From the sequence record MT764206.1: a stretch of DNA of 64,000 nucleotides. One strand, given 5' to 3'. The position numbers and the translations under genes are program-made. The notes under the pieces are model-generated. The model had not been told where the DNA came from and ran no database searches. It saw only the letters and a list, made by a program, of their open reading frames with translations. Below are positions 1-64,000 of the stretch, in pieces. Source of the DNA: Escherichia phage JEP6. Numbering within the stretch: position 1 is the stretch's first letter; each line of letters opens with the position of its first letter.

Positions 1-1
1 T

Positions 2-289
2 GGCGCAAGGTGGCAAGATATTGGTGGCGGTGGAGGAAGACCATTTGGCCCAGGAGGAGGCGGAGGTTATTCCGGTGGCGCAGCTTCTTATGATGGCCCA
101 GGAGGTGGTTATAATTATGGTAATGCTCACTCTGGCCAGGGTGGTGATGCTGGCGCAAATGGACAAAATGCCTGGCGTTATGGCGGTAAAGTTCTAAAAG
201 TTGGAGCTGGTGGCGCTGCCGGATATGCTGTTATAGGATCAGCTCCAACATGGCAAAATGTTGGAGCAATATATGGTCCAAGAGTATAA
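2..289 (+). CDS. tail-fiber adhesin gp38-like, C-terminal fragment (start lies left of window)
   Basis: Open frame from window edge to TAA 287-289; glycine-rich GGGG/PGGGG repeats and conserved C-terminal tail typical of T2/T6-type gp38 adhesins; sits just upstream of holin t as in T-even phages. Confidence 0.55.
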
Positions 290-301
290 TTTGAATAAAT
301 A
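283..301 (+). promoter_or_regulatory. possible late promoter (TATAAT..AATAAATA) for holin t
   Basis: ATAAATA at 295-301, 7/8 match to T4 late consensus TATAAATA, about 20 nt upstream of ATG 320. Confidence 0.3.
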
Positions 302-319
302 TCCTTAAAAGGAGGGTCT

Positions 320-976
320 ATGGCAGCACCTAGAATATCATTTTCGCCCTCTGATATTCTGTTGGGTGTTCTAGATCGCTTGTTCAAAGATAACGCTACC
401 GGGAAGGTTCTTGCTTCCCGAGTAGCTGTCGTAATTCTTTTATTTATGATGGCGATTGTTTGGTATAGGGGAGATAGTTTCTTTGAGTACTATAAGCAAT
501 CAAAGTATGAAACATACAGTGAAATTATTGAAAAGGAAAGAAATGCACGCTTTGAATCTGTCGCCCTGGAACAACTCCAAATAGTTCATATATCATCTGA
601 GGCAGACTTTAGTGCGGTGTATTCTTTCCGCCCTAAAAACTTAAACTATTTTGTTGATATTATAGCATACGAAGGAAAATTACCTTCAACAATAAATGAA
701 AAATCACTTGGAGGATATCCTGTTGATAAAACTATGGATGAATATACAGTTCATTTAAATGGACGTCATTATTATTCCAATTCAAAATTTGCTTTTTTAC
801 CAACTAAAAAGCCTACTCCCGAAATAAACTACATGTACAGTTGTCCATATTTCAATTTGGATAATATCTATGCTGGAACAATAACCATGTACTGGTATAG
901 AAATGATCATATAAGTAATGACCGCCTTGAATCAATATGTGCTCAGGCGGCCAGAATATTAGGAAGGGCTAAATAA
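320..976 (+). CDS. t: holin T (lysis timing)
   Basis: 218 aa, SD GGAGGG at 311-316; protein MAAPRISFSPSDIL...ARILGRAK matches T4 holin T in length and sequence. Confidence 0.9.
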   Translation: MAAPRISFSPSDILLGVLDRLFKDNATGKVLASRVAVVILLFMMAIVWYRGDSFFEYYKQSKYETYSEIIEKERNARFESVALEQLQIVHISSEADFSAVYSFRPKNLNYFVDIIAYEGKLPSTINEKSLGGYPVDKTMDEYTVHLNGRHYYSNSKFAFLPTKKPTPEINYMYSCPYFNLDNIYAGTITMYWYRNDHISNDRLESICAQAARILGRAK

Positions 977-1249
977 TTATTTGTTCGTATACATCTCTAG
1001 ATATCGATATACACCCTCAAAACCCTCGTTGAATTCGTCGATGAGGGTTTTCTTATCTTCTTGGGTTAATTCAGAAACAATTTTACGGAATGAATTCTGA
1101 TTTAACTTTCTACCTTCATGCGTTACTCCAATCTCATTCAGAAATGCAATAAAAATAGCACGATTCTCAACAATATCTTCTCTGGAAAATTTAATCAAAA
1201 TAGACGCAATAGTAATAATTTCACGAACTGTATCAATGTTTTTATTCAT
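977..1249 (-). CDS. asiA: anti-sigma70 factor AsiA
   Basis: 90 aa, MNKNIDTVREIITIASILIKF...; size, sequence and position next to t as in T4. Confidence 0.85.
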   Translation of the reverse strand: MNKNIDTVREIITIASILIKFSREDIVENRAIFIAFLNEIGVTHEGRKLNQNSFRKIVSELTQEDKKTLIDEFNEGFEGVYRYLEMYTNK

Positions 1250-1410
1250 TAACTATACCACTCAATTAGTTGACTTTGTTATAATATCATCAGACACTTG
1301 ATTTGTAAACTGGTCTGTGTTATTTTCTTCAAAAATTTTTTCTACGAATTCCTTGAACGACTCGCGTTCCTGAGCTGCATTATGCTCGATTACCATTTCA
1401 AGATTATGAC

Positions 1411-1689
1411 TCATTCGAAATAATCTTCAATTTCGTAATCATGGACATAAAACATTATAGTTTTTAATACATCATCAATACTTTTTCCTGGAGCTGGAAT
1501 TACGTAAAAATACCCCGCCTTTGAGTTATCTTTATAAGTTCCAACCAAGAAATCATTATTCTCAAGATGTAGTTCTTCAACTAATTCATTAACAATTGAA
1601 TGGTATAGGTTTGGTAGAAACTTATATAGCTTTTCTAGAATGTCAATTTTGATTGTATATTGAACCACAGATTGAGAATCAATAATCAT
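1411..1689 (-). CDS. arn: anti-restriction nuclease Arn (McrBC inhibitor)
   Basis: 92 aa acidic protein MIIDSQSVVQYTIKIDILEK...; T4 Arn size and position. Confidence 0.7.
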   Translation of the reverse strand: MIIDSQSVVQYTIKIDILEKLYKFLPNLYHSIVNELVEELHLENNDFLVGTYKDNSKAGYFYVIPAPGKSIDDVLKTIMFYVHDYEIEDYFE

Positions 1690-1772
1690 AGACCTTCCCC
1701 TTATGTTTCTGTTTGCGATTAGATTCTTTAAACGCTTTCTTTTTATCTTTATGGACAGAAGCTTTATTAAAA

Positions 1773-1991
1773 TTATGTTTTGCGACTAAATTGTTCATAG
1801 TGCTGAATTACCTCTCTTAAACATTTGCATGTGAATGAAAACTTTTTAGCTACACCACATTCAAATATATGTTCTCTTAAATCGCGTGTATCGGTATATC
1901 CCATCTCAACAATAAAATGCCGTATTAGATTTTTATCTTTATCATTGAGAGAATTAAAATAATCAGATTTTGAATTAATTTCCCTGGCCAA
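1773..1991 (-). CDS. hypothetical early protein (arn-motA interval)
   Basis: 72 aa ORF in leftward operon. Confidence 0.45.
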   Translation of the reverse strand: MAREINSKSDYFNSLNDKDKNLIRHFIVEMGYTDTRDLREHIFECGVAKKFSFTCKCLREVIQHYEQFSRKT

Positions 1992-2271
1992 ATTGAATCA
2001 CCTTCAGTTGACGTTTTAACTCTTTTATCATTTCTTCGTTCATCGCAATATAAAGATCGCGTAAAGCAGGTTTTAGCGTTCCATTTATTGGAGAACTAAA
2101 TGGACATACATAATCTTTTCCTACAAGCTTTTTGGCGAATTCCATATCGCAGAACTTAAATCCCGGCTCATTGGTATAAATTCCCCAATTAGTTGACATC
2201 ATTTTATTGGCATATTCTAGTGCCTGGATTTGATTCATAATTCCATCAATTTGAAACTTTTTAATATTCAT
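1975..2271 (-). CDS. hypothetical early protein
   Basis: 98 aa ORF, stop/start coupling with neighbours. Confidence 0.5.
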   Translation of the reverse strand: MNIKKFQIDGIMNQIQALEYANKMMSTNWGIYTNEPGFKFCDMEFAKKLVGKDYVCPFSSPINGTLKPALRDLYIAMNEEMIKELKRQLKVIQFGQGN

Positions 2272-2732
2272 TAGTAAAGGTCCTCAGAGTAAAGTTCTTT
2301 TTCACTACCACCACGTTCAATACGTACTTGTCCAGCGTAAGTTGCAATAATCATTGCTTCTTCACGTGTCCAATAATTACTATATTGGTCAATAAACCCT
2401 TGGTCATCATCACAAACTTGTTGAGTAACTAATTGAGGTTTAACTACATCTAAAACTTCTGCCATATCTTTAGAATAATGACGAGCACCTGGAATAATAA
2501 GAGTTCGTCCATCTTTTAATTTAAAACGGTTGGCTGCGCAAACAATTCGTCGTTGATACTTTTGATTTTCATCCCAATATGCAGTCTGCCAACAGATTTC
2601 AGGAACTTCTTTCAGAATATCTTCTTCTGTGCATTTATAACCATGCGCTTTAAATTTTTCAACAAGACTTTCTGGAGTTTCACGAGATAAAGGAACATTC
2701 AGCATTTTTAAACGATTAATAAATGGATTCAT
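2271..2732 (-). CDS. hypothetical early protein
   Basis: 153 aa ORF, 4-nt overlap with upstream gene. Confidence 0.5.
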
Positions 2733-3058
2733 TTAAACCATCCTTTAATACGTTGCCACAAAGTTTTCTGTTGAGCTTTGTTAACGCCAATTGAGCGAAT
2801 AACCGGTTGAGATTCCTGGAATTCTTTATAATCAGCAAGGTAAATTTCGTAAGCTGCATCTGTAAAAGAACTTATCGCTGCCATGAAATTATTGCGAATA
2901 CCTACTGGAGCATCTTTACTTTCACGAATAATCATGTATTTACCAGTCTTAATCTTTACGATAGTTCCAAGATAAGCTCCATGATACCAGATGTCCCAAC
3001 CCTCTTGAGTAGGTTCTGCACAACGACGAAGTTCATTGACAATTTCTAACTTGTTCAT
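2729..3058 (-). CDS. hypothetical early protein (motA-adjacent)
   Basis: 109 aa ORF. Confidence 0.5.
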
Positions 3059-3068
3059 TATTTATTCC

Positions 3069-3704
3069 TCACAGTTCAGATGCTACAGTGATTACGGCTT
3101 CAATGTTTTCTGCCGAGCGTTTAATGTCAAGATACACATTACCGTTTTTAGCGATTTTACATGACATTCCGATATCAGTAAATTTCTGAATATGATGTTC
3201 CATCATTTTGTATCCAAAAATTCGCATATTTCCGTTGTTGTTAATTTCAAAATTACGAATTCCGTGAGTGCGTTTTTCTAAAATAGCAAGATAGTTACTG
3301 CGGTAAGTTTCAACCTTTTTAAGAACAAATCCATTTTCATCTAACAGTTTTAACATGAAGTCTTTATCTTCTTCCATATCAGAAGTAATCTCGCGAGCTT
3401 TACGAGTTGCTCGTTTTTTCAGCAGTTCAGGAGCATTTTCCTGTGCATATAAAGTTGCTGCATTTGAAATAATATCCTGAGCTTCACCAGTAATGATTAA
3501 TCCATCACCAGATTTCTCCACCAGGCCTTTTTTAATCAATACCCCAATATTACTATTAACTACTGCGTTACCTAAATCTGGATGCACCTCACGAACTTCT
3601 GCGGCTGTAATGAAATCTTTCTTAGCAATGGTAATTAAAATCGCAGCAGTTTTTTCATTCAGAACATCGTTAGAAGCTTTGATGATGTAAGTTACTTTAG
3701 ACAT
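3069..3704 (-). CDS. motA: middle-transcription activator MotA
   Basis: 211 aa, MSKVTYIIKASNDVLNEKTAAILITIAKKDF... matches T4 MotA. Confidence 0.85.
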   Translation of the reverse strand: MSKVTYIIKASNDVLNEKTAAILITIAKKDFITAAEVREVHPDLGNAVVNSNIGVLIKKGLVEKSGDGLIITGEAQDIISNAATLYAQENAPELLKKRATRKAREITSDMEEDKDFMLKLLDENGFVLKKVETYRSNYLAILEKRTHGIRNFEINNNGNMRIFGYKMMEHHIQKFTDIGMSCKIAKNGNVYLDIKRSAENIEAVITVASEL

Positions 3705-3745
3705 TTTCTAATCTCCGTAATTCTGTATCAGTAGTTGATAGTTGT

Positions 3746-3775
3746 ATAGTACCACAGTATGCTTTGGTTGTAAAC
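3746..3775 (-). promoter_or_regulatory. early sigma70-type promoter (GTTTAC -35, TGG-TACTAT -10)
   Basis: minus strand GTTTAC, 18 nt, TGGTACTAT; about 40 nt upstream of motA ATG; member of 13-copy family. Confidence 0.55.
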
Positions 3776-3804
3776 CGTTTTGTGAAAAAATTTTAAAATA
3801 AAAA

Positions 3805-3826
3805 GGGAGAGCCGAGGCTCTCCCTA
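3805..3826 (-). terminator. GC-rich hairpin with U-run (intrinsic terminator-like)
   Basis: GGGAGAGCC-loop-GGCUCUCCC followed by U-rich run on minus-strand RNA. Confidence 0.45.
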
Positions 3827-3829
3827 AAA

Positions 3830-3979
3830 TTACTGCATGACTGTGATAACTATCATGATAACACGTTGAATTCCGAACGCAAGAAGACCTCCTGCTACAG
3901 CTGGAACAACACCTAAACCCGCCAGTAAAATGCCACCGGATACTAATGCAGCGCTTGTAATACCTATAAATGGACTCAT
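3830..3979 (-). CDS. small hydrophobic protein (49 aa), ATGA-coupled to gene 52 stop
   Basis: MSPFIGITSAALVSGGILLAGLGVV...; start overlaps gene 52 stop; below ORF-track size cutoff. Confidence 0.35.
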   Translation of the reverse strand: MSPFIGITSAALVSGGILLAGLGVVPAVAGGLLAFGIQRVIMIVITVMQ

Positions 3980-5304
3980 TTGATTTCCTCTAAATCTTTG
4001 GTGTATTCTGTAACTACATCAGTAGTTTTCCAATATTCATTTTCTTCTTTCTTAGCTTTAGCTTCTTCAGCAAGTTTCTTTGCTTCATCAGAAGTCATAT
4101 GAAAAATATTCATTCCAACTAGTTTATCAACATAAGAAGAATACATATCAATTTTAGAAAGTTCTTCGGTCAGTTCTTTGCGAGTTTTACCCTGCACAAC
4201 AATTTCACCTGAAATTACTTTCTTAATGAAATGTGCCTTGGCAAAGGCTAAACGAAATGCTGATTCAGTTTCTTTGATTTTGTTATCAATTCGTTTTTGG
4301 ACATAAGTTTTACGAACTTCAACGAAGTCTTTGATTAAATCAACTACGTTATCGTAAACTTGCAGCTTTCCTTTCTCATTAATAACGGTAATATTTTGGG
4401 AACGACGCTCAATCAACCCAAAGTCTTTCATAATTTTTGCATGGCGTTCTTCTTCATTATCGCTCAAAGAGTATTCTTTTCGGAATTTAACTTTGAATCC
4501 AAAACCATGCTCACCACAAGCATCATCCCATGTAATGAAGCCTTTATCTTCAAGTGGGTCTAAGATTTTACTCACATAAGTTTCACGATCATACTTATAC
4601 GGAATCTCAGTGATATGCATTTGAGTTCGTGAAGTAAACTTATATGTTCCACGAATTTCATATTGCCCATCAATTTCAACGACTTCACCGCGAAATTCTG
4701 GGAATTCTACCTTCGGTTTAGTTACTTTCTTTCCTTGAAGAGCTTGCAGTACAGCTTTCTTGACAGAAGAAACACTATGAGGAAGAATGTAAGTTGCATA
4801 ACCAGTTGCAATACCGGAAACACCATTAAGAAGAACAGTAGGAATAATAGGCAAATAGAAAGCAGGAGGAATGTGTTCTTTATCTTGATGTACCGGAGCA
4901 TATTCAGTATCTTTATATACGTTATAGAAATTTTTACTTACACGAGCAAAAATATAACGACTTGCTGCTGCTTTTTGAACGGTACGAGAACCAAAGTTTC
5001 CTTGACCATCTAACAGAGGAAAGTTATTATTCCAAGTGTTAGCCATCAAAGCACCTGCATCTTGTGCAGAGTTTTCACCATGATGATATCCAAGGTCCGC
5101 TACACCACCTGCAATAGAAGCGAGTTTGTGAAACTTATCTTTATTTCCTCGTGCCAAATCAAGAGCTCGAGCAATAACAAATCGTTGAACTGGCTTAAAT
5201 CCATCAATCATATTTGGAATAGCACGATTTTCAACCGTGTACATAGCATAAGCCAATGCTTCATTATCAATGATACTTTTTAAATCGCGATTATTCAGTT
5301 GCAT
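3976..5304 (-). CDS. 52: DNA topoisomerase II medium subunit (GyrA-like)
   Basis: 442 aa, MQLNNRDLKSIIDNEALAYAMYTVENRAIP... matches T4 gp52. Confidence 0.9.
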   Translation of the reverse strand: MQLNNRDLKSIIDNEALAYAMYTVENRAIPNMIDGFKPVQRFVIARALDLARGNKDKFHKLASIAGGVADLGYHHGENSAQDAGALMANTWNNNFPLLDGQGNFGSRTVQKAAASRYIFARVSKNFYNVYKDTEYAPVHQDKEHIPPAFYLPIIPTVLLNGVSGIATGYATYILPHSVSSVKKAVLQALQGKKVTKPKVEFPEFRGEVVEIDGQYEIRGTYKFTSRTQMHITEIPYKYDRETYVSKILDPLEDKGFITWDDACGEHGFGFKVKFRKEYSLSDNEEERHAKIMKDFGLIERRSQNITVINEKGKLQVYDNVVDLIKDFVEVRKTYVQKRIDNKIKETESAFRLAFAKAHFIKKVISGEIVVQGKTRKELTEELSKIDMYSSYVDKLVGMNIFHMTSDEAKKLAEEAKAKKEENEYWKTTDVVTEYTKDLEEIK

Positions 5305-5441
5305 AAATTTACCATACTAGTGAATGTAGTGCCATAATAACATCAGAAATGAAAAGCACGACTTGAATTAATCCGAACATTACTCCATAATATAGTGCTA
5401 CCAATAAAGCAGCAAGGGCTACCGAGTAGCCCAAGATTTTC

Positions 5442-5597
5442 TTAATCATTAGATAACAACGCAAATGTTAAATATGCACACATACCCTGGGCTAAAGCTT
5501 GTGAAAACACACTGCTAGCATCGATACAGATAGTTAAAACACATGCTACTATCCAACAAATAAATGAAATAACTCCTAATAATTTTGCGATATTCAT
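5442..5597 (-). CDS. ac: small membrane protein at the ac position
   Basis: 51 aa hydrophobic ORF MNIAKLLGVISFICWIVACVL... between stp and 52, as T4 ac. Confidence 0.45.
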   Translation of the reverse strand: MNIAKLLGVISFICWIVACVLTICIDASSVFSQALAQGMCAYLTFALLSND

Positions 5598-5604
5598 ATT
5601 TTCC

Positions 5605-5685
5605 TCACTGGCGTCCGAAGACGCCTTTGGTTTTAAGATTGTTACGATAGAACTGCATCACGTGTTCGTTGTGGAAATTACTCAT
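5605..5685 (-). CDS. stp: Stp peptide (26 aa), activator of host PrrC anticodon nuclease
   Basis: Manual translation [26 protein letters not shown], identical to T4 Stp as I recall it; TAATG overlap with ndd stop. Confidence 0.85.
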
Positions 5686-6143
5686 TAATATGCCTGCAAA
5701 ACAAATTTAAAGTTATCAGCCAACATACGGTTCATTTCTTCAAGTGTTTGATAATCAGAATGATGATTACGAGTAAACGCTAAAGCTAACTGACCTTTTC
5801 CAAATCCCGTCGTCAGAGGTTTCATCTTAGAAGCAGGTAGATAAAATACCGTGTATGGAACATTGTTATTTGCAATAGTACGCGCAAGCTGAGATCGACG
5901 CTGGCGAATATGACTTAAAACCGCACTGAATCCTTGCTTAGAACGCTGATTACCTACATAAAATCGTGCAGACACACATGGATTACTAAATGGACGACCA
6001 TCTAATTTACTCACTAAAAAGTAAAATCCAGGTTTAGATAAAATATCTTTATGCGGAGTTCCCAAAAACCATTCACCGTTCTTGATTGTACCAATAACGG
6101 TAGCGCCTGCATCATTCAGATCAGTAACAGTCATATATTTCAT
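5685..6143 (-). CDS. ndd: nucleoid disruption protein Ndd
   Basis: Start taken at [10 protein letters not shown] (SD GAGGAA upstream), about 152 aa; track ORF 5685-6191 over-extended. Confidence 0.75.
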
Positions 6144-6203
6144 ATTAATTTCCTCTAAATTATTTTCTACTCCAAGGCCGCATGAATACACACGGCCATT
6201 AAA

Positions 6204-6419
6204 TTAATCGTCGCAGTCGACGCTCAATTCCCAAAACTCTTCTACGGTATAAGTTTCAGTATCATTTTCAATACAGAAACGTTCATTACTATTATTTGCT
6301 AAAGTAGCATTAACTGTCGGTTTCTCGCTAGTGCTCTTAAGAGGTGAAATACGAATTAACTGATCACCGTTATCTAAACAGAAAATTTCACCAACTTTTA
6401 CATCTTTAAAGCTTTTCAT
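6204..6419 (-). CDS. hypothetical early protein
   Basis: 71 aa ORF. Confidence 0.45.
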   Translation of the reverse strand: MKSFKDVKVGEIFCLDNGDQLIRISPLKSTSEKPTVNATLANNSNERFCIENDTETYTVEEFWELSVDCDD

Positions 6420-6521
6420 AATTCACCTCAAGGAGTATAAAATCCAAATGCAGTTGTTGACCATCCCATCCAATATGGGAAATTTGCACCAATGTAAAAC
6501 ATAAGAATTTTAGTAAATTCA

Positions 6522-6740
6522 TCATTTTACACCATTCCAAATTGTTTCAACTACGGATTTTAAACCATTTTGATGAATATCAATTCCGACAACTGCCATC
6601 AAATAGATTCCAACTACAACTGAACCCAAGGCGAAAATCAGCATGAAAATGAATAAAGCCGGAAAAATATTATCGAAAAACCATTCAATAAATGTAAAAG
6701 CACTGCGTTTACGCTTCATATTTTCCTCACATAAATCCAA
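6522..6740 (-). CDS. hypothetical membrane protein
   Basis: 72 aa, long hydrophobic segment. Confidence 0.45.
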   Translation of the reverse strand: MDLCEENMKRKRSAFTFIEWFFDNIFPALFIFMLIFALGSVVVGIYLMAVVGIDIHQNGLKSVVETIWNGVK

Positions 6741-6840
6741 AGTAAACGTTTAATACATCAATCATTAAAACGATTGGGAATATACTCAAAACTATTAGTA
6801 TTATAACTACATTCCATATAGCTTTAACAATCTTTTTCAT
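6727..6840 (-). CDS. small membrane protein (37 aa)
   Basis: Start at MKKIVKAIWNVV with SD GGAGGAACAG; the 82-aa track ORF runs through the upstream promoter so is over-extended. Confidence 0.4.
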   Translation of the reverse strand: MKKIVKAIWNVVIILIVLSIFPIVLMIDVLNVYFGFM

Positions 6841-6868
6841 TTTCTGTTCCTCCGTAGTTGATAGGATA

Positions 6869-6898
6869 ATAATACCACAGAGGAACAGTCTTGTAAAC
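6869..6898 (-). promoter_or_regulatory. early promoter (GTTTAC / TGGTATTAT)
   Basis: 18-nt spacing, family member. Confidence 0.5.
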
Positions 6899-7083
6899 AA
6901 CTTTTTTAAAAATATTCGTAATAAATGTGAATACCAACTACTACCGCTGAAACCTGTGCAACCCACCACGCACAAGCAATAAGTACAGAATTCATAATTT
7001 TCATAATAACCTCATTACAAAAGTAAATGTTAAACAAATTACTGGAATACTAATTAACCAAACAAAACACCACCATAATGAAC

Positions 7084-7347
7084 TCATAGCTCAATCTCAA
7101 TGATTTCAAGATTATTTTCTTTAATAGCTTTCTTTAAATCATCGTAAATAAGAACTTCCCAAGAATTGTTTAAATCACCATTCAACAAACGCTCTTGTTG
7201 CAATTTATCAGTAAGATATGGTTGATCTGATTCATATTTAGACAATCCCAATGAAATAAATGATGTTGCATCATCAATTTCAGAATATTGTACATAAACA
7301 AATTCACCTGTGATTTTATGTTTAACATAAAAGAATTTAAATTTCAT
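7084..7347 (-). CDS. hypothetical early protein
   Basis: 87 aa, SD GGAGGAG then ATG. Confidence 0.5.
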   Translation of the reverse strand: MKFKFFYVKHKITGEFVYVQYSEIDDATSFISLGLSKYESDQPYLTDKLQQERLLNGDLNNSWEVLIYDDLKKAIKENNLEIIEIEL

Positions 7348-7374
7348 TTTTACTCCTCCGTAGCTGATAGTTGT

Positions 7375-7404
7375 ATAGTACCACAGTCCTTGTGGTATGT
7401 AAAC
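7375..7404 (-). promoter_or_regulatory. early promoter (GTTTAC / TGGTACTAT)
   Basis: Family member; leader carries SD of 7084-7347 gene. Confidence 0.55.
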
Positions 7405-7420
7405 TGTTTTGTGAAAATTT

Positions 7421-7978
7421 TTAAATGGAAAGATACCATCCGTTGTAGTTGCTTTTTCTTACAACCTTACGAAGGTCTTCTCTGTCACCGATGAACTTCG
7501 GAGTGTACTGGATGACACCTGGATGAATTTCTTTAGTGTTGAATATAATTATACAGTCAGCGACTTGATGATTTAGAATGGGCCCTAGATTTATTCCAGA
7601 ACCATATGGATACTCTCCGCTGCATCCGGTTGTTACCGAAATCCAACGTGAGTCAGTTTGATGTGTCTTAACTTCTACACGAAGCCCGCAGTATTTTGGA
7701 TGTGCTAAAACATCCCATGCATATGTGTACGGATCATCGACATCTTCTTGGCCTTTATTGACATATCCGCTTAGCCAATCTGCCACAAAAAACTCTGCGT
7801 ACACAGCGATACGGCATCTTTCGATAACTTCTGCTTTATCCTGGTTCGGGTTTTGTTTTAAAGAGTATCTTGCTGTATCAGCAATTTTGACCTTCATTTC
7901 ACTAGTCAAGTCACTGTTCGATAGGGTAAATGTCGGAATCTGAAATAGTCTCTGTAAACCTGGATTCGTTTTCTGCAT
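7421..7978 (-). CDS. denB: endonuclease IV (dC-DNA specific) DenB
   Basis: 185 aa, ATG with SD AAAGGAAAG; size and position as T4 denB. Confidence 0.75.
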   Translation of the reverse strand: MQKTNPGLQRLFQIPTFTLSNSDLTSEMKVKIADTARYSLKQNPNQDKAEVIERCRIAVYAEFFVADWLSGYVNKGQEDVDDPYTYAWDVLAHPKYCGLRVEVKTHQTDSRWISVTTGCSGEYPYGSGINLGPILNHQVADCIIIFNTKEIHPGVIQYTPKFIGDREDLRKVVRKSNYNGWYLSI

Positions 7979-8240
7979 TTAGACTTTCCTTTTTACCACT
8001 AAGATAAGCGTTATATACTTTAAGAGTACCATAATAAATTCGATCATTTTCATCTAAAGAATTATGATCAAGTTCATCGAGATTCTTTTTATCCATGACT
8101 ATAATATCATTGCAGTAAAGAAACCCAAGTTTTTCGTGACCAAACTCAAATTTATTGCAGTACACAATATTAGCGTGATGATTTCCGTGCAGTTTAATCT
8201 CTTTTATGTCGGAATCACCGATATTCATACAATAAATCAT
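7911..8240 (-). CDS. hypothetical protein overlapping denB start by 68 nt
   Basis: 109 aa, ATG with SD AAGGAAAAA. Confidence 0.4.
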   Translation of the reverse strand: MIYCMNIGDSDIKEIKLHGNHHANIVYCNKFEFGHEKLGFLYCNDIIVMDKKNLDELDHNSLDENDRIYYGTLKVYNAYLSGKKESLNAENESRFTETISDSDIYPIEQ

Positions 8241-8260
8241 AATTTTTCCTTAAAACAAAA

Positions 8261-8273
8261 GGGCCGAAGCCCT
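8261..8273 (-). terminator. GGGCUUCGGCCC tetraloop hairpin with U-run
   Basis: Perfect stem, UUCG loop on minus RNA, followed by UUUUGUUUU. Confidence 0.45.
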
Positions 8274-8278
8274 TTATT

Positions 8279-8473
8279 TTACTTGAATTGTGCAATTCTT
8301 TTCTCTAGACATTCAGCATAAGATTTCATTGAGATGAACTGTGAAAGTAGAAGTTCTTGCTCAACTGCACTAACCGTTAGAAACTTTGTGCTTTCTAAAA
8401 ATTTGCTCAGTGCATTAATTTTGAGCATTAATTGATCGTATTCTTCTTTTACTCGTGCTTGATAACCTAACAT
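8279..8473 (-). CDS. hypothetical early protein
   Basis: 64 aa ORF between rIIB and denB. Confidence 0.45.
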   Translation of the reverse strand: MLGYQARVKEEYDQLMLKINALSKFLESTKFLTVSAVEQELLLSQFISMKSYAECLEKRIAQFK

Positions 8474-8505
8474 AATTTTCCTTAATGTGATAAGGGCCGA
8501 AGCCC

Positions 8506-9444
8506 TTATTTAAATTGTTCAGTAACGTCTTCAACTACTTCGTATTGGCAGGTACGCATTTTAGCATCGTTGTAATCAATCGGAATTGATACTACATCAC
8601 GCGGATGTACTTTAACTTTTACAACTCGGCTGGTTGAACTGCCAAAGTGACGAATATAAGATTTAGAACACACATGCAGACCATGAGAACAAGTTTGTGT
8701 ATCATCGTCATTCACACGAGTACGTGGCATTTTAACTACTTTACCAGGACTATTATCAAAAGTATTTGAATGACAGTCAAAGTAATTGCTGCGAACTACT
8801 TTCCAAGCATAGAAGTAACCGTCTTCTGTAATTTCAATATCGTTTGCTACCAAGAAATCAAAGAGTCGAGATACCGCTTTTTGACTCGGGTTTTCCAACA
8901 GATTTTCCAAGAACGGAAAATAAAATTCAAAGTTTTCGCCTTTTTCCATCGAATCGAGAATACGATCAACTAAACCAGACCGCAATTCAATATTTTGATA
9001 GAACAAGCTTCCACCTTCAATTCGAACATCACCGGAAATATATTTTTCAACAGCGCGACGAACGTTAATTTTTTGTGCCGCTTCTTCCAATTTATCTGCA
9101 ACAAGCAGATTAAGAATTTCCTGGAAGTTTGAATGAGTATTAGGAGTTGCGTTATAAGTTACACCGTCAACAGTAATTGAAATGAATTTTTTAGATGCAT
9201 TCCAAATAATGTCAGATTTAGCAACTGGAGCAATAACTGCATCGCTATTAACTTTAACTGTAATATCACCGCTAATGGTAACTTTGGAACGCTCAGCTTC
9301 TTCAGCATTTTTCAAAACACGACGGATTGTGTCAACCGATACACCTTGCCAATCAGCCAATTCCTGTTGGGTATAATTACCACTTGAATACAGTTTAACA
9401 ATTTCAGCTTGTTCGTTTTTGGTCAGGCATTTAATGTTGTACAT
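8506..9444 (-). CDS. rIIB: rIIB rapid-lysis / Rex-exclusion protein
   Basis: 312 aa, same length as T4 rIIB, directly downstream of rIIA. Confidence 0.85.
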   Translation of the reverse strand: MYNIKCLTKNEQAEIVKLYSSGNYTQQELADWQGVSVDTIRRVLKNAEEAERSKVTISGDITVKVNSDAVIAPVAKSDIIWNASKKFISITVDGVTYNATPNTHSNFQEILNLLVADKLEEAAQKINVRRAVEKYISGDVRIEGGSLFYQNIELRSGLVDRILDSMEKGENFEFYFPFLENLLENPSQKAVSRLFDFLVANDIEITEDGYFYAWKVVRSNYFDCHSNTFDNSPGKVVKMPRTRVNDDDTQTCSHGLHVCSKSYIRHFGSSTSRVVKVKVHPRDVVSIPIDYNDAKMRTCQYEVVEDVTEQFK

Positions 9445-9455
9445 AATTTTCCTTA

Positions 9456-11633
9456 TTAGGCCGCAAGGGCCTTCATAGTTTTAGCGATTTGGGAAACTTC
9501 ATCATCACTTAAAGAGTTGCGATAACCGATGAAGTCGGAAACAATACGGAATTTCTTGGTAAACTCAGCAACCATTTTATCACTGTTTTTTGAAGCATTA
9601 TTTGATAATACATCAAAAAGATTAGTTACTGTCCAGATGTCATGACCGATGGTATCTTTTCCACCGTTGAAATATACACCCTGTAATGAACTAACCATAT
9701 TAGCGAGTCGTGTATATTCTTCAGAAACTTCATCTACACTGAAGTACTTCATCATAAAATCTAGCTCAGGATACTTGATAATTTTATCAATATATCGTTT
9801 AGCTGAACTTGAATAACCTACATACTTATCATAATCTACATCATCAAAAGCATCTACATATAAATCACGCAGAGTTTCAAAAATACATTGGCACTGACCG
9901 AGTTCTTTTACCTTTTTCTGTAAAAGCGGACGAATAACATAAAATTCATTAATGCCAATAAGATTAGCCATACGAATCAAAATATTCATAGATGGATGAC
10001 AAAGCGATGTAGTACCATCCATAGAGAAAATATCAGAACGATGCATATACGCTACATAACCAGTAATTTCATCTGCTTCTGACGTAAGTGTAAACAGTTC
10101 CTCTTTTTCCCAGCGCCCATCTTTAATTTCAAACTTAAATGCTGTAGCAGCTTTAGGACGAGGAGCTTTACTTTTTACTGCCTTTGGAATATAACTTTTA
10201 ACTAAAGCTTCAATTTCTGACAAATAATGAATGTTAACTTCATCATTTTCAAACATTGCCATAATATCAGGGAGTAAATCAATCTGTGATTCTACTTCCG
10301 GATTAATAAACAGAAGACGTTCGTTATGATGAATATTCAGAGTGTTATTAAATTCACTATCATCTAATGCACGTGCTAATCCACGAACAATATTAACACG
10401 ATTTTTAATATTATCAATAACGACATTAATTTTTGTTGTATTAATACCAAACAGACGATAACTTGATGCGACGGCTGAAGTTTCATGACTTTGCTTAATG
10501 CGTTTCAGTCGAGGGTCAAGATTTACTTCATACACAACCCCTGCATTGCATAACTTACTGTCAGGTTCAAACATGCTCTGCATCTTTTTATATGACAGAT
10601 TTTTAGTCGTGAATTTGACTGAATTACTAATCATATAATCTCGAGCAGAATACCCCATCTTCATCAATTCACGGTATGTGTGACGAGGAGATGTAGATTC
10701 TTTAAATCGTTTTACATCTTCATTAAATGCTTTCTCACTAAGCTCTTTAACACGCTCAATAATATTTTTACGGGTACGATCATCTAGTGAAAGAGCTTCA
10801 CGTGATGGAGCAATATCAAGTGAACCCATTGGAAACTTAATGTAATTCACTTCATTGCGAATGCTTAACCAGTTACGGTCTCTAATAACACCATCGATAG
10901 GATAAACGATACCGCCGTAGATAGCATACAATCCACCACGATCTGGCCAGTATCTTTCTGGATTTACGCCGTAATAATCATCAAAATCCGGAAAATAATC
11001 AATTTCGCGGTCAAGACCATTAATGATAGCCAAATCTTTGAATGGTCGCATGATATAAGAAACTTCATAAGCAAAGTTTCTAAAGTCTTTTTCTTCAACT
11101 GGAACTACGATTTCAATACCAGTTTTATCGTCTGGACCCATTTCTTTCACGAATGTAGGTTTAATTTGTGGACCATCGCCATCCATGTAAGCTACATAAC
11201 CACGAATTTCACCTTTATGATACGAAGTAATACTAAATGTATCAGTATAACTAAACGGAGATTTAGAACCTAAACCAAATCCGCCAATGAAATCGTTAGA
11301 TTCAGCTTTAGATGAACTGAAGTATGAATTATACAACCCAGGAGAATTATCATCACCCTGAATATCAAAATCACTCATACCCGGACCAAAATCTCGACAA
11401 ACAAATCGTGGGTCTAAACGTCCTGGAACTTGTATGATAAATTTTTCAGGATTTCCATTGAGAGCATGGGCATCAATCATGTTAGTAATCAATTCACGGA
11501 CTACTGCGCGAATCTTGTTTGTATACAAATCAGATGATAGAATTTTAAATACTTTAGGAGATGCTGTGATGCTAAATGCTTTTGATTTAGAACCATTACC
11601 AAGAATTGTTTCTTTTTCAGTGGTGATAATCAT
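9456..11633 (-). CDS. rIIA: rIIA protein
   Basis: 725 aa, same length as T4 rIIA. Confidence 0.85.
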
Positions 11634-11643
11634 AATTTCCTCA

Positions 11644-11847
11644 TTAATTCATATTGCGTTTAATAACTTCAGCAACTTCTAGTAGTTCATCTTTAGTTGC
11701 GGTGTCGGATTGAATTTTATCTCTAATATCCTTAAAGCGGTTTTTAAATTCTTCGGCTTCTCCCATATCGAAAAAGCGTTGAATGATTCTATATTCTCGA
11801 TGAACTGCTTTATCAAAAAGTTCTAAATTTACTCTATATGATTTCAT
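11644..11847 (-). CDS. hypothetical early protein
   Basis: 67 aa ORF downstream of gene 60. Confidence 0.5.
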
Positions 11848-11872
11848 TTCAATATCCTCATTTGCCCAATTA

Positions 11873-11902
11873 ATTATACCACATCCTTGTGGTAAAGTAA
11901 AC
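11873..11902 (-). promoter_or_regulatory. early promoter (GTTTAC / TGGTATAAT)
   Basis: -35 hexamer overlaps gene 60 stop codon; 18-nt spacing. Confidence 0.55.
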
Positions 11903-12434
11903 TACTGGCTCATCCATTCTTTACGAAGGTCAGCATTATCTCCCATGAGCATTTCAAAAAGCTCTTTCCAGTTCTCAGGAAGTTTAACAACATCATAAAC
12001 TGGGTTCTGAATCATTTCACGGTATTCAGATTTTTCCAAAGAGCCAAGTCCCTTAATATAACGGATGCTATGTTTAGGTAGAGCATCTTTGGCACTCTCA
12101 TATTCAGCGACTGTATAAAACCATTCTTGTTTTTTACCGACCTGAGCGATGATTACAGGAGTTTTGACAAAGCGAATTCTTCCTTGTTCAAACAGTTCTG
12201 GCCAATTACTAAAAAATCCGAGCAGAGAAGGATAAATAGAACCTAATCCAATAATCTCTTAATTATGAGGTATTTCAATGGATAGCCCGAAGGCTATCCA
12301 TCGTGATCTGCGTCTGTCATAATAGCGACATTCGCATAGTTCATTGAAGAGGATTTAATAGAACGACGAACATTGTTCTGCGATTTATATTTTTTCATAT
12401 CAATGCTAGAAGAATCAATTTTTACAAATTTCAT
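11902..12434 (-). CDS. 60: topoisomerase II subunit gp60, translated with a 50-nt programmed bypass
   Basis: Codons 1-46 (12297-12434) end ...IMTDADHDG at take-off GGA, then UAG; codons 47-160 (11902-12246) resume LGSIYPSLLGFFSNWPELFEQ... after landing GGA; joined product 160 aa. Confidence 0.85.
12247..12296 (-). other. untranslated 50-nt coding gap of gene 60
   Basis: Minus-strand RNA UAGCCUUCGGGCUAUCCAUUGAAAUACCUCAUAAUUAAGAGAUUAUUGGA between matched GGA codons; take-off hairpin GGAUAGCC-UUCG-GGCUAUCC. Confidence 0.85.
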
Positions 12435-13233
12435 TATACACCTCGTAGAACTTTTCATCAGGAATCCAGCCGCGTTTAAATTCATTAAATGCTCGGCCGA
12501 ATAATTTTGAATTCACAGTTATATTATTAACTGATTTCCATTTAGCAACTCCCGTTCGTTTATAATGATCGGGGTCATATTTCGTGACGTACCATTCATA
12601 TAAATTTGGTATTAATTTTACAGCCTCTGGATTTGTCGCTGATTTATTATACCATGGTTTCGCTTTTTCAAGTTCAGCTGCTTTTGCAGTAGCAGCAACA
12701 GTATTTCCAATACCAACTAATTTTTCAGCTTTAATGCGTGGATCATTAACATGAAGACGAAAAACTTCGCCTTTTTCATTTTTAAAGCATGTCATGCCTT
12801 TAATTCCAGGAAGCTTAACACCTTTATTAACACCGCACCATTCCTTTGGGTTAAATGATCCTTTAATTAATAAGGCGCATTTACCCGATTTAATACTTCT
12901 CATTAAAACTTTATCTTTCATAAAGTTTTTTGACCATTCAGATACTGCTCTTTGATGGTAAATTCTAGCAATTTCATATAATTTACTAGAACGTAAATAT
13001 TTTTCAGTGTTTAACATTCTATTCATCGCATATGCCATTTCACGATTACGATGAATTTTATATAGTAGAAAATGTGCTAAAAAGTGTTCACGAAAAGTCA
13101 GTTTCACCAAATTTTCTTTATCATCAGAACCTCCCATTGATCTTGGAAGGATATGGTGAATTTCACCCTTAAATTTAGAAACGCGGGTTTTACCCCGCAC
13201 TATTAAGTCATTATAGATTTTTTCGTAATTCAC
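12415..13233 (-). CDS. mobA: HNH homing endonuclease (MobA-like) between genes 39 and 60
   Basis: HNH motif HHILPRSMGGSDDKENLVKLTFREHFLAH; overlaps 39 end by 23 nt and 60 start by 20 nt; listed first codon is GTG so true start uncertain. Confidence 0.7.
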   Translation of the reverse strand: MNYEKIYNDLIVRGKTRVSKFKGEIHHILPRSMGGSDDKENLVKLTFREHFLAHFLLYKIHRNREMAYAMNRMLNTEKYLRSSKLYEIARIYHQRAVSEWSKNFMKDKVLMRSIKSGKCALLIKGSFNPKEWCGVNKGVKLPGIKGMTCFKNEKGEVFRLHVNDPRIKAEKLVGIGNTVAATAKAAELEKAKPWYNKSATNPEAVKLIPNLYEWYVTKYDPDHYKRTGVAKWKSVNNITVNSKLFGRAFNEFKRGWIPDEKFYEVYNEICKN

Positions 13234-14761
13234 CTACTGTTATCCATTTACCATTAATCTGTACTTCATCATTTTCATTTACAATAATTGTATCACCATT
13301 TAGTTCGAGAGTAAACCACTCACCGTCTTCTTTTTCTTCAAACGCCTTTTCACCAAGAACTAATCCAGTGATTGCGCAAATATCAAACAGTTCTTTGTTT
13401 TTAAGCATGTCAGCATATGACATACCCCAGCTATTAAGAACTTTACCGCGCAATGGATAACCACCATGAAGTTCTTTATCGCGAACATCAATAAGATATC
13501 CGATAGCAGAATCACCCTCAGTCAAGAAAAGAGTAGTGTCAGCATCTTTACCGCAAAGATTCGCTTTAATATGTTTATGAACCTTAGCTTTAGAAGCCTT
13601 TTTAGCTGCTTTAGTTTCTGCTGCTTTTTCTGCCGCCAATTTACGAGCCAAAGCAGCTTCAATAATTGGCATTAAAATTGCTTCATTATTTAAAATAGCA
13701 CGTGAAATCTTTTTAGCATCAAGCTGAATATGACTACGGATTTCACCAAATGGAGAAGTCAAACGCTCTTTAGTTTGAGAATCAAATCGCATGTTTTTCA
13801 TATCACGAACAAACATAACGATAGTCAAACATTCTTTGACACGTGCTTTAGTTACATCAATTTTGAACTTACGTTTGATTTGTGGAATAAGGTCTTCACA
13901 AATATCATCCATAACACAGTCAATGTGATGACCACCATTCTTAGTATGAATGTTATTGACGTACGTTAATTGACGAAAACCATCCGGTGAACGACCAACC
14001 GCAATAGAACAGTTTTCTTGTTCTTGAACGATGGCGTGTTCATCATATTGGCGTGCATATTTCTTAAAATTACCCTGAACCTTTTTACCATTAAAGGTAA
14101 ATTGAATATCAGGATAAACTACTGCAAGTGTCTGGAGACGATCTAGTGTAATGTCAAGATAAACTTGGGACAGCTCATTAGTTTCAAATGACATAAAATC
14201 AGGAATGAAAGTAACACGAGTTCCTTTCCATTTTCCAGGAATAGTTTCCCATGATTTATTTTCCATGCCATTTGAACAACGAACTACAATATTATTTTGA
14301 CCATCACCAGTTTCACCGACAAACATCACAGAAAAAATGTTTGTCAAACTAGAACCAACACCATTCATACCGCCGGTGACGCGTTCTTTATCATCACCGA
14401 AGTTACCACCTGCTTTTGGAATAGTCCACGCAGCAACAGGACCAGGAATTTCTTCACCGGTAGGTGTTTTAACCATCGCTTGTGGAATACCACGACCGTT
14501 ATCTTCAACTGTTACCTGATTATTTTTAATGGTAACATTAATTTTATTTGCGAATTTAAACTTAGTACGAATACCTTCATCTACTGAGTTATCGATAATT
14601 TCATCAATAAGCTTAACAAGACCAGGTACATACTGAACACTTTCCCATTTACCAAACAGAAAGCGCTCATGCATTTCATTAGCAGAAGAGCCAATGTACA
14701 TGCCGCTACGCTTTTTGATATGTTCAATATCGCTCAGAATTTTAATTTCATTCTTAATCAT
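13211..14761 (-). CDS. 39: DNA topoisomerase II large subunit, ATPase part (GyrB-like)
   Basis: Start taken at second Met (MIKNEIKILSD), about 516 aa; GHKL ATPase motifs VEDNGRGIP and GMNGVGSS. Confidence 0.9.
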   Translation of the reverse strand: MIKNEIKILSDIEHIKKRSGMYIGSSANEMHERFLFGKWESVQYVPGLVKLIDEIIDNSVDEGIRTKFKFANKINVTIKNNQVTVEDNGRGIPQAMVKTPTGEEIPGPVAAWTIPKAGGNFGDDKERVTGGMNGVGSSLTNIFSVMFVGETGDGQNNIVVRCSNGMENKSWETIPGKWKGTRVTFIPDFMSFETNELSQVYLDITLDRLQTLAVVYPDIQFTFNGKKVQGNFKKYARQYDEHAIVQEQENCSIAVGRSPDGFRQLTYVNNIHTKNGGHHIDCVMDDICEDLIPQIKRKFKIDVTKARVKECLTIVMFVRDMKNMRFDSQTKERLTSPFGEIRSHIQLDAKKISRAILNNEAILMPIIEAALARKLAAEKAAETKAAKKASKAKVHKHIKANLCGKDADTTLFLTEGDSAIGYLIDVRDKELHGGYPLRGKVLNSWGMSYADMLKNKELFDICAITGLVLGEKAFEEKEDGEWFTLELNGDTIIVNENDEVQINGKWITVGELRKNL

Positions 14762-14830
14762 CACTTATCCTCGTTTGGTTTCGGGAATATTATACTCCGG
14801 TAATCATAAAGCTAAAGGCCCGAAGGCCTT

Positions 14831-15091
14831 TTATTTAAAACGAATAGTCGAATCCTTGAAGAATAGTCCAGAACATACTGTTCCTTCTACTTTCTGCCCA
14901 GTAGGTCCAACAGCACGAAATCCAGTGTGTTGGAAATCATTTTCAGAGCAACCGAACCAGTTATATCCAGTGATTTCAATATTAGTAAAACCACTTGAAG
15001 ACAAAACTTTGGTTGCATTATCAGCATCAGTACATCCTACTAAAGACACTGCTAATACTAATGCTGCGATAGAACGATTAACATATTTCAT
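14831..15091 (-). CDS. putative lipoprotein
   Basis: 86 aa, signal peptide with lipobox LVGC. Confidence 0.5.
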   Translation of the reverse strand: MKYVNRSIAALVLAVSLVGCTDADNATKVLSSSGFTNIEITGYNWFGCSENDFQHTGFRAVGPTGQKVEGTVCSGLFFKDSTIRFK

Positions 15092-15093
15092 AA

Positions 15094-15270
15094 TTACCCT
15101 TTAAGTAGGTCGTAAAATCCACCGTTCACATGCTTAGGAGCGGAAACTAACCGAATAGCAATCCGATGACAATCAGGACATACATCAGTATCTCTTTCAG
15201 AAATTTTCTTGATTTTTTCGTATTCTTTTGCACAGTCTTTGGATTGACATTTATAATCATAAAGCGGCAT
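15094..15270 (-). CDS. small zinc-ribbon protein (58 aa)
   Basis: MPLYDYKCQSKDCAKEY...CPDCHRIA, two CxxC pairs; below track cutoff. Confidence 0.4.
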   Translation of the reverse strand: MPLYDYKCQSKDCAKEYEKIKKISERDTDVCPDCHRIAIRLVSAPKHVNGGFYDLLKG

Positions 15271-15272
15271 AA

Positions 15273-15686
15273 TTATTCCTTAAAGTGAGCTTTCAACATC
15301 TGATACAAGGACCATGCTTGTTCATTATTTTCAATAGTAACTTTCATTACCGGGAATTCAGATGGTTCAGTTACTGGTGCAGGGTCTTCCTGCTCTTCAG
15401 CAGCCTGATATGGATTTTCCACTTCATTAAAGAACTCGGCTTCGTTGCTAGAAAGCCAGATAAAGTTTTCGTCAATGACTGTACCTCGTGATGAATATCC
15501 AACTATGCCAGTAGATGTCACAATTTTAGTAGGACGCCCGTAATAGTCAACATCTAAAATTTTAAAAGGTTCCATACCTAAACGCCGCGCATAGATTCCG
15601 TTATCAGTATGGTCTTTAATAAAATTTTCTTGAGCTTGTTTATTTTTGAATTGATACCATTTATTAACTTCAAATTTAATAGCCAT
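15273..15686 (-). CDS. hypothetical early protein (goF/comC-alpha position)
   Basis: 137 aa acidic protein. Confidence 0.45.
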
Positions 15687-15901
15687 TAATAAATTTCCTT
15701 CCAGTAAGTTGTGCCGTCTTCAGTAATTTCACGAAATACACCGTAAATTGGCTGTTTATCACCGACTTTCTCATACACATAAACAGAAGTCAAGTGAGTA
15801 AACTTGCTAGTATGTTCCTTTTGAACTACTACCAAATTTGGATCAAATAATACATCTTCAAATTCATCATTAGTGCAATTCTGAACAATTTTACGTTTCA
15901 T
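15686..15901 (-). CDS. hypothetical early protein (cef position)
   Basis: 71 aa, size matches T4 cef. Confidence 0.4.
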
Positions 15902-16072
15902 TACAATTTCCTCATTAATTAAACATTGGAGCGATGCGTTTCAGAAGAGTATCAGCACCTTTGGCGAATTTCCATTTTATTCTTCAAGTTGTTTTCTGTA
16001 TCAGTAGTTGATATTGATATAGTACCATAATCAACTACTGATGTATATAGTTTTATGAAAAAATTTTAAACT

Positions 16073-16570
16073 TTATGCACAGCGAGCTTTGCTATAGTGT
16101 TTAATCCAACTTTCAGGAATGACTTTGTATGTTCCTAAAAATACCGTGTTGTACAGCTTAACACCATCTTCTACCCACTGATCGGTAATGTATGCGCACA
16201 TAGCACGAGTACGGCGTTTTTGAACAACCCCTTCCTCATCTTCAGTAAATTCGAATTCATAAGGAGCAATGAACTTAATAGCTTGACCGAGTTTCCACTT
16301 AAAGTCTACACCTACATGCGAAGTATCAATCGTTTCAATTCCTTTAGCGGGAACAGCTTTCAAAAACGCAGATTCAAGAAATTTCGCGCGAACATAACCA
16401 AACTGAGGTTTAGACTTTCCATCTTTAGGAATGATACGCACTTTTACTTCAGAATCTTCATCTTTAACGCCGCGTTTAAGCTGAATGCTTACAATTTCGA
16501 CCAATTTTCCTGCTGCTTTAGAGCGGGATTTATCAGATACACGAGCAATTTCACCAATATTAATAATCAT
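16073..16570 (-). CDS. early protein, MotB-region paralog A
   Basis: 165 aa; shares ITDQW(V/I)EDGV(K/E)L motif with adjacent 181-aa ORF. Confidence 0.55.
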   Translation of the reverse strand: MIINIGEIARVSDKSRSKAAGKLVEIVSIQLKRGVKDEDSEVKVRIIPKDGKSKPQFGYVRAKFLESAFLKAVPAKGIETIDTSHVGVDFKWKLGQAIKFIAPYEFEFTEDEEGVVQKRRTRAMCAYITDQWVEDGVKLYNTVFLGTYKVIPESWIKHYSKARCA

Positions 16571-16614
16571 AGTTATCTCTCACTTGTTAAAAAGATTTTA
16601 TACTCCACAGGACC

Positions 16615-16644
16615 ATTATACTCTGGTCCCAAGAGTTTGTAAAC
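16615..16644 (-). promoter_or_regulatory. early promoter (GTTTAC / TATAAT)
   Basis: 18-nt spacing; palindromic spacer CTCTTGGGACCAGAG. Confidence 0.5.
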
Positions 16645-16646
16645 TA

Positions 16647-17192
16647 TTAATTCAAAATAGCTACCACCGCACTACGAGGTACTACACTAAAATCTCCTGC
16701 ATGGACAACGTTCAGAAGCTCAACACCATCTTCAATCCACTGGTCTGTTACCCAACCACAGATAGGATTATCAAAAGGACGACGGATAGACACAGCAGCA
16801 CACAACAGGTCTGTAGGGTCTTGTTCTTCAACTTCTTGGAACAGGATGAACTCATCTTCATAAACCAGGTTTTTCTTTATTTTGTTATTATCTAACCGGC
16901 GACCGTGGATGACGTAAGATTTGTCAAACCACTCACTTTTGGCAAATTCTTCAACAATAAATTCGCCTTCGCCAAAAACATCAGTCAGAGTTTTATGACC
17001 AGAAATCAAGGCATTAGTTTTAATTTTAGGTTCAACCAGTTTGTAGGTTTTGCCGATTTCAATAGCGGTAGTCATAGTAGGTTCCTTAATTTCCAGTGGT
17101 TTAACAGGGCATACATAAGTGCTTACAACATCAAAATCAATCAGTTTAGCTACCGGATTCGGTGTATATTCAGGATTATAATTAAATTTCAT
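16647..17192 (-). CDS. early protein, MotB-region paralog B
   Basis: 181 aa; paralog motif GWVTDQWIEDGVELLNVV. Confidence 0.55.
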   Translation of the reverse strand: MKFNYNPEYTPNPVAKLIDFDVVSTYVCPVKPLEIKEPTMTTAIEIGKTYKLVEPKIKTNALISGHKTLTDVFGEGEFIVEEFAKSEWFDKSYVIHGRRLDNNKIKKNLVYEDEFILFQEVEEQDPTDLLCAAVSIRRPFDNPICGWVTDQWIEDGVELLNVVHAGDFSVVPRSAVVAILN

Positions 17193-17194
17193 AA

Positions 17195-17695
17195 TTATCT
17201 CATTTCAATAAAATCTACGAGTTCAACATGCGATTTGCGGAACATTACTTGGTGCCCACCAATGATAACTTCATCTTCAGGAACTTCGTATACAGCGAGA
17301 TAAAATCCTTTAGAAGATAATTCTTCCCGCTCTTCTCGTGTGAACCATCTCATCATATCATATTCACTAGCGAAAGCAAAATGATAAAGACCTATAAACC
17401 ACCCTGGAATATGATATTCTACTCCAACATAATCTTTCTTGAACTTAGTATTAATTACTATATTAGCGTTTTTAACTAATAGTTTATCTTCGTGTGGTAA
17501 AGGAATTCTTTTATTATTATCGCTATGATGCATAAAATTAGGTCTGTCATAACCTACGTGTAATAGCCACTCTTCGCTCCATGAATCTATTATACTCCTG
17601 TATGGCGTTATTTGAACACAAAGATTTCGACGTATTGTTATAGCATCTTCACAATTAAGAATACTAAAAGATGATTCAACACGATAAATTTTCAT
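17195..17695 (-). CDS. hypothetical early protein
   Basis: Start at MKIYRVESS with SD GAGGA (track start over-extended into promoter). Confidence 0.5.
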   Translation of the reverse strand: MKIYRVESSFSILNCEDAITIRRNLCVQITPYRSIIDSWSEEWLLHVGYDRPNFMHHSDNNKRIPLPHEDKLLVKNANIVINTKFKKDYVGVEYHIPGWFIGLYHFAFASEYDMMRWFTREEREELSSKGFYLAVYEVPEDEVIIGGHQVMFRKSHVELVDFIEMR

Positions 17696-17722
17696 TTTAT
17701 TATCCTCAGTAGCTATGATGTT

Positions 17723-17752
17723 ATAATACCACAACTAACCGAGGAAGTAAAC
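17723..17752 (-). promoter_or_regulatory. early promoter (GTTTAC / TGGTATTAT)
   Basis: Family member. Confidence 0.5.
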
Positions 17753-17758
17753 AATTTT

Positions 17759-18442
17759 TTATCGTTTTGTTGGAAGAGACAGAGGATCGCACTCTTCCTC
17801 TGATGGAGCATCTTCAAGACCCATAGCGTATCGCAAAGCATACTTCATCATCAGGATGTCTTTCGCACAGTCATGAATAGAATTATGCGCAACGAATCCA
17901 TCTAAAGTTCCCTTTGGAAGAGGACATGTGGTCATATCACGAACAAGCAGAAGTGCTTCAATTCTGGTACGAATATCACGCTGATTCCAAAATTTACACG
18001 GTTCTAACTTAAATGTATCAAGCTCATTCTCGGAAACGCCGTTAAGACGTTGAATATCACGAATGAGATCGACTAAAATTGGAAAATCAAACGACATTCC
18101 ACGGCACCAGCCTTGAGATTTCCAAGGATCGATATTATGTGCATTGATGTAATCATTAAATTTTGCAATACCATCGATAGTGCTTACATCTTCATCTGAT
18201 GGTGCAATATTTTTTCTAGCTTCAGGTGATTGATTTTTCCACCATTCGATAGTACTTTTAGTAAAAAGACGATGTCCTTTTTGGCTTTTTAAATCGAACT
18301 TGATTTTAATGCCGCGCGAAACTAATTCATCAAATGTTTCAACTACTTCTGGATTAGGGTCAAAGGCAATAACAGCCAAATCAATAACAGCTGCCTTTTC
18401 ACCGCTTCCCATTGTTTCAAAATCTATAATAAAATCAAACAT
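17759..18442 (-). CDS. dexA: exonuclease A
   Basis: 227 aa, MFDFIIDFETMGSGEKAAVIDLAVIAF..., DEDDh-type 3'-5' exonuclease N-terminus; T4 DexA size. Confidence 0.85.
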   Translation of the reverse strand: MFDFIIDFETMGSGEKAAVIDLAVIAFDPNPEVVETFDELVSRGIKIKFDLKSQKGHRLFTKSTIEWWKNQSPEARKNIAPSDEDVSTIDGIAKFNDYINAHNIDPWKSQGWCRGMSFDFPILVDLIRDIQRLNGVSENELDTFKLEPCKFWNQRDIRTRIEALLLVRDMTTCPLPKGTLDGFVAHNSIHDCAKDILMMKYALRYAMGLEDAPSEEECDPLSLPTKR

Positions 18443-18684
18443 TAAATTTTCCTCGCTAAATCGCGAATTTGACCTACAGTATAATCTTGGATATAAACTT
18501 TATTAATGGGCTCATCAATAAATTTTGCTATAGATTCAATATCTTTTTGTATCTCTTCAAGACTGTATACTATCTTTGAAGCTTTTTCGCGAATAGTAAT
18601 ATTTTCAGGACCTGGATTTTCTTCAATGACATCTTTAACATTTGTTATAAGAGATTTAAACTGCCACCAACTTAATTCAATCAT
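18442..18684 (-). CDS. hypothetical protein (paralog pair member)
   Basis: 80 aa; LEEIQKDIESIAKF motif shared with next ORF. Confidence 0.45.
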   Translation of the reverse strand: MIELSWWQFKSLITNVKDVIEENPGPENITIREKASKIVYSLEEIQKDIESIAKFIDEPINKVYIQDYTVGQIRDLARKI

Positions 18685-18937
18685 TAATAACCGCCTTATA
18701 AAGATAGCTAATTTCGCCTAAAACATAATCATTAATTGTAACAGTTTTCACTTCACCGCAAAAGAATTCTAACGCAATTAAATCTCGTTCAATTTCTTCC
18801 AATTGAAGCATCAACTTACTAGATTCAATTTTTACAGTTTTACGATTTTTGCTATAAGCTATTTCATAAATTTCGCTTACTTTATCTTGAAGAAGATAAA
18901 ACTGATCTTTAGTTATTTCCACGAATAGCTTCCTCAA
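18677..18937 (-). CDS. hypothetical protein (paralog pair member)
   Basis: 86 aa; LEEIERDLIALEFF motif. Confidence 0.45.
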   Translation of the reverse strand: MRKLFVEITKDQFYLLQDKVSEIYEIAYSKNRKTVKIESSKLMLQLEEIERDLIALEFFCGEVKTVTINDYVLGEISYLYKAVIND

Positions 18938-18943
18938 ATTTAA

Positions 18944-20263
18944 TCATACATAAAATACATCATAACGACCACGGGTAACACCAACATAAAGAAGTTGTTG
19001 GGCCAATTCAGCATCTGCATAATGAATGCAAGGCGTATAAATGAAAGCACGGTCTACAGACATACCCTGAGCTTTATGGAATGTTGATGCAGGAAGTGCT
19101 TTCACTTTACTAAACTGTGATTTAGCATCCCAAAAATCACTCCACGGGGCTTTTCCGCCTTTATTCCAATTTTTATAAGTTTCTGCCGTTTTACCTAAAA
19201 ATAGGTTAAACTTATACAGCTCTTCATCAGATGAAATTATTTTAATCTTTTCACGATAATATTCATCATCGCCGTAAGTTTCTACTGTTAAATCCCAATG
19301 ACGAATTAGATATTCTCCAGAAACACCACGAGCTTTAACAAACGTTGATGTATACTCTGCTTCTATAATACGAACTAATTGTCCGTTATTAAAAATAATT
19401 TCTGACACAGGCTTTCCATCAATTTTATATGTTTTAATTAATGGTTCCTGCATTACAATAATTTCACCGACAATAAAATCTTTATCAGTTTCAAAAATCT
19501 TTTTACGAATAATGCTATTTAACTTATCAACAGATTTATTCGTAAATGCCATTACACGATTTTCAAACAAATCATCTAGAGATTTGACGATTGAAAAATA
19601 ATTTACCATAAAATCGCGTAAAGCGGTATCACCTGTAAATCCACGTACTCCATGCCCGTCAACAACTTTATCATAAATCCACTTACCGTTACGAACGTCA
19701 GTAGCTACATCAATAATAGGAGCATTACTGCGTTTAACTTCAGTGAGTTCACACTGATAAAAATCTTTGTGTGTAAAGAATGGACTGATATAAGCAGTGT
19801 TTTCTCCTGGGTCAACAGGTCTAATTTGCTTATTATCCCCTATTCCAATTATAGTACACCAAGGTGGAATAGTTGAAAGCAGAATTTTAAATAGCTTTCT
19901 ATCATACATTGACACTTCATCGCAGATTAATACCCTGCATTTAGCTAAATCTGGTACTTCCTTCTGCTCAAAGAGGACATTTTCTTCATATGTTACTGGG
20001 TTAATTTTAAGAATACTATGAATAGTACTCGCTTCTTTCCCTGATAGTTTTGAAAGAATCTTTTTAGCTGCATGTGTAGGAGCTGCTAAAATAATACCAG
20101 TTTCACCCGTAGATATTAAGGCTTCAATGATGAACTTAGTAAGAGTAGTCTTACCAGTACCAGCAGGTCCATTAATAGTTACATGATGTTTCTTTTCTTT
20201 GATAGCCCTCATAACAATGTTAAAGGCATTTTTCTGGCCTTCGGTCAAATCATCAAATGTCAT
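18944..20263 (-). CDS. dda: Dda DNA helicase (SF1B)
   Basis: 439 aa, Walker A GPAGTGKT; same length as T4 Dda. Confidence 0.9.
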   Translation of the reverse strand: MTFDDLTEGQKNAFNIVMRAIKEKKHHVTINGPAGTGKTTLTKFIIEALISTGETGIILAAPTHAAKKILSKLSGKEASTIHSILKINPVTYEENVLFEQKEVPDLAKCRVLICDEVSMYDRKLFKILLSTIPPWCTIIGIGDNKQIRPVDPGENTAYISPFFTHKDFYQCELTEVKRSNAPIIDVATDVRNGKWIYDKVVDGHGVRGFTGDTALRDFMVNYFSIVKSLDDLFENRVMAFTNKSVDKLNSIIRKKIFETDKDFIVGEIIVMQEPLIKTYKIDGKPVSEIIFNNGQLVRIIEAEYTSTFVKARGVSGEYLIRHWDLTVETYGDDEYYREKIKIISSDEELYKFNLFLGKTAETYKNWNKGGKAPWSDFWDAKSQFSKVKALPASTFHKAQGMSVDRAFIYTPCIHYADAELAQQLLYVGVTRGRYDVFYV

Positions 20264-20571
20264 CGTAAATTCCCTGCAATTGGTATACTAACAATACGCC
20301 CAGTATCTAAAATTCGCCGATATAATCTTTGTGTGTCTACATCAGGCTTAACACGTTTAACTTCTATTTTATTAAACCAAAACTTGCGTGGAGTCTCAAC
20401 TAGTCTTGGAATTCCCATACCTAAAGCTAGTCGATACTGCTCTTTAAGAGTGGTAAATACTTTATCAGCAATATTCCATTCAAAAAATACAGCAGGACGA
20501 TGTTCATCAAGAGGAACTGGCGCCGTAAATCCGTCTTTGTCTCGGTAAACTATCGCATATACATAAACCAT
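20260..20571 (-). CDS. hypothetical early protein
   Basis: 103 aa, ATGA-coupled to dda. Confidence 0.5.
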   Translation of the reverse strand: MVYVYAIVYRDKDGFTAPVPLDEHRPAVFFEWNIADKVFTTLKEQYRLALGMGIPRLVETPRKFWFNKIEVKRVKPDVDTQRLYRRILDTGRIVSIPIAGNLR

Positions 20572-20572
20572 A

Positions 20573-21319
20573 TTATCCTCGGATAAGTTTAAAAATTGAA
20601 CAATTCAGCGGATATCCTCTTTTCAGTTTAAGTTTATCAATAAATGACAAGTTTTGATACCGCTCTACACCTTGAATAATTTTATCACACATATCATATT
20701 GCATTTCTGCTTCTGACAACTTTTTCACAGTTTTCCAATCCGAGCCTTTAAGAAGAACGTTCAGTTTAACAACTTCAGCGCCTTCTGCTATGCGAGAACC
20801 ATCAATACGAGCTTTAAGTGCTATAATCGTTAGCTTAACGTCAGAAGTTTGTTTTGATTTAGAAAGCTGAGAAATGTGTTCAATTCGGTTTTCACGTTTT
20901 TTCTGTATAGCTTTAATTTGATTATAAGTCTTTTTGATTTTAGCCCATTTCTTTTCATCTAAATTTAGTTTATGAATTTTTTTCGCAGATGAACGACCAA
21001 TTCGCAAAGCAAATAAATCACGCTTTTCAATCAACTCTTCTAAAGTATAATCAGAACGAAATGTATTGTACTTTTTCTTTACTGCAATAACATTCCCTTT
21101 AATGTATCCAACGTTATTATCAAAACGTTCTAATGATAATTTCTCTCCTTCAATACGATTATCAAAAGGTTCTCCCGAGTAAGCACAAACTTTCTGATCT
21201 AAAATGTTCTTAATGTAATTGAAGTCTAAGTTAAAATCTTTAGAACGTCTTTTAGCAGATGCCTGAGTATGCTCTAGACGACGTGTAATTTTACGAATTT
21301 GATTTTTAGACAGTTTCAT
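20573..21319 (-). CDS. basic early protein at the srd position
   Basis: 248 aa, very Lys/Arg-rich; identity not established from sequence alone. Confidence 0.45.
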   Translation of the reverse strand: MKLSKNQIRKITRRLEHTQASAKRRSKDFNLDFNYIKNILDQKVCAYSGEPFDNRIEGEKLSLERFDNNVGYIKGNVIAVKKKYNTFRSDYTLEELIEKRDLFALRIGRSSAKKIHKLNLDEKKWAKIKKTYNQIKAIQKKRENRIEHISQLSKSKQTSDVKLTIIALKARIDGSRIAEGAEVVKLNVLLKGSDWKTVKKLSEAEMQYDMCDKIIQGVERYQNLSFIDKLKLKRGYPLNCSIFKLIRG

Positions 21320-21349
21320 ATTTTTCTCACGGACGGGTTAACTACTTAT

Positions 21350-21379
21350 ACTATAACATTTTTACTTCAGTTTGTAAAC
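21350..21379 (-). promoter_or_regulatory. early promoter (GTTTAC / TATAGT)
   Basis: 18-nt spacing, 30 nt upstream of ATG 21319. Confidence 0.45.
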
Positions 21380-21436
21380 AACTTTATGTAAAAATGCTTT
21401 AAAAATTTCATGGTATAATGAATCTAAGTCCTTCCA

Positions 21437-22039
21437 TTATAGATTAAATCCTTCAAAATCAAGAGTATAGATAGTGTATGTTGAATACTTTTTATACTCG
21501 TATCTATCCGCAATTCTAAATACACTTCCAGCTGGTATCATTACTTCTTGTTCATCTGAAACTAATTCCATATTACGATAACGATGGCTATCCGGAAACT
21601 TAAAGTTTGGATTGTATTCTTTACAGCGTAGAGCTTTTATAGCATACTCCTGGAAATTGAATACCATAGGAGCTTTGAATTCAAAAATAACTTGTGTATT
21701 GTATTCTAATCCAGAAGCAAAATGTAGAGCTATATTTTTATCATATGAAGCTGATACTACTTTATCAAATGTAATAATATCAATTCCTTGATTTAACGCC
21801 TGCTTAGTCTCAACTGGAACACCTCTCCAAAGAGGTTTATCGTTTGGAACCAAACGAGATTTGACTATTTCATTTAACCAAGAATGATCGTCTGGTTTAT
21901 TAGTAATACAATGAATTAAAAGTTCAATTTCAGATAAATTAAACCCTTCAGAAAGCAATTCTTCACGAATAGAAGCACGCACCGATGCATCCATTGATTT
22001 TATTTTAAAATCTTTTAGTTGCATTACTGAGTATTTCAT
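21437..22039 (-). CDS. modA: ADP-ribosyltransferase ModA
   Basis: 200 aa; R-S-E triad candidates LWRGV, SAS, EQEVMIP. Confidence 0.7.
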   Translation of the reverse strand: MKYSVMQLKDFKIKSMDASVRASIREELLSEGFNLSEIELLIHCITNKPDDHSWLNEIVKSRLVPNDKPLWRGVPVETKQALNQGIDIITFDKVVSASYDKNIALHFASGLEYNTQVIFEFKAPMVFNFQEYAIKALRCKEYNPNFKFPDSHRYRNMELVSDEQEVMIPAGSVFRIADRYEYKKYSTYTIYTLDFEGFNL

Positions 22040-22659
22040 TCAACTACCTCAATATCATAAACTTTAAATGTTCCAAATGAATCGTGTAATTTTTCTTTTG
22101 AAATAGAAGTTATTCTATACTTTCCAATTGGAATCATCCATTCTTGTTCACGCACAATCATCATTAAGTTATCAGTACGCTCTGAATCTAGCCCATCAGT
22201 ATCTTCATACGTGTACTTGAACTCAGTATTAGGAGAAGAAAGTATAATATCGCTGATATGGTCAGAATAATTAAAAGCTTTATCAGTTTTTAAGCGAAGT
22301 ATTATTTTAGTAAAATATTCAGCGTAAGAAAAAGAACATGCTGTGAGCAAACTAGTAGTAAATGAATCTACTCTATTCGTTGAAAACACTTCTCCAACTT
22401 GTAAATCTTTAATGAGTTCTTTTGTCGATTTTGATATACCACGATATAACTGATAAGGTGATTCAGTTAAATGCTTTTTAATGATTTTATTCAACTGTTG
22501 ATGAAGAGCTTCATTCTTTTTGGCTTCCATACATTGCCAAAGAACTGACTGTTCAAAGTCAGTAAATTTTTCACAGACCTTTTTATACATATCATATTGA
22601 AAATCAACGCTTTCAGCTTTTATAGATAACTGTTCAACATCTGCAAGATTAATAATCAT
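22036..22659 (-). CDS. modB: ADP-ribosyltransferase ModB
   Basis: Start at M5 (SD GGAGG), 207 aa; LYRGIS, STN, REQEWMIP; paralog of modA. Confidence 0.7.
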   Translation of the reverse strand: MIINLADVEQLSIKAESVDFQYDMYKKVCEKFTDFEQSVLWQCMEAKKNEALHQQLNKIIKKHLTESPYQLYRGISKSTKELIKDLQVGEVFSTNRVDSFTTSLLTACSFSYAEYFTKIILRLKTDKAFNYSDHISDIILSSPNTEFKYTYEDTDGLDSERTDNLMMIVREQEWMIPIGKYRITSISKEKLHDSFGTFKVYDIEVVE

Positions 22660-22726
22660 GATAGCCTCCATATACTTCAGAAGCTATCATATCATCGTTA
22701 GAAAGGAAAGTAAACAACTTTTTGAA

Positions 22727-22909
22727 TTATTTTGCCCAGGGAGCCCAGGGCGGAGGGTCAAGATGGTATGAAGCTAGTTCTTCTAGAAGAGCATCTGGGG
22801 CTTCAATTCCATAATTCTGTAATACTATACGGTACTCTTTCTTATAATCACTAGAATCATTCTGGATATTCGTAGAATGATTATCTTCTAACATCTCAAA
22901 TAAATCCAT
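22727..22909 (-). CDS. hypothetical early protein
   Basis: 60 aa acidic. Confidence 0.4.
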   Translation of the reverse strand: MDLFEMLEDNHSTNIQNDSSDYKKEYRIVLQNYGIEAPDALLEELASYHLDPPPWAPWAK

Positions 22910-22917
22910 ATTAATTC

Positions 22918-23400
22918 CTAGCGATAAAAACCAAAATAACGATTAGCTTCAATAATCTTTCTTTCTTCTTCGGACATTCTCCAGCGTAGTCCAACATCAA
23001 AATGAGCCCAGACCATCTTAACAAATGCATTTATATCTTTAATATCTTCAATAATGAATGTTTTACTTTTAGAAAGTTGACCTGCTAAATTAAGTGCTAA
23101 TTTAACGTTATCATCTTCAAACAGGCTAAAAAGACCATATTCATGAGCTCTTTTATAGCCTTTGATAGTTAAAGCTTCAGAAGAAGAAAATGGTGAATCA
23201 GTATTCTGCAAAATATCTTCAGTATGCTTTATAATTAGAATAACATTTTCTGGATATTTTCTTTCTTTTATATCTTTAATTAAAATATCCGGATTTTCTG
23301 CTAAAGGAATAATTAATGAGCATTTTTTATCAAGTGTATTTACTGATTTACCTTCTTTAGACATAAATTCTATTGAATAATGTTTTGCTACTTCAATCAT
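22918..23400 (-). CDS. hypothetical early protein (mrh position)
   Basis: 160 aa. Confidence 0.45.
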
Positions 23401-23553
23401 GTGATTTCCTCTTGCCTACTAACGGGCCGTCAGGAATTTTGTTTTCCTGGATATATTTCTCATTTTCTTCCATCATTTTACTACCGATTTTAAGAAGCAA
23501 ATCCAATGCTTCATTTGCTTTAGCCTTGGCCTCTTCTAACGTCATATCTCTGT

Positions 23554-23757
23554 TCACGATTTATCCCCATAGATGTCTCTCATCAATTTAAGCGCTGAGC
23601 GTTCTAATTTCTTTTCTTTCTCAGCACTAATCATTGATTTCATCCATTCTTCTGATTCGTTCTGCATTTCTTTATTTGCTTGTTCAACCCAGCCATCATC
23701 AATATACATTGAGTTTGGTCTATTGAACCATTCAAACATTTTCTTCAGAACTTTCAT
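23554..23757 (-). CDS. hypothetical protein
   Basis: 67 aa. Confidence 0.45.
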
Positions 23758-24229
23758 TTGTTTTACCTAAAACAACAGTAGGAGCATCATCAAATTCATG
23801 AATTTTTAGCAAATTTGGATGTAAACTATTCCATACAGAAGAAATAAAGTATGATAACGCATCTTCACTCGCAATTATAAATTTGTTTCCTTTGTCTATT
23901 TTCCAGTTATATACTGAATCGTACGAATAAAAAGATAAAGGCTTATCATTATATTGTTCTGCGCTAACATTAATGTATTCGGATTTAGTAAATGCTTCAA
24001 TTGCTCTAAATGGAATATTTGGTACAGTTTCAATAATACCAATCTTTTTAAGTTTTATTTCAGCATCTTCTGGAACTGGCATTGAAACGAAATTTTCTAC
24101 GAGATACATTGGGTCACAATAACCCTTATCAATCATTACTGCTACGGTAATTGGAACGTCTTTAGCAAACGACATACTATTACTGCTAATATACATTTCA
24201 AACAAAATCGCTTCCATAATTTTCCTCAA
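23732..24229 (-). CDS. hypothetical protein
   Basis: 165 aa. Confidence 0.5.
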
Positions 24230-24564
24230 TCACAAGATGTAGATGAACAACTAGAATCACAAGAACTTCCGCATGAATCGCCCGTCCATACATGAACAGG
24301 AACATTAGTATCATATGAATCAGAACTAGACTGTGTATTCTGCGTATTAGATGATGTAGGTGTTGACCAACGCCAAGGATTTTTATAATATTCTTGGGCT
24401 TCTTCATAAGTCATAGTAACTGCTTCTACTGTTCCATCTCCCATATAAACATATTCAACTACAGTTAAAGGAAGGTAGTCATTTGAAATAGGAACTACAC
24501 CTTCTCCAGGAGTTGTAGAGAAAAAATCCGTAAAGAAATTTTTAAACCAATTAAAGATAAACAT
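24226..24564 (-). CDS. hypothetical protein with Cys/Ser-rich C-terminal tail
   Basis: 112 aa ending [18 protein letters not shown]. Confidence 0.5.
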
Positions 24565-24770
24565 TACAAAAAGCCTCTTTTGAATTCGACTTGCTTTTCG
24601 CCATAATCATATCGAATCTCTGCATTAAATTCGACAGAACCATCTGCGTACATCATAAATGAATGCACAACAACTTCTGTAGACCATGGCTGTAGTTCAT
24701 ATTTTTTCATTACATGCCGTGAAATGATAATATCTAAATCTTCATTTGGTTTAATCCAGCGATTTAACAT
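24564..24770 (-). CDS. hypothetical protein
   Basis: 68 aa. Confidence 0.45.
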   Translation of the reverse strand: MLNRWIKPNEDLDIIISRHVMKKYELQPWSTEVVVHSFMMYADGSVEFNAEIRYDYGEKQVEFKRGFL

Positions 24771-24796
24771 AGTGCTCTCCTCTATAAGATAATTCT

Positions 24797-24826
24797 ATTA
24801 TACCATACTCATTTTGATATGTAAAC
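24797..24826 (-). promoter_or_regulatory. early promoter (GTTTAC / TGGTATAAT)
   Basis: 18-nt spacing. Confidence 0.5.
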
Positions 24827-24840
24827 CATAAAATGAAAAA

Positions 24841-24860
24841 AGGACTCCCGAAGGAGTCCT
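24841..24860 (-). terminator. hairpin AGGACUCC-UUCG-GGAGUCCU with U-run
   Basis: Perfect 8-bp stem, UUCG loop, U-rich tail on minus RNA; downstream of soc. Confidence 0.5.
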
Positions 24861-24867
24861 TGAATTA

Positions 24868-25104
24868 TTAACCACCTATTTCTGTAGGTGTAAACATTGC
24901 AGCATTCTTAGTTTTCCAAGTTGCTGCATCGGAAACTACAGTAGAATATGCCGCCTTTTCAGAAGGAAAGGTCTGATAATGAGAATCTGCAATACGGTGT
25001 TCATTTGAATATACATCAAATGCTACAGAAACTTCCATACCTTTAACTTCTTTGCCTTCACCTGCTGGATGAGTAAAGGTCTTGATGTTAACGAAACCAC
25101 CCAT
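24868..25104 (-). CDS. soc: small outer capsid protein Soc
   Basis: 78 aa; VNIKTF...GKE(V/I)SVAF...HYQTFPSEKAAYSTV matches T4 Soc. Confidence 0.8.
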   Translation of the reverse strand: MGGFVNIKTFTHPAGEGKEVKGMEVSVAFDVYSNEHRIADSHYQTFPSEKAAYSTVVSDAATWKTKNAAMFTPTEIGG

Positions 25105-25120
25105 AATAAACTCCTTTATT

Positions 25121-25128
25121 GTTTAATT
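25121..25128 (-). promoter_or_regulatory. late promoter TATAAATA
   Basis: Exact TATAAATA on minus strand about 20 nt upstream of soc start. Confidence 0.5.
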
Positions 25129-25285
25129 ACAGGTGTATTTATAACTTACAATTTGGCGTCTTTCCAGAGTTGTTCAATAATCTCTTGGTCTATTTCTTTA
25201 GTTATTTCATTACGTAATAAGGCAGTAAGGGCTTTCGCCCTTTTCTTATTCAACTTTTTGAGTTGACGTTTATTTAATTTAGCCA

Positions 25286-25804
25286 TTAATAACCTCGGTC
25301 TTGACGAGCGAAGTTTTCAGCATTTTTCAGATAATAAAGTTTAAAGATTTCTTCAGCCGTAAGACCGAGACCTTGGAACATGTTCAGAACGAAATGAAGA
25401 ATATCAATCATTTCGAATTTAATTTCCAACTGGTCTTGTGGAGACAAATCAGTAATTAAAGTTTCACGACGTTCACCATGTTGAGCTTTCCAAGGCTTCC
25501 ATACAGCAGATGCATCTTTTTCGCCATTGCTCATACCACCAAGAGAAGTCAGAAGTTCACGGAATTCATCATCAATATAATCTTTCTGATTACGCAGCCA
25601 ATCAACAACTTCACCTGCAGTAGCCAAATCATCAGGATGACGGTTATATTCAGGTTTATCTTTAGCTAAACGAACCTGCAGAGATTTCTGCATGTCAAGC
25701 ATAACTTGCAACGGGTCTTTTTCATCACCGAGAATATCCCAGTATTCATTTTGAGCTTTATCAGCGCCTTCAATCAGTTGTGAACATTCATTAAAGTATG
25801 CCAT
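25286..25804 (-). CDS. 56: dCTPase/dCDPase/dUTPase
   Basis: Start at MAYFNEC (SD AAAGGAAAAA), about 172 aa, MazG-like. Confidence 0.8.
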   Translation of the reverse strand: MAYFNECSQLIEGADKAQNEYWDILGDEKDPLQVMLDMQKSLQVRLAKDKPEYNRHPDDLATAGEVVDWLRNQKDYIDDEFRELLTSLGGMSNGEKDASAVWKPWKAQHGERRETLITDLSPQDQLEIKFEMIDILHFVLNMFQGLGLTAEEIFKLYYLKNAENFARQDRGY

Positions 25805-25864
25805 TATTTTTCCTTTCAATTCATTAATAAGTTAAATAATTATATCATTTGAGTATGTAAGCAA

Positions 25865-26653
<789 letters not shown>

Positions 26654-26754
26654 TCATTTATTGCAGCAAAAATGAATTATACAGTTCTTCATCATATGTA
26701 TTTGATAGTAATACTAACACGTTTTGCGATAAATATTAATTTAAAGGAGGACAT

Positions 26755-26955
26755 ATGGTACAAAAATTAATGGCACTTGTTAATGCCATCAAAGGTAATA
26801 AAAAGCGTATAGCTTTTACTATTTCTGCTATGATAGGAATTTTACTTTGGAATTTTGTTTTATCGCCAGTTGCTATTGCTCATGGCGTTAGTATTCCAGT
26901 AGTTACTCTTGATACATTCGTAGATTTAGCATTTGCTTTAGTTGGGTTAATTTAA
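26755..26955 (+). CDS. small membrane protein on plus strand inside leftward block
   Basis: 66 aa, strong SD AAAGGAGG, ATAAATA late-promoter-like motif upstream; stop overlaps gene 61 stop (convergent). Confidence 0.45.
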   Translation: MVQKLMALVNAIKGNKKRIAFTISAMIGILLWNFVLSPVAIAHGVSIPVVTLDTFVDLAFALVGLI

Positions 26956-27980
26956 ATCTTAGCATATTTAGATAACCGCATTTTAGCCATCAACCCCTGT
27001 GCAATATTATTTTTCATATATTCCATAATTTGTTCAGGGGTTGCACCTTCCTTTCTAATCATATCATTAACATCTTTTGATTTCCAGGGAGATTTATCCC
27101 AAAACATAACCCTTTCTCCTGCATCAACTAATTTAGTCATTCGTTTGATAGTGTCAGGATGACGAGGTTCATTATCTAAAACCCACACACGCCTATCTTT
27201 AAATGGAACAACTTCTAGGTCTAATTGACCACCCGTAATAGCTATACCATTTTCAATAAAAAGTGAATCTATAGGTCCTTCTAGAACATATACATCACCA
27301 TCTTTAACCCGTTCGACTCCATAGATTTTTGTTGCTTCAGGATAAGCTTTGATGGTGATATATTTTTGAGGAGCATCTTTCTTTAATGCACGTCCTTGAA
27401 ACGACTCAGCTTTTCCATTAGCATTATAAATTGGAATAACAAGACGAGGCTCAGAAATTTCCTTTTTATATGTTCCCGGTGCTATGCTATTAACCAATTT
27501 AGGCCATTCAGTTGTAAACCAAAGATATTTCCATTTATCCTTTGGAATACAACGAGCTTTTACATATTTTATAATTGGATGGTCTTCCGCCAGTTTATCT
27601 AATCTAACACATGACGGAAGAGATTTAATTATTTTCTTCTCAGGTTGTTTAGGAAGTTCTTTAGGTTTTTCTACTGGACGACTTTTACCTTTTTCTTTTC
27701 TTATTTCAAAGATATACTCACGATATAAATCAGGTTCAAACTCCTTTAAATATATTCCGATTGGTGCATGATAGTTACAGTTATAACAATGAATATTTCC
27801 TTCATTATTATCACCATAATACCATCCACGAGCTTTATTCTGGTCGGTTTTTGAATCTCCACAAACAGGGCATCTAAACCGCAATTTAAAAGTTGAACTA
27901 TTATTTACTTGTGTGAATTTAGGTAAATGAGCTAATGCACGGTATGCAAACTCATTATCAATCCAAGGTATTGATGACAT
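26952..27980 (-). CDS. 61: DNA primase
   Basis: 342 aa, N-terminal zinc ribbon CPVCGDS...CYNCNYH; T4 gp61 length. Confidence 0.9.
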   Translation of the reverse strand: MSSIPWIDNEFAYRALAHLPKFTQVNNSSTFKLRFRCPVCGDSKTDQNKARGWYYGDNNEGNIHCYNCNYHAPIGIYLKEFEPDLYREYIFEIRKEKGKSRPVEKPKELPKQPEKKIIKSLPSCVRLDKLAEDHPIIKYVKARCIPKDKWKYLWFTTEWPKLVNSIAPGTYKKEISEPRLVIPIYNANGKAESFQGRALKKDAPQKYITIKAYPEATKIYGVERVKDGDVYVLEGPIDSLFIENGIAITGGQLDLEVVPFKDRRVWVLDNEPRHPDTIKRMTKLVDAGERVMFWDKSPWKSKDVNDMIRKEGATPEQIMEYMKNNIAQGLMAKMRLSKYAKI

Positions 27981-27982
27981 TT

Positions 27983-28147
27983 TTACTCTTCTTTTTCTTT
28001 AGATTCCTCTTTTTTCTTTTTAGGAATCTGTTCAGGACCTTTATTTACTACAGCACCTGATGTTGTTCCAGTAGAGATATTTTCAGGATTACCACCTGAA
28101 TCTCCAGCGACCATATCTTCTTTGATAAATTCTTTAAATGTTTTCAT
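27983..28147 (-). CDS. small acidic/Lys-rich protein (61.1 position)
   Basis: 54 aa, SD AGAGG; below track cutoff. Confidence 0.45.
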   Translation of the reverse strand: MKTFKEFIKEDMVAGDSGGNPENISTGTTSGAVVNKGPEQIPKKKKEESKEKEE

Positions 28148-28148
28148 A

Positions 28149-28775
28149 TTAACCTCTATTCATAAAAGCATTAAAAATTTGGTCATCAATAGAAACATTT
28201 ACTTTAGACTGTTTTTCGGATGGTAATTCATATCCACATATTACAATTTTGTGATCAATATCAAAATACACAGAAGCAATATGATTAATGCTGTTTTCAG
28301 TAAAGTCTAAATCAACATCAATATCTTTTTGACCAAAGCCCAAAGGATAAATAATGCGAGTAATTCGATTATCTTTAACAAAGATTCCACCGACATACTC
28401 TGTACTGCGTTTAAAGTCTACACGCCGACGAAATGAAAAATATTCAGGCTCTTTATGAGCTCGGCTTATAGGGCACAACGAATAACTAGAATAAGAGATG
28501 TCAAATCCTACGCCTTCAATATGAACTAAATTGTCATGATTAAACCAATTATAATCATATGCCAAGTCCATTAGATTGTCATATGTGAAAGGCACCGGAT
28601 TAACATCATTGGTCACAAGCATATAATTAGCAACTGCTATAATTTCATTATTTTTAACGAATACAAACCGTGATTGATGCGAATGGCCTGGACCTGCGTT
28701 TTCACGATTAATGATATAACACTGGGCACCTTTATATTTGTACGTGTCTTTACACTTGTGCATTTGATAAAGCAT
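28149..28775 (-). CDS. 61.2-position protein (possible AdfA-like anti-DarT factor)
   Basis: 208 aa; assignment by position only. Confidence 0.4.
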   Translation of the reverse strand: MLYQMHKCKDTYKYKGAQCYIINRENAGPGHSHQSRFVFVKNNEIIAVANYMLVTNDVNPVPFTYDNLMDLAYDYNWFNHDNLVHIEGVGFDISYSSYSLCPISRAHKEPEYFSFRRRVDFKRSTEYVGGIFVKDNRITRIIYPLGFGQKDIDVDLDFTENSINHIASVYFDIDHKIVICGYELPSEKQSKVNVSIDDQIFNAFMNRG

Positions 28776-29068
28776 TATTCACCTACCACTTCAGCGATGA
28801 TATTTTTATTATTAAAGTTTTTATCGCAATACAGAACATAATTATACTGCATTACACCACCAGACTTAAGCTGTTTTTGCACTTCAGCTTTCATTTCAGG
28901 ACGATCACGCTCAACGATATTCATAATATCTGCTTCAATTTGAGTTTCAACTTCAGTCTGATCCGCAGTCATAGACCATTCACACAAATCTTTATCATAA
29001 CCTGCCATAGCAGGCTGAGCAGCACAAGAAGCTAAAGCAAAAATTGCAGCAAAAACAAATTTTTTCAT
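28775..29068 (-). CDS. sp: spackle (periplasmic, signal peptide)
   Basis: Start at MKKFVFAAIFALASCAAQPAMAG; 97 aa as T4 Sp. Confidence 0.6.
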   Translation of the reverse strand: MKKFVFAAIFALASCAAQPAMAGYDKDLCEWSMTADQTEVETQIEADIMNIVERDRPEMKAEVQKQLKSGGVMQYNYVLYCDKNFNNKNIIAEVVGE

Positions 29069-29129
29069 GATTAATCTCCTCAGTAGTTTATGTTTATATA
29101 GTATCTCAATTTCCAATAAAAGTAAACAG

Positions 29130-29429
29130 TTATTTTAAAACTTTTGCGTAATCACATGTTACAAACTGTTTCTCTAGCTTAACGATCTTACGAAAATACC
29201 TTTTACACTGACGAATCTGCCGCTTCGTAGGGCGAACAGCAAACTTAATAAATTCCACTCGACCAAATGGAGGACTTTCTTCTGCTGGAATATCTAATAC
29301 TAATTCCCACGTATCTGCAATAAGTGCTTTGAATTGAGTATTTTTCCTAACGCTATACGGAGTAGGTTTAAATAAAACGATATGCATATTATCCTCGGCA
29401 ATCCACTTCACATACCTTCTTGTCATCAA
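29130..29429 (-). CDS. hypothetical protein (61.4 position)
   Basis: 99 aa basic protein. Confidence 0.5.
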   Translation of the reverse strand: MMTRRYVKWIAEDNMHIVLFKPTPYSVRKNTQFKALIADTWELVLDIPAEESPPFGRVEFIKFAVRPTKRQIRQCKRYFRKIVKLEKQFVTCDYAKVLK

Positions 29430-29571
29430 TGAAAGCTTTAACTAATGCTTTATTAACTTCAGCATACTGAGTAGTAGCCCATTGAACGTCATCTTTCATC
29501 ATTGTGGTTTCTTTAGTAAACATGCTTTCATTCTTAAACCACCCCATAAAAACTACCTTTACCAATTCCAT
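29389..29571 (-). CDS. dmd: Dmd, antitoxin against RnlA/LsoA
   Basis: 60 aa MELVKVVFMGWFKNESMFTKE...CEVDCRG matches T4 Dmd. Confidence 0.85.
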   Translation of the reverse strand: MELVKVVFMGWFKNESMFTKETTMMKDDVQWATTQYAEVNKALVKAFIDDKKVCEVDCRG

Positions 29572-29629
29572 AACAATCTCCCCATTTAACCAACAAGACT
29601 ACTATACCATAGTCTCGTCAGCTTGTAAA

Positions 29630-31057
29630 CTAAAATTTTAATTCATTTGCCAAAGCATCTAACTGAGCTCGAGTCGATTCGTTTCTTTGATAGCGATTCT
29701 GTTCAGCCTGAATCTGCTGTGAACCTGCTACCTCACTCACTCCAGTTGGAGTAGAATCTTGTTCAATTTCTACCCATTTCTGATTTCCTTTTTGAACACC
29801 CATCAAAAACTTATTCCATTTGTTTTTATCGCCATATCGTGATTTGATTTGCTTAATGAGTTGTTGTTCAGCAGCTGCTAGCTCCTCGGTTTCAATGACC
29901 GCAAGCATAAAATCAGCTGTTGCTGGAAGACCGGCAGATTCTGCAATATCGCTCATGTTAACATCAGAAGAATCCCAAGCTTGTTTACCAACCTGTGCTG
30001 CAGTCCAAAGAACAGTTTCGGTTTCAACAGCAAGAGCACGTAATTCCTCTGCAATGGCTTTAACAGTTGTGTAACTATTTTCTGAGTAAACTCTAATGCG
30101 GCAAGATTTACAAATACCCAGATAGTCGACAATAATGATTGTTGGAACAAAATTCTTCTTGAGCTTCAATTCGTTTAAAAGTGATCGAAATGTATTAGCG
30201 TCTGCTCCACCAGTAGGATACTGTTTAACGATTAAACGCCCAAGAGTAGATTTCTCACGCCATTTTTCCATTTTTCCTTTATATTCAGCGTAAGAAATAT
30301 GCCCATCATCAATGTCATCAAGAGAAACATCAAGCATATTAGCATCAATACGCTTAGCACAGACTTCTTCTGCCATTTCCATGGAAATGTAAAGAACATT
30401 ATGTCCGAGCTGCAAATAATCTGCTGCCAATGAACACAGACCTAATGACTTACCAACGTTAACGCCAGCCATTAAAACGTTCAGTGTTCCAGTCTCAGCT
30501 CCGCCTTTAGTAATTTTGTTTAGAATTCTGAGTTTAAATGGAACCTTACGAGCTTTATTCATATAAGATAGCCAACGTGCTTCGTAGTCATCCATCCAAT
30601 CATGACCAACGTAGCTATCAAATGAAATTGATAATGCTTGGCGCATGATGTCAGGAATAGCACCTACATCTGGCATTTTCTTATTGCGTTTTTCCGGAGG
30701 AAGCTCAGCATTAGTTTGAATTTCGATTATTTTAGACGTAGCATTAAACATCGCCCTTTGCTGAACATATTTTTCTGTTTCTTTTACTAACCAGCTGTGG
30801 TCTTCCGGAGAATCAGCCAGTTTTGAAATAAGTGTTTTTACACCAGAATATTCTGTTTCAGTAAATGAACTATTTTCTAATGCAACATTTAACGCATTAA
30901 TAGATGGAACACTATGATACTCATTGACATGAGATTTAATTAATTTGAATGTATTTTTAGCTGGACCACTTTCAAAATATTCTGAATCCATATATGGCCA
31001 AACTTTTGAAAAATAAGCTTGATCAAATATGAGATGGGAAAGAATAATTTCTACCAC
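29630..31057 (-). CDS. 41: replicative DNA helicase (DnaB-like)
   Basis: 475 aa; Walker A GVNVGKS; initiates at GTG with SD AAGGAG. Confidence 0.9.
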   Translation of the reverse strand: MVEIILSHLIFDQAYFSKVWPYMDSEYFESGPAKNTFKLIKSHVNEYHSVPSINALNVALENSSFTETEYSGVKTLISKLADSPEDHSWLVKETEKYVQQRAMFNATSKIIEIQTNAELPPEKRNKKMPDVGAIPDIMRQALSISFDSYVGHDWMDDYEARWLSYMNKARKVPFKLRILNKITKGGAETGTLNVLMAGVNVGKSLGLCSLAADYLQLGHNVLYISMEMAEEVCAKRIDANMLDVSLDDIDDGHISYAEYKGKMEKWREKSTLGRLIVKQYPTGGADANTFRSLLNELKLKKNFVPTIIIVDYLGICKSCRIRVYSENSYTTVKAIAEELRALAVETETVLWTAAQVGKQAWDSSDVNMSDIAESAGLPATADFMLAVIETEELAAAEQQLIKQIKSRYGDKNKWNKFLMGVQKGNQKWVEIEQDSTPTGVSEVAGSQQIQAEQNRYQRNESTRAQLDALANELKF

Positions 31058-31066
31058 ACTTACTCC

Positions 31067-31411
31067 TTAAAAGAATTTAAACTTTTTCTTTGACCTTTTA
31101 TTGAATGCATCTTGTAGTTGCATTGTAATACATTTTTCTACATGAGGAGCTAACTCAGCTTTTCTTTCTTGGTCAAGAACAGCAAAGTCCATTACAACCT
31201 TTCCATCAACCCAATCTAATTTTGTCACATACACAATGTGTGTAGAACCATCTTCTAGTTTAATGACAATCTCCTGGATAACATTTTCCATGGCAGATTT
31301 AATTATCTTAAGAGACTCATTAAAAAGACGTTCTTTTCTTTCTTCTTCCCCCTCCGAAGAGGGGGATTCATCGATAATTTCTAGATCTAAGTCTAAATCA
31401 TCTTTATTCAT
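31067..31411 (-). CDS. 40: gp40 head-assembly/vertex protein
   Basis: Start at ATG MNKDDLDL, 5 nt after uvsX stop; track start is GTG. Confidence 0.6.
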   Translation of the reverse strand: MNKDDLDLDLEIIDESPSSEGEEERKERLFNESLKIIKSAMENVIQEIVIKLEDGSTHIVYVTKLDWVDGKVVMDFAVLDQERKAELAPHVEKCITMQLQDAFNKRSKKKFKFF

Positions 31412-32585
31412 TAAATTCTTCCATATCACTTAACTGCTCGAGGTCAGTTTCTAAATCAGCAGCTGATTTACTTTTACTTTCTGGAGATTTAAATTTTTCA
31501 ACCTTTGAGTTAATCAATTCATCAACTTCAGCTTCAACAATTTCATTACTATCAATAGCACCTAATTGATAAGCACGTTTAATAGCATCTCGGAATGGTT
31601 GATGCTTAAATAAAGGACCCCAGAATGTAGTGCAGTTGGTATCTTTTGCACGCCAAGATTTTTCTTCGCGAATCATCTCGCCGGTTTCTTCATCAAGAAA
31701 TTCACGAGCATACCAGCCATTTTTTGGTTTTACTACAAATCCTAATTCTAGAGCCATATCTAACAATCCAGAATAAGGATCGATACCACCGTCAAATTTA
31801 ACATCAATAAAGAATTTACTTTTTTCTTTAACGGTACGAGATTTTTCTACATTTAGAACAAATTGATACCCCTGAAGATCAGAACCATCTTTAATCTGAC
31901 GTTTACCGATAATGAATACAGTATCAGCCGAATACATTACGCCTGTACCACCTGTCATCACGGTTTTACTAAACATTTCAATCGTTTCAATTGTGTGGTT
32001 AACCGCAACACATGGAATATTTTTAATGCTAAAATAAGGAGTAACAATACGGAATAATGACTTCAGTGATTTAGCACGAGTCATATCTGCCACAGATTTT
32101 TCATTCAAGGCATCTTCCGTTTCTTTCTTAGAAGCCATATTACCAATTGAGTCGATGAATACAATAACCTTTTCACCACGCTCAATAGCTTCAAGCTGAT
32201 TCACCATATCAATTTTCAGTTGTTCAACTGACTGGATTGGCGTATGAATTACTCGTTCTGGGTCAACTCCCATGGATCGCAAATAAGCTGGAGTAATACC
32301 AAATTCGCTATCATAGAATAGACAAACCGCGTCAGGATATTTGTTCAAATATGCCGCAACCATAGTCAAAGACATATTTGATTTAAAGTGTTTAGAAGGC
32401 CCTGCAAAAATAGTTAAACCAGACTGCATACCGCCATCAATCGCACCAGAAATAGCGATATTAAGCATTGGAATTTTTGTACGAATTACATCCTTTTCAT
32501 TAAAGAATTTAGATGTAGTCAGCTCAGCAGTCATTTTAGAAGTGGAAGCTTTAATTAAACGGGATTTTAAATCTGCAATAGACAT
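31404..32585 (-). CDS. uvsX: UvsX recombinase (RecA-like)
   Basis: 393 aa; Walker A GPSKHFKS; matches T4 UvsX. Confidence 0.9.
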   Translation of the reverse strand: MSIADLKSRLIKASTSKMTAELTTSKFFNEKDVIRTKIPMLNIAISGAIDGGMQSGLTIFAGPSKHFKSNMSLTMVAAYLNKYPDAVCLFYDSEFGITPAYLRSMGVDPERVIHTPIQSVEQLKIDMVNQLEAIERGEKVIVFIDSIGNMASKKETEDALNEKSVADMTRAKSLKSLFRIVTPYFSIKNIPCVAVNHTIETIEMFSKTVMTGGTGVMYSADTVFIIGKRQIKDGSDLQGYQFVLNVEKSRTVKEKSKFFIDVKFDGGIDPYSGLLDMALELGFVVKPKNGWYAREFLDEETGEMIREEKSWRAKDTNCTTFWGPLFKHQPFRDAIKRAYQLGAIDSNEIVEAEVDELINSKVEKFKSPESKSKSAADLETDLEQLSDMEEFNE

Positions 32586-32662
32586 TCATTTTTTCCATAG
32601 GCATCATTATATTTTCCTCACTGGTTAAAGATAGAGTAATTATAACACAATAAATTTAGGCA

Positions 32663-33505
32663 TTAATCAACTGCTATTGGATGAATAGCATTAAACTTAT
32701 GAAATGCTTCTGATTTTTCTTTACGCGAAACACACATGCGAAGAACCTTTAGTGGTTCATCTTCTTCACCCAACGATTTTCGTTTTTCAATATTTGAAGT
32801 TTTCCAACGAGCTTGCTCTGGAAACTCTCTATTGATTTGCTCAAGCGCTCTATTATGTTTAGAATTACTACGAATTGAACTACACCCACCGGGAGCGTGT
32901 GATTTTCCAGATACAACTAGATATTTGAACAAGGCCAAATGCGGATAACCTTGATTAATTAAATTGAGAAATGCATACATATCTTCGCATAAATCAATTT
33001 TTCCATACCCAATTTGTTCTGTCGTAAGTTTTCCGAGGTCATACCATGTATTCGTGAATCCATATGAGTTTTCACGATAATTACCCCAAGATGAAGTAAT
33101 TTTAAAAATTGGTAGACGAGCATGACCGTGATAATACCCGCAATCCATGGCATCTTCAACGTATTGAATTAATTCATAGAACTGTTCACGAGTTAATTGA
33201 TTAATTTTATCTACACGCCGTTTATCGTCTCTCTTTCGTATTGAACTCATACGAATAGTAGTATCATCATCAATCATCCAGATTCGTTGACCTGCATACA
33301 TATCAGTAATTGCTTTACGAGTACCGGCAATTCCATTAACATCATCAGGAATAGTTACAATTTTAGCTCTAGACCCGTAAGCATCATAATAAGCTTTTTC
33401 TTCGTGTTCACGCACTACAATATGGGGTTCATAATCAGTCGGAAACATATTAAGGGCAGAAACTGCCCCTACACGCTGATAACTTGGAATTACGAATTGA
33501 ATCAT
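32663..33505 (-). CDS. putative DNA-modifying glycosyltransferase with DxD motif, not T4 beta-gt
   Basis: About 280 aa; WMIDDDT motif; occupies beta-gt locus between uvsX and 42; ATGA-coupled to gene 42 stop. Confidence 0.55.
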   Translation of the reverse strand: MIQFVIPSYQRVGAVSALNMFPTDYEPHIVVREHEEKAYYDAYGSRAKIVTIPDDVNGIAGTRKAITDMYAGQRIWMIDDDTTIRMSSIRKRDDKRRVDKINQLTREQFYELIQYVEDAMDCGYYHGHARLPIFKITSSWGNYRENSYGFTNTWYDLGKLTTEQIGYGKIDLCEDMYAFLNLINQGYPHLALFKYLVVSGKSHAPGGCSSIRSNSKHNRALEQINREFPEQARWKTSNIEKRKSLGEEDEPLKVLRMCVSRKEKSEAFHKFNAIHPIAVD

Positions 33506-34242
33506 TTCCACTCACCGTTATAATCTTTTTTCACAATATGAGTTTCGCCAGTATTCCACCAATGATCAACCAAGTAAAAATGACGAGAATATACATGAAG
33601 ACTTCCAACATTCCATATAATAGAACCTGCTTTATACTGACGAGTTGAATCGCCTGCATTCAAATCAGATACTAATTTATCTAATACGTATTTTTGCCAT
33701 GCATAATCATTACGGAATCCGAAGACCACGTCATTTGAGCGCATGTTAACAACCGCATTGACTTTCTTATCACGAATCAGGTACTGTACTGTATTAGTAC
33801 ACATGAAATCTGACATACCATCTTTATTGTAGTCAAATTGCATGGATGGACGAGTATAAATCATGATACCACGTCGAGAATCAGGATTTTGACCAAGTTC
33901 AGCTAAACACATATCATACTGGGCATAGTTATCTTCTGACCAGATAGCCCAACCATAATTCGAGTTAATTTCACCTTTAGAAGATGCTACCTGCTGCCAA
34001 ATCTTCGGTGTTTCACCTGGAATATCTTTAACAAACAGACTTTGAGACTTATACCATTCAAGTTCACGCTGAATGTATTCATCATTAAGAGCGCCAAAAA
34101 TAAACGGTTCATCTGCTACAAATGATGCGCCAATAATTTCAATAGTTTTAACGCCAGTTTTATCAACTACGAAATCTTTTTCCTTTAATGCAAGCCCCAA
34201 ATGAAGACGGATTTCTTCAACTGTCATAGAGTCACTAATCAT
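33502..34242 (-). CDS. 42: dCMP hydroxymethylase
   Basis: 246 aa, thymidylate-synthase-like; T4 gp42 length. Confidence 0.9.
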   Translation of the reverse strand: MISDSMTVEEIRLHLGLALKEKDFVVDKTGVKTIEIIGASFVADEPFIFGALNDEYIQRELEWYKSQSLFVKDIPGETPKIWQQVASSKGEINSNYGWAIWSEDNYAQYDMCLAELGQNPDSRRGIMIYTRPSMQFDYNKDGMSDFMCTNTVQYLIRDKKVNAVVNMRSNDVVFGFRNDYAWQKYVLDKLVSDLNAGDSTRQYKAGSIIWNVGSLHVYSRHFYLVDHWWNTGETHIVKKDYNGEWK

Positions 34243-34395
34243 TTAAACCTCAATTGATACATTCATATTTAACTTGTAACAGTAATAAACCCCAACCTAA
34301 AATAATAGTTGGAATCATAAGAGGAACCGTTACACTATAGTATATACTTATTATAACCATCAAGATTAAAAGCAATGCTGTTATAATTTTGCTTT

Positions 34396-34647
34396 TCATT
34401 CCTTCTCTCTGATGATAATTACCTGATTTGGCTGCGCAGACTTTTTAGTTTCACCCGCAATTGACCAAATAAATGTAATAAACCAACCAATAATTGACCA
34501 GTTAAACAGTAAAGATGTGAAAAAGATTCCTACTGTCGATTTTGACCCACGCATCAAGGCGATAAACCATGGAAGCATGTATATAATAATAGCCAACACG
34601 CCTGAAACTAAAACCATAAAAATTGAACCTGCTACTAAAGTTTCCAT
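34396..34647 (-). CDS. imm: superinfection immunity membrane protein Imm
   Basis: 83 aa, two TM segments. Confidence 0.8.
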   Translation of the reverse strand: METLVAGSIFMVLVSGVLAIIIYMLPWFIALMRGSKSTVGIFFTSLLFNWSIIGWFITFIWSIAGETKKSAQPNQVIIIREKE

Positions 34648-34654
34648 GTTTTCC

Positions 34655-35035
34655 TCACTTAGTCAAATTTTTTACACATGAATTATAAGAATTCACTACA
34701 TACTCCATCGGAGCATTTTTACCTGTACGCCATTGGTAATTATTAGCCCAATTTGCCCAAAGTTCTGCACAGTAGTTTTCAATTTTTTCTTCGCGTGTAA
34801 TTACATCCGAATTACGATATGCTTGAGCAGATTCATCTGGACGAATAGCTTCGTCAAAATTCGCCTGCATTTGTTCTACTGTCTGTTTTGGAGCTTCTTT
34901 ATAACACTTGACATTAGGATTATAAAATTTGCTTGAACAGTTTACAATTTTTCCTACATCAGACTGATTTACTACCGGTCCTTGAGCTACACAACCAGTA
35001 AGACCTAATGCAATAACCAAAATAGCGATTTTCAT
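34655..35035 (-). CDS. putative lipoprotein
   Basis: 126 aa, lipobox LTGC. Confidence 0.5.
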   Translation of the reverse strand: MKIAILVIALGLTGCVAQGPVVNQSDVGKIVNCSSKFYNPNVKCYKEAPKQTVEQMQANFDEAIRPDESAQAYRNSDVITREEKIENYCAELWANWANNYQWRTGKNAPMEYVVNSYNSCVKNLTK

Positions 35036-35045
35036 AATAATTTCC

Positions 35046-35315
35046 TCAAATACAAGTAGTAATTACTCCAGTAGTGCTTACACAGATATTACCTAATTGA
35101 ACACCCAGCGTTCCATTAGTATTCATATGAAGATTATCATCAATTTTTGTTGATACTTTACCATTCATGTGAATAACAGTATTAGATTCAATCACATTCT
35201 GAGTGTCATTTTCAATATCAATAAATGGAACAGCTGCTAATGCAACTAGAACAACTGCTAATGCAACTAAACACGCTGCTAAACAACCATAAACAATTTT
35301 CATTTTATTCTCCAA
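35046..35315 (-). CDS. small membrane protein
   Basis: 89 aa, N-terminal TM. Confidence 0.5.
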   Translation of the reverse strand: MENKMKIVYGCLAACLVALAVVLVALAAVPFIDIENDTQNVIESNTVIHMNGKVSTKIDDNLHMNTNGTLGVQLGNICVSTTGVITTCI

Positions 35316-35337
35316 ATCCGTATCAGTTGATAGTTGT

Positions 35338-35367
35338 ATAGTACCATGGAAGAACAGGGATGTAAAC
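35338..35367 (-). promoter_or_regulatory. early promoter (GTTTAC / TGGTACTAT)
   Basis: Family member. Confidence 0.5.
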
Positions 35368-35457
35368 GGTTTTGTGAAAAAATTTTTTTAATGAATTTAC
35401 AGGACCTAGAATCATCTGTTTTTCATAAGTATAGATTTATATTACTTGTATGAAAAA

Positions 35458-35473
35458 GGGACCCGGAGGTCCC
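35458..35473 (-). terminator. hairpin GGGACC-UCCG-GGUCCC at gene 43 3' end
   Basis: Perfect 6-bp stem, followed by U-rich stretch. Confidence 0.4.
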
Positions 35474-35486
35474 TAGATTTATTCTA

Positions 35487-38183
35487 TCAGCCAAACAGGA
35501 AGTCTAACGAAGCTTTTTCTTCATAGTCCATGCCAGCCGATTCACACATACCTGCAAGCGGTTTAACAAACGATTTTTGGAACAAAGTTGAGTGGTCAAT
35601 CCAAGATAGCACATCAGAACGAATTTCTTTTGGAAGTTCTGTACCCGATGGCCAAGCAATGCACTTGTCACCAAATGGATTTCCTTCACGTAATGGAAGA
35701 ACCATTACTTTATTTCCATCCAAAATTGGAGCTACACCCAGACCACTAACAGCTCGACGATAAGTTAGCACACCGCGAATATGGAACGGGCATTTAAATC
35801 CTGGCCAACCTTTATCATCATATTTCGCTATATCGTTCGCAGTTTTTACTTCAGCAATAACTTTATAGTCAAGTTGACGATATTCTTTCTCGAAGTTCTT
35901 GTAGTATTCTTGGACAGACTCTTCACCTTCCTGAAGAATACGACGAATACTTTCTTCGAGAGCTTCTTGCACTGCTTTTGGTGTTGAACTCTGCTGAGTT
36001 TCCATACCCATGATTTTTAGATGCGGTTCAGCAAATCGTTTATCTTCCATATCATAAACGTTCAGAGCATAACGCTTTTTCGCTTTCCAAAATCCACCAA
36101 CACCCTTTGAACCAAGTGGAGGGCAAGAAATAGCTTCACGGTCCATATGCATCAGATGCTCGCGGTTATTCATATAATCACATAACTCACGATATGCAAC
36201 ATCAATCATAGGTTCCATCTTTTTCTTACCGAACTGATTCATGAATTCAACTAAATCGTTCTGCTCTTTGAATCGGTCAAGACCAACTTTTTCAATAACT
36301 TTATCTACACAAACATATACCGAATCAGTATCACCTGCTGCGATGAAATCTTCACCATTAGTTCCGCATACTTTATTCAGATATTCATTAATTTTACGAG
36401 CAATCCACTGAATACCAACTTGGCCGAAAATTGTGATAGCAGTAGCATTTCGCAAATCATAGTAACGGAAATGAATATTACCAAGAGCACCATAAAGACT
36501 GTTAATAAGAATTTTACGGTTCAGCTGATTTGTATTAGCAAGTGTAGCCGCTTTTTCACATTCTTCAATCAAACTATTGAGAACAGATTCGGTGTAATTC
36601 GACAGTTCATTTAAGAAATCATCACTGAACTTAACATATCGTTCAACTTCTGGTTTAGTTGAACAAGACCCTGCGCCTTTCATAATAATCTTTTTAATAG
36701 CTTCGGCATTCATTTCTTCAGCGAACATTTTCTTTTTCCAGTCTTTACGCTGGAAAAATACTTTAGCGATTTCCTTTGGAATGATACCTTCTTGATGCTT
36801 ATCATACATCCATCCATTCGGAGAACAAGAATATTCTTCACTTGGCTTAGGAGCTGTTCCTGCGATATATTCATGGATTGGATGAACTTTAAACTGCCCA
36901 CGAATAGTCTCAGGACTAATGTTAACCTGACGAATAATGCTAGGATACAGAGACGTCAAGTCAAAACTCATAATATATCGACGAGCAATTGGTTTAGGTT
37001 CAAACACAAATGCACCCGGAAAACTTTGTTTAACGTGCGAACCTTGTTGAGGAATAACCTTATGTTCACCTTTCAATGAGTTAAAAATAATAGCATCCCA
37101 AGTTTTAATAGGACTCATTACACCAGAAAAAGGCATTTTAGCATAATAAGACATACTTAAAACTAGATCGATAAACCCGCGAATTTTATCAATTGCTTGA
37201 ACTGATTCTACGTCAATGATGTTATAACTAATGTATCGTTGATGATTAGTCTCACGAAGTTTATTAATAGGACCATCGTACGGTAATTTACCTTTTTTGG
37301 TTTCATGTTGAGCAACTGATTCCAAAGAGAATGACGGCAAATTAGTAAATGCGAATTTCTTATACAAATCTAAATAATCAAGAATAGATACGCCATCAAT
37401 AGAATAAATTTCTTTGCTACCGTACACATTTTGAATTAGTTTAGATTTTACCCGACCAATTGGAGAGAAACGTTTCATACTGCGTTCACCGAGAACCATT
37501 TTAACGCGATTCATGATATACGGAACGTCAAATCCCTCAATATTCCAACCAGTAAAAATAGCAGGTCGTTTCTGTTCCCAGAGATTGATATATTCCATGA
37601 GCATATCACGCTCATTATCGAATGGCATATAAATTACTCGGTCAAGAATTTCTTGAGGAACTTCATCACCACCTTCACAGTCAAGCTTAGCAGCTAACTT
37701 TGCATCCCATTTTGATACTGAACCGTACATTGAATTCAAAAGGTCGAAAACATAAAAACGATCGTCAATTGAATCATAATGAGTGATAGCATCAATTTCA
37801 TATTCTGCTTTCATTGGGTCAGGAAATTTATCGCCAGTAACCTCAATGTCACAGTTAGCTACACGAACAAATTTTCGGTCATAAACAATTTCTGAACCAT
37901 ATGTATCACTGATATAAGCGAGTTTAAAATCGTTCATACCGAGAGCTTCGAGACCGATGTCTTCCATTCGCTTCATCCAATCTCGAGCATCTTTCATTGA
38001 TGGAAATTTTTGAGGAGCGCAATTTTTACCATAGATGTCTTTATATTTTGACTCTTCCTTACAATGCCTAAACATAGTTGGAAGATATTCTACTTCACGA
38101 GTACGTTCCTTTCCGTTTTCATCAATATAACGTTCAACAATGTTATTTCCGACTGTTTCAATAGAGATATAAAATTCTTTCAT
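35487..38183 (-). CDS. 43: DNA polymerase (family B)
   Basis: 898 aa; exo motifs and pol motif YGDTDS; T4 gp43 length. Confidence 0.95.
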   Translation of the reverse strand: MKEFYISIETVGNNIVERYIDENGKERTREVEYLPTMFRHCKEESKYKDIYGKNCAPQKFPSMKDARDWMKRMEDIGLEALGMNDFKLAYISDTYGSEIVYDRKFVRVANCDIEVTGDKFPDPMKAEYEIDAITHYDSIDDRFYVFDLLNSMYGSVSKWDAKLAAKLDCEGGDEVPQEILDRVIYMPFDNERDMLMEYINLWEQKRPAIFTGWNIEGFDVPYIMNRVKMVLGERSMKRFSPIGRVKSKLIQNVYGSKEIYSIDGVSILDYLDLYKKFAFTNLPSFSLESVAQHETKKGKLPYDGPINKLRETNHQRYISYNIIDVESVQAIDKIRGFIDLVLSMSYYAKMPFSGVMSPIKTWDAIIFNSLKGEHKVIPQQGSHVKQSFPGAFVFEPKPIARRYIMSFDLTSLYPSIIRQVNISPETIRGQFKVHPIHEYIAGTAPKPSEEYSCSPNGWMYDKHQEGIIPKEIAKVFFQRKDWKKKMFAEEMNAEAIKKIIMKGAGSCSTKPEVERYVKFSDDFLNELSNYTESVLNSLIEECEKAATLANTNQLNRKILINSLYGALGNIHFRYYDLRNATAITIFGQVGIQWIARKINEYLNKVCGTNGEDFIAAGDTDSVYVCVDKVIEKVGLDRFKEQNDLVEFMNQFGKKKMEPMIDVAYRELCDYMNNREHLMHMDREAISCPPLGSKGVGGFWKAKKRYALNVYDMEDKRFAEPHLKIMGMETQQSSTPKAVQEALEESIRRILQEGEESVQEYYKNFEKEYRQLDYKVIAEVKTANDIAKYDDKGWPGFKCPFHIRGVLTYRRAVSGLGVAPILDGNKVMVLPLREGNPFGDKCIAWPSGTELPKEIRSDVLSWIDHSTLFQKSFVKPLAGMCESAGMDYEEKASLDFLFG

Positions 38184-38222
38184 AGATATTCCTTAGTTTA
38201 TAGCCCGAGTTATTAGGCTCTT
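38184..38222 (-). promoter_or_regulatory. gp43 translational operator-like hairpin at gene 43 RBS
   Basis: RNA AGCCUAAUAACUCGGGCU (5-bp stem, 8-nt loop) just 5' of the SD and AUG. Confidence 0.4.
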
Positions 38223-38244
38223 GATATATTATACTCCAAATAAG

Positions 38245-38257
38245 GGGCCGAAGCCCC
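38245..38257 (-). terminator. GGGGCUUCGGCCCC tetraloop hairpin
   Basis: UUCG hairpin at regA 3' end. Confidence 0.4.
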
Positions 38258-38261
38258 TTGC

Positions 38262-38630
38262 TTAATTTCCAATCGTATATTTAGGAACGAGTTTCCATTC
38301 ATGTTTTTGCTTAAAAGAAATAACTCGGAAGTTATTAGTTAAATCTTTCATAAAAGTTCTTTGACCAGGGACGATTTCAATCAGTCCCCAATCTTCTAAT
38401 AGCCATGCAATCGAATCACGACGAACTTCATCTTCTTCTGTCATTTCAACTTGACGACCATCCATACGAAGCATTTCTTTAAAATGAACGATATAGTATA
38501 GTCCTTTTTTCTGAAGAATATGACAGGACTGATACAGAACTTTATCTTTATTATTAGCAATTCCCATACGAGTCAAAGTTTCTTTAACTTTCAGAAAATC
38601 TTCAGGTTTTTTAAGAGTAATTTCAATCAT
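38262..38630 (-). CDS. regA: translational repressor RegA
   Basis: 122 aa, matches T4 RegA. Confidence 0.85.
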   Translation of the reverse strand: MIEITLKKPEDFLKVKETLTRMGIANNKDKVLYQSCHILQKKGLYYIVHFKEMLRMDGRQVEMTEEDEVRRDSIAWLLEDWGLIEIVPGQRTFMKDLTNNFRVISFKQKHEWKLVPKYTIGN

Positions 38631-38631
38631 T

Positions 38632-39195
38632 TTACCATTCCAATGCTAGTTTTTTGAGTTGTTTCTGTTCTTTTACATTCTTAGTCACTTCTTTCAAAAA
38701 ATCATCCGTGACTAAACCTTTTAGTTCTTTTAATACTAAAGGAAGTTTTCCATTTTTAGTAAGAATTGATTTATAGTTAATTGCATCATTTGTATTAACT
38801 TGATACCGCTTAGCAAGTAACTTAATAATCAATACTTCGGTAGAATCTTCAACCAGTTTTGCCCATTTACCATATCTTTTACCCCGAGGAACAGCAGCCA
38901 TCAGATAATTAAAATGAGCTTCATCACTTAAACCTGATCCAATTAAATTCATAGCATATACAGCTGGCATGCATTCAGGAAATTGTGATAATGCATTCTC
39001 AACCATGTATTTTGAATAATCTTTTTGAGCAATAGAGCATTTAGTTTTATTATTGATCGCTCCAATTATTTCAAAAAATTCATTTTCAGCTTTTTCTTTA
39101 AAAGAATCAGCAGCGGATTGGACAGCTGTCCAATCTTTTGAATACCAAGCAACTTGATGCTCGTTTAATTGAATATCATCTTCAAATAAGCTCAT
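38632..39195 (-). CDS. 62: clamp-loader small subunit
   Basis: 187 aa. Confidence 0.85.
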
Positions 39196-39196
39196 A

Positions 39197-40156
39197 TCAC
39201 TTCCACTGCATTTCGCATGCTAACTGAATGAAAAGATAAGCTAGATGCAATTCAGTATTAGCTGCAATACCATGATACTGATTATTTTCGCCGACAATTT
39301 CGTACATACGAATAATGCTCTGTGGAGTTACACGTGTATAGATTTCTTCGGCAAGTTTACCTACGAACCACGAATAATCAGCTGCATATTTTGGTGCTAA
39401 AGCTCTGAGCTGTTTAACATCTTTATTTTTGAGAGACTCAAGAACATCATCAATAGCACCACGATCGTTAGTAACCAGTGATAAAATACCAGCATCCAAA
39501 ACACCTTTAGATGAATAACTATCGAGCTCGCCAATAGTTTTACGAAAATCAGGAAAATTCTTTTTAACCAAAGCTGCTACAACTTTCATATCAGCTATAG
39601 CAATTCCTTCACGCTTGCAGATTTCAGTCAATCGACGAATCATCTGCTTCATCATTTCAATTTTATCTTCATCGGTCGGTTGACCGAATGTAATAACTCG
39701 GCAGCGTGACTGAAGTGGTTTAATAATACCATCAATATTGTTAGCAGTAATAATAATACTACAGTTTGAACTATAAGCTTCCATAAAGGAACGAAGATGT
39801 CGCTGAGACTCTGCTAACCCTGAACGGTCAAATTCATCAATAACGATTACTTTTTGACGACCATCAAATGAAGCTGCACTAGCAAAATTAGTCAAAGGAC
39901 CACGAACGAAATCAATTTTACAGTCTGATCCATTCACAAACATCATATCAGCATTTACATCATGGCACAATGCTTTTGCTACAGTTGTTTTACCTGTTCC
40001 TGGAGAAGGAGAATGAAGAATAATATGTGGAATCTTACCTTTACTTGTAATAGATTTAAAGGTTTCTTTATCAAAGGCGGGAAGAATACATTCATCGATA
40101 GTAGATGGACGATATTTCTGTTCAAGAATGTGTTCTTTTTCATTTACTGTAATCAT
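39197..40156 (-). CDS. 44: clamp-loader ATPase subunit (AAA+)
   Basis: Start at MITVNEKEH (SD GAGGAAA), 319 aa; Walker A PGTGKT. Confidence 0.9.
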
Positions 40157-40189
40157 AATTTCCTCATTCAAGTTTTAGTGTAAATTTAA

Positions 40190-40201
40190 GGGCCGAAGCC
40201 C
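40190..40201 (-). terminator. GGGCUUCGGCCC hairpin
   Basis: UUCG tetraloop hairpin at gene 45 3' end. Confidence 0.35.
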
Positions 40202-40205
40202 TCTA

Positions 40206-40892
40206 TTAAAAATCGTGGGTAGAATCAGCTTCAAGAGCTACTACATAATTCGCATGTTCACCTTCAAATTTAGCAGCACCTTGTTTACCTTTTGCCCAGA
40301 GCAGAAGTTTATAATTTCCTGGTTGCATTTTCATATTTGCCATATTGATAATGAAATTAAATGTATTTTCACCATCATAATCACCAAGAGTCAAAGAATA
40401 TTTAACACGGGTCAGAGCAGAATCTTCTACTTTATTAAAACCGTTAATTACGATTTTACCTTCTTTTACCGTGATAGCAATTGTATCAATTTGCAGACCA
40501 CGAGATACACGCAACAGTTGTTGAAGGTCTTCAGCTTTAATTTCAGTAACAACAGATGCTACCGGGAATGGAATTGGTTTATTAGGAGCAACTACTGTAC
40601 TCGGATCGGCTGCTGGCCAAAAAATTGTTGAGCGAGCATCAGCAATTTTAATATTACCATCTTCTGACTGGGAAATTTCTGCATCATCATTAACTAAAGA
40701 CAGAATACCGAGAAAACCGTTCAAATCGTAAATTGCTACATCAAAATCAATAACGTCAGAAATATTTGCTTCCGCATAAGTTGTACCATTAACTGCGCGA
40801 GTCATAATAAATTGACCGGATTTAAGCATAATACCGGAGTTAATAGTAGCGAAATTTTTCAAAATATTCAGTGTATCTTTAGACAGTTTCAT
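40206..40892 (-). CDS. 45: sliding clamp
   Basis: 228 aa, T4 gp45 length. Confidence 0.9.
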   Translation of the reverse strand: MKLSKDTLNILKNFATINSGIMLKSGQFIMTRAVNGTTYAEANISDVIDFDVAIYDLNGFLGILSLVNDDAEISQSEDGNIKIADARSTIFWPAADPSTVVAPNKPIPFPVASVVTEIKAEDLQQLLRVSRGLQIDTIAITVKEGKIVINGFNKVEDSALTRVKYSLTLGDYDGENTFNFIINMANMKMQPGNYKLLLWAKGKQGAAKFEGEHANYVVALEADSTHDF

Positions 40893-40921
40893 GTAATTTC
40901 CTTCAATTCAAATGAGATTTA

Positions 40922-40946
40922 ATTTTATAACTAATTTAATAAAGCA
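40922..40946 (-). promoter_or_regulatory. MotA-dependent middle promoter
   Basis: Minus strand TGCTTTA, 12 nt, TAAAAT, about 30 nt upstream of gene 45 ATG. Confidence 0.45.
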
Positions 40947-40947
40947 A

Positions 40948-41337
40948 TTAACGATTAAAATCAGCCGCAATTGTTTCCGCAATAATTTGAGCAGCAACAA
41001 TTAGACGTTCATCTGCATTACCGCAATAATCATCTTCAAGGCGTTCACCACATGAAGTCATAATAAATTTAGCACCAGCGTTTAGAGATTCTGTAGTATG
41101 TTTGCGCATTAGTTCAATCCATTTATTACTTACTTCACGATCGATAGCTTCATAATACGCATGACGAGCAGGTGCAGATTTAATTTTGTTCTGAATAACT
41201 TCCATTGCGTTATCAGAAAGAGACAAAACCCATGCTCGACGAATTTTATTTTGGTTTTGTGGATTTGATTCAGAACGCACGTGTTTTGGCTGAATATCTT
41301 TTACATCAACAGTATAATTCACAGTAATTTTAGTCAT
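40948..41337 (-). CDS. rpbA: RNA polymerase-binding protein RpbA
   Basis: 129 aa. Confidence 0.75.
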
Positions 41338-41346
41338 AATACACCT

Positions 41347-41535
41347 TTAGTCATAATAATCAGTAACAGTCCAAGCTTCATTTCTATTGGACATTATTTT
41401 TGTATATTCTGATTTAAATGCATTCCTAAGCATAGATTCAGTAACTATATGCTCTTCGTTAGAAAAATTATTTCTCAGAATATATCGTTTTATTTCAGGA
41501 ATAGTTAATAGATGCTGTCCAGTTGAATATTCCAT
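41347..41535 (-). CDS. hypothetical protein
   Basis: 62 aa. Confidence 0.45.
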   Translation of the reverse strand: MEYSTGQHLLTIPEIKRYILRNNFSNEEHIVTESMLRNAFKSEYTKIMSNRNEAWTVTDYYD

Positions 41536-41590
41536 GTTTTTCCTCCATAGAGATTATACTCTAATAAATTAAAGCATAATCTCTTATAAA

Positions 41591-43273
41591 TTAAACCATT
41601 ACAGTAAATCGACCGACTTTCTTCATTTGAAGATGCTGACCATATTCTTGCGGGTCATGGTCTTTATGCGAAATTATAAAAACATTAGTGTTTTTCATTG
41701 AATTTATAATATTAGCTACACCTTTAATACCTTCGGCATCAAATGACCCATCAAACACTTCATCAAGAATTAATGTACTAATACTAACACCAGATACGAT
41801 AGAAGCAATATCACGCCAAGTAAATAAAAGAGCAATATCGATTCGTGCCTTTTCGCCTTCACTAAATGAAGCATAACTAAAATCTTCACGACCACGGGAT
41901 TTAATTGTCTCATTAAATTCTTCATCTAATGTAAACACATAATCCGCTTCCATTATTTTAAGATAATGGTTAATCTGCTTATTAAATAATGGAATGTACT
42001 TTTTAATAATAGCACCTTTAATACCAGAATCTTTGAGCATATCAGTCAAAATTCCTCGGTGGTATTTTTCCATTACTAAATTAGTTTTTGTCTTAACAAT
42101 TTTATCAAGTTCTTCTTGAAGCAGTGCTATTTCATCAGCATGGTCAATAAACTCAGAAGATGCTTTTTCTATAGCCGCTTTAACCTTTTTAGCTTTATCT
42201 ACTGCTGCGATCAGAGATTGCTTTTTATTGCGAATATCATTTGCCAACGACTGTTGGGTTTTAATATTATCTCGGTATTCATCAACAAGAACTTTTAAAT
42301 TATCACGGTGTGTTGAAAGCTGTTCAAACGAATGCGTACATTCAGAAACTTTATCTTTAATTTTAGAAACAACTTTATCACCGGAACTTAATTGTGACAA
42401 ACAGGTTGGACATAATCCACCTTCGTGATACATATTAATGACTTTATTATACGAGTCAATTTTTGATTTAATTAAAACTGCTTCTTGACCGATTTTATTA
42501 AATGCATCAGTCGGGTCTTCATCTAAAACAATATTAACTAATCTTTCGTTAGCTTCTTCTATTTCCGATTTTAGCGTTCTAGCTTCTTTTGCCAAATCAT
42601 CATACATATTTTGAAGACGAGTAAGATTGTCACCAGACAATTTTTTCTGGCGTTCAACATTATCGTTATATATTTTAATTTGTTGGATAATACTATCTTT
42701 TTTAACATCAAGCACTTGGTTTTGTGAGTTTAATTCACGTATTAGTGCTTTATTAAGCTTATCCATTTCAGCTAATGTTCCTACCTCAAGCAGGTCTTCC
42801 ACAAGCTTTCTTCGCGCAGGGGTCGACAAACCCATGAAAGGGGTATACCCTGCTGTACCAAGGACAACAATCTGCTTGAAACTGGCATATGACATTCCGA
42901 TAAGCTGTTCAAATTCTGCTTGGAAATCTTTACTGCTGGCAGATTCATTAAGACGTGTACCGTTAACGGTGATTTCGAAAACGTTTGGTTTTTGTCCTCT
43001 TTTGATATAGTACTTTTTCTCATCATATTCCATCCACAGTTCAACTAAAAGTTCTTTCTTATTTGTGCTGTTTATTAATTGACCTTTCTTTACATCACGA
43101 AATGGCTTGCCAAAAAGCCCAAATGTGATGGCTTCTAGCATAGTAGACTTACCACCGCCATTTCGTCCAGTAATAAGAGTTTTTTGAACCTTATCTAATT
43201 GAATGTCAATCCCATTTTGACCAACTGACATTATATTTTTATATTTTACTCTATTAAGTTTAAAATTCTTCAC
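41591..43273 (-). CDS. 46: recombination nuclease subunit (Rad50/SbcC-like ATPase)
   Basis: 560 aa; Walker A GRNGGGKST, coiled coil, signature/D-loop. Confidence 0.9.
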   Translation of the reverse strand: MKNFKLNRVKYKNIMSVGQNGIDIQLDKVQKTLITGRNGGGKSTMLEAITFGLFGKPFRDVKKGQLINSTNKKELLVELWMEYDEKKYYIKRGQKPNVFEITVNGTRLNESASSKDFQAEFEQLIGMSYASFKQIVVLGTAGYTPFMGLSTPARRKLVEDLLEVGTLAEMDKLNKALIRELNSQNQVLDVKKDSIIQQIKIYNDNVERQKKLSGDNLTRLQNMYDDLAKEARTLKSEIEEANERLVNIVLDEDPTDAFNKIGQEAVLIKSKIDSYNKVINMYHEGGLCPTCLSQLSSGDKVVSKIKDKVSECTHSFEQLSTHRDNLKVLVDEYRDNIKTQQSLANDIRNKKQSLIAAVDKAKKVKAAIEKASSEFIDHADEIALLQEELDKIVKTKTNLVMEKYHRGILTDMLKDSGIKGAIIKKYIPLFNKQINHYLKIMEADYVFTLDEEFNETIKSRGREDFSYASFSEGEKARIDIALLFTWRDIASIVSGVSISTLILDEVFDGSFDAEGIKGVANIINSMKNTNVFIISHKDHDPQEYGQHLQMKKVGRFTVMV

Positions 43274-43533
43274 AAAAGATTCCTTTTAATGTATCTTTTA
43301 GACCATTCTATCATATCATCATAATCTAAAAAGTATTCATCAAATTCAGTCATGCAAACAACACCTTGTGCTGTTTTTGATGTAATATAAATTATTCCAA
43401 CATATCTAGAATCTTCTTCGGTATAATCAATGTTTGCTATGAATTCATCGTTAATGTCAAATGTCGAAAACTTCACAGTATGCATCCTTAATACAAGATA
43501 CAGCCATATCTCGCAATGATTTAGGTGTGTCAT
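43270..43533 (-). CDS. hypothetical protein
   Basis: 87 aa. Confidence 0.45.
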   Translation of the reverse strand: MTHLNHCEIWLYLVLRMHTVKFSTFDINDEFIANIDYTEEDSRYVGIIYITSKTAQGVVCMTEFDEYFLDYDDMIEWSKRYIKRNLL

Positions 43534-43720
43534 TATCTAAAATGTTGAAGTTAAAAGATACAGCCCAGTCAGTGCAGACCGTGACCTTTTTAATACAATT
43601 ATCTTCAACTTCTAGTGGTTCAAACCAATATTCAATAATTTCTTTATGCCCAATATCATCTTTTACTTCGCATTCAAAATGCTGACTCATCATAACATTT
43701 TTAAATTCATCAAAAGTCAT
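43457..43720 (-). CDS. hypothetical protein
   Basis: 87 aa, overlaps neighbours. Confidence 0.45.
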   Translation of the reverse strand: MTFDEFKNVMMSQHFECEVKDDIGHKEIIEYWFEPLEVEDNCIKKVTVCTDWAVSFNFNILDNDTPKSLRDMAVSCIKDAYCEVFDI

Positions 43721-44736
43721 TGTGTTGCCTCTACATATAGCTGATTTGCATATTGAATAAGTGCTTCACGGTCAGAATCAGTGATGTCTGGAATTGCATT
43801 AATATACTCTTCCATTAATGTCTGAAGCGATTGAACTTCAACTTCTTCACTGTCATCTGACTCGACAGAGTTATCAATCTTTGACACAACTCGTAACGAA
43901 TGCACAACTTTTTCTAGTTCAGATTCGAACTTCGTCAGATTTTTGTCTACTTCAGTTACTATAACACGTACTGATAGATTTGTAAAATCTTTATAGTCAA
44001 TTTTTCCTTTAAATGGATAATGAATTCTACGATGCCAGGTAGTATTGTTTGGAATAAATTCCATTCGTTCTGTTTCTGTATCAAACATCCAGAACCCACG
44101 AGGGTCATTCTCGTCACCGGCAGTTAGTGTCCATGGTGTCCCAATATATCTGACGTTAGCAGCCTCAGAGATAGTATGGAAGTGACCAGACCACACCTCT
44201 TTATAAGTCTTAAGGAAATCGGGTTCAAGACCATGAGATTTCATTCCTTTATAAAAATAAAATCCATTCAGTTCCCAGTGACCAACACAAAAAGAAGCAG
44301 ATGAAGTTTTGATGTGCTCAAGAATTTCACCAGTATTTTCTTCGCACATCCAAGGAATTAAATCAATCAAACATCCGTCAAAATCTACTGTAGTAGGCTT
44401 ATCATATACTTTAACATTAGGATATTTAGCCAAAAGCTCAGTAGAGGCATTTGGATGCATTACATTTTTATAGTGGAGATCGTGATTTCCTACAATAGTA
44501 TGTAATGTGATTCCAGCGTCATCAAGCATTTGAACTATTTCACGGGCAAACTCCATAGTTTTGTGTGTGATTGCTTTTCGCACATCAAAAATATCACCAT
44601 ATTGAATCCAGGTAGTAATTCCATTTTTCTTAGAATATTCTATTGCTTGTTTAATTCCATCAATTTGAATACCGCGAATCCACTCATCATCAGCTTTAAC
44701 GCCTAAATGCCAATCACCTAAATTTAAAATTTTCAT
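43717..44736 (-). CDS. 47: recombination nuclease subunit (Mre11/SbcD-like)
   Basis: 339 aa; phosphoesterase motifs DWH, GDIFD, GNHD. Confidence 0.9.
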   Translation of the reverse strand: MKILNLGDWHLGVKADDEWIRGIQIDGIKQAIEYSKKNGITTWIQYGDIFDVRKAITHKTMEFAREIVQMLDDAGITLHTIVGNHDLHYKNVMHPNASTELLAKYPNVKVYDKPTTVDFDGCLIDLIPWMCEENTGEILEHIKTSSASFCVGHWELNGFYFYKGMKSHGLEPDFLKTYKEVWSGHFHTISEAANVRYIGTPWTLTAGDENDPRGFWMFDTETERMEFIPNNTTWHRRIHYPFKGKIDYKDFTNLSVRVIVTEVDKNLTKFESELEKVVHSLRVVSKIDNSVESDDSEEVEVQSLQTLMEEYINAIPDITDSDREALIQYANQLYVEATQ

Positions 44737-44873
44737 ATATCAAGAACCGTCATTGAAATGCAAAATAAAATTATTGAAATAAATCCATCTGGAGTGCTAA
44801 AGAACCCAATCCAACACGCTCTAGTGAATAGATAAAATGCAAGAAAAAGTATCACATATCCAAGAAATATCAT
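44733..44873 (-). CDS. small membrane protein (46 aa)
   Basis: MIFLGYVILFLAFYLF...; SD GGAG; ATGA-coupled to gene 47 start. Confidence 0.4.
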   Translation of the reverse strand: MIFLGYVILFLAFYLFTRACWIGFFSTPDGFISIILFCISMTVLDI

Positions 44874-44899
44874 TATATCAAACTCCGTATAAAGCTAAA

Positions 44900-44911
44900 G
44901 GGCCGAAGCCC
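44900..44911 (-). terminator. GGGCUUCGGCCC hairpin
   Basis: UUCG tetraloop at alpha-gt 3' end. Confidence 0.35.
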
Positions 44912-44912
44912 T

Positions 44913-46115
44913 TTATTTTGTAATAATGTCAAACTGTTCTTTAAAGCAGAAGCTTGAATCTTGGTGCTGATACAAAAATTCATATGCTTTTTCTCGCTCA
45001 CGGTCATAAAGAGCTCGGTCAGATGACAGTTCTTTAATACGCTCGAATGTTGATTCCATGTCATTTTCATCAAACCAAATGATACCACTATCATGCGAGG
45101 TCAAAGGAGTATTATCAACACGGAATTTTAAATTATCACCCGTTGATTTCCAAAATACCGGAATTGTACCGCAAGCACCTAATTCAAGATGAGTATATTC
45201 GAGTGAGCGTTGTAAGTATTTCTGGTTAAGTTTACTCAACTGATATCCAAAGCCAGATTTACTCATTCGTTCAAGCATTTCACTATTAATATAACAATCT
45301 AGGATTTGTGCCGGTTGATTCGGCGTGAGATTCATTTTATCAATCTCACGATTACCATAATATTCATACGGAATACCTTTTTCCTTAATTGCAATAAAAG
45401 CAGGGGAACGTTCAAGACCTTCCATTACAGTGGATTTACCAGCAGGTTTTAAGAATTTTTCGTGAAAATCAAACATCTGATAAAAACCTTTCCATGTAGT
45501 CGTACGACCAATCCAACGGTTGATGTTCATGTTAATTTCAGAAACATCTTTCCAATAAGTTGACCGAACCTTCACAATATCCATAGGAGGCTGAAAATTA
45601 TATACTGTTGGTGCTTCTTCAATATCATCAAACAGAGAAACAGTTTCTGGATACCATTCTTTCATCAGAACTTTATTAAAATCGCCATTATCAGAATGAC
45701 TAAAAATAACATCAGCTCGACGAACAGTTTCTTCTAATCCCAAATTTCGACGCAAAGAAAGCACAGAATGATCATGCTGATAAACTACAACACGAATAGA
45801 AGGTTTAATATTATCTAAAAGTTTTTTATAGTTATTAATCGTAGCTTCTTGAACGGAAGTAGCAGGAACAGAATTAATAATTAGAATATCACAATCATTT
45901 ACCAGCTTAAGTGCTTTATCGTATTCTTTAGCTAAAATAACTGGAATTGAAAATGATTTGTGGTCATGAGAACTTGTACGAGTAAATGATTTATCTTTAG
46001 CATAAACCAAAGTTACTTCATGACCATTTTTAATAAACCAATCACGCTGCTCAAGAGAAAATTTAGTTACACCGCAACCTTCAAGACCCCGAGCCAGAAA
46101 AATGCATACTTTCAT
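44913..46115 (-). CDS. a-gt: alpha-glucosyltransferase (HMC-DNA)
   Basis: 400 aa, close match to T4 alpha-gt. Confidence 0.9.
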   Translation of the reverse strand: MKVCIFLARGLEGCGVTKFSLEQRDWFIKNGHEVTLVYAKDKSFTRTSSHDHKSFSIPVILAKEYDKALKLVNDCDILIINSVPATSVQEATINNYKKLLDNIKPSIRVVVYQHDHSVLSLRRNLGLEETVRRADVIFSHSDNGDFNKVLMKEWYPETVSLFDDIEEAPTVYNFQPPMDIVKVRSTYWKDVSEINMNINRWIGRTTTWKGFYQMFDFHEKFLKPAGKSTVMEGLERSPAFIAIKEKGIPYEYYGNREIDKMNLTPNQPAQILDCYINSEMLERMSKSGFGYQLSKLNQKYLQRSLEYTHLELGACGTIPVFWKSTGDNLKFRVDNTPLTSHDSGIIWFDENDMESTFERIKELSSDRALYDREREKAYEFLYQHQDSSFCFKEQFDIITK

Positions 46116-46166
46116 TTAATATCCTCTTTGTTTTGGTTTATTTTATCAAAAAATTTATAAAGCAAT

Positions 46167-46186
46167 ATAGGAGCCGAAGCTCCTAT
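46167..46186 (-). terminator. hairpin AUAGGAGC-UUCG-GCUCCUAU with U-rich tail
   Basis: 8-bp stem, UUCG loop. Confidence 0.45.
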
Positions 46187-46359
46187 CCGCATAATACGCC
46201 ATACAAAGGCTCGTTAGAGCTTCTAAATTTTTATGCGCTTATATGTTATAGTTCCTTCTGCTTTAGCTTTATCGTAAGACTCTTTAAAGCGTCTCATCAT
46301 TTCTACTTTAGAGGAACGAATTTTATTATAATCTATTTCAGAAGTCTGGTGTTCATCTT

Positions 46360-46566
46360 TCATAACTGCCACCATTTTTTGACTTGATAAGAATCAACCC
46401 ACACTTTCATATTAGGGTCTGCTCTTACAATAGGAGGATTAACTTCTTTAATTGAACTATCATGGTATTCTTTTTCAGAAATTTTCACGCAAAGATGACC
46501 GTTCAAAGATTCAGTAAATCCTGCATTAATTTTAAGACGCTTGAATTTTACGTGTGTAAGCATCAA
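46360..46566 (-). CDS. hypothetical protein
   Basis: 68 aa. Confidence 0.45.
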   Translation of the reverse strand: MMLTHVKFKRLKINAGFTESLNGHLCVKISEKEYHDSSIKEVNPPIVRADPNMKVWVDSYQVKKWWQL

Positions 46567-46849
46567 TCATATCCTCAATCTGCGATCTAGTAGTCTTCCA
46601 AAGAATACTGATGAGTTCATCGTTATATGGCTGTTTTAGAATATCCCGACTTTTCTTGATAGCATATTCGTATTGAGCAAAATTATTATTTTCAGCTGCG
46701 ATCTGAGCGTGCTTATAAAGACGATTCAGTTCGCGTTTGTTTTTAGACAATAACTTATTTGCTTTTCTTTCTGCTTCAAGACGGTTCTTTTCTTCAATAG
46801 AAGAAATAAGCTTTTCCACTTCATCATTAATTTCGGGTTTATCAGTCAT
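46532..46849 (-). CDS. hypothetical protein
   Basis: 105 aa. Confidence 0.5.
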   Translation of the reverse strand: MTDKPEINDEVEKLISSIEEKNRLEAERKANKLLSKNKRELNRLYKHAQIAAENNNFAQYEYAIKKSRDILKQPYNDELISILWKTTRSQIEDMIDAYTRKIQAS

Positions 46850-46850
46850 A

Positions 46851-47069
46851 TTATTTCTCTAATATAAAATAAAAATCATCATCTGTTAAATGATACCGAT
46901 AGTTTAATTCTACACCATTAGATTTAAAAGCGGTATCATACGGATTTTCTGGATCAATATCAATGTCAAGAGCTAAAACTTCCCTGAGATACATTTTAAG
47001 TAAATAGGGAATAGCTTCAACTTCAGGTATTTCTTCCAAGAATCCGGAGAGGTTAATCGTTAGCCTCAT
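46851..47069 (-). CDS. hypothetical protein
   Basis: 72 aa. Confidence 0.5.
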
Positions 47070-47610
47070 ATAAAAAATCCAAACTAGGAGAATCGTCTAC
47101 AACACTTTTCTTTTCAGCCCCTGGTGTTCTATAGGTTGATTCTTCGTAATGCGTCATTTTATCGTAGATGTCTTGAATAAAAGTTTCATCTACTAACGCA
47201 ACCATATCGTCGTCACGACTGTCATAGACATTGTGAACGAAGTAACTATATTTCTTTGCAACTTCCTTACGTTCTTTTTTAATACGTTGGACGAATGCAT
47301 TAAAACAAGCTTGAGTTATATACGCATGTGGGTTTTTATATTTCGTTTCATCAAAATTATGAAGCCCCTTAATAGAAGCTTCTATACCATCTGCAATCAT
47401 TTCTTGTTTCCAAGACTGGGTGTATCCTGAAAAGTTGAAACGTTTAGATAAGCCTTCTGCAATAAGCATAATGGCTAATCCGATAGTATCATTCTGACGA
47501 ACTACTTTATTTGGGTCTTTATTATTTGCTAATTCTGTTTTCCAATCAATAATAGCTTGTAAAAGCTCTTTATTGTTTACGTAATTATATTTAGGCTTAG
47601 TTTCTGACAT
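47053..47610 (-). CDS. 55: late-transcription sigma factor gp55
   Basis: Start at [11 protein letters not shown] (SD AGAGGTG), 185 aa. Confidence 0.9.
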
Positions 47611-47688
47611 TTTCACCTCTTAGCTCAATTCATAGATCTATTATATCATAATATTTGAAGATCTATCTTAAAGCATAGAGGATATCAG

Positions 47689-47958
47689 TTATCTAAGTAA
47701 ACAGTATGCTTGGAATACTTTCTCCATCATCTTTTTAAATTCATGAATATCTATATAATGACTAGTTAAATCAGCATGATATAAAAAGTCTAAAAACTTT
47801 TCATGTGTGCTAACATATTCGCTTTCATTTAATTCAGAAACATGGCTTTCCCAATATCCAACACCAGTCTTATTTGGGAAAAATGAAATTTTCATGTATT
47901 GGTCAACATAGAAAATGCCATAATTTTCAATAGTAATAGAAATATTAATAAATTTCAT
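47689..47958 (-). CDS. hypothetical protein
   Basis: 89 aa. Confidence 0.45.
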   Translation of the reverse strand: MKFINISITIENYGIFYVDQYMKISFFPNKTGVGYWESHVSELNESEYVSTHEKFLDFLYHADLTSHYIDIHEFKKMMEKVFQAYCLLR

Positions 47959-48170
47959 ACATTCATCAACTTAGCCGCTTCAAGAGCTGCATCTAGTGAA
48001 TCAAATTGGTCAACGTATTCAATCAATTCGCCGTAATTAGCGTATAACCACCATTGGCTAAATTCATACTCAAGGATGAATCCGTTTCCTTCAATTTGAG
48101 TTAAACCAATGCCATTTGTATTTACTTCATACCCAGCAAGACGTAAATCGTTAATAAGAGCTTCGTTCAT
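47955..48170 (-). CDS. hypothetical protein
   Basis: 71 aa. Confidence 0.45.
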   Translation of the reverse strand: MNEALINDLRLAGYEVNTNGIGLTQIEGNGFILEYEFSQWWLYANYGELIEYVDQFDSLDAALEAAKLMNV

Positions 48171-48172
48171 AA

Positions 48173-48499
48173 TTATACCTTAGTAATTTTCAGGTCTGCA
48201 AATTTTTTCTTGCGTTGATTTTTCATGCGACGAATAGCTTTATCGGAAATTTCATGCTTTTGATAAGCTTTAGATTCTACACCAAAAGCTTTAACATCAA
48301 ATTCTGACAAGATATATTGAACCAACAATTCACGGACAGTATTGCGTCCAATCTTCTGATCATTCTGTTTCATCATCTGATGAAGCTCTTTTTCCCATTT
48401 ATCCAAAATTTGAGGAGTTACAATATCGCCTTTTTCTAGCAAAGAAACTACTTTATCATATGCGTAAGAATTAATGACGTTTTTAATTTGAATAGTCAT
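48173..48499 (-). CDS. hypothetical protein
   Basis: 108 aa. Confidence 0.5.
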   Translation of the reverse strand: MTIQIKNVINSYAYDKVVSLLEKGDIVTPQILDKWEKELHQMMKQNDQKIGRNTVRELLVQYILSEFDVKAFGVESKAYQKHEISDKAIRRMKNQRKKKFADLKITKV

Positions 48500-48551
48500 A
48501 CATTATCCTCAATTACGTTAAAATTTTATTATCCAAAAAGGGCCGAAGCCC

Positions 48552-48752
48552 TTAGCTAAACTTTTTGGCACCCTTCCAGCCTTCGTACATCATTGCGACT
48601 GACAATGACAAAGCTCCTTCACATGCTGCATACTTATTATTCCAGAACCAATTTAGAAAAACTTCATCCTCAATACCATTGTGTTTCATGTTCTGGAAAA
48701 ATTTGGCGCGTTCTTCACGAAGCTTTTGCGATAATTTAGATTCAGGATTCAT
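48552..48752 (-). CDS. hypothetical protein
   Basis: 66 aa. Confidence 0.45.
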   Translation of the reverse strand: MNPESKLSQKLREERAKFFQNMKHNGIEDEVFLNWFWNNKYAACEGALSLSVAMMYEGWKGAKKFS

Positions 48753-48884
48753 TTAAATTTCCCAATTACCATTTTCATCAATAAATTTAATCCAGTCATT
48801 TACTGACCACTTGGTCGTATCGCCTTTTGGAGTAACATTTAAAGTATATAACCCCTGCTTAAAAAGCATTCGTTTGATATTCAT
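48753..48884 (-). CDS. small protein (43 aa)
   Basis: ATG MNIKRMLFKQ with SD GAGGAAAA; track ORF 48753-48968 starts at TTG and is over-extended. Confidence 0.4.
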   Translation of the reverse strand: MNIKRMLFKQGLYTLNVTPKGDTTKWSVNDWIKFIDENGNWEI

Positions 48885-48891
48885 ATTTTCC

Positions 48892-49185
48892 TCAGCTGTA
48901 ACGATAGCACTCGTTTGATTTACGTTTAGCAACTCGTTGAGAAATATTATAATCAAAATCATCGTCAATGTAAACTGATTTTTTCAACTTTCTTACTTCA
49001 CCACGTAATTGACGATTCAATTCATTCTTAACCTCTGAATCAACACCTCGCATACGTCGCCATTTATCTGAGCGAAAAATGTTTTCAACCATATCTTTAT
49101 GACTTACCCCATCAGGAGCTTTACGCTTTCCGAAATAGTCATAATCACGCACTTTTAAGTCTTTACGACGATACGTTTTACCCAT
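48892..49185 (-). CDS. basic hypothetical protein
   Basis: ATG MGKTYRRKD with SD AGGAAA; track start is GTG. Confidence 0.45.
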   Translation of the reverse strand: MGKTYRRKDLKVRDYDYFGKRKAPDGVSHKDMVENIFRSDKWRRMRGVDSEVKNELNRQLRGEVRKLKKSVYIDDDFDYNISQRVAKRKSNECYRYS

Positions 49186-49360
49186 AGAGTTTAATTTCCT
49201 TAGCAACTGAACTAAATACAGCACGGTCACAAATCATGTGTTTATGTAACTTAAGTATAAGATAATAAACATCATAACCATTTACGTAAGTAACGCGAAC
49301 AGCATTACCATTAATAAGATAATACTGTCCCTTTTTAATTTCTTTATCAATCATAACCAT
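49178..49360 (-). CDS. hypothetical protein
   Basis: 60 aa. Confidence 0.45.
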   Translation of the reverse strand: MVMIDKEIKKGQYYLINGNAVRVTYVNGYDVYYLILKLHKHMICDRAVFSSVAKEIKLYG

Positions 49361-49390
49361 ATCAATTCCTCAAAGGCAATTCATGTGTTA

Positions 49391-49420
49391 ATAATACCAC
49401 GGTTTGAACTTGTTGTAAAC
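49391..49420 (-). promoter_or_regulatory. early promoter (GTTTAC / TGGTATTAT)
   Basis: Family member. Confidence 0.5.
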
Positions 49421-49499
49421 AACTTTGTGAAAATATTTTAGGGAATGATAAGAAAGGAACGATAGCTTAGAATGGTAATATACAGAATGTAAGAAAGAA

Positions 49500-49514
49500 A
49501 GGCCCAGAAGGCCT
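49500..49514 (-). terminator. hairpin GGCCUUCUGGGCC with U-rich tail
   Basis: GC stem at nrdH 3' end. Confidence 0.4.
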
Positions 49515-49517
49515 ATC

Positions 49518-49841
49518 TTAGTCTTCTATGATATCTCTATCATATCCAAGTGAAATGAGGGTTTCTTTGAAGTGTTTAATGTTCTTTTGTCTGGAATCAT
49601 TAATGAAAATGACTGGATAACGAATGTTAAGAGATGTGAATCCGGCGCGTTTAGCAAGAGATACAATCAGTGGACGATCATACTCAATCTTACCATTATT
49701 TGTAAGAACTTTATAGAAAGTAAAAGGAGCACTGAGCTCCTTTAGAAGTTTTGTAACTGATTGACATCCAGGACAACGACCTACTTCATCTGGAATTCCA
49801 TAGACTTCAATCTTATTCTTTAAGTTCGAGTTTTGTTCCAC
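49518..49841 (-). CDS. nrdH: glutaredoxin-like NrdH
   Basis: CPGC redox motif; probable GTG start with SD AAGGA (track ORF over-extended to 49970). Confidence 0.55.
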   Translation of the reverse strand: MEQNSNLKNKIEVYGIPDEVGRCPGCQSVTKLLKELSAPFTFYKVLTNNGKIEYDRPLIVSLAKRAGFTSLNIRYPVIFINDSRQKNIKHFKETLISLGYDRDIIED

Positions 49842-50124
49842 GAGAAATAATTCCTTGGTAAGCCCAATAAGGAGGATTAACAGAATCCTCGCCAGAGTTT
49901 TCTTCAGGAAAATAAACCTGGATAACGAAGCCGGATTCATCAAAGGTAAAATAAACCGTAGGCAGTTCACCTAACAAATCGGCACGAGCGTTGATTTCTT
50001 CGAGGTCTTGTTCACGTCCAGCCCAGAAGCTTGGGTTCAGACTACATTCATAGAAATAATAGTCATTACCGAACATATCAAAACCATTCCAACTCTCTAC
50101 TACATACCGCTCAAAACTAATCAT
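49813..50124 (-). CDS. hypothetical acidic protein
   Basis: 103 aa, ATG start. Confidence 0.45.
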   Translation of the reverse strand: MISFERYVVESWNGFDMFGNDYYFYECSLNPSFWAGREQDLEEINARADLLGELPTVYFTFDESGFVIQVYFPEENSGEDSVNPPYWAYQGIISRGTKLELKE

Positions 50125-50126
50125 AA

Positions 50127-50342
50127 TTAAGCCTTTTTATCAAGAACAGCATTCAGCTTGTTAGTAATTTTATCCAGACGCTCATTGAACTCACTAGAAG
50201 ATAAACCTTTTTCTGGAGAAATTAAGCTAATCACGAAAAATATAGCAATAAAAGGAATAAGGAAAATAGCTCCAACTGCCATAAACAGAAAGAATGTTAC
50301 AGTTGTAAGAAAATCAGCTAAACCTTTACGAAATTTATACAT
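50127..50342 (-). CDS. small membrane protein
   Basis: 71 aa, two hydrophobic helices. Confidence 0.5.
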   Translation of the reverse strand: MYKFRKGLADFLTTVTFFLFMAVGAIFLIPFIAIFFVISLISPEKGLSSSEFNERLDKITNKLNAVLDKKA

Positions 50343-50457
50343 ATTTTATCCTTAATTAATTAACCAAGCATTGATAAGTACTAAACTATACTGCGAATAA
50401 AATTCTGGACCAAAATGAAAAATCATATCATTTATAGTATCCATAATGTAATTCAAT

Positions 50458-50928
50458 TTAATCATGTTTCCACACCCCATCGGTATTTGACCAAAGTCGC
50501 TGATTATCTGATCCTCGCCACAACTTTTTAGTCGGAAGATTTTTCTCATACTTCCCATCAATAATAACATCAACATATTTAAGCATTTCTAGTTGTTTAA
50601 TATCTTCAAACTTATATCCTGTCCACAACCAAATGCTTTTATTGGGATAAAGATTTTTAATAGTTTGAACCACAGAGTGAATCACGTCTCTGTTATCAGG
50701 ATAAAGAGGGTCACCTCCAGTTATAGTCAATCCTTCTATATAATCATTATTCAAACATTCAATTAATTGCTCTAGTGTTTCACCAGTGAATGGAATACCA
50801 TTTCTAGCATTCCATGTTGATTTATTATAACACCCTTCGCATTTATGCAAACATCCAGTAACAAAAAGAACGGTCCTGCACCCAGGACCATTAACAAAAT
50901 CGCAAGGATAAAATCTATCATAATTCAT
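50458..50928 (-). CDS. nrdG: anaerobic RNR activase (radical SAM)
   Basis: 156 aa; CxxxCxxC-type cluster CLHKCEGCYN. Confidence 0.85.
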   Translation of the reverse strand: MNYDRFYPCDFVNGPGCRTVLFVTGCLHKCEGCYNKSTWNARNGIPFTGETLEQLIECLNNDYIEGLTITGGDPLYPDNRDVIHSVVQTIKNLYPNKSIWLWTGYKFEDIKQLEMLKYVDVIIDGKYEKNLPTKKLWRGSDNQRLWSNTDGVWKHD

Positions 50929-52206
50929 TGGTGTTTAACCCTATGCATGATTTCTTTATTTTTACCGAGATTAAATCCGCGTTCGTTCGGATTTCCCAAA
51001 TAACCACATGTTCTTCTTATTGTGTTCATCTTTTTAGGATCAGTTTCTCCACAAATAGAACAAACAAATCCGTTTTCAGTAGGAGTCATTTCATGGGTGC
51101 TTCCGCATGTAAAACATTTATCTACTGGCATATTAACACCAAAATAATCTAAATGTTGTGCAGCATAATCCCATACGGCCTCAAGACCTTTTAAGTTATT
51201 TTTCATATCAGGAAGTTCAACATAAGAAATGTGACCACCTGTCGCAATGAAATGATATGGCGCTTCACGAGAAATCTTTTCAAACGGAGTAATATTTTCT
51301 TCTACTGAAACATGGAAACTATTAGTGTACCAACCTTTATCGGTAACATCTTTTACGCTTCCATATTTTTCTGTATCAAGTTTACAGAAGCGATAACAAA
51401 GGTTTTCAGCAGGAGTCGAATATAAACTAAAAGCAAATCCGGTTCTTTCAGTCCACTGTTTAAGATGGGCATTCATTTTAGTTAAAATTTCCTGTCCAAT
51501 ATCACGACCGACAAGAATATTCAATTCATGAATACCAATGTATCCTAAAGACACTGAACTTCTACCGTTTTTAAATAACTCAATTATGTCGTCATCAGGT
51601 TTAAGACGAACCCCAAATGCACCTTCTTGGTAAAGAATAGGAGCAACAGTCGCTTTAACTCCTTTTAAGGAACTAATTCTACACATCAAAGCTTCAAAAC
51701 ACAAATCCATTCGTTCATTGAATAATTCAACAAATTTCTGTTCATTGAACTGTGTTCCAATATAAGAATCTAACGCGATGCGAGGAAGATTCAATGTTAC
51801 AACACCAAGATTATTACGTCCATCAAGAATTTCATTGCCAGTCGAATCTTTCCATACGCTCAAGAAACTACGGCAACCCATTGGAGAAACAGGAACAGAT
51901 GAACCAGTGATAGCTTTATTATTCTTAGCTGAAATAATATCAGGATACATCCTTTTGCTTGCGCACTCTAGAGCAAGCTGCTTAATATCATAGTTCGGAT
52001 CGTCTTTGTAAAGATTAACACCTTCTTCAACAAACATAACAAGCTTAGGGAAAATAGGAGTTATCCCATCACGACCAAGACCTTTAATACGATTTTTCAG
52101 AATTGCTTTCTGAATCATTCGTTCAGTCCAGTCAGTTCCCGTACCAAATGTAATTGTTACAAAAGGCGTTTGTCCGTTTGAACTAAAGAGAGTATTTACT
52201 TCATCA
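50925..52206 (-). CDS. nrdD: anaerobic ribonucleotide reductase, exon 2
   Basis: Continues ...EVNTLFSSNGQTPFV... to C-terminal zinc ribbon and glycyl-radical region; joined with exon 1 gives 605 aa. Confidence 0.8.
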
Positions 52207-53249
52207 TTATATTCAGCATGAGTCGCAAATTCATGCCCGTTTATATGAAACAACAAAATTTGGATAGTCCATAGATATGCAACGTTCTTTTATAGTGCTA
52301 GGATGAAAATTTAGCGCTTTAGCTGCTTCTATATAAGACGTATACTTAATACCGTCAACAACCACATATTCAGGAACTTTATGAATAGTAGTCTTAATAC
52401 TCAAAACAAGAGGATGAGTTTCGACTTCACTTTCAGTGCAATTTAAATATTCCGCTGCTTTTTTAAAACTTCTAAAAGTTTTATTTTTAAGCTTTATCGA
52501 TACTTGTTTTTTACTTTTTCGACTATTGATATTATTTTGCACATGTTCCTTAGATCTTCCGTTTTTAGCATAATATTCAGCTACAGAAGATTTTATATTG
52601 TTTTTATGAGATTCGGATAACACTTTACCCTTATGAGCATCTCTTAATTTTTGAATATGTTCTTCAGTATCCGGATGCTTATAAAACTTTTTACCGCCTA
52701 TGGATTTATTTAAACATTTTTTGCTATAAAAATATTTACGTATGACCTCTTCTTCATGTTTTAATGCATCTTTATAACTATCAAATGTTTTTAAAATTAT
52801 CCATTTAGTAGGTGTATCAGTTTTTAAGCGTTCATTTATATACTTAGATGACGTTGTGTAAGTTTTCCAGTTTGTGGGCTTGTTTTTAATTGTTCTAAAT
52901 TTTTTATAACCGATATAAATGTCGCCATTAGAAAACTTAACTAAGTATGTAAATGCGTCTTTATCTTTTATTTTAGTACAACGTCTTTTTATCCATTTCA
53001 TTGTTTCACCTCGTATTCATAAGATAATCTTATTTATACAAGATGACTGCTGCATGTCGCCATGCAGATTAGACTATATCTTCATCTTTCGATGCCGGCC
53101 GTTTCGAATAGCATTAGCTTCTATTCTACACCGCTACATTCATCACGGTTAGTCGTTAGGCATTTAGTTCAAAAGAACATTTAGCACGGGATTGTCTACT
53201 AGAGAGGTTCCCCGTTTAGACCGGTTTTACATGAGCCTGAATTAAATTA
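52207..53249 (-). mobile_element. group I intron in nrdD (approx. 1043 nt), boundaries inferred
   Basis: Exon 1 frame stops at 53242; exon 2 frame open from about 52206; intervening 5' core (GACAAUCCCGUGCUAAAU...) plus GIY-YIG ORF; junction after exon U 53250 / intron G 52207 restores QAYE-Y-EVN. Confidence 0.7.
52231..53001 (-). CDS. intron-encoded GIY-YIG homing endonuclease (I-TevII-like)
   Basis: 256 aa; N-terminal YLVKFSNGDIYIGY; SD GAGGTG; entirely inside nrdD intron. Confidence 0.75.
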   Translation of the reverse strand: MKWIKRRCTKIKDKDAFTYLVKFSNGDIYIGYKKFRTIKNKPTNWKTYTTSSKYINERLKTDTPTKWIILKTFDSYKDALKHEEEVIRKYFYSKKCLNKSIGGKKFYKHPDTEEHIQKLRDAHKGKVLSESHKNNIKSSVAEYYAKNGRSKEHVQNNINSRKSKKQVSIKLKNKTFRSFKKAAEYLNCTESEVETHPLVLSIKTTIHKVPEYVVVDGIKYTSYIEAAKALNFHPSTIKERCISMDYPNFVVSYKRA

Positions 53250-53787
53250 ACTCATACGCCTGAAACGCGTCGTATACGTCTTTTTCTGTTTTAGATTGGG
53301 CATAATTCAACGCATCAGCGATTTGCCATTTTTCTGCATCCTCAATATGTTTTGCATAGGTGCGTTTAACATATGGAGAAAGTACTTTATCTACATTCGC
53401 AAAAGTCGTTCCGCCATATTGATGAGAAGCAACCTGTGCAGTAATTTGTGCCATAATTGCAGTAGCAACGCCGATTGATTTAGGAGTTTCAATCTGCGCA
53501 TTACCGAGCTTAAATCCGTTTTCAAGCATTCCTTTTAAATCTACTAAACAGCAATTAGTAAATGGAAGAGCAGGGGAATAATCAATATCATGGAAATGGA
53601 TAATTCCGCTTTCATGCGCTTTCATAATAAAAGACGGGACCATATTTTTGGCAATGTGTTTAGACACAATACCAGCCATAAGGTCCCGTTGAGTTGGAAA
53701 AACACGAGAATCTTTATTAGCATTCTCGTTTAAAAGGTCTTTATTAGTTTTATGAATCAATCCTTCAATTTCTTTTTCAATTGTCAT
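53250..53787 (-). CDS. nrdD: anaerobic ribonucleotide reductase, exon 1
   Basis: MTIEKEIEGLIHKTNKDLL... through ...DAFQAYE. Confidence 0.8.
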
Positions 53788-54257
53788 TTTAAACTCTTTC
53801 TAAGCTGCTTCTTAAATGAAGCTATTAATTGTGTTTTGGTGTCAGATTCATTATATTCAAATCCTCTTTGAAGCATCTCAGCCATCATTTCCTCTTTTCC
53901 TAAACGAGAAAATTCCTTTGATTTATCTCCAACAAAGTTAGGGTGAATATTATTTTGGGTGTAATCGGATTTTAAATAAGTAAGTAAATTTTCTAGCCAT
54001 TCAAGATAATCAACGCCTTGTCCTTTTAAACCAGAACGATTAAATTTATGTTTCATTTGACCTTCTGCAGCATTGCAGAGATTACAAAGCAATCCACGTA
54101 CCTTTCCTGCTTTTGGTCCATTTAATTCATGGTCATGGTCGAGGTGATTAGCTTGAACATCAGGATTTAGTTCTCGTTGGCAAATTAAGCATTTACCGTT
54201 TTGTGCATTATAAAATTTTTGTTTTTCTTCTTTGTATAATTTGCCAGTCAATAACAT
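53784..54257 (-). CDS. 49: endonuclease VII (Holliday junction resolvase)
   Basis: 157 aa; zinc-binding CLICQRE...CNLCN. Confidence 0.9.
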   Translation of the reverse strand: MLLTGKLYKEEKQKFYNAQNGKCLICQRELNPDVQANHLDHDHELNGPKAGKVRGLLCNLCNAAEGQMKHKFNRSGLKGQGVDYLEWLENLLTYLKSDYTQNNIHPNFVGDKSKEFSRLGKEEMMAEMLQRGFEYNESDTKTQLIASFKKQLRKSLK

Positions 54258-54299
54258 AATAAAACCCTTACCTTGAATAGATAAGGGTATTTATTATTT

Positions 54300-54476
54300 T
54301 CAAGTATTGTAAAACATTCGATGCAATCGCTTATATTGTCGAATCATCTTTTTAGTAGGACGAGAATAAGTTCCTACACAAGTGGTCATATTAGGGTCTG
54401 TAGAATTTCCTTTAATAAAAAGTTTCCAAACCTTACCGCCATTTAACTTTTCAGTATAAATCAATTCAGTTTTCAT
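54300..54476 (-). CDS. small hypothetical protein (58 aa)
   Basis: MKTELIYTEKLNGGKVWKLF...; TAATG-coupled. Confidence 0.35.
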   Translation of the reverse strand: MKTELIYTEKLNGGKVWKLFIKGNSTDPNMTTCVGTYSRPTKKMIRQYKRLHRMFYNT

Positions 54477-54940
54477 TAAAATGCTCGGTCAGAAAAAGAA
54501 ATTTGAGTTTCAAGCCATTCAATATATTCTGCCGCAGCTTGCATCAAATTTCCTTCATAACCATCGTTGTTTTCTTGCGCAGCTAATTTAGCTAATGCAT
54601 ATGAAATGCGTTCACCTTGAAAAGCGGCTTTAGGTTTATGAATAGCTTGATCAACTCGTTCTACAACTTCTTCAATTTCGCCATTTTCTACTGATTCAGT
54701 ATTCCACAAGCACCAATACGTAATTGGCTTATCGTAGATGTTAATAACCTTTCCATCAGAAAGTTCAATTTCAATAATTCCAGTATCAGGTTCTATATCA
54801 TCTTCACATTCTTTTGCGAGTTCACGAACTTTAAAGACAGTACCTGCACTAAGTTCTGGCCAATAATTACATAGCCCTTTATCAGCACGATTAATTCTAA
54901 ACCACTTATCTACTGTAATCATGTCCCATCTCCATATCAA
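54476..54940 (-). CDS. hypothetical protein
   Basis: 154 aa. Confidence 0.5.
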   Translation of the reverse strand: MIWRWDMITVDKWFRINRADKGLCNYWPELSAGTVFKVRELAKECEDDIEPDTGIIEIELSDGKVINIYDKPITYWCLWNTESVENGEIEEVVERVDQAIHKPKAAFQGERISYALAKLAAQENNDGYEGNLMQAAAEYIEWLETQISFSDRAF

Positions 54941-55045
54941 TTAAGTCATTTATCGTAGGTTCATTATATACTATTTCTTCATCAGTGTAAACCGGTTCTT
55001 CCGGCTCTGGCTCTACAGTTTCCCATCTAGCCGCCCACCAGGGTT

Positions 55046-55366
55046 TTATAGCGTAATCCATTCTCGTATTGTCTGAGTTACTACACGTTCACGGGGCTCG
55101 ACCAGTTCAACAGTCGGAACTGCATAATACCAGTCAGAATGGTAAGAACCTGAACGGCATTCATTTACGGAAACATGTACATTATGTTTTGGACTAAAAT
55201 AAACACACTGACGATATTGACATTTACCGTCTTGCACCCAGTCTTCTATTTCGATAGGTTTAAGATAATCCGAAAAATCGAAATCATAATTTTCTGAAAA
55301 TGCATCATGGTCTTCGATGATTTCACTCAGAACTGCATCAACATCTAATTTATTTTCAATATTCAT
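55046..55366 (-). CDS. hypothetical protein
   Basis: 106 aa. Confidence 0.5.
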   Translation of the reverse strand: MNIENKLDVDAVLSEIIEDHDAFSENYDFDFSDYLKPIEIEDWVQDGKCQYRQCVYFSPKHNVHVSVNECRSGSYHSDWYYAVPTVELVEPRERVVTQTIREWITL

Positions 55367-55376
55367 TTTTCACCAA

Positions 55377-55586
55377 TTAATTTCGCAATTTATTAAGTTC
55401 TTCATAATCAATCCAGGATTCTAGTCCTGATGGCAAATCAGATTCAATTTCCCAAAGAAGCTCTTCAATTTTCTGAAGACGTTCTAATTCTTCAGCTGGA
55501 ATAGTAACCATTGATGGAGCTCTTGATACGCTAATATCGTAAATCATATTTACCCCAGTTTGACCATACAATCGCCATATTTCCAT
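55377..55586 (-). CDS. hypothetical protein
   Basis: 69 aa. Confidence 0.45.
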   Translation of the reverse strand: MEIWRLYGQTGVNMIYDISVSRAPSMVTIPAEELERLQKIEELLWEIESDLPSGLESWIDYEELNKLRN

Positions 55587-55765
55587 TTAGAAATAGACTT
55601 TTCACCATTAGAATAATAAACTTCGAGTTTAGCACGGCCATTTTTAATTTGAATAACCTTTGCTGTCATCAAAGTTCCATACCCATAATAAACTGCAACC
55701 TCATCACCTACATATACCGCGCTTCCGCGGTAGTCATGGATATAATCAGTTCCTTCGAGCATCAT
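55550..55765 (-). CDS. hypothetical protein
   Basis: 71 aa. Confidence 0.45.
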   Translation of the reverse strand: MMLEGTDYIHDYRGSAVYVGDEVAVYYGYGTLMTAKVIQIKNGRAKLEVYYSNGEKSISKWKYGDCMVKLG

Positions 55766-56025
55766 TTAAAGTATTCCCGCAATTGGTCAAATCCACCAAT
55801 ATGACTTCCATCAGGAGCAAATACTTGTGGCATCGTCAGTCCAATTTGAGTATCACGACCCAGTTTAGTTAGAAGCTCAGCGATTTTCTCATCATCAAAA
55901 ACACCTTTTTCCGGCATAATGTTGATAAATTCAAACGGCTGTTTCTTCACAGTCAAGAGACGTTTTGCATTATCGCAATACACACATTTGTGGATGTTGC
56001 TATCATAACCATATACTTTAAACAT
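55762..56025 (-). CDS. nrdC: glutaredoxin/thioredoxin NrdC
   Basis: 87 aa; CVYC active site; matches T4 NrdC. Confidence 0.85.
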   Translation of the reverse strand: MFKVYGYDSNIHKCVYCDNAKRLLTVKKQPFEFINIMPEKGVFDDEKIAELLTKLGRDTQIGLTMPQVFAPDGSHIGGFDQLREYFK

Positions 56026-56026
56026 A

Positions 56027-56317
56027 TTATTCCTTAATTCCTAGTACTTGTTTAAAAGTCTCGTCGTAATCAAGACTTTGACCTGTTTGTTCTTTATGTT
56101 TGTATATAATATCACTTACTTCTGATAGCATATTTTTATATGAACGAGTTAAAGCAGATTTAAGCACGCTGTATCTATCAGGAAATTTACCATGTTCATT
56201 ATAATAAGCTATTGCTAATTCACGGACTGCCTTTTCAGCAGTCTCCATATATTCTTTACGCTTGGTCATTTTCTTCTCGGTTAAATCGGTGTTTGCAATG
56301 ACGACATTTATATTCAA
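56027..56317 (-). CDS. hypothetical protein
   Basis: 96 aa; start may be internal Met. Confidence 0.45.
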
Positions 56318-56573
56318 GCTCTGGTTTACGCCAGTTAATCAATTGGACCTGTTCAGTACCACATTTTGGGCAATTCGGAACATTCTTAGAAGCCCTTTCG
56401 CGGCGTTCAACCATAACCATAATGGCATCCCAAGCAGGAGGTTTAAAGTCTAGATCGTCACAGCCATGAATCTTTCCACGCATTTCCAAATCGTCTTCTT
56501 CACCAGCCATAATAATTTTAATTAGACTAGAATTACTTGAAGCTGCAATGTCTTCTAATAGACGCTTTTTCAT
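56256..56573 (-). CDS. zinc-ribbon protein
   Basis: 105 aa; CPKCGTEQ...CRHCKH. Confidence 0.5.
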
Positions 56574-57499
56574 TTCAATACCTCAATAGCATTGCGTAAA
56601 CCATTTGCTTTGGCGGTTAAAGCCTTAAGAACTTTAGTATGCTCTTCAATTTGTTTTTCAACTTCAATCAAACGAGCATTGAGATATTCGCGTTCTTCAC
56701 TCAGATTATCAGCCTTTTCTGCTTTAGGTTCTTTTACAACTTGCTTATATGTATTAGGGTTCTTCAGTTTAATTAGAATGCGTGAACTGTACAGCATTGA
56801 ACCATTATCTTCGGTTTCGTCATACATTTCCACTACGTCCATCATCTCCACCATCGTGCAGAGTTTATAAGACAACGAACGAATAATTTTGTTGTGCTTA
56901 TTAATTTCTCTAGCTGTCATGGTGCCGAGATTACGTGAGTAATAATAAGGAACCTGGATATTAATTAATACTGATGAACCACCTGGCTTGTGTGTTACTT
57001 CATCAGCAATAACCCAATCCTTAACATGAACTGTATTTGTACGGTCATCGCCCGCGGTAAATAGTTTACGAGCATGCTTAAAAAGCATATTCACTTGGTC
57101 ATTGAATTGACAAGCGAATTTATCAGCAAATTTAGTTTCGGGAATGGTAGATAACCAATCAGCCAAATGGGTCTTTTTAACATCGTTAACAATAGTAAAT
57201 TCAACCAAATCGGTTATAGATGTCTCAGATTTAATGAAGCTCGGCTTCATAAAGTTTTTAATGTTATCACTAGCTACAGTAGAAGATAACAGACGAGAAC
57301 GTTTAAACCATTGAAGCAAATTGCCTAACGAATGTGAATACGCATTTTGTGTATCTTTACAAATATGGTTTTCCCATCCAATATAGTCTAAAAAATCACG
57401 AAGAATATTATTGATTACTGCTCTGTGTCCTATCTGATAATTACGATGTTTAGTAATAAGACTGTCAAAATAATCAATATAATGTTTACGAGTTTTCAT
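56570..57499 (-). CDS. paralog-array protein 1 (C-terminal coiled coil)
   Basis: 309 aa; shares KQxLxxAS(R/K)LxxGD-type core and heptad C-terminus with next three ORFs. Confidence 0.6.
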   Translation of the reverse strand: MKTRKHYIDYFDSLITKHRNYQIGHRAVINNILRDFLDYIGWENHICKDTQNAYSHSLGNLLQWFKRSRLLSSTVASDNIKNFMKPSFIKSETSITDLVEFTIVNDVKKTHLADWLSTIPETKFADKFACQFNDQVNMLFKHARKLFTAGDDRTNTVHVKDWVIADEVTHKPGGSSVLINIQVPYYYSRNLGTMTAREINKHNKIIRSLSYKLCTMVEMMDVVEMYDETEDNGSMLYSSRILIKLKNPNTYKQVVKEPKAEKADNLSEEREYLNARLIEVEKQIEEHTKVLKALTAKANGLRNAIEVLK

Positions 57500-57551
57500 G
57501 TTCTTCTCACTTGGTTAATGATTTATACTCCGAGCCATCCTTGGCTTTAAA

Positions 57552-58554
57552 TTACTTAATTAACTGTAAAGCTTGTTCCAGACGATCAAGACGATTAACA
57601 GATTCTTCCCAAATCCTTTTAGCCTGCTCATATTCTTTCTGCGCTTTATTAGAAATTTCTAGAACTTCTTTATAAGCTTTTTCTAGTGCAATAACTTCTG
57701 GACGAATTTCTATCGGTTCAGGTGAATCATCAAGACATTCCATTAGTTCCTCAAGGGTAGTTTCTTCTTTAGGAGTATTCACAATTTCATCACATTTTTG
57801 TTGGTAAATTTCTTTATCAGTTAGTGAATAAGCACATTTCACTTCACGAAGGCTAATTACGAGTTTATATCCTTCCCAGCCGCATATATTCTTAAAAGGA
57901 TATGTATGAATACTTTTTACAGTTTCCATACAGCCCAAAGCCGCCTCTAATTGATGAGTTATAGTGCTAGCAATTGAGAAAAATTTATTAATGTTCTTTT
58001 GGTTAGCTTCTGGTGTAAAAAATCTGTAATTAATAAAAATAGCTACTTTGTTTTTATCAAGCTCATATTCTTCTGCTATAATCATATCATCAGCTAAGGG
58101 ATGAATTTGACGATAATCGCCATAACATAATTTAGAAGCTGATTTTAGAATTTGCTTCGTAAAACTCCTAAATTCACTAACCCAACGACGAGTAAAAATA
58201 TTCTCAGGGTCTTCTTTAGTATTAAGATGATAAGTATTAACATCACCGAACCAATTATATCCTACTACATCTTTGGTTCGTTTAATTTCTTTCCCAAAAT
58301 TACCAAGAATATCCCGATTAACCAAATATGAAAGAAGACGAGACTCTTTAAAGGTTTTCTTGATAAGATCTTTATCTACACGGCTAGAAATTTTACGAAT
58401 TTCATGAATAAATTTAGTAGAAGAAACAATACTTGCATCAACACTATTGAGCCATTGATTGATAATAGAAAGAACGCTATTTTGGCCAAACATCGGTATA
58501 GCTTTATCATCAATAACGCTATTGAATGATTTGATATATTCGTTACGAGTCATA
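57552..58554 (-). CDS. paralog-array protein 2
   Basis: Start at MTRNEYIK (SD GAGGAG), about 334 aa; motif FTKQILKSASKLCYGDY. Confidence 0.6.
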
Positions 58555-58580
58555 ATAATCTCCTCAGTAGAAAGTAAAAA

Positions 58581-58610
58581 CATTATACCACATCCTTGTG
58601 GCAAAGTAAA
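58581..58610 (-). promoter_or_regulatory. early promoter (GTTTAC / TGGTATAAT)
   Basis: Palindromic spacer CCACAAGGATGTGG. Confidence 0.55.
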
Positions 58611-59633
58611 CTAGTTCAGTGCATTTAGTGCATTGTTCAGTTTAGAACGTTGCTTTGTCAGATTTTGAACCCTTGACTGAGCTTGTTTTAACACCTTTTC
58701 AGCTTCTAACACTTCATTGGTCGCTTTAACGAGTTCATCATCTACTGCCTTAAGAGACTTCTCAATCGCGTCAGCGTGCCATTTTTCTACAGGTTTAAAA
58801 TTTGAATTTTCAGTAGGAAGAAAACTCACTTTATTAAGTTTACATGCATCTATATTGCTTGAGCTATACATCCAAAATTTAGGATCGTTTGATGAGTAAT
58901 TAGATGAATTTAAGGTATTTTGCACTTCCTGCTTTTTCTCTTGAACAATTTCATCCTTTCTCAAAAATTCATATTTAAATGAAACGATCATATCAAGTTC
59001 ATATGTTGTTGTATGTTCCCAATTTCGCTCAAAATGAGGTAAAATCTTAGATTGAACAGCAGCAACAACATCCATATACTTAAATGCTTCTGTCAGCTGT
59101 GATTTAAGACATTCACAAATTGAAAGAGAATTTTTTGTATTAGGTTTAAAGCTAATTCGTGCAGTTCTATTATTTTCTTTTAATGGTCTTACTTCCATCT
59201 GAAGAGTATAACCATCAAATTTCAGGTTCTTTAAGTTAATGTCAGAACCTTTTAATCGACTCGCAATTGATAAAATTTGTTTTAATTGTTTACGGAATAG
59301 AGCAATAAATCTCCATTCAAGACGATAATGATTTGGATTAAAAAATCCAGTTGATAGATCAGTCTTACTTTGACCAACGCCTCGAACAAATAGAGGATTT
59401 TTATAATCAATAGTTTTACAGAAATCGGTGAGCTGCTCGCGAGCAGTCATTTGTGTAATATACCCTGCTTTACTAAAATTACGCACCCATTCACTGCTAT
59501 TCGTATACTTAAAGTGATGAATAACACGATTAACTTTATCAGGGTCTAAATTATTTTCACACAAAAATGTCATAACATCACGAGTATAACTGGCATTACG
59601 AACCATATCTTCAATTTGAGAACGAGTTTTCAT
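58611..59633 (-). CDS. paralog-array protein 3
   Basis: 340 aa; motif FRKQLKQILSIASRLKGSD. Confidence 0.6.
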   Translation of the reverse strand: MKTRSQIEDMVRNASYTRDVMTFLCENNLDPDKVNRVIHHFKYTNSSEWVRNFSKAGYITQMTAREQLTDFCKTIDYKNPLFVRGVGQSKTDLSTGFFNPNHYRLEWRFIALFRKQLKQILSIASRLKGSDINLKNLKFDGYTLQMEVRPLKENNRTARISFKPNTKNSLSICECLKSQLTEAFKYMDVVAAVQSKILPHFERNWEHTTTYELDMIVSFKYEFLRKDEIVQEKKQEVQNTLNSSNYSSNDPKFWMYSSSNIDACKLNKVSFLPTENSNFKPVEKWHADAIEKSLKAVDDELVKATNEVLEAEKVLKQAQSRVQNLTKQRSKLNNALNALN

Positions 59634-59641
59634 GGTGTTCC

Positions 59642-60565
59642 TTAAGATTTAAGTAAATCAACAATTTTAATTAATTTTTCACGTTCAGATTTAGCTTTAC
59701 TACTCAATCCAGATAGTCTGAAAATTTCATCGTCATATTGTTGAATAGAAATATTCAGCTCTTCAATTTGCTTATTAAAATAATCAATTTGTTCAGAATG
59801 CTTTTCATTACTGCGAACTGGTACAGGTTTTGTAGGCAATTTAGATGAACTGGATTCATCTGGGCGATAAATTAAAATGCAATTTGAACCAATCGGACAT
59901 TTAGCACCAGACACATATTCTAATGTTCCGGCTTCTTTTAAAACTTCAAAGGCTAAACAGAGATGATGCCCCATATTAACATAATCTGTAGAGCGAGCTC
60001 TGACGTAATAATCATCTCCACGAGTGCTAAATTTAAAGCATTTAAGGTCTTCTGTATTATTGGTCTTAAAAATCATTTGTTTATCTAGACCTTTAGCTAA
60101 TCGAGCACCTAATGCTAATAATCGTCGTTGATTTTCCCACAAATCCGCAATCATTTGGTCGAATGATAATTTTGGCATTAGTCGACCATAAAGGTCATAT
60201 CCTTTATTATAATTGCGAAGAATTTCACTCGCATTAATACGAGACAATGCTCCAATTTTATTAAGGGCTTTCATGATGCGATTAGATAAAAGCATTCCAG
60301 ACCCGTTTGTTCGTTGTAAATGTTTTTCTAATCCAAATCCAATATCAACTTTAAACTTATCTAAAATTTCGGCGTGAACATCTTTATCGATAACATTTAA
60401 ATTTAGTACTGGGTTAAATTTATGAAAAAATTTATCTGACTCGTCGCGTTGAAGTACAGTCCATTCATTTGATTTTTTATTAACTAAAGATTTAATTACT
60501 GCATTGACATTATTAATTGCTACTGACATATTTTCCTCACTCAATTTCAATTTTACTAAATACAC
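59642..60565 (-). CDS. paralog-array protein 4
   Basis: 307 aa; motif RRLLALGARLAKGLD. Confidence 0.6.
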   Translation of the reverse strand: MYLVKLKLSEENMSVAINNVNAVIKSLVNKKSNEWTVLQRDESDKFFHKFNPVLNLNVIDKDVHAEILDKFKVDIGFGLEKHLQRTNGSGMLLSNRIMKALNKIGALSRINASEILRNYNKGYDLYGRLMPKLSFDQMIADLWENQRRLLALGARLAKGLDKQMIFKTNNTEDLKCFKFSTRGDDYYVRARSTDYVNMGHHLCLAFEVLKEAGTLEYVSGAKCPIGSNCILIYRPDESSSSKLPTKPVPVRSNEKHSEQIDYFNKQIEELNISIQQYDDEIFRLSGLSSKAKSEREKLIKIVDLLKS

Positions 60566-60944
60566 AGAATATGATGGAAAAGACTATATAAGCACCGCAT
60601 ACAGATTGAACTAATACCATTCCAAAGAACCAAACAATATTATCAAACAATGTCTGTTTTACGTCGAAAGGACGTAAACTTACAGTAATATTATCACCTT
60701 TTTCTATTGAAGAATACATCTCTGGGGAAATATATTCACTAAATCTATAACCGTCTTTGAGTTCATATATAGCAATAAACGATAAACTAGACCCCTTTCC
60801 TTGTGTTCCTGTAATAGTATTAACTACAGTAACATCATAATCTTTATAATGCATATAATCATTAATTGCGTAATAACCATATGCAATTACTATACATAAA
60901 CAACATATCAATAAATTCAATCTTTTAATTATCAACTGTTTCAT
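60537..60944 (-). CDS. membrane protein
   Basis: 135 aa, N- and C-terminal TM helices. Confidence 0.5.
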   Translation of the reverse strand: MKQLIIKRLNLLICCLCIVIAYGYYAINDYMHYKDYDVTVVNTITGTQGKGSSLSFIAIYELKDGYRFSEYISPEMYSSIEKGDNITVSLRPFDVKQTLFDNIVWFFGMVLVQSVCGAYIVFSIIFCVFSKIEIE

Positions 60945-60999
60945 AATAATCTCAATTAAAAGGGCTTAGAACCATTATACCATCCTTGGTATAAAGCGG

Positions 61000-61527
61000 T
61001 TATGCGAGTACCGTCTTTAACCGTTCTTCAAACTTCCGAAGAGTATTCTGGCGTTCAGCTCTTTGCTTTTTGTAAGTTTCAATACGCTCTGAAATGAGAG
61101 TGTATCGTTCATTTACTGATTCTTTCATAAAATCAGGAATTTCACGAGAAGCTTTAATCTCGTCAAATTTATCAATAACAGCTTGCTCTTCAGCAATTAA
61201 GTTATCATACATCAAAATATCTTTCTTGATGAACTCAATATCTTCTTGAGTTACACGAGATAATTTAGATGCTTTATCCTTTTTGTACTGTTCGTTAGTA
61301 TCACGAGACCAGTGTAATGTACGATTTTTATTCGTATTCTTGTAAATTTCTACAATACCGATCTCATCGATAATAACGATCCAATTCCAACGGGATTTGT
61401 AAATTTGTCCTCCATCAACAGTGATTTCACCTCCGATTGAGATGTCATTAAAGAACTTGCTTTGTGCTTCTGATTTAAATTTACCATCGTTGTAATTTAC
61501 CAGGTTGAAAATATCTTTAGCGTTCAT
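61000..61527 (-). CDS. hypothetical protein
   Basis: 175 aa, SD GGAGGAA. Confidence 0.5.
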   Translation of the reverse strand: MNAKDIFNLVNYNDGKFKSEAQSKFFNDISIGGEITVDGGQIYKSRWNWIVIIDEIGIVEIYKNTNKNRTLHWSRDTNEQYKKDKASKLSRVTQEDIEFIKKDILMYDNLIAEEQAVIDKFDEIKASREIPDFMKESVNERYTLISERIETYKKQRAERQNTLRKFEERLKTVLA

Positions 61528-61555
61528 TTTGTGTTCCTCCGTAGTTGATAGTTGT

Positions 61556-61585
61556 ATAGTACCACAGAGGAACGGTCTTGTAAAC
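61556..61585 (-). promoter_or_regulatory. early promoter (GTTTAC / TGGTACTAT)
   Basis: Family member. Confidence 0.55.
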
Positions 61586-61587
61586 CA

Positions 61588-61902
61588 CTAAAAGAAACTT
61601 CTTTCACAATTTTTTCCACTGAACCATGCGCTCACTGCTTTCTTAGTCTCAGGAGCAGTGTTATCCATAAACCATTCAAAGGCAGCCTTTTTATGATTCT
61701 GGAGGGCTTCTCGGGCTTTAATCTGCTCACGGTCTATTAACACTAACATATGAGCCTTTCTTGTCACCATGGGCTTCTTATGATTTTTTGAATACTCCCA
61801 ATCATTTGTCCATCGCATCGTTGTTGCGAATTGAAGTACAGCTTCTTTAATCTTAGTTTCGTAAATTTCACGAGCCTTTGAGTATAACATCATTACCTCC
61901 AT
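61588..61902 (-). CDS. hypothetical protein
   Basis: 104 aa. Confidence 0.45.
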   Translation of the reverse strand: MEVMMLYSKAREIYETKIKEAVLQFATTMRWTNDWEYSKNHKKPMVTRKAHMLVLIDREQIKAREALQNHKKAAFEWFMDNTAPETKKAVSAWFSGKNCERSFF

Positions 61903-61992
61903 TTACCAGTTTAATTCTAGTCATCTTTTTAATGGCAGTCCATATAATCTATTTCTGAACTGCCTTTTTGTCTTAGAAGTCCTCTTATGAAT

Positions 61993-62979
61993 TTATTTCA
62001 GAAGAGTAACCTCAGCGATTTCTTCCCAACCGTTTTTGTCGGTCATAATGAAGTCAGCAAGATAAAGAGCAGTACGCAGTGAAACATTACGTAAACGGTT
62101 AACATTGACTTTCATCCATGATAATGCTTTATAAGTTTCTTCATCAGAAAGACCGCGCTTTTGCATCATGTCAGTTGAAAGAATAACATCTTCAACCCTG
62201 ACCATAATTTCTTCATTAGTGTGAACACCCAAATCCAAATAAACCGAGCGGGACACTAATGCTTGTAAATGTGGAGCAAGTTTAGTACCACGGTCTAATT
62301 CGCGGTCAATGTCAACGTTTGTGATAAAAACAATCGTTCCTTTAAATTCAAACTCACGCTCAATGCCTTTTTCTTCTAAGTAAGAAGACGCAGTGCTCCA
62401 GCAGACTTTACGGGTCTCTCCAGTGTCCAGAGCGGCTTTTAGAAGATTAAGAATGTCCATATCAGAGAAAACATCCACATCATCAATCAAAAGGACAGAA
62501 TTCTCTTCACGATTATTCCAAAGCTGCTCATAAAGACCAATACCAGAGATTTTACCATTAATGCTTTTATATTCAATGTATCCAATATCATTTGCTTTAT
62601 TTAAAGCTTTATCTAAAGAATACGTTTTACCAATACCTGCTGCGCCAGAGATAATTAATGAACGAATATTTCCGTTAATAATACCATTCGTCATCATTCC
62701 CATAACATTAAATCTTTTATTAATGCGGGTTTTCATATCTTCATATGATTCTTTAACTTCTTCAACTTTTACACCATCATATGAAATATCTGATTTGTAA
62801 ACCCAAACACCGCGACGTTTACCGTCAATTTCAACAAAAACTTTACCATCTCCTTGTGCATCTACCGGAGCATTATCTGGGAACCATTCTCCTAAGAGCT
62901 CAAAAGTTCCAGAGATTTCTTTACCGAAGTAGATACCCTTATTGATAGTTACAGTTTTCATTTTATTCTCCAATTTCAC
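61993..62979 (-). CDS. P-loop NTPase of unknown function
   Basis: 328 aa; Walker A GAAGIGKT, Walker B VLLIDDVD. Confidence 0.6.
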   Translation of the reverse strand: MKLENKMKTVTINKGIYFGKEISGTFELLGEWFPDNAPVDAQGDGKVFVEIDGKRRGVWVYKSDISYDGVKVEEVKESYEDMKTRINKRFNVMGMMTNGIINGNIRSLIISGAAGIGKTYSLDKALNKANDIGYIEYKSINGKISGIGLYEQLWNNREENSVLLIDDVDVFSDMDILNLLKAALDTGETRKVCWSTASSYLEEKGIEREFEFKGTIVFITNVDIDRELDRGTKLAPHLQALVSRSVYLDLGVHTNEEIMVRVEDVILSTDMMQKRGLSDEETYKALSWMKVNVNRLRNVSLRTALYLADFIMTDKNGWEEIAEVTLLK

Positions 62980-62997
62980 ATTTGTTTTGATAGGGTA

Positions 62998-63027
62998 ATA
63001 GTATCACACTACTACCCTACTGTAAAC
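62998..63027 (-). promoter_or_regulatory. early promoter (GTTTAC / TGATACTAT)
   Basis: 18-nt spacing. Confidence 0.45.
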
Positions 63028-63030
63028 AAT

Positions 63031-63294
63031 TTATTTTAATGTTTGCCAAATTTTTACTGCTTCGCGACGAGATACTTCTACAGCTCCAAGTTCTACGGCT
63101 TTTTGGCGTCGGCGAGCATGTAAGTCATAATGTTTAATGCGTTTATCTTGAAACCAAGAACGTTTCATTCCTATTGCTTCTGCCATTTTATGAAGCTCTT
63201 CAATATCTCCATCAGTGAACATATGACAATTTTTAGTTGGATGACCGCGAAGTTTCCATCCATGATTCATTAAAACATCTACGTAAACTGTCAT
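63031..63294 (-). CDS. small conserved protein of unknown function
   Basis: 87 aa; motifs GWKLRGHPTKNCHMFTD and KRSWFQ...HYDL. Confidence 0.5.
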   Translation of the reverse strand: MTVYVDVLMNHGWKLRGHPTKNCHMFTDGDIEELHKMAEAIGMKRSWFQDKRIKHYDLHARRRQKAVELGAVEVSRREAVKIWQTLK

Positions 63295-63440
63295 TGATTC
63301 TTCTCCAAATAAGTTTCGATAATTTTCTGAGCGAGATAAACTGCATTATCTTCAGTTGCATCTTCTAAGAAACTTTCAAAACACTCTGAAATTTCTTCTG
63401 TGTCAATCAACTTTTTTACTTCAATTGGTGTAATTTTCAT
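63291..63440 (-). CDS. small acidic protein (49 aa)
   Basis: MKITPIEVKKLIDTEEISE...; ATGA-coupled. Confidence 0.35.
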   Translation of the reverse strand: MKITPIEVKKLIDTEEISECFESFLEDATEDNAVYLAQKIIETYLEKNQ

Positions 63441-63476
63441 TTTGTTTTCCGTTTAAGTGTTTGTTTTGATAGTTGT

Positions 63477-63506
63477 ATAGTACCATAAAGCTTTATGCTT
63501 GTAAAC
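63477..63506 (-). promoter_or_regulatory. early promoter (GTTTAC / TGGTACTAT)
   Basis: Family member. Confidence 0.55.
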
Positions 63507-63538
63507 CACTTTGTGAAAAAATTTTTGAAATAAAAAAA

Positions 63539-63557
63539 GGGAGCCCGAAGGCTCCCT
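63539..63557 (-). terminator. hairpin GGGAGCC-UUCG-GGCUCCC with U-run
   Basis: 7-bp stem, UUCG loop, then UUUUUUUAUUU. Confidence 0.5.
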
Positions 63558-63558
63558 A

Positions 63559-64000
63559 TCATTTATAATAACTTCGGTGGTTTTCAAGATAGACCTTCTC
63601 AAGGAAGTCATCCCAGAAACTCATGTCTACTGTTTTAGGCATACCGTTCTTAGAAGCTTCAGTAGATGCTGCTTCTACTTGATCGACCACATCTTCCAAA
63701 AACTCTTGAACCGTTTTAAATGGATGTTTACCCAACTTCACGTCGAGAATAAATGGAGCATCTTGGAGTGGATAAACCAAGTCACCAGTTTTGTAAATTT
63801 CCAATAGTTGGAGTCCACCACGACAAGCATGACTCAGAGCTTTCCAGTCAATGCCTTCATTGGCTTCGGCCTTACGAGCGCGTTCACCGTATTCAGCATC
63901 TAATTTGTTCAGTGACTGCTTAAGCTCAATAAGAGAAAGCGTTGTCTGATATTTACGACCCAACACTGTGTAAAACGTTTGTGGGCCTGTTTTCTCATGA
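63559..64000 (-). CDS. hypothetical protein, 5' end beyond window
   Basis: Frame open to window edge, at least 146 codons. Confidence 0.45.
   Translation of the reverse strand, partial: HEKTGPQTFYTVLGRKYQTTLSLIELKQSLNKLDAEYGERARKAEANEGIDWKALSHACRGGLQLLEIYKTGDLVYPLQDAPFILDVKLGKHPFKTVQEFLEDVVDQVEAASTEASKNGMPKTVDMSFWDDFLEKVYLENHRSYYK

Follow-up and report, generated by a model that had tools for sequence, protein, structure and literature searches.

The 39/mobA/60 locus of Escherichia phage JEP6 matches the MobA mobile element of T4-like phages

Introduction

Among programmed translational recoding events, the ribosomal hop in gene 60 is the classic extreme. The T4 39/mobA/60 locus with its 50-nt translational bypass is reportedly the one associated with the names of Huang et al. 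(1988) and Weiss et al. (1990).

Ribosome bypassing at the T4 gene 60 site has been experimentally established, according to Manning & Atkins 2022 (bioRxiv 10.1101/2022.08.31.505936), whose example phage is HY01. They give the MobA element a size of ~1097-1106 nt, with an in-frame gp39 C-terminal extension (CTE) of ~44 aa, a MobA protein of 269-279 aa whose gene overlaps both neighbours in another frame, and a gene 60 NTE of 44-46 aa. The element also carries homR, a recoded copy of the segment that it deletes, at 67-81% nucleotide identity. In the bypass cassette of this element (Bonocora et al. [quoted passage not shown] Endonuclease and bypass are described as moving jointly and as younger than the host gene. 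In the cryo-EM structure of T4 topoisomerase II, the gp39 C-terminus and gp60 N-terminus form a pendant 'TOPRIM insertion' of ~70 aa that is proposed to aid assembly (PMC11461880).

The JEP6 region is almost certainly a resident MobA mobile element of T4-like phages (Manning & Atkins clade 1). This system is known and not new; as relayed by Manning & Atkins 2022, the same conclusion was reached by Bonocora et al. 2011 (PNAS 108:16351).

Results

Gene layout and the split topoisomerase subunit

The window (the whole 64,000-nt stretch of record MT764206.1) is a T4-like Tequatrovirus genome with a G+C content of ~35%, and is ~96% identical to its nearest genomes, compared over 25 kb. Its minus strand encodes gene 39, mobA and gene 60 in this order, covering 2860 bp from the start of gene 39 to the stop of gene 60.

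Gene 39: 13211..14761, minus strand; ORF1 of the split topoisomerase II large subunit, 516 aa plus stop
mobA: 12415..13233, minus strand; intact HNH homing endonuclease gene, 272 codons plus stop, GTG start
Gene 60: 12434..11902, minus strand; ATG at 12434, stop at 11904-11902, 160 aa

Gene 39 starts at ATG 14761, one codon after the GTG 14764 at which the mechanical ORF list begins it, and ends at a TAA stop (13213-13211). mobA shares 23 nt (13211-13233) with gene 39 and 20 nt (12415-12434) with gene 60, each time in a different frame. The original prediction, which had gene 39 at 13211-14761, a separate gene 60 and a 272-codon HNH ORF overlapping both neighbours, was correct in all three ORFs and in both overlaps.

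The GHKL ATPase, transducer, Toprim and TOPRIM_C domains of a GyrB-like type IIA subunit are present when gp39 and gp60 are taken together. Pfam matches to HATPase_c and DNA_gyraseB occur in gp39, where GyrB/ParE profiles align over residues 4-476, and gp60 matches TOPRIM_C (E 6e-8). The two cistrons are indeed separate, but the break does not fall between an ATPase part in gene 39 and a Toprim/C-terminal part in gene 60, as was first proposed. It lies inside Toprim: the first half with the EGDSA motif is encoded by gene 39, and the second half (DADHDG) and TOPRIM_C are encoded by gene 60. Pfam detects Toprim only in the contiguous protein of phage RB9 and not in the separate gp39 and gp60. 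This RB9 match is weak (E 0.0047, 17.5 bits; curated cut-off 23.1) and covers residues 410-492, within which the split at residue 473 falls.

An intact HNH endonuclease gene

At 272 codons in a genome of ~35% G+C, the predicted mobA is no chance ORF. The product matches PHROG 655 'homing endonuclease' (E = 2.5e-57) and PHROG 12434 'HNH endonuclease' (2e-11), and scores marginally under the gathering threshold of Pfam HNH PF01844 (20.1 bits against 21.4; E 7e-4). Its motif, HHILPRSMGG...ENLVKLTFREHFLAH (residues 26-54), fits the HH-x(13)-N-x(8)-H-x(3)-H pattern of HNH (beta-beta-alpha-Me) endonucleases and aligns with the HNH of a group II intron maturase (6me0) and with Cas8-HNH. All of 19 homologues share N41, H50 and H54, and conservation of H26 and H27 is at least 90%. 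The HNH residues also persist in full-length homologues of 48-58% identity. The HNH-family similarity on which the original reading depended is thus found. Whole-model fold searches with MobA returned no significant match. An assignment to IscB-HNH was set aside, the NCBIfam match being only faint, and sub-threshold matches to Gp6_C-III (Pfam) and T4 gp6 (PDB) were taken as chance.

The first listed codon of mobA is GTG, as was initially noted, and its real start was then considered unresolved. Comparison largely settles the question: GTG 13233, which comes straight after an in-frame TAG, is the best-supported predicted start, with residues 1-11 conserved family-wide. This conservation argues against the GTG at codon 12 (13200) annotated in MT984581, a codon that is GCG in HY03. 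The ATG at codon 33, used in PD112, was rejected as well, since it is positioned within the HNH motif.

It is improbable that the cassette is a dead remnant, with mobA silent or inactive and nothing but the split gene and the bypass maintained. In favour of this reading, mobA is listed in the T4 reference record as a defective 37-aa fragment together with 60.1, the JEP6 gene starts with GTG and no convincing Shine-Dalgarno sequence was found upstream of it, and the endonuclease has been repeatedly lost or pseudogenised in other lineages (Manning & Atkins). However, mobA is intact over 272 codons in nine of the ten sequences examined (JEP6 and eight of nine carrier records). Among eight carriers compared, with the T4 reference left out, the protein varies by 0-1 residues, although 2-15 nucleotides differ over the whole element, and the catalytic H/N/H residues are conserved. 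The frameshifts of the T4 reference are missing from resequenced T4 (MT984581), examined at base level, and in the other T4 records the mobA interior aligns as a single block with the same span of 776 nt. The T4 reference mobA (AF158101/NC_000866), which has 11 extra bases in the stretch equivalent to JEP6 13101-12894, probably holds a sequencing error.

Element boundaries and distribution

The contiguous gene 39 of phage RB9 (605 aa) was used as the reference for the insertion boundaries. Comparison with an uninterrupted gene, suggested when the locus was first noticed, defines them to the nucleotide.

Whole MobA mobile element: 12238..13342, minus strand; 1105 nt, replacing 63 nt (parental codons 474-494) in the alignment with RB9
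Gene 39 parental part: 14761..13343, minus strand; codons 1-473, one difference from RB9 gp39
gp39 CTE: 13214..13342, minus strand; 43 element-encoded codons, FEEKEDGEWFTLELNGDTIIVNENDEVQINGKWITVGELRKNL
Gene 60 NTE: 12297..12434, minus strand; codons 1-46, a 30-aa unique nascent-peptide signal region plus the 16-aa homR
Gene 60 parental part: 11902..12246, minus strand; codons 47-160 plus stop, TOPRIM_C, first 9 nt element-derived

The 5' break follows gene 39 codon 473 (GEKA). The 3' break lies 9 nt past the landing codon, where JEP6 has TTA GGT TCT and the parental gene TTA GGA AGC; the product of gene 60 codons 47-160 is identical to RB9 gp39 residues 492-605. The element codes in three overlapping frames for the 43-aa gp39 tail, the 272-aa MobA and the 46-codon gp60 head. 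The CTE is missing from RB9 gp39 and was found in nine of nine carriers examined. homR is a copy of the deleted parental segment recoded by synonymous and conservative changes (SSMNYANVAIMTDADHDG versus parental ENLNYHNIAIMTDADHDG), with 74% nucleotide identity over 43 nt. The JEP6 element falls in the published ranges in total length, MobA, NTE and homR identity, with a CTE of 43 aa against the published ~44.

Among 539 matching phage records, 41 carry the insert, and most of the others have a contiguous gene that aligns in two pieces spanning 1818 bp. mobA and the NTE plus gap co-occur in 41 of 41 records, consistent with the observation that the endonuclease gene and the bypass sit together at the split point. 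The carriers are a scattered minority among phages whose flanks are ~96-97% identical. Between carriers, divergence is 2-16 times lower in the element than in the flanks (0.18-1.8% versus 1.1-3.8%; nine of nine comparisons in this direction, p 0.03 to 4e-9). With HY01, for instance, 2/1105 positions differ in the element and 51/1755 in the flanks (Fisher p = 4e-9). Judged from these divergences, the MobA element is younger than the sequence on either side. A metagenomic contig and Acinetobacter phage Stupor carry a divergent cassette of the same layout.

These data bear on a second alternative, that the split came first and that the unbroken gene in T2, T6 and RB9 is a secondary fusion. The cryo-EM paper leaves open 'gene-fusion or gene-separation' (PMC11461880), and an Aeromonas clade with secondary re-fusion is described by Manning & Atkins. 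In those published re-fused genes, however, both CTE and NTE are kept, whereas the contiguous genes show no trace of either. The scattered distribution of carriers and the younger age of the element also argue against it, and the element's own copy of the replaced 63-nt segment fits an invading cassette and not an ancestral gene. We consider a secondary fusion very unlikely. The contiguous relatives, the boundaries against RB9 and the low divergence of the element all favor the selfish cassette in a once-continuous gene that the original prediction had put forward.

Bypass signals in gene 60

Gene 60 has a GAGG Shine-Dalgarno sequence 6 nt 5' of its ATG, and its NTE ends with the take-off GGA (12299-12297).

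Coding gap: 12247..12296, minus strand; 50 nt, from UAG 12296-12294 through the landing GGA 12249-12247
Take-off stem-loop: 12276..12303, minus strand; 28 nt, 12 contiguous bp closing a UUCG tetraloop

The take-off and landing codons match (GGA/GGA) and the UAG stop is next after take-off. The 5' arm of the stem-loop holds both the take-off GGA and the UAG, and the loop is closed as CC-UUCG-GG. Its folding energy is -22.2 kcal/mol (z = -5.3), with 0 of 200 shuffles equally stable. A mini-SD GAG (12258-12256) lies 6 nt ahead of the landing GGA. The layout is that of the T4 misc_feature 'translational bypass region', from which two bases differ, and as read from the nucleotides the JEP6 gap carries all known bypass signals. 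An Rfam search found neither intron RNA nor a curated recoding family; a hit to TeloSII_ncR30 (24 bits, gathering score 86) was regarded as a chance match.

Gene 60 is broken into two or three unrelated fragments in the annotation of several public records, but the idea that its interruption is a sequencing or assembly error or a pseudogene without recoding is highly improbable, given the same 50-nt gap with all signals in 41 independent records, a divergent version of it in other clades, and the experimental evidence for bypassing at the T4 site.

Comparison with T4 and HY01

JEP6 and T4 share the gene order, insertion site and 2860-bp span, as well as the take-off and landing GGA, UAG, UUCG hairpin and GAG mini-SD. 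Resequenced T4 differs at 15/1105 element positions, and the flanking topoisomerase sequence is 3.5% diverged. The two substitutions in the gap change CUAUAG (T4) to CCAUUG (JEP6), so that a second in-frame UAG is lost in JEP6. The T4 take-off stem has 10 bp including a G-U pair (-17.5 kcal/mol for the comparison segment), whereas JEP6 has 12 uninterrupted pairs (-22.2). The peptides differ by V11I and L18S in the nascent peptide and A169T in MobA.

The mobA interior is 100% identical in JEP6, HY01, PEC04 and pSe_SNUABM_01, and in the last, a Salmonella phage, the NTE and gap are also 100% identical. The element of Escherichia phage HY01 has, as published by Manning & Atkins 2022, the same length, replaced-segment size, 43-aa CTE, 46-aa NTE and 9-nt extension; its flanks are 2.9% diverged and the host backbone is the only difference.

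Given its longer, uninterrupted take-off stem, the lost second UAG and the V11I and L18S changes, the HY01-type allele in JEP6 may set a bypass efficiency different from that of the T4 laboratory allele, a tentative suggestion that we regard as rather unlikely to hold. The alleles recombine as a mosaic, with ELT1 combining the gap variant with a T4-type peptide. Since alleles with differing signals recombine in this way, natural populations may be tuning the gp60:gp39 ratio. If true, this would provide a natural-variation handle on the bypass mechanism and not a new system.

Discussion

No sequence feature of JEP6 contradicts the MobA-element model. By analogy with T4 experiments, MobA would nick the uninterrupted gene of a cassette-free phage in the homR-equivalent region during mixed infection, and recombinational repair off the carrier genome would transfer the tails and the gap together with mobA to the recipient. 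Lying ~20 bp from the nick site, the 50-nt gap would break up the MobA recognition site, so that the carrier is expected to be immune to its own MobA. If JEP6 behaves like T4, the nascent peptide, the take-off hairpin, the UAG and the GAG mini-SD would together drive about half of the ribosomes to leave GGA-46 and resume on the matching GGA 50 nt further on. An active topoisomerase could then be rebuilt from gp39 and gp60, together with gp52, via the element-encoded tails. The linkage of the gene 60 hop to MobA explains why such an odd device exists, because it gives the selfish endonuclease immunity to its own cutting.

MobE and other free-standing T-even HNH homing endonucleases have the same N-terminal HNH module (MNYxKIYxxLI...HHIxPxxxGG...NLVxLTxxEH), and in MobE-type enzymes, as in MobA, a variable C-terminal DNA-binding region follows it. 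In Aeromonas phage Aeh1, the host gene nrdA is likewise split and rescued by added tails. MobE is normally intergenic, and unlike JEP6 the MobE-type and Aeh1 nrdA systems are without a ribosomal bypass cassette. Intein and group I intron endonucleases are also selfish, reside within an essential conserved gene and have built-in product restoration, but this is achieved by splicing, whereas JEP6-type rescue consists of translational hopping and the non-covalent reassembly of two polypeptides. An intein or a group I intron with an endonuclease was rejected for the JEP6 locus, where searches returned no Pfam match to a Hint/intein domain and no Rfam match to an intron RNA.

Conceptually the JEP6 copy brings nothing new; it does show that a recoding and mobile-element locus of this complexity is recognisable from raw sequence. 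The only slightly fresh points are the stronger take-off hairpin variant and the probable error in the T4 reference mobA. Public annotation of the locus is often wrong, with gene 60 in fragments and three different mobA starts, and JEP6 yields a correctly delimited annotation where many public records err.

A split topoisomerase gene of a known kind

The phage is a T4-like Tequatrovirus, not T4 itself. The first 25 kb of the window are ~96% identical to PEC04, HY03 and PD112, and ELT1 is the closest record at the topoisomerase locus (99.2%), whose neighboring genes are rIIA, rIIA.1, 39.1, 39.2, goF and cef. The large subunit of topoisomerase II is encoded in separate cistrons with an endonuclease gene between them:

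14761-13211, minus strand: gene 39, ATG 14761 to TAA 13213-13211, 516 aa
13233-12415, minus strand: mobA, 272-codon ORF, GTG 13233 to stop 12417-12415, with HHILPRSMGG...ENLVKLTFREHFLAH at residues 26-54
12434-11902, minus strand: gene 60, ATG 12434 to stop 11904-11902, GAGG Shine-Dalgarno 6 nt 5' of the ATG
12303-12276, minus strand: take-off stem-loop within gene 60, 28 nt, UUCG tetraloop

A mechanical ORF list makes gene 39 one codon longer, from an upstream GTG at 14764. The mobA gene shares 23 nt with gene 39 and 20 nt with gene 60, in each case in another reading frame. Gene 60 is read for 46 codons up to GGA 12299-12297, meets UAG 12296-12294, and resumes past a second GGA at 12249-12247. 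The minus-strand ORFs, overlaps and motif were rechecked in the sequence, and the coordinates and description of 39 / mobA / 60 in the original prediction proved correct.

The locus corresponds exactly to the system described by Bonocora et al. 2011 (PNAS 108:16351), as summarized by Manning & Atkins 2022, and was already known; the value of the call lies in the correct recognition of a complicated locus. According to that summary, MobA nicks the insert-free T2 gene in the region equivalent to homR, the recoded copy of the deleted parental segment, and T2 acquires both the split and the gap through the ensuing repair. Self-nicking is blocked by the gap and not by the homR polymorphisms. Manning & Atkins 2022 use HY01 as their illustration; between HY01 and the window the mobA interior is 100% identical.

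Public records of the carriers ELT1, e11/2, HY03, PD112 and CE1 (L003, L007, L008, L009 and L010) annotate gene 60 variably, as two separate fragments, as the downstream 97-aa ORF only, or with the PDB-chain label '70S structure prior to bypassing'. Their mobA labels are 'MobE', 'hypothetical protein' and '14.7 kDa protein'.

Boundaries and content of the element

Comparison with phage RB9 (L001), which has an uninterrupted gene 39 of 605 aa, places the insertion boundaries at the nucleotide level. Residues 1-473 of gp39 differ from RB9 1-473 at one position, and gp60 residues 47-160 are identical to RB9 residues 492-605. Nucleotide similarity breaks after codon 473 (GGT GAA AAG GCG, then TTT GAA GAA; 13343/13342) and returns 9 nt past the landing codon (12238/12237), where the window has TTA GGT TCT versus parental TTA GGA AGC, with identity from ATT TAT CCT onward. 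The element therefore spans 13342-12238 (1105 nt). It stands in place of 63 nt of the parental gene (codons 474-494) and comprises a 43-aa C-terminal extension of gp39 (CTE), mobA, a new gp60 N-terminus (NTE, codons 1-46) and the 50-nt gap. The first 30 aa of the NTE are unique, and the next 16 aa repeat the deleted segment in recoded form (SSMNYANVAIMTDADHDG, parental ENLNYHNIAIMTDADHDG; 74% nucleotide identity). Manning & Atkins 2022 report elements of 1097-1106 nt, a CTE of ~44 aa, an NTE of 44-46 aa, MobA of 269-279 aa, homR identity of 67-81% and, in clade 1, elements that reach 9 nt beyond the landing codon.

RB9 also carries a 372-nt ORF (RB9_005, L001 3653-4024) between 39.1 and 39.2 that the window, RB59 and ELT1 lack, a further small indel polymorphism adjoining the topoisomerase gene. 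Opposite gene 39 (13273-13409, plus strand), a sub-threshold Rfam match to TeloSII_ncR30 (24.4 bits, gathering score 86, E 0.013) was treated as chance.

The original prediction placed the split between the ATPase and Toprim parts. Instead, gp39 carries HATPase_c, the DNA_gyraseB transducer and the EGDSA half of Toprim, and gp60 the DADHDG half and TOPRIM_C. The contiguous RB9 protein has a weak Pfam Toprim match (residues 410-492, E 0.0047, under the curated cut-off) that covers the break, so the split lies inside Toprim, as also stated in the literature, including the cryo-EM study of T4 topoisomerase II (PMC11461880). In that structure the tails of gp39 and gp60 together make up a ~70-aa pendant attached to Toprim, without effect on activity, for which the authors propose a role as assembly bracket.

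The endonuclease and its start codon

MobA matches PHROG 655 'homing endonuclease' (E = 2.5e-57, residues 1-265), bearing out its predicted HNH-family similarity. The Pfam HNH match (residues 24-43, 20.1 bits) is slightly below the 21.4-bit cut-off, and PDB sequence matches are to the HNH domains of a group II intron maturase and Cas8-HNH. Across 19 aligned homologues, N41, H50 and H54 do not vary, and H26 and H27 vary little. The AF2 model (pLDDT 83) has strands at 24-27 and 42-45 and a helix at 47-61. Global fold searches with it gave no significant match, so HNH membership is based on sequence and not on fold.

GTG was rightly listed as the first codon, and the doubt originally attached to it is largely removed by comparison. 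An in-frame TAG immediately 5' of GTG 13233 excludes any start further upstream. Residues 1-11 (MNYEKIYNDLI) fit a family-wide conserved motif, with M1 aligned at the same position in 17/19 sequences; in the homologue from Acinetobacter phage Stupor the equivalent codon is ATG, and a 56%-identical metagenomic homologue starts GTG AAT TAC, as here. Two later starts were rejected: GTG codon 12, which is GCG in HY03, and the first ATG, which lies inside the HNH motif. No good Shine-Dalgarno was seen before GTG 13233, which is nevertheless the best-supported start. Public records use three starts, giving 272, 261 and 240 aa.

In the T4 reference (NC_000866/AF158101), mobA is recorded as a defective fragment of 37 aa together with 'gp60.1'. 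The reference sequence contains 11 extra single bases (window 12894-13101, NC_000866.4 3449-3668). Resequenced T4 (MT984581) and the seven further carrier phages compared base by base lack them and have the 272-codon ORF intact. In other T4 records (HM137666, KJ477684-6, OZ209023 and others) the mobA interior aligns in one piece over the same 776-nt span. These alignments point to a sequencing artefact, and the 'mobA pseudogene' of laboratory T4 is probably a legacy error and not biology.

Distribution and divergence

The locus is matched by 539 phage records, 41 of which cover at least 80%. Nearly all others give two-part alignments over a span of 1818 bp, the contiguous gene; such relatives, whose absence would have spoken against insertion, are abundant. 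Full or partial mobA occurs in 42 records, one a gene 39 fragment record (two phage ECO4 records matching a 53-bp stretch only are left out), and NTE plus gap in 41, with both sets made up of the same 41 genomes. The element is less diverged than its flanks in 9/9 carrier comparisons, with mismatches to the window of 2/1105 versus 51/1755 in HY01 (p = 4e-9) and 15/1105 versus 62/1755 in resequenced T4 (p = 3e-4). By this measure the element is of more recent origin than the flanking sequence. Patchy distribution, strict linkage and relative youth support the proposed selfish HNH cassette inserted into a once-continuous gene.

Within the element, nucleotide differences between carriers are concentrated at the start of the CTE, over ~50 nt (13292-13342, the element's 5' end), and, as in GAC/GAT, GGT/GGC, CTC/TTC and GAA/GAG, separate T4-type from HY01-type. 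The cluster may mark the end of recombination or co-conversion tracts.

The same architecture, with a diverged MobA, occurs in a metagenomic contig (56% identity; GGG/GGA with UAG) and an Acinetobacter phage (49% identity; GGU/GGC with AGG). The contig (L011, Logan ERR11525658, 48.8 kb) carries its element at 2940-4020, with a GTG start for MobA, GGG take-off, GGA landing, UAG, a GGGUAGCC-UUCG-GGCUACUC hairpin and a GAG mini-SD. This element is similar to those of the Proteus-type clade in Manning & Atkins, and the downstream genes are rIIA-like and rIIB-like, as in T4.

Bypass signals and their allele

Every published bypass signal is found in gene 60: matched take-off and landing codons (GGA/GGA), UAG directly after take-off, a gap of exactly 50 nt and GAG 6 nt 5' of the landing codon. 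The take-off hairpin folds at -22.2 kcal/mol (z = -5.3; 0/200 shuffles equally stable), versus -17.5 kcal/mol for a T4 segment offset by a few bases. Two gap substitutions (CCAUUG where T4 has CUAUAG; 12247-12303) turn a G-U into G-C and an A/G mismatch into G-U, giving 12 uninterrupted stem pairs; with them the second in-frame UAG of T4 is lost. Relative to T4, the nascent-peptide region carries V11I and L18S (12380-12404). The allele combining the stronger hairpin with L18S may alter bypass efficiency, a minor point. The NTE plus gap segment is 100% identical in pSe_SNUABM_01, and the CCAUUG variant is common to HY01 and ELT1. ELT1 pairs this HY01-type gap with a T4-type peptide; the alleles are therefore mosaic.

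Follow-up and report, generated by a model that had tools for sequence, protein, structure and literature searches.

The closest described counterpart of the locus reported here lies in bacteriophage T4, where five small genes—61.1, adfA, sp, tifA, and dmd—are encoded between gene 61 (primase) and gene 41 (helicase). T4 Dmd is an antitoxin that binds and blocks RnlA (RNase LS) and LsoA (PMC3014915). TifA (formerly 61.4), published as an 85-aa protein from a dmd–tifA operon, is a protein inhibitor of ToxN, the endoribonuclease of the type III toxIN system (PMC9391042), and AdfA (anti-DarT factor A) binds and neutralizes DarT1, an ADP-ribosyltransferase toxin (PMC11825919). The region was proposed as an 'anti-TA island' by Srikant, Guegler and Laub in 2022 (PMC9391042). 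Spackle (Sp), another of its products, acts in the periplasm, where its inhibition of gp5, the tail lysozyme, brings about superinfection exclusion rather than counter-defense; mature Spackle has 75 aa and a disulfide, and its residues contacting gp5 have been defined (PMC7677548). The only uncharacterized member of the island is gp61.1, for whose function we found no literature.

The primase–helicase interval of JEP6

We analyzed 64,000 nucleotides of Escherichia phage JEP6 (MT764206.1; this whole stretch is referred to as the window), whose source is a Tequatrovirus, i.e. a T4-like phage. Positions 27983–29571 comprise five minus-strand ORFs between genes 61 and 41 (Table 1), precisely the outer coordinates given in a preliminary description of this DNA, which had taken the interval for a compact cluster of small accessory and counter-defense genes, in agreement with the literature. 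Judged from the sequence, and with a probability of roughly 0.9, we consider the interval to be the JEP6 copy of the T4 61.1–adfA–sp–tifA–dmd locus, published as a probable 'anti-TA island'.

Table 1 Features of the JEP6 interval and its flanks, with predicted promoters
Feature	Position	Strand	Length	Family or elements
Gene 61 (primase), flank	26952–27980			
Gene 61.1	27983–28147	−	54 aa	phrog_1823, T4 identity
adfA (T4 61.2)	28149–28775	−	208 aa	PF23813
sp (T4 61.3)	28775–29068	−	97 aa from ATG	PF25676
Probable early promoter, 61-nt tifA–sp spacer	29098–29127	−		TTTACT, 17 nt, TACTAT
tifA (T4 61.4)	29130–29387	−	85 aa	PF23945, phrog_2375
dmd (T4 61.5)	29389–29571	−	60 aa	PF17587
Predicted early sigma-70-type promoter, dmd–tifA operon	29601–29629	−		TTTACA, 17 nt, TG-TATAGT
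Gene 41 (helicase), flank	29630–31057			

The locus DNA matches 630 phage records, T4 among them, and is 97.4% identical to T4 over 27900–29700. Gene order follows the T4 annotation, and the two phages share the five genes, their strand, lengths, and flanks, as well as a promoter upstream of dmd. The comparison with T4 61.1–61.5, suggested as a check in the preliminary description, gave protein identities of 100% (gp61.1), 98.6% (AdfA), 96.9% (Sp), 96.5% (TifA), and 98.3% (Dmd). JEP6 differs from T4 by ten amino acid substitutions in total—M103I, I162S, and P190S in AdfA; I5V, T8A, and K53E in Sp; N12S, E82K, and I83V in TifA; I22T in Dmd—none of which hits a residue named as critical in the papers cited here. 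The comparison establishes which genes are present, their order, and the state of their alleles.

Because each of the five ORFs matches a Pfam or PHROG family, they are not chance ORFs, and by these matches each belongs to a protein family. Sequence recognition had previously been granted to Dmd and Sp only; it extends to all five by Pfam, PHROG, and T4 identity. A Shine–Dalgarno sequence precedes the ATG in 5/5 genes. An NCBIfam search with the five proteins returned no meaningful match, and scans of the whole window for Rfam families and tRNAs returned none. Elsewhere in the window, a 46-aa ORF (25146–25286) matched major-capsid families weakly, its 16.7 bits lying below the cut-off of 24.4, and a PDB search with it returned no match; the capsid-family match is probably due to chance.

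Since Srikant et al. had already proposed the 'anti-TA island' in 2022, the finding as such is known, and recognizing an already described locus of T4 in one of its close relatives adds very little that is new. It is useful for annotation, as adfA, tifA, and 61.1 are still labeled 'hypothetical protein' in many deposited genomes.

Predicted toxin-directed genes, Spackle, and their expression

The biochemical activities described below for the JEP6 products are predicted by homology to the T4 proteins (96.5–100% identity). The 60-aa ORF, described earlier as the Dmd antitoxin, is borne out as such: it aligns over residues 1–60 with positions 1–60/60 of the PF17587 profile (E 1.8e-45, 153.5 bits against a cut-off of 27), a full-length match to a family of ~60-aa proteins that includes T4 Dmd with its solved RnlA complex, and 59/60 residues equal those of PDB 5HY3 chain B ('Antitoxin Dmd'), I22T being the sole difference. 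JEP6 Dmd would thus be expected to bind and inhibit the endoribonucleases RnlA and LsoA.

The adjacent ORF had been placed correctly at the 61.4 position, and ToxIN had even been named for an assay, though its identity as the published ToxN inhibitor TifA was missed. It matches PF23945 (DUF7279; E 3.4e-20, 72.1 bits against a cut-off of 24.5) and phrog_2375 (E 4.5e-38), and its codons differ from those of T4 tifA by 15 synonymous and 3 non-synonymous changes over the 85 aa. The architecture of the TifA family, including its central positive charges, has been described (PMC9391042); the corresponding cluster, RPTKRQIRQCKRYFRKIVK, is present in JEP6. A PDB sequence search with TifA gave no match. 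We rejected the 99-aa form reported earlier, which starts at a TTG at 29429: it lacks a Shine–Dalgarno sequence, overlaps dmd by 41 nt, and is at odds with the T4 annotation, and the PHROG alignment begins only at its residue 15. Read from the ATG at 29387, which a GAGGA precedes at a distance of 5 nt, the ORF encodes 85 aa; the other four ORF sizes (54, 208, 97, and 60 aa) stood as described. The gene lies directly downstream of dmd (dmd stop, 29389–29391; tifA ATG, 29385–29387), with the promoter upstream of dmd. Its product likely inhibits ToxN, as in T4, where one copy of tifA suffices against toxIN on the chromosome but fails when toxIN is carried on a plasmid (PMC9391042); any effect of tifA would depend on toxIN dosage.

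For the 208-aa ORF, the link to 61.2 and DarTG proposed earlier turned out to be more than positional. The protein is a full-length AdfA by PF23813 (E 4.8e-137, 454.6 bits against a cut-off of 27), with residues 1–208 aligned to profile positions 1–211/211, and is 69% identical to AdfA of RB69; a lack of similarity to 61.2 proteins, named in the preliminary description as grounds for giving up the reading, is contradicted by its near-identity to T4 gp61.2. A PDB sequence search with AdfA returned no match. In RB69 AdfA, the exchange R164H switches on DarT1 neutralization (PMC11825919). The aligned residue in JEP6 is His165, so that, by sequence, the protein carries the histidine that marks the DarT1-neutralizing allele; the I162S substitution lies three residues from it. 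T4-type AdfA is a weak DarT1 binder that works only when over-expressed, and T4 resistance to DarTG1 does not require it, this task being performed by AdfN (gp30.3) (PMC11825919). JEP6 AdfA, as a T4-type allele, would bind DarT1 weakly, and its deletion would be silent on DarTG1 hosts because AdfN masks the loss.

The 97-aa signal-peptide protein assigned to Spackle is likewise confirmed in identity (PF25676, E 4.8e-45, 152.5 bits against a cut-off of 27; PDB 6X6O, E 6e-61). It is a precursor with a 22-aa signal peptide, and its alignment with the crystallized mature protein, 7CN6, starts at residue 23. The protein has both cysteines (C29 and C81), and the contact residues for the gp5 lysozyme (S32–A35, Q37, N76) are all unchanged. 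Spackle does not belong with the counter-defense proteins, its known function being superinfection exclusion through gp5 (PMC7677548): JEP6 Sp would be exported to the periplasm and there inhibit gp5, the tail lysozyme, of T-even phages that superinfect the cell. A 113-aa form initiated at a TTG was rejected; it would start inside the −35 element of a promoter and without a Shine–Dalgarno sequence, and misfits both the homologs and the T4 annotation, leaving the 97-aa ATG form as the real one.

Leftward early transcription would proceed from two sigma-70-type promoters, assigned here by their sequence and with the early timing taken from the T4 literature. The first lies right after the gene 41 stop codon, scored 10/12 in a promoter scan, has an extended −10 TG, and is conserved in T4, where an early promoter drives dmd–61.4 (PMC9391042); in JEP6 it would serve the dmd–tifA operon. 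The second, in the tifA–sp spacer, would serve sp–adfA–61.1, with read-through into gene 61. Its score of 8/12 is under the scan threshold, and we therefore list it as a probable promoter; the spacer differs from that of T4 by one substitution and a 1-nt insertion only, and a promoter downstream of tifA is mentioned in PMC9391042. A terminator scan predicted none within the island, and a search for MotA-box middle promoters gave a single plausible site, AATGCTTTT-12-TAATAT at about 28170.

A functional island or a tolerant insertion site

The homologs of dmd, tifA, and adfA all fall within 1.45 kb (28149–29571), with sp as the sole interruption, and these neighboring genes are each predicted to act against a different TA toxin. 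According to the anti-TA reading, three small products would be directed at three different abortive-infection TA systems, each disabling the toxin of one system before that toxin acts: Dmd would block the type II RNases RnlA and LsoA; TifA, the type III RNase ToxN; and AdfA would bind the type IV DNA ADP-ribosyltransferase DarT1, weakly in the case of the T4-type allele. Anti-CRISPR and anti-restriction islands resemble this locus in consisting of small early genes with different host immune targets and a content that varies among relatives. Unlike them, the JEP6 locus would target TA toxins, and it adds a superinfection-exclusion gene as well as 61.1, so far without a role.

TA toxins are the targets of only 3/5 genes, with Sp acting otherwise and gp61.1 evolving differently, and the 'island' may for this reason be a co-location rather than a functional unit. 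It is possible, at clearly less than even odds, that the interval is a slot tolerant of cargo, flanked by replication genes that are both essential, in which small early genes with no relation to one another are gained and replaced, and that the three anti-toxin genes are co-located there without being coupled. Its gene content indeed differs greatly among relatives. The Mosigvirus RB69 has homologs of 61.1, adfA, sp, tifA, and dmd in the same order, but in an interval of about 3.7 kb as compared to 1.6 kb in JEP6, with imm, imm.1, and six more unnamed short ORFs. RB69 AdfA carries R164, the inactive state, RB69 61.1 is a 92-aa protein with an N-terminal extension, and RB69 TifA is without the C-terminal extension. 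Genomes of one Tequatrovirus class align with only ~68% of the query, in a shorter span, as would fit an absence of adfA, while extra ORFs are found in ESh36 (345 nt) and 235Ecol030PP (126 nt). The CC31 interval has a different set of five small ORFs, and in Vibrio phage K571 only 61.1 is annotated between the helicase and primase genes. Moreover, Sp, like the imm of RB69, serves superinfection exclusion and not anti-TA defense. However, three different anti-toxin genes side by side exceed what a random slot would be expected to hold, and dmd and tifA are co-transcribed. The two readings are compatible, since anti-defense islands are themselves variable cargo slots.

Resemblance of gp61.1 to the major capsid protein

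The new element of this analysis concerns gp61.1, which by sequence comparison copies a short segment of gp23, the major capsid protein of the phage itself. It is identical to T4 gp61.1 at the protein level (one synonymous, zero non-synonymous differences) and belongs to phrog_1823 (E 6.8e-34). The family (phrog_1823/phrog_2086), with 54 cluster representatives in a library of 1.84 billion proteins and 18 invariant columns over 15 homologs, has the core E-[DEA]-M-V-A-G-D-S-G-G...N-I-A-S-G-T-T-S-G-A-V-V-N-K-G-P and, C-terminal to it, a tail rich in Lys, or in Lys and Glu in the case of JEP6. Homology extends over gp23 residues 58–94, approximately, a segment spanning the prohead-protease site and the N-arm and flanked by the gp23 head-length mutations A66D and A94V. 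The homology is solid: phmmer against the PDB (E 0.0039), the family profile against gp23 (E 1.6e-5), hhalign (E 2.9e-10 and 2.6e-12), and a reciprocal hmmsearch (E 3.4e-7) in which it was the sole match among 930 ORF segments. Like gp61.1, gp23 has a hydrophobic-x-E, then (x)-[MVI]-x-G-D-x-G...N-I-A-x-G-x-[TS]-S-G-A-[VI]...G-P and then basic residues, with the glutamate at the cleavage site of the prohead protease gp21; the alignment places I8-K9-E10|D11 of gp61.1 on L63-T64-E65|A66 of gp23. Unlike gp23, gp61.1 lacks everything else that makes up the HK97-fold capsid protein, and roughly the first 57 residues of the cleaved N-terminal piece are missing as well. Pfam gave no match for gp61.1, its homologs, or the N-terminal domain of the long forms described below.

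The AlphaFold2 model of gp61.1 has a low-confidence pLDDT of 60.6, arguing that the protein is not globular, and in the best explanation it would be a disordered peptide copying the gp23 segment around the prohead-protease site. Its genome position points to probable early expression.

Long forms of the family have ~120–170 aa, and JEP6 gp61.1 corresponds to their C-terminal module alone; as judged by this alignment, it is a truncated form of a primase-adjacent protein. In 3/3 distant T4-like phages checked—CC31, a KVP40-like Vibrio phage, and an Acinetobacter phage—the long form is encoded directly upstream of the primase gene, and tblastn with it retrieved 851 phage records at E ≤ 1e-3 (the long form modeled by AlphaFold2 from its single sequence has a pLDDT of 41.6, too low for use). 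Because the family adjoins the primase gene in three distant phages, gp61.1 should not be assumed to be defense cargo. It may, as a tentative reading, be the remnant of an old primase-associated gene whose role lies in replication or in the context of its own expression. The gp23 likeness would then reflect a binding partner common to both proteins or an ancient duplication of the segment, without any role in defense. The conserved primase neighborhood, the wide occurrence of the long form, the survival of only the C-terminal module in the JEP6 window, and the near-absence of nucleotide change in 61.1 relative to T4 are all consistent with such a remnant, whereas no replication-related domain was detected. 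Also at variance with it, the Tequatroviruses lost the conserved N-terminal domain and kept the gp23-like module almost unchanged, so that it is this module that is under selection.

More speculatively, gp61.1 might be a decoy or pseudo-substrate, a free disordered peptide made early that mimics the gp23 cleavage site and N-arm. Its target could be the phage protease gp21 or host sensors of capsid maturation (protease-tripwire CBASS CD-NTases, Lit, or capsid-binding toxins). The robust homology spans the cleavage site exactly, a hydrophobic-x-Glu directly precedes the core in 31/34 family representatives, gp61.1 is predicted to be non-globular, and the locus is rich in counter-defense genes. 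A copy of the Gol peptide of gp23, the Lit target, within gp61.1 was rejected: homology ends at gp23 residues ~94–101, where the region of the Gol peptide starts, with the sequence downstream unaligned, which also counts against a decoy. Further arguments come from gp21 itself, which cuts after Glu in I/LxE motifs and which activates CBASS by cutting a disordered CD-NTase loop (PMC12991175). Such a motif is present in gp61.1 as I8-K9-E10, in a peptide predicted to be disordered, although we do not class gp61.1 among the gp21 substrates. Against a decoy, however, T4 without acb1 and acb2—in which 61.1 is retained, as far as reported—is still restricted by protease-sensing CBASS (PMC12991175), gp61.1 is probably early while gp21 is late and confined to proheads, and the family stays beside the primase gene in distant relatives, unlike typical anti-defense cargo. 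A decoy function is speculation and, in our estimation, improbable.

If it were nonetheless true, gp61.1 would be a fourth, mechanistically new counter-defense factor of the locus, and its modulation of gp21 or of capsid-sensing immunity, if real, would represent a new type of phage countermeasure. With host sensing of the prohead protease just reported, gp61.1, as a strongly conserved peptide, is now a defined target.

Gene content of the interval between genes 61 and 41

The interval between the primase and helicase genes (27983–29571) contains exactly the five leftward ORFs that the preliminary description had placed there, while one of their sizes required correction: the ORF given as 99 aa encodes 85 aa, starting at an ATG at 29387 with GAGGA upstream—a length in agreement with T4, the PHROG family, and published work. 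The longer version, starting at a TTG at 29429, lacks a ribosome-binding site and overlaps dmd, and is an artefact that arises when the first possible start is taken.

By megablast, 630 phage records matched 27900–29700, the best of which were all Tequatrovirus and at most 98.6% identical. T4 DNA was 97.4% identical over this span, and its matching stretch is annotated 61, 61.1, 61.2, sp, 61.4, dmd, and 41, that is, with the same gene order, with gene lengths equal to those in the window, and with protein identities of 96.5–100%. This locus has already been described in T4. Sequence support had initially been granted to Dmd and Sp only, whereas all five proteins have family matches. This supported the reading as a compact accessory and counter-defence cluster and sharpened it: the sequences identify 61.2 as adfA and 61.4 as tifA, and the role of Sp is superinfection exclusion.

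Features of the 61–41 interval and of primase-adjacent 61.1 long forms in distant T4-like phages (genes from the ORF listing; identities and substitutions are those of the protein versus T4)
Feature	Coordinates	Strand	Product or sequence	Family match	Identity to T4	Substitutions
Primase gene (61)	26952–27980		342 aa			
61.1	27983–28147	minus	54 aa	phrog_1823, E 6.8e-34	100%	none
adfA (61.2)	28149–28775	minus	208 aa	PF23813 AdfA, full length, E 4.8e-137	98.6%	M103I, I162S, P190S
sp (61.3)	28775–29068	minus	97 aa from ATG	PF25676 T4_Spackle, E 4.8e-45	96.9%	I5V, T8A, K53E
tifA (61.4)	29130–29387	minus	85 aa from ATG	PF23945 DUF7279, E 3.4e-20	96.5%	N12S, E82K, I83V
dmd (61.5)	29389–29571	minus	60 aa	PF17587 Dmd, E 1.8e-45	98.3%	I22T
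Early-type promoter (promoter scan)	29629–29601, directly after gene 41 stop codon		TTTACA, 17 nt, TG-TATAGT			
Putative promoter (below scan threshold)	61-nt tifA–sp spacer		TTTACT, 17 nt, TACTAT			
Helicase gene (41)	29630–31057		475 aa			
61.1 long form, locus L016	2980–3444					
61.1 long form, locus L017	3001–3486					
61.1 long form, locus L018	2971–3447					

Published gene functions and expression signals

The 60-aa protein proved to be the Dmd antitoxin, as first recognised: 59 of its 60 residues are identical to PDB 5HY3 chain B (‘Antitoxin Dmd’). Dmd blocks LsoA as well as RnlA. Binding of RnlA (RNase LS) by this early protein spares middle and late T4 mRNAs from destruction (PMC3014915). 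Gene 61.4 has been renamed tifA for its 85-aa product, a protein inhibitor of ToxN; it shares an early promoter and transcript with dmd, and its native dosage suffices against chromosomal toxIN, whereas plasmid-borne toxIN is overcome only after amplification (PMC9391042). The same study termed the region a probable ‘anti-TA island’ and named its other genes as antitoxin candidates. Within the island, tifA has the lowest DNA identity to T4 (93.0% versus 97–99% for its neighbours), and of the 18 codons that differ, 15 do so synonymously, a sign of purifying selection. The pattern suggests that this allele arrived by recombination from another lineage and was then kept by such selection.

The 208-aa ORF, initially placed at the 61.2 position, matches AdfA over its full length. 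In RB69, the AdfA substitution R164H leads to binding and neutralisation of DarT1; T4 AdfA naturally carries a histidine at this position, yet is a weak binder and can be dispensed with, since resistance is supplied by AdfN (gp30.3) (PMC11825919). Since His165 of the window protein aligns with RB69 Arg164, this AdfA is, as judged by alignment, the T4-type ‘active but weak’ allele. The substitution I162S lies three residues ahead of this DarT1-specificity histidine.

The signal-peptide protein of spackle size is indeed Spackle, with matches to structures 6X6O and 7CN6 in addition to its Pfam family; the mature chain begins at residue 23, which confirms a 22-residue signal peptide. Once exported, Spackle inhibits gp5, the tail lysozyme of incoming phages (PMC7677548), and the window protein keeps the contact residues named in that work (S32–A35, Q37, and N76) together with both cysteines.

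The early-type promoter downstream of gene 41 is conserved in T4, and the putative one in the tifA–sp spacer would correspond to the ‘promoter downstream of tifA’ of PMC9391042. A terminator scan predicted no terminators within the island, and a Shine-Dalgarno sequence precedes each ATG start. A MotA-box-like sequence with a –10-like sequence (AATGCTTTT, 12 nt, TAATAT) overlaps both the adfA end and the 61.1 start (about 28140–28172, minus) and might serve the primase gene as a middle promoter.

A gp23-like module in gp61.1

Residues 3–39 of gp61.1 align with residues 58–94 of gp23, the major capsid protein (phmmer against PDB, E 0.0039), a match that strengthened to E 1.6e-5 with a profile of 15 gp61.1 homologues. 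Comparison by hhalign with the gp23 N-termini of nine diverse T4-like phages gave a probability of 96.8% (E 2.9e-10), and a more diverse gp61.1-family alignment gave 97.6% (E 2.6e-12), covering gp23 residues 60–101. Reciprocally, a gp23 N-terminus profile run against all 930 stop-to-stop segments of the window retrieved only the 61.1 ORF (E 3.4e-7; next, 0.18). Some database records already name gp61.1 a ‘major capsid domain-containing protein’, and our literature search on gp61.1 found no paper discussing it or its gp23 homology. A 46-aa Lys-rich ORF (25146–25286, minus; phrog_14392) also gave capsid hits, odd beside the gp61.1 result, that stayed below threshold (Pfam Gp23, 16.7 bits against a cut-off of 24.4; phrog_138, E 0.0086); a PDB search with it returned no match, and the similarity is probably due to chance.

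In the alignment, gp61.1 I8-K9-E10|D11 falls on gp23 L63-T64-E65|A66, placing Glu10 on the Glu of the site where the 65 residues at the N-terminus are cut off by the prohead protease gp21 (PMC9546572); gp21 cleaves after Glu within I/LxE motifs (PMC12991175). The rest of the shared segment corresponds to the gp23* N-arm, which is disordered in the unexpanded head, makes inter-capsomer contacts after expansion, and has the head-length mutations A66D and A94V at its two ends (PMC9546572). Close homologues share 18 invariant columns, one of which is Glu10. A strict pattern located the core in 34 family representatives, and in 31 of these a hydrophobic-x-Glu motif stands immediately before it. The AlphaFold2 model of gp61.1 is non-globular and of low confidence (pLDDT 60.6), in keeping with a linear-motif peptide.

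Among 1.84 billion cluster representatives, the gp61.1 family has 54 members, most of 120–170 aa. In these long forms the gp61.1 module is C-terminal and follows a conserved N-terminal domain some 70 residues in length. Used as a tblastn query, one long form matched 851 phage records (Escherichia, Klebsiella, Acinetobacter, Vibrio, Aeromonas, and other phages). In all three distant genera inspected, the long form is the gene next upstream of primase. The 64-kb window has no copy of the N-terminal domain and retains only the C-terminal 54-aa module; the history of gp61.1 thus differs from that of its four neighbours. These comparisons suggest that gp61.1 represents an old gene linked to primase, with only the gp23-like module retained in Tequatroviruses. 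Its role might be linked to replication or expression and tied to the primase gene, or it might be morphogenetic, via a partner, such as the gp22 scaffold or gp21, that it has in common with the gp23 N-terminus. That gp61.1 serves as a decoy or pseudo-substrate is attractive because a CBASS CD-NTase becomes active when gp21 cuts its LPE-containing disordered loop (2026 preprint, PMC12991175), but seems improbable: the restricted T4 strain in that work lacks only acb1 and acb2 and, as far as reported, still has 61.1, which makes a strong effect on that CBASS less likely. The gp23 homology of gp61.1 and its primase link are a small, testable side result.

Variation of the interval among relatives

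The window phage is a mosaic T4 relative, not T4 itself. No segF homing endonuclease lies between soc (24868–25104, minus) and gene 56, where the 46-aa ORF stands in its place. A TAGT-family glycosyltransferase (32663–33511, minus), annotated as beta-glucosyl-HMC-alpha-glucosyltransferase in relatives, follows uvsX at the position of T4 segA. The sole plus-strand gene nearby, T4 dam.1 (26755–26955; phrog_2024; hydrophobic, 66 aa), converges on the primase gene with a 4-nt overlap of their ends and contains a terminator-like hairpin (minus strand, 26792–26767). A dam gene is present in the window (25865–26644), whereas none is annotated in Pu-Krd-SF5, its closest relative over the island.

About half of the matching phage genomes lack at least part of the interval, and one Tequatrovirus class reaches a query coverage of only about 68% over a shorter span, which absence of adfA would fit. 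Additional ORFs occur between 61.1 and adfA in ESh36 (345 nt) and between adfA and sp in 235Ecol030PP (126 nt). The RB69 interval (L003, 3318–6899) further carries imm, imm.1, and six small unnamed ORFs, the five small ORFs of CC31 are a different set, and in a KVP40-like Vibrio phage 61.1 is the sole annotated gene between the helicase and primase genes. Given this varying content, the dmd-to-adfA part behaves as exchangeable cargo, and the extra ORFs in relatives are uncharacterised candidates for further anti-defence genes.

Follow-up and report, generated by a model that had tools for sequence, protein, structure and literature searches.

The enzyme activity that places a second glucose on the glucosylated hmC of T-even phage DNA dates from the 1960s, and the T2 and T6 genes were reportedly cloned and sequenced by Winkler and Rueger in Nucleic Acids Res 1993. 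In T2 and T6, an alpha-glucosyltransferase (alpha-GT) glucosylates hmC and a beta-alpha glucosyltransferase, the product of ba-gt, adds a beta-1,6-linked glucose to yield gentiobiosyl-hmC, which accounts for approximately 5% of hmC in T2 and 72% in T6 (PMC6024577, PMC13160076). Deletion of ba-gt from T6 leaves DNA that behaves as alpha-glucosyl-only (PMC11078745; T6(delta g-gt) in PMC13160076), being sensitive to Brig1 and releasing glucose under BapA (PMC11078745, PMC13160076); this deletion phenotype was published in Nature 2024. The T6 protein, a TET-associated glycosyltransferase (TAGT), has a GT-A fold and is placed by structure as a sister group to GT2 (PMC13216743), and the fold has already been published (NAR 2026). 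HPLC/MS of DNA from the Durham Tequatrovirus phages EL, Geo and BGP gave 5-hmdC, alpha-glucosyl-hmdC and alpha-gentiobiosyl-hmdC in a ratio of approximately 1:2:2, and the authors credited the second glucose in the Durham phages to a TAGT syntenic with T4 beta-GT (PMC13390438). That TAGT takes the place of T4 beta-gt at a syntenic position is likewise in print (AEM 2026). In this study, we examined the corresponding locus in a stretch of 64,000 nucleotides of Escherichia phage JEP6 (MT764206.1), hereafter the window, and compared its product with those of the phages above, with T4 beta-glucosyltransferase (b-gt) and with cellular GT2 enzymes.

Genomic context and partner genes

On the minus strand, T4-type genes for replication and modification follow one another in the order 41, 40, uvsX, ba-gt, 42, a 49-aa ORF, imm, imm.1 and 43, with 46, 47 and alpha-gt further on (Table 1); uvsX and gene 42 are the neighbours of ba-gt both here and in T2 and T6. 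The reading frame is open from a GTG two codons upstream (32663..33511 (-), 282 aa) and from the ATG at 33505 (280 aa). This ATG shares an ATGA overlap with the TGA of gene 42, has GGTGAG 7-12 nt upstream and is the annotated start in the homologues of T2, PST and the Durham phages. G+C content and skew across the region are unremarkable. A scan of 32300..34500 returned 11 promoter-like sites against 10.9 in shuffled sequence and two terminator-like sites against 1.3; because these counts are no higher than in shuffled sequence, our regulatory statement is limited to the overlap with gene 42. T4 has segA alongside b-gt, whereas in JEP6 tblastn found no segA between uvsX and ba-gt or anywhere in the 64-kb window.

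Table 1. Features of the JEP6 ba-gt locus and of its partner genes (window positions)
Feature	Coordinates	Strand	Remarks
Gene 56, dCTPase/dUTPase, keeps unmodified C out of DNA	25286..25819	-	PF08761, 28.9 bits against a cutoff of 22.9
dam, D12-class N6-adenine methyltransferase	within 25865..26729	-	
Remnant of 'restriction-enzyme-like' gene	26667..26729	-	21 aa
Gene 41	29630..31057	-	
Gene 40	between gene 41 and uvsX	-	
uvsX	31404..32585	-	PF21134, 4.7e-39; downstream flank of ba-gt
Spacer uvsX/ba-gt	32586..32662		77 nt
ba-gt (ggt/TAGT), beta-glucosyl-HMC-alpha-glucosyltransferase	32663..33505	-	280 aa + stop; ORF scan
E174-D175 (CEDMY) codons	32981..32986	-	candidate catalytic base of an inverting GT-A enzyme
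WMIDDDT, residues 76-82	33260..33280		
D79-D80-D81 codons (GATGATGAT)	33263..33271	-	metal/UDP-sugar motif of DxD type, closes predicted strand 74-77; putative catalytic role
Hairpin, ba-gt codons 12-18	33451..33471	-	9 bp, G+C-rich
First strand and loop, MIQFVIPSY(Q)R	33478..33505	-	GT2-like nucleotide-binding start; predicted strand 3-7, pLDDT >80
Gene 42, dCMP hydroxymethylase (thymidylate-synthase family)	33502..34242	-	PF00303, 7.3e-16
49-aa ORF	34250..34399	-	very hydrophobic
89-aa ORF	35046..35315	-	hydrophobic N-terminus
Gene 43	35487..38183	-	
a-gt, DNA alpha-glucosyltransferase, makes the alpha-glucosyl-hmC acceptor	44913..46115	-	PF11440, E 3.4e-259

Several smaller features were observed in the same region. 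The spacer between uvsX and ba-gt contains TATAAT with AATGCCTAAA before it, a candidate MotA-type middle promoter for uvsX. A hairpin near the start of ba-gt (TAGGGGCAG TTT CTGCCCTTA), the same in T2 and T6 save for its last base, was raised by the terminator scan; such sites are no commoner than in shuffled sequence. No counterpart of the 49-aa ORF, which separates gene 42 from imm, is annotated in T4, but the ORF is kept in PST, Geo, BGP, CP, EH2, Solly, TB37, Some, QOTSP and NR1, labelled hypothetical or 'phage protein'; the 89-aa ORF lies between imm.1 and gene 43, where relatives have a 237-nt hypothetical gene. Neither ORF has a Pfam match.

The genes that supply the acceptor, gene 42 for hmC and alpha-gt for alpha-glucosyl-hmC, are both in the window, and the gene 42 product is identical to T4 gp42 at 239 of 247 positions. 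Gene 56 stands beside dam and the primase gene, where T6, Geo and BGP have a gene annotated as dCTP pyrophosphatase. JEP6 shares the dam gene with T4, T2 and the EL group. Geo, EL and BGP carry a 186-aa 'restriction-enzyme-like' gene beside dam, whereas JEP6 keeps a short remnant of it; an intact copy in the window was rejected.

By the route established for T-even phages, gp42 would make hm-dCMP and gp56 would remove dCTP, so that the DNA would be replicated with 5-hmC, and alpha-GT, a GT-B enzyme, would add an alpha-linked glucose to most hmC. The 280-aa GT-A enzyme would bind UDP-glucose via the DDD motif and a divalent metal and place a second glucose on the first in beta-1,6 linkage, with inversion, giving gentiobiosyl-hmC. 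The di-glucosyl base would alter which host defences act, blocking the alpha-glucosyl-hmC glycosylase Brig1, as it does in vitro, and the glucose-removing BapA.

Relationship to the T2/T6 enzymes

The JEP6 protein matches PF20691 (TET-associated glycosyltransferase, TAGT) over profile positions 2-205 of 205 (E 5.5e-10; 40 bits against a gathering cutoff of 27.5) and phrog_842, 'beta-glucosyl-HMC-alpha-glucosyltransferase' (E 2e-88). It shares 96% amino-acid identity over its full length with the ba-gt proteins of T2 (AP018813) and T6 (MH550421, gene 'ggt'), and 279 of its 280 residues with those of EL, Geo and BGP (OZ034682, OZ034685, OZ035849) and of Yersinia phage PST. A nucleotide search matched the gene to 478 deposited phage records, of which 474 reach 90% identity or more; the majority belong to Escherichia, Shigella, Yersinia and Salmonella Tequatrovirus, and in many the gene bears the annotation beta-glucosyl-HMC-alpha-glucosyltransferase. 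With tblastn the gene was found in 688 records, including copies of approximately 65% identity in Klebsiella and Enterobacter phages and one of 48% in Serratia phage PS2. Ordinary Tequatrovirus genomes (ELT1, HP3, SG1, vB_Eco_EL) match the 24.5 kb around the gene at 96-98% identity; the match to EL is approximately 97%, close without being identical. The first-pass annotation had implied that the occupant of this locus was unusual, a view that we do not share: ba-gt is the usual occupant of the slot between uvsX and gene 42 in T4-like coliphages.

On every testable criterion JEP6 ba-gt belongs to the known TAGT family. It shares with the T2/T6 genes its length, its genomic slot, the partner genes alpha-gt, 42 and 56 and the invariant DDD, and nothing in the JEP6 sequence speaks against the assignment. 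The ORF is very probably a T2/T6-type ba-gt that acts with gp42, gp56 and alpha-GT in the pathway from hmC through alpha-glucosyl-hmC to gentiobiosyl-hmC. The predicted transfer of glucose in beta-1,6 linkage onto alpha-glucosyl-hmC, which had been offered as an example in the first-pass annotation, is the documented function of the T2/T6 orthologues (PMC11078745, PMC13160076, PMC6024577); for JEP6 it is supported through relatives, by the HPLC/MS of EL, Geo and BGP and by the T6 deletions. Among orthologues of 96-99.6% identity the function has been shown both genetically and chemically, and the catalytic details are deduced from the fold. The name 'TET-associated' reflects distant relatives; JEP6, like T2 and T6, relies on gp42 to make hmC at the level of the nucleotide.

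Predicted fold and active-site residues

A word-indexed protein search yielded no more than 11 clusters, most of them close relatives, and the ten-sequence alignment built from it gave a model of moderate confidence, poor in residues 125-151 and 194-210. The model is a single Rossmann-like domain whose best structural matches are GT-A enzymes; on this prediction, ba-gt adopts a GT-A fold and conserves an acidic motif of the DxD type. In the family alignment the three aspartates of this motif are invariant down to 31% identity, as are I6, P7, S8, Y9 and R11 of the first strand and loop; D175 is invariant and E174 nearly so. By analogy with GT2 enzymes, E174-D175 is a candidate ED-type base, with D175 as the plausible catalytic residue. 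We infer a metal-dependent, inverting GT-A transfer from UDP-glucose, together with the roles of the individual residues.

The resemblance to cellular GT2 enzymes of the GT-A type (9jma AvpGT beta-1,3-glucosyltransferase, BcsA, TarP/TarS, SpsA) is marginal at the level of sequence. A single-sequence search of the PDB gave chance matches only (E > 1), and the one GT2 match came from the family profile search, in which IPSY.R and DDD align with IPTYNR and LDDDD of 9jma at E 0.24. Unlike these enzymes, ba-gt has a DNA-borne glucose as acceptor, and its basic C-terminal 70 residues lack any counterpart in them.

Sequence variants in T2 and T6

In each of the two T6 genomes on deposit, ba-gt shows an apparent lesion, and the two lesions differ. 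In MH550421, codon 10 is changed from CAG to TAG (amber; 7951..7953 (-) of the locus) and the CDS is annotated from Met20; in NC_054907/AP018814, one GAT is gone from (GAT)3 (approximately 552..557 of the locus), which reduces DDD to DD. An exact-match scan of IMG/VR contigs found no other copy of the amber variant, which looks private to one T6 record. These lesions are odd given that T6 shows the highest gentiobiosylation. T2 ba-gt (AP018813; 7283..8125 (-) of the locus) has the private substitutions R11H and P251S, at positions that are invariant and nearly invariant, respectively, in the family alignment; one or both are candidates that might explain the low gentiobiosyl-hmC content of T2 relative to T6. 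The T6 lesions and the private T2 changes may be stock mutations or sequencing errors.

Alternative readings of the locus

Genomic position is all that connects the ORF with a highly diverged T4-type beta-glucosyltransferase, a GT-B enzyme that would place a single beta-glucose on hmC itself. Both enzymes would carry out a UDP-glucose-dependent, inverting, beta-linking modification of phage DNA, but T4 b-gt (PF09198; 351 aa) differs in fold, is unrelated in sequence and takes hmC, not the alpha-glucose on hmC, as acceptor. The best BLASTP match between the two proteins has E = 4.1, and PF09198 gave no match at E <= 1. Together with the single Rossmann-like domain of the model and its GT-A matches, these results refute a diverged b-gt, to which we attach practically no probability. 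A separate b-gt was found by tblastn nowhere in the 64-kb window; one elsewhere in the genome is improbable, as no hint of it was seen in any of the 478 relatives. The first-pass annotation had described a protein of about 280 aa between uvsX and gene 42 that bore no resemblance to T4 b-gt (given there as 351 aa), carried a GT-A-type WMIDDDT motif and co-occurred with a T4-type alpha-gt and a dCMP hydroxymethylase, and the coordinates, alignments, predicted fold and partner genes reported here bear this description out.

A TAGT-family enzyme might also act on another acceptor or donor, for example on bare hmC directly or with another sugar. Specificity does vary in the family, since TAGT homologues accompany beta-GT or stand alone in 288 of 753 genomes (PMC13216743), and Mosigvirus relatives make arabinosyl disaccharides. 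Those variants, however, are distant homologues, whereas JEP6 ba-gt is 96-99.6% identical to enzymes of phages with measured alpha-gentiobiosyl-hmC, which makes a change of specificity very unlikely. Slightly less remote, though still improbable, is a weak (T2-like) or inactive allele that would leave the virion DNA essentially mono-alpha-glucosylated. T2 possesses ba-gt and has only approximately 5% gentiobiosyl-hmC (PMC13160076, PMC6024577), the apparent lesions in the two T6 genomes indicate that loss or weakening does occur in stocks, and JEP6 has one private substitution, D19N. Position 19, however, is not conserved across the family; JEP6 has neither R11H nor P251S and neither T6 lesion, every family-invariant residue is intact, and 279 of 280 residues are shared with EL, Geo and BGP, of whose DNA approximately 40% is gentiobiosylated. 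An active T2/T6-type ba-gt remains the preferred reading.

Allele sets and the extent of gentiobiosylation

Possession of ba-gt does not determine how far conversion goes, as T2 has the gene and converts only approximately 5% of its hmC. Our comparison of ba-gt proteins took in JEP6, T2, T6, PST and all ten Durham Tequatrovirus phages for which nucleoside data have been published. The proteins form two haplotypes at seven linked positions (50, 89, 95, 97, 101, 202 and 203). JEP6, PST, EL, Geo and BGP have V, I, K, R, I, S and H, and conversion is partial (approximately 1:2:2) as measured in EL, Geo and BGP; CP, EH2, Solly, TB37, Some, QOTSP, NR1, T6 and T2 have I, M, R, C, V, A and Q, and conversion is near-complete in the seven Durham phages, 72% in T6 and 5% in T2. 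The V50 I89 K95 R97 I101 S202 H203 haplotype was thus present in all three partial-conversion Durham phages and in none of the seven near-complete ones. The alpha-gt allele co-varies with the ba-gt haplotype, with 33 differing positions in the four Durham phages compared, and that of JEP6 is the allele of Geo and BGP, the two members checked.

JEP6 therefore carries the 'partial' set of both genes. As both alleles match the EL/Geo/BGP type, the best prediction is that JEP6 would show partial conversion, with hmC, alpha-glucosyl-hmC and gentiobiosyl-hmC at approximately 1:2:2 and not near-complete as in T6, a ratio that comes from one close clade, with 98.4-98.9% genome identity among EL, Geo and BGP, and in which the contribution of ba-gt is confounded with that of the co-varying alpha-gt allele. 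We put forward only tentatively, and with more doubt than belief, the wider proposal that T-even phages carry two linked sets of glucosyltransferase alleles that set the conversion of alpha-glucosyl-hmC to gentiobiosyl-hmC.

Discussion

The identity and function assigned to ba-gt in JEP6 are correct and already known, and do not constitute new biology: the gene is annotated in hundreds of genomes, and papers from 2024-2026 describe its deletion phenotype, its GT-A fold and its synteny with T4 b-gt. The pattern of sugars on hmC decides which host defences can attack, among them McrBC, GmrSD/BrxU, the glycosylase Brig1 and the glucose-removing BapA, and the combination of alpha-gt and ba-gt without beta-gt in JEP6 is useful for annotation and for host-range prediction. 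The only forward-looking point is the correlation of allele with the extent of gentiobiosylation. If the V-I-K-R-I-S-H haplotype, and not the alpha-gt allele or the level of expression, were causal, it would represent a natural 'dimmer' of DNA hypermodification.

Follow-up and report, generated by a model that had tools for sequence, protein, structure and literature searches.

In this T4-like phage, nrdD very probably harbours a mobile group I intron belonging to the T4 nrdD (sunY) type. Comparison of sequence records makes the element a second, diverged lineage at the T4 nrdD intron site, and apparently a new one. The window, a 64,000-nucleotide stretch of Escherichia phage JEP6 (MT764206.1), holds the complete locus; its anatomy, the restoration of the reading frame, the match to a ribozyme model, the homology to T4 and the signatures of mobility are directly established. 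The split gene is laid out as follows.

53787..53250, minus strand: nrdD exon 1, codons 1-179 plus base 1 of codon 180; 96.5% identity to T4 exon 1
53249..52205, minus strand: group I intron, 1045 nt; sole frame-restoring acceptor; edges match T4, T6 and BECP11
52204..50925, minus strand: nrdD exon 2, bases 2-3 of codon 180, codons 181-605 and stop; 97.2% identity to T4 exon 2
53244..53242, minus strand: in-frame TAA, six bases inside the intron; predicted translation stop for unspliced RNA

The list of open reading frames gives the exon-1 frame as 53787..53245, with the C-terminal end ...DAFQAYELI. An earlier note, made from the sequence alone, had placed the stop of this frame at 53242 and the C-terminal 425 codons about 1 kb downstream; the TAA at 53244..53242 and a restart at 52202 agree with this. 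The 256-codon ORF that it described in the gap is found at 53001..52231, with a Shine-Dalgarno sequence of its own (GAGGTG at 53012..53007, 5 nt upstream of the ATG), and the non-coding RNA 5' of it, given as about 250 nt, measures 248 nt. When five acceptor positions were tried, the frame was open solely where U53250 was joined to A52204, with the intron ending at G52205. Joining the exons there yields a 605-aa NrdD with the junction QAYE-Y-EVNTLF, reproducing the product claimed before. The proposed donor, after U53250, thus stands, while the proposed acceptor, G 52207, does not: the coding strand has A at that position, and the terminal G is 52205. Because the claimed junction peptide and protein length arise with 52205 alone, we regard 52207 as a 2-nt coordinate slip and not as a substantive error. 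The predicted ligated junction is ...GCGUAUGAGU/AUGAAGUAAAU... (RNA ...GAGU/AUGAAG...), and the intron edges correspond, base for base, to contiguous exon sequence in the intronless T6 and BECP11 alleles. The spliced NrdD aligns end to end (residues 1-605) with the T4 NrdD crystal structure, PDB 1H78, and contains one NRDD domain (21-604), with a Gly_radical domain at residues 481-586.

The T4 nrdD/sunY intron, for which self-splicing and mobility are reported (PMC2988022, PMC1865063), lies in the identical host gene at the exact same insertion site, and in T4 the gene is entered as a joined CDS. The two introns share their order of parts, with the core first, the ORF after P9 and a remote 3' domain (P9.2, P9.0 and terminal G), as well as a hairpin that buries the Shine-Dalgarno sequence and a late-promoter-type motif, and a collinear, full-length GIY-YIG endonuclease. 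The intron is 1033 nt in T4. Identity to the T4 intron is 68% in the core, 63% in the ORF and 62% in the 3' tail, far below the 96.5-97% of the exons; this intron forms a lineage of its own and is no copy of the one in T4. P7.2, P8 and P6a are different helices from those of T4 at equivalent positions, and the P4-P6 block resembles that of td, not that of the T4 nrdD intron. The 8-bp long-range P9.1 predicted for T4 (CUGUUUAU/AUAAACGG) has no clear counterpart in this intron, whose sole predicted long-range pairing joins the start-codon region to the end of the ORF. Flanking-exon markers lie in exon 1 here and in exon 2, at +8..+38, in T4.

The endonuclease gene and the elements that may control it are the following.

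52231..53001, minus strand: homing endonuclease gene, 256 aa, GIY-YIG family; full-length I-TevII homologue
53006..53046, minus strand: predicted Shine-Dalgarno-burying hairpin; dG -17.3 kcal/mol, z -6.59, 0/200 shuffles as stable
53038..53031, minus strand: T4 late-promoter-type TATAAATA inside the hairpin; motif position, putative promoter

The predicted protein is 56% identical to T4 I-TevII over its full length. Its GIY-YIG-like N-terminus, as the earlier note had described it, scores above the cut-offs of SegE_GIY-YIG (26.6 bits against 25) and NUMOD1 (25.3 against 22.8) in Pfam, and PHROG 314, "homing endonuclease", is matched at E = 3.6e-29. The N-terminal module contains FTY (17-19) and YIG (29-31). 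The generic Pfam GIY-YIG model, PF01541, gave 10.3 bits, below its cut-off of 22.6, and T4 I-TevII scores no better. Residues E83, R88 and N98, candidates for the catalytic Glu, Arg and Asn of the GIY-YIG fold, are invariant in an alignment of I-TevI, I-TevII and this ORF, in which the mapping onto I-TevI is insecure at 24% identity. A search for a solved structure of the endonuclease returned no PDB sequence match, even at E = 10. Identity to I-TevII by codon position is 0.64/0.74/0.52, a pattern that points to long-term purifying selection on the endonuclease. The T4 counterpart of the hairpin has dG -15.3 and z -5.25, and for T4 intron endonucleases this form of control, with a late promoter and a hairpin over the Shine-Dalgarno sequence, has been described (PMC2988022). 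An operator that resembles the homing site, upstream of the ORF, is a further idea in the literature (Loizos/Edgell, summarised in PMC3984707 and PMC2988022); the best such likeness here, 17/24, was equalled in 48/200 shuffles and is not above chance.

Of 704 related phage records, 631 have the predicted ligated junction without interruption. At an identity of at least 99.5%, the endonuclease gene occurs full length in 43 public phage genomes with varied exon contexts, and the 2.9-kb region around it shows at most 97.9% identity to other records. Phage N2 has a 100% identical intron within a different flank haplotype. Across carriers, donor-type silent markers in exon 1 fade with distance from the intron, from position -2 through -8 and -11 to -17 and -20. 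A sporadic distribution, together with graded exon markers around an identical intron, is a population signature of mobility. That the intron copies are nearly identical could reflect recency rather than selection. In the AY2621xx accession series (partial T6 nrdD and T6/U5 td records), endonuclease-gene carriers number 0/45. A donor junction rebuilt from exon 1 of the window and exon 2 of the SQ17/N2 type found no intronless full match; the best intronless match, 91.8%, was to a Mosigvirus. The exon-2 haplotype of most carriers also occurs in an intronless Mosigvirus, and so is not diagnostic of the intron.

Within the lineage some copies of the endonuclease gene have decayed: vB_EcoM_F1 and FN carry an A6-to-A7 frameshift, and 215Ecol030PP and BYEP01 have each lost a large internal part, which in BYEP01 leaves a mini-intron of 345 nt. 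Both natural deletions retain core nt 1-263 and at least the last 81 nt and lose most of the endonuclease gene, a pattern that suggests selection on the RNA parts. This decay, and the mapping of catalytic residues at motif level only, would suit an intron whose RNA splices while its endonuclease is inactive or no longer mobilises it, the copies being inherited vertically or moved by ordinary recombination. We consider that reading unlikely, though worth keeping in mind. The ORF in the window is intact and identical in about a dozen other records, despite about 37% nucleotide divergence from I-TevII it has kept its frame, with substitutions of the coding type, and an identical intron in different exon haplotypes with distance-graded markers is the outcome expected of homing.

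The predicted parts of the intron RNA are listed below.

53050..53285, minus strand: ribozyme core P1 to P9; Rfam RF00028, 70.9 bits, E = 1.3e-17, full model 1-253
53231..53241, minus strand: internal guide sequence; hand model checked by script
53150..53220, minus strand: P4-P5-P6-P6a and P7 5' strand, intron nt 30-100; 71 nt shared without mismatch with td introns of T-even phages
53149..53130, minus strand: P7.1; 20/20 identity to an Aeromonas phage terminase-gene intron
53126..53106, minus strand: P7.2; hand model
53100..53095, minus strand: P3 3' strand; hand model
53094..53083, minus strand: P8, then J8/7; hand model
53076..53072, minus strand: P7 3' strand; hand model
53069..53068, minus strand: J7/9 AU, 5' partner of P9.0; hand model
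53067..53050, minus strand: P9 hairpin, GCGA loop; hand model
52205..52242, minus strand: 3'-terminal intron domain; conserved ACGGG, P9.2, then UGAAUAUAAUG
52236..52216, minus strand: P9.2 hairpin; four double-sided changes against T4, helix kept
52207..52206, minus strand: AU, 3' partner of P9.0, end of UGAAUAUAAUG; terminal G follows at 52205

The match to RF00028, well above chance, was obtained by scanning a local 1.5-kb segment, and exceeds the gathering score of 50. Two scans of the whole 64-kb window, one at the gathering threshold and one at E <= 0.01, gave no hit; given the 70.9 bits of the 1.5-kb scan, these blanks are a filter artefact and not absence. The group I core for which the earlier note had pointed to a covariance model is therefore recovered in the local scan and missed in both whole-window scans, and a check on the whole window alone would yield a false negative. 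With the core above threshold, a U-G pair in P1, a terminal G and a junction equal to the intronless alleles, its assignment of the element to the group I introns is upheld. In the same kind of scan the T4 nrdD intron, which has been studied experimentally, scores 105.3 bits, 34 above the present intron, and endonuclease-less relatives score 70-73.

In the hand model, P1 is formed by intron GCUCAU (53236..53231) with the exon-1 end AUGAGU, placing U53250 opposite G, and a candidate P10 would join UUCA (53241..53238) to exon 2 bases +2..+5. Exon position -2, paired in P1, is G in both intron-bearing lineages and A in intronless T6, BECP11 and mar005P1; intronless JS09, unlike the other intronless alleles compared, carries G. 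Extensions P7.1 and P7.2 are typical of T-even phage introns. Against the T4 intron, 51 pairs are unchanged, 6 are changed on one side and 22 show double-sided compensatory changes, in a hand-aligned table in which the lengths of P7.2 and P8 differ between the introns, making column matching there arbitrary. A hand-curated table was used because a MAFFT alignment put T4 out of register in P7.1/P7.2. Compensatory pairs include P3, P4, P6a, P7.1, P9.0 (U-A here, A-U in T4) and P9.2, and the helices of segment 53072..53149 (P7.1, P7.2, P3, P8 and P7) are retained through double-sided changes. P5 has one C-U mismatch. The layout of the 3' domain is common to T4 and the endonuclease-less relatives.

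Group I introns also occur in nrdD of phi92-like Justusliebigvirus, rV5-like Vequintavirus and Vibrio phages. Their cores are related, with 68-85% identity across parts of nt 14-204, and they have the same 3' end motif, a ...GCGA... hairpin followed by UGAACAUAAUG. They differ in that the ORF is absent, or is a winged-helix or HNH ORF in other loops, and in the length of exon 1, so that they probably occupy other sites within nrdD.

The lower Rfam score than that of T4, the P5 mismatch and the missing P9.1 counterpart could be taken to mean that the intron is splicing-defective and nrdD a tolerated pseudogene. T4 nrdD should be dispensable in aerobic laboratory growth, so that for some time a phage might get by with defective splicing. 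Such a state is nonetheless very improbable. Every core helix is maintained, many by compensatory change; J8/7, P7 and P9 are almost invariant among relatives; both exons are open at 96.5-97% identity to T4; the deletion derivatives keep exactly the RNA parts required for splicing; and endonuclease-less td and phi92-type introns score equally, at about 70-73 bits. That NrdD is made without splicing as two assembling polypeptides, a "gene in pieces" resulting from the insertion of an endonuclease of the kind that reportedly splits NrdA in Aeromonas phage Aeh1 through mobE, is scarcely credible: GenBank/RefSeq records of the carriers do show two separate nrdD CDSs, and a TTG-initiated ORF (52256..50925) spans the C-terminal part, but its TTG sits within the endonuclease ORF, the pieces flank a complete group I core and join in frame precisely where intronless alleles are continuous, and the homologous T4 gene is a joined CDS whose product was crystallised as a single 605-aa chain.

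The T4 td intron, host to I-TevI, is a relative within the same T-even group of introns, has P7.1 and P7.2, and is identical to the present intron over 71 nt (P4-P5, P6 and 5' P7). I-TevI, too, is a GIY-YIG enzyme, and its synthesis is governed by a Shine-Dalgarno hairpin together with a late promoter (PMC2988022). Among the differences, this intron interrupts td, its ORF occupies the P6a loop and does not follow P9, I-TevI shares just 24% identity with the endonuclease described here, and the guide sequence, P7.1 and P8 are not alike. Five phage records contain a chimeric td intron that lacks its endonuclease gene. Segments compared with the endonuclease-less td intron of HMD-9 agree at 42/42 and 12/12 positions, against 34/42 and 9/12 for the T4 nrdD intron. 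We somewhat favor the view that the nrdD intron and the td intron of these phages trade RNA domains through ectopic gene conversion. The identical 71-nt P4-P6 block would be one trace of this exchange. In a few phages the ORF-free nrdD P6a hairpin (GUUCUUUUGAAC) would have been copied into the td intron through identical arms of 42 nt and 17 nt, erasing the I-TevI gene precisely. Bryk and Belfort are said to have described, in 1990, domain shuffling between T4 introns in laboratory pseudorevertants. If true, the exchange would be natural "domain shuffling" of paralogous introns, and a route of endonuclease loss independent of random deletion.

For the mobile intron that we favor, splicing is expected by homology to the T4 intron. 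The first 200 or so nucleotides would fold as the core, comprising P1, P3-P9 and P7.1/P7.2, to which the 3'-terminal domain (P9.2, P9.0 and terminal G) would return past the endonuclease ORF. An external guanosine would attack after U53250, and the freed exon 1 would then attack after G52205, ligating the exons into mRNA for the 605-aa NrdD; on unspliced RNA the TAA six bases into the intron would halt ribosomes. The endonuclease ribosome-binding site would be hidden in the stable hairpin on read-through nrdD transcripts, and late transcripts from TATAAATA, presumed to serve as a promoter, would lack the 5' arm of the hairpin and be translatable. The enzyme, presumed active on this target, would cut the intronless nrdD of co-infecting phages near the insertion site, and repair would transfer the intron, with stretches of adjoining exon of varying length, to the broken allele.

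That T4 nrdD contains a self-splicing, mobile intron with a GIY-YIG endonuclease is textbook knowledge dating from the 1980s. The kind of element is thus already known, the lineage alone appears to be new, and no concept is changed. In dozens of public genomes this nrdD is entered as two genes, and a whole-genome covariance-model scan that misses the ribozyme is a practical annotation trap. For the phages themselves, two deeply diverged intron/endonuclease lineages may compete for one nrdD site, which makes them a natural pair for following the divergence of I-TevII-type enzymes, with the target kept or shifted. This lineage displays the full endonuclease life cycle, intact, frameshifted and deleted, together with possible signs of exchange with td.

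The nrdD region of this T4-like phage lies on the minus strand. The features below were placed from open reading frames, the two flanking genes also from annotated relatives.

54257..53784, minus strand, endonuclease VII gene (gene 49 of T4), upstream neighbour
53249..52205, minus strand, predicted intron, 1045 nt
53001..52231, minus strand, endonuclease ORF, 256 codons
50928..50458, minus strand, nrdG, downstream neighbour

The nrdD frame starts at 53787 and reads ...DAFQAYELI before a TAA at 53244..53242, where the earlier note had placed its stop; a readable frame for the C-terminal part of NrdD runs from 52256 downstream. Five acceptor positions were tried for exon 1, which ends at U53250, and the frame stayed open only with G52205 as the last intron base, giving 1818 nt and 605 aa with the junction ...QAYE-Y-EVNTLF.... 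The earlier note had the U53250 donor, the junction peptide and the 605-aa product right. Its acceptor, G 52207, is an A in the sequence, a 2-nt slip of coordinate that leaves the substance intact, since the peptide and length it gives follow from the 52205 junction. The last intron bases are ...AUAAUG, of which the final G is 52205. Intron bases GCUCAU (53236..53231) pair with AUGAGU, the final six bases of exon 1, placing U53250 opposite a G in the canonical U-G pair of P1, and UUCA just upstream of GCUCAU can pair with exon-2 bases +2 to +5 (P10).

Among 704 phage records matching a 600-nt query of the ligated exons, 631 are uninterrupted and 68 are split, so that about 90% of related phages lack an intron here. 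The alleles of T6 and BECP11 read ...TATGAAT followed directly by ATGAAGTAAAT..., gapless at the predicted junction. The spliced NrdD carries a single Pfam NRDD domain (residues 21-604) and a Gly_radical domain (residues 481-586). Its alignment with the T4 NrdD of known crystal structure (PDB 1H78) covers residues 1-605, and the junction residues are the same in both. Downstream, nrdG directly adjoins nrdD (50925..50928); the same junction holds the HNH endonuclease gene mobC in T4 and in phage 215Ecol030PP, and other endonuclease-like genes in phages N2 and BYEP01. It is a variable endonuclease slot, empty in the window.

Run over the full 64-kb window, Rfam gave no hit, either at the gathering threshold or at E <= 0.01 under relaxed filters. 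Restricted to 52000-53500, the scan matched the full-length model RF00028 (Intron_gpI) at 53050..53285 on the minus strand, with 70.9 bits where the gathering score is 50 (E = 1.3e-17 for the 1.5-kb scan). Comparable scans give 105.3 bits for the T4 nrdD intron, which has been studied experimentally, and 70-73 bits for endonuclease-less introns of td and of phi92-type nrdD. Because the local match and these calibration introns all exceed the gathering score, the whole-window negatives are an artefact of the speed filter. Whole-genome Rfam cmscan can thus miss ORF-bearing phage group I introns, which matters here because failure of covariance models to find a group I core was among the outcomes that the earlier note had named as evidence against its reading.

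Each helix was located by hand in this intron and in the T4 nrdD intron. P1, P6, P7 and P9 consist of the same pairs in both, while P3, P4, P6a, P7.1, P7.2, P8, P9.0 and P9.2 are retained through double-sided changes; P9.0, a 2-bp contact in which J7/9 meets the two bases preceding the terminal G, reads U-A in this intron and A-U in the T4 one. Altogether 51 pairs are identical, 6 differ on one side and 22 on both, with 3 non-pairs here and 2 in T4, counts that show retention of each helix in its place rather than strict column-by-column covariation, since the table is hand-curated and P7.2 and P8 differ in length. The 3' domain runs ACGGG, the P9.2 hairpin (...GCGA... loop) and UGAAYAYAWUG, a layout common to the endonuclease-less relatives in td and phi92-type nrdD; the ORF is therefore placed, like that of T4, after P9 and before the 3' domain. 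The 8-bp long-range helix predicted for T4 (CUGUUUAU/AUAAACGG) has no clear counterpart in this intron, and the sole long-range pairing predicted in both joins the start-codon region to the end of the ORF. Judged by its sequence, the element is very probably a group I intron that would be spliced from nrdD, and the interpretation in the earlier note is supported.

The 256-codon ORF, read in the earlier note as GIY-YIG-like and as having its own Shine-Dalgarno sequence, bore out both descriptions. It scores 26.6 bits against Pfam SegE_GIY-YIG (cut-off 25) and 25.3 against NUMOD1 (cut-off 22.8), matches PHROG 314 'homing endonuclease' at E = 3.6e-29, and contains the motif FTY(17-19)...YIG(29-31). 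The generic Pfam GIY-YIG model stays below threshold for this ORF, as it does for T4 I-TevII, and a sequence search of solved structures with the endonuclease gave no match. Compared with I-TevII, the three codon positions are 0.64/0.74/0.52 identical, a pattern that marks a gene held under purifying selection. The Shine-Dalgarno sequence, GAGGUG, forms part of the 3' arm of a hairpin at 53046..53006 (dG -17.3 kcal/mol, z = -6.6; 0 of 200 shuffles fold equally well); its T4 counterpart has the same fold with z = -5.25. The 5' arm and loop contain TATAAATA (53038..53031), the T4 late-promoter consensus, and we infer its use as a late promoter.

As a type of element this is already fully known, in the form of the T4 nrdD (sunY) group I intron with I-TevII, annotated in T4 as a joined nrdD CDS with I-TevII inside the intron. 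In alignment with phage T4T, both boundaries fall at exactly the exon bases of the annotated T4 intron, which is 1033 nt long against 1045 nt here. Site and architecture are those of T4, but close identity is not found. Exons 1 and 2 are 96.5% and 97.2% identical to T4, whereas the intron is 68% identical in the 5' core, 63% in the ORF and 62% in the 3' tail, and the ORF product shares 56% of its residues with I-TevII along the full length. For this reason the element is an allelic yet deeply diverged lineage of the T4 nrdD intron, not its copy. No description of this second lineage was found in the searchable literature, a body that leaves the key survey papers outside.

Megablast with the endonuclease gene found 45 records, and in 43 the match covers the full length at >= 99.5% identity. 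They come from Tequatrovirus phages of Escherichia, Shigella, Salmonella and Proteus and from one phage recorded as Mosigvirus. For the surrounding 2.9 kb, identity reaches only 97.9% in the best match. T4-type carriers account for about 23 of the 68 split alleles. The intron of phage N2 is 100% identical over all 1045 nt, with different exon flanks. Across carriers, exon 1 shows a gradient of silent donor-type markers with distance from the insertion site: -2 only in BYEP01; -2, -8 and -11 in N2, SQ17 and 215Ecol030PP; and -2, -8, -11, -17 and -20 in the window. Position -2 is G in both intron lineages, completing a G-C pair of P1, and among four intronless alleles examined it is A in three and G in JS09. 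Six third-position differences at +14 to +29 of exon 2 are common to most carriers, and the window matches the intronless T6 sequence from +1. The exon-2 haplotype of those carriers is not diagnostic of the intron, since one intronless Mosigvirus has it too. Identical introns in differing exon contexts, with distance-graded markers, are what homing with co-conversion would be expected to produce (mechanism reviewed in PMC2988022).

The window copy of the endonuclease is intact. Elsewhere, an A6-to-A7 frameshift insertion splits the ORF in vB_EcoM_F1 and FN, and the 772-nt copy of 236Ecol005PP is also annotated in two parts. Deletion of intron nt 294-859 in 215Ecol030PP and of about nt 264-964 in BYEP01 leaves introns of 479 and 345 nt. 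Both deletions are flanked on each side by short direct repeats (microhomology), and both forms retain core nt 1-263 and at least the last 81 nt, with the 3' domain intact; the BYEP01 mini-intron scores 72 bits on RF00028.

The lineage is present in dozens of public genomes with its exons unjoined and its ORF mostly labelled just 'homing endonuclease'. Carriers such as NC_054912, MW882907 and ON645936 list nrdD as two independent CDSs, the intron unannotated and the C-terminal CDS beginning at a TTG within the endonuclease ORF; exons are joined in T4-type records only. Related ribozyme cores split nrdD in phages of Vequintavirus, of the phi92-like group and of Vibrio; some hold a winged-helix or HNH ORF and others none. 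In Aeromonas phage 2L372D such a core lies within the large terminase gene, and the nrdD of Vibrio phage F96 is apparently in more than two pieces.

The core itself is mosaic. The 71 nt of intron positions 30-100 (53220..53150, minus strand), which make up P4-P5, P6, P6a and the 5' strand of P7, recur without a change in phage HMD-9, whose 254-nt td intron has no endonuclease gene. The T4 td intron also has this block, with 42/42 and 17/17 nt matching in the parts that flank P6a, and departs from it solely in the 12-nt P6a hairpin; against the T4 nrdD intron, 8 of the 42 P4-P5 positions differ. P7.1 is identical (20/20) to the terminase-gene intron of an Aeromonas phage. A 254-nt td intron with the td backbone, in which the nrdD-variant P6a hairpin (GTTCTTTTGAAC) replaces the I-TevI ORF, occurs in exactly five records, SP21535, N2, 236Ecol005PP, CJY920 and HMD-9; other endonuclease-less td introns (BYEP01, CE1, Shinka) retain their own td P6a stem. 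Of these, SP21535, N2 and 236Ecol005PP have this nrdD intron as well, which is found in about 6% of related phages, giving a rough binomial p of about 0.002 that ignores relatedness; the co-occurring phages may well be close relatives. Domains have reportedly been shuffled between T4 introns in the laboratory, by Bryk and Belfort in 1990. The shared segments suggest, as their simplest reading, that ectopic gene conversion may have taken place between nrdD and td introns.
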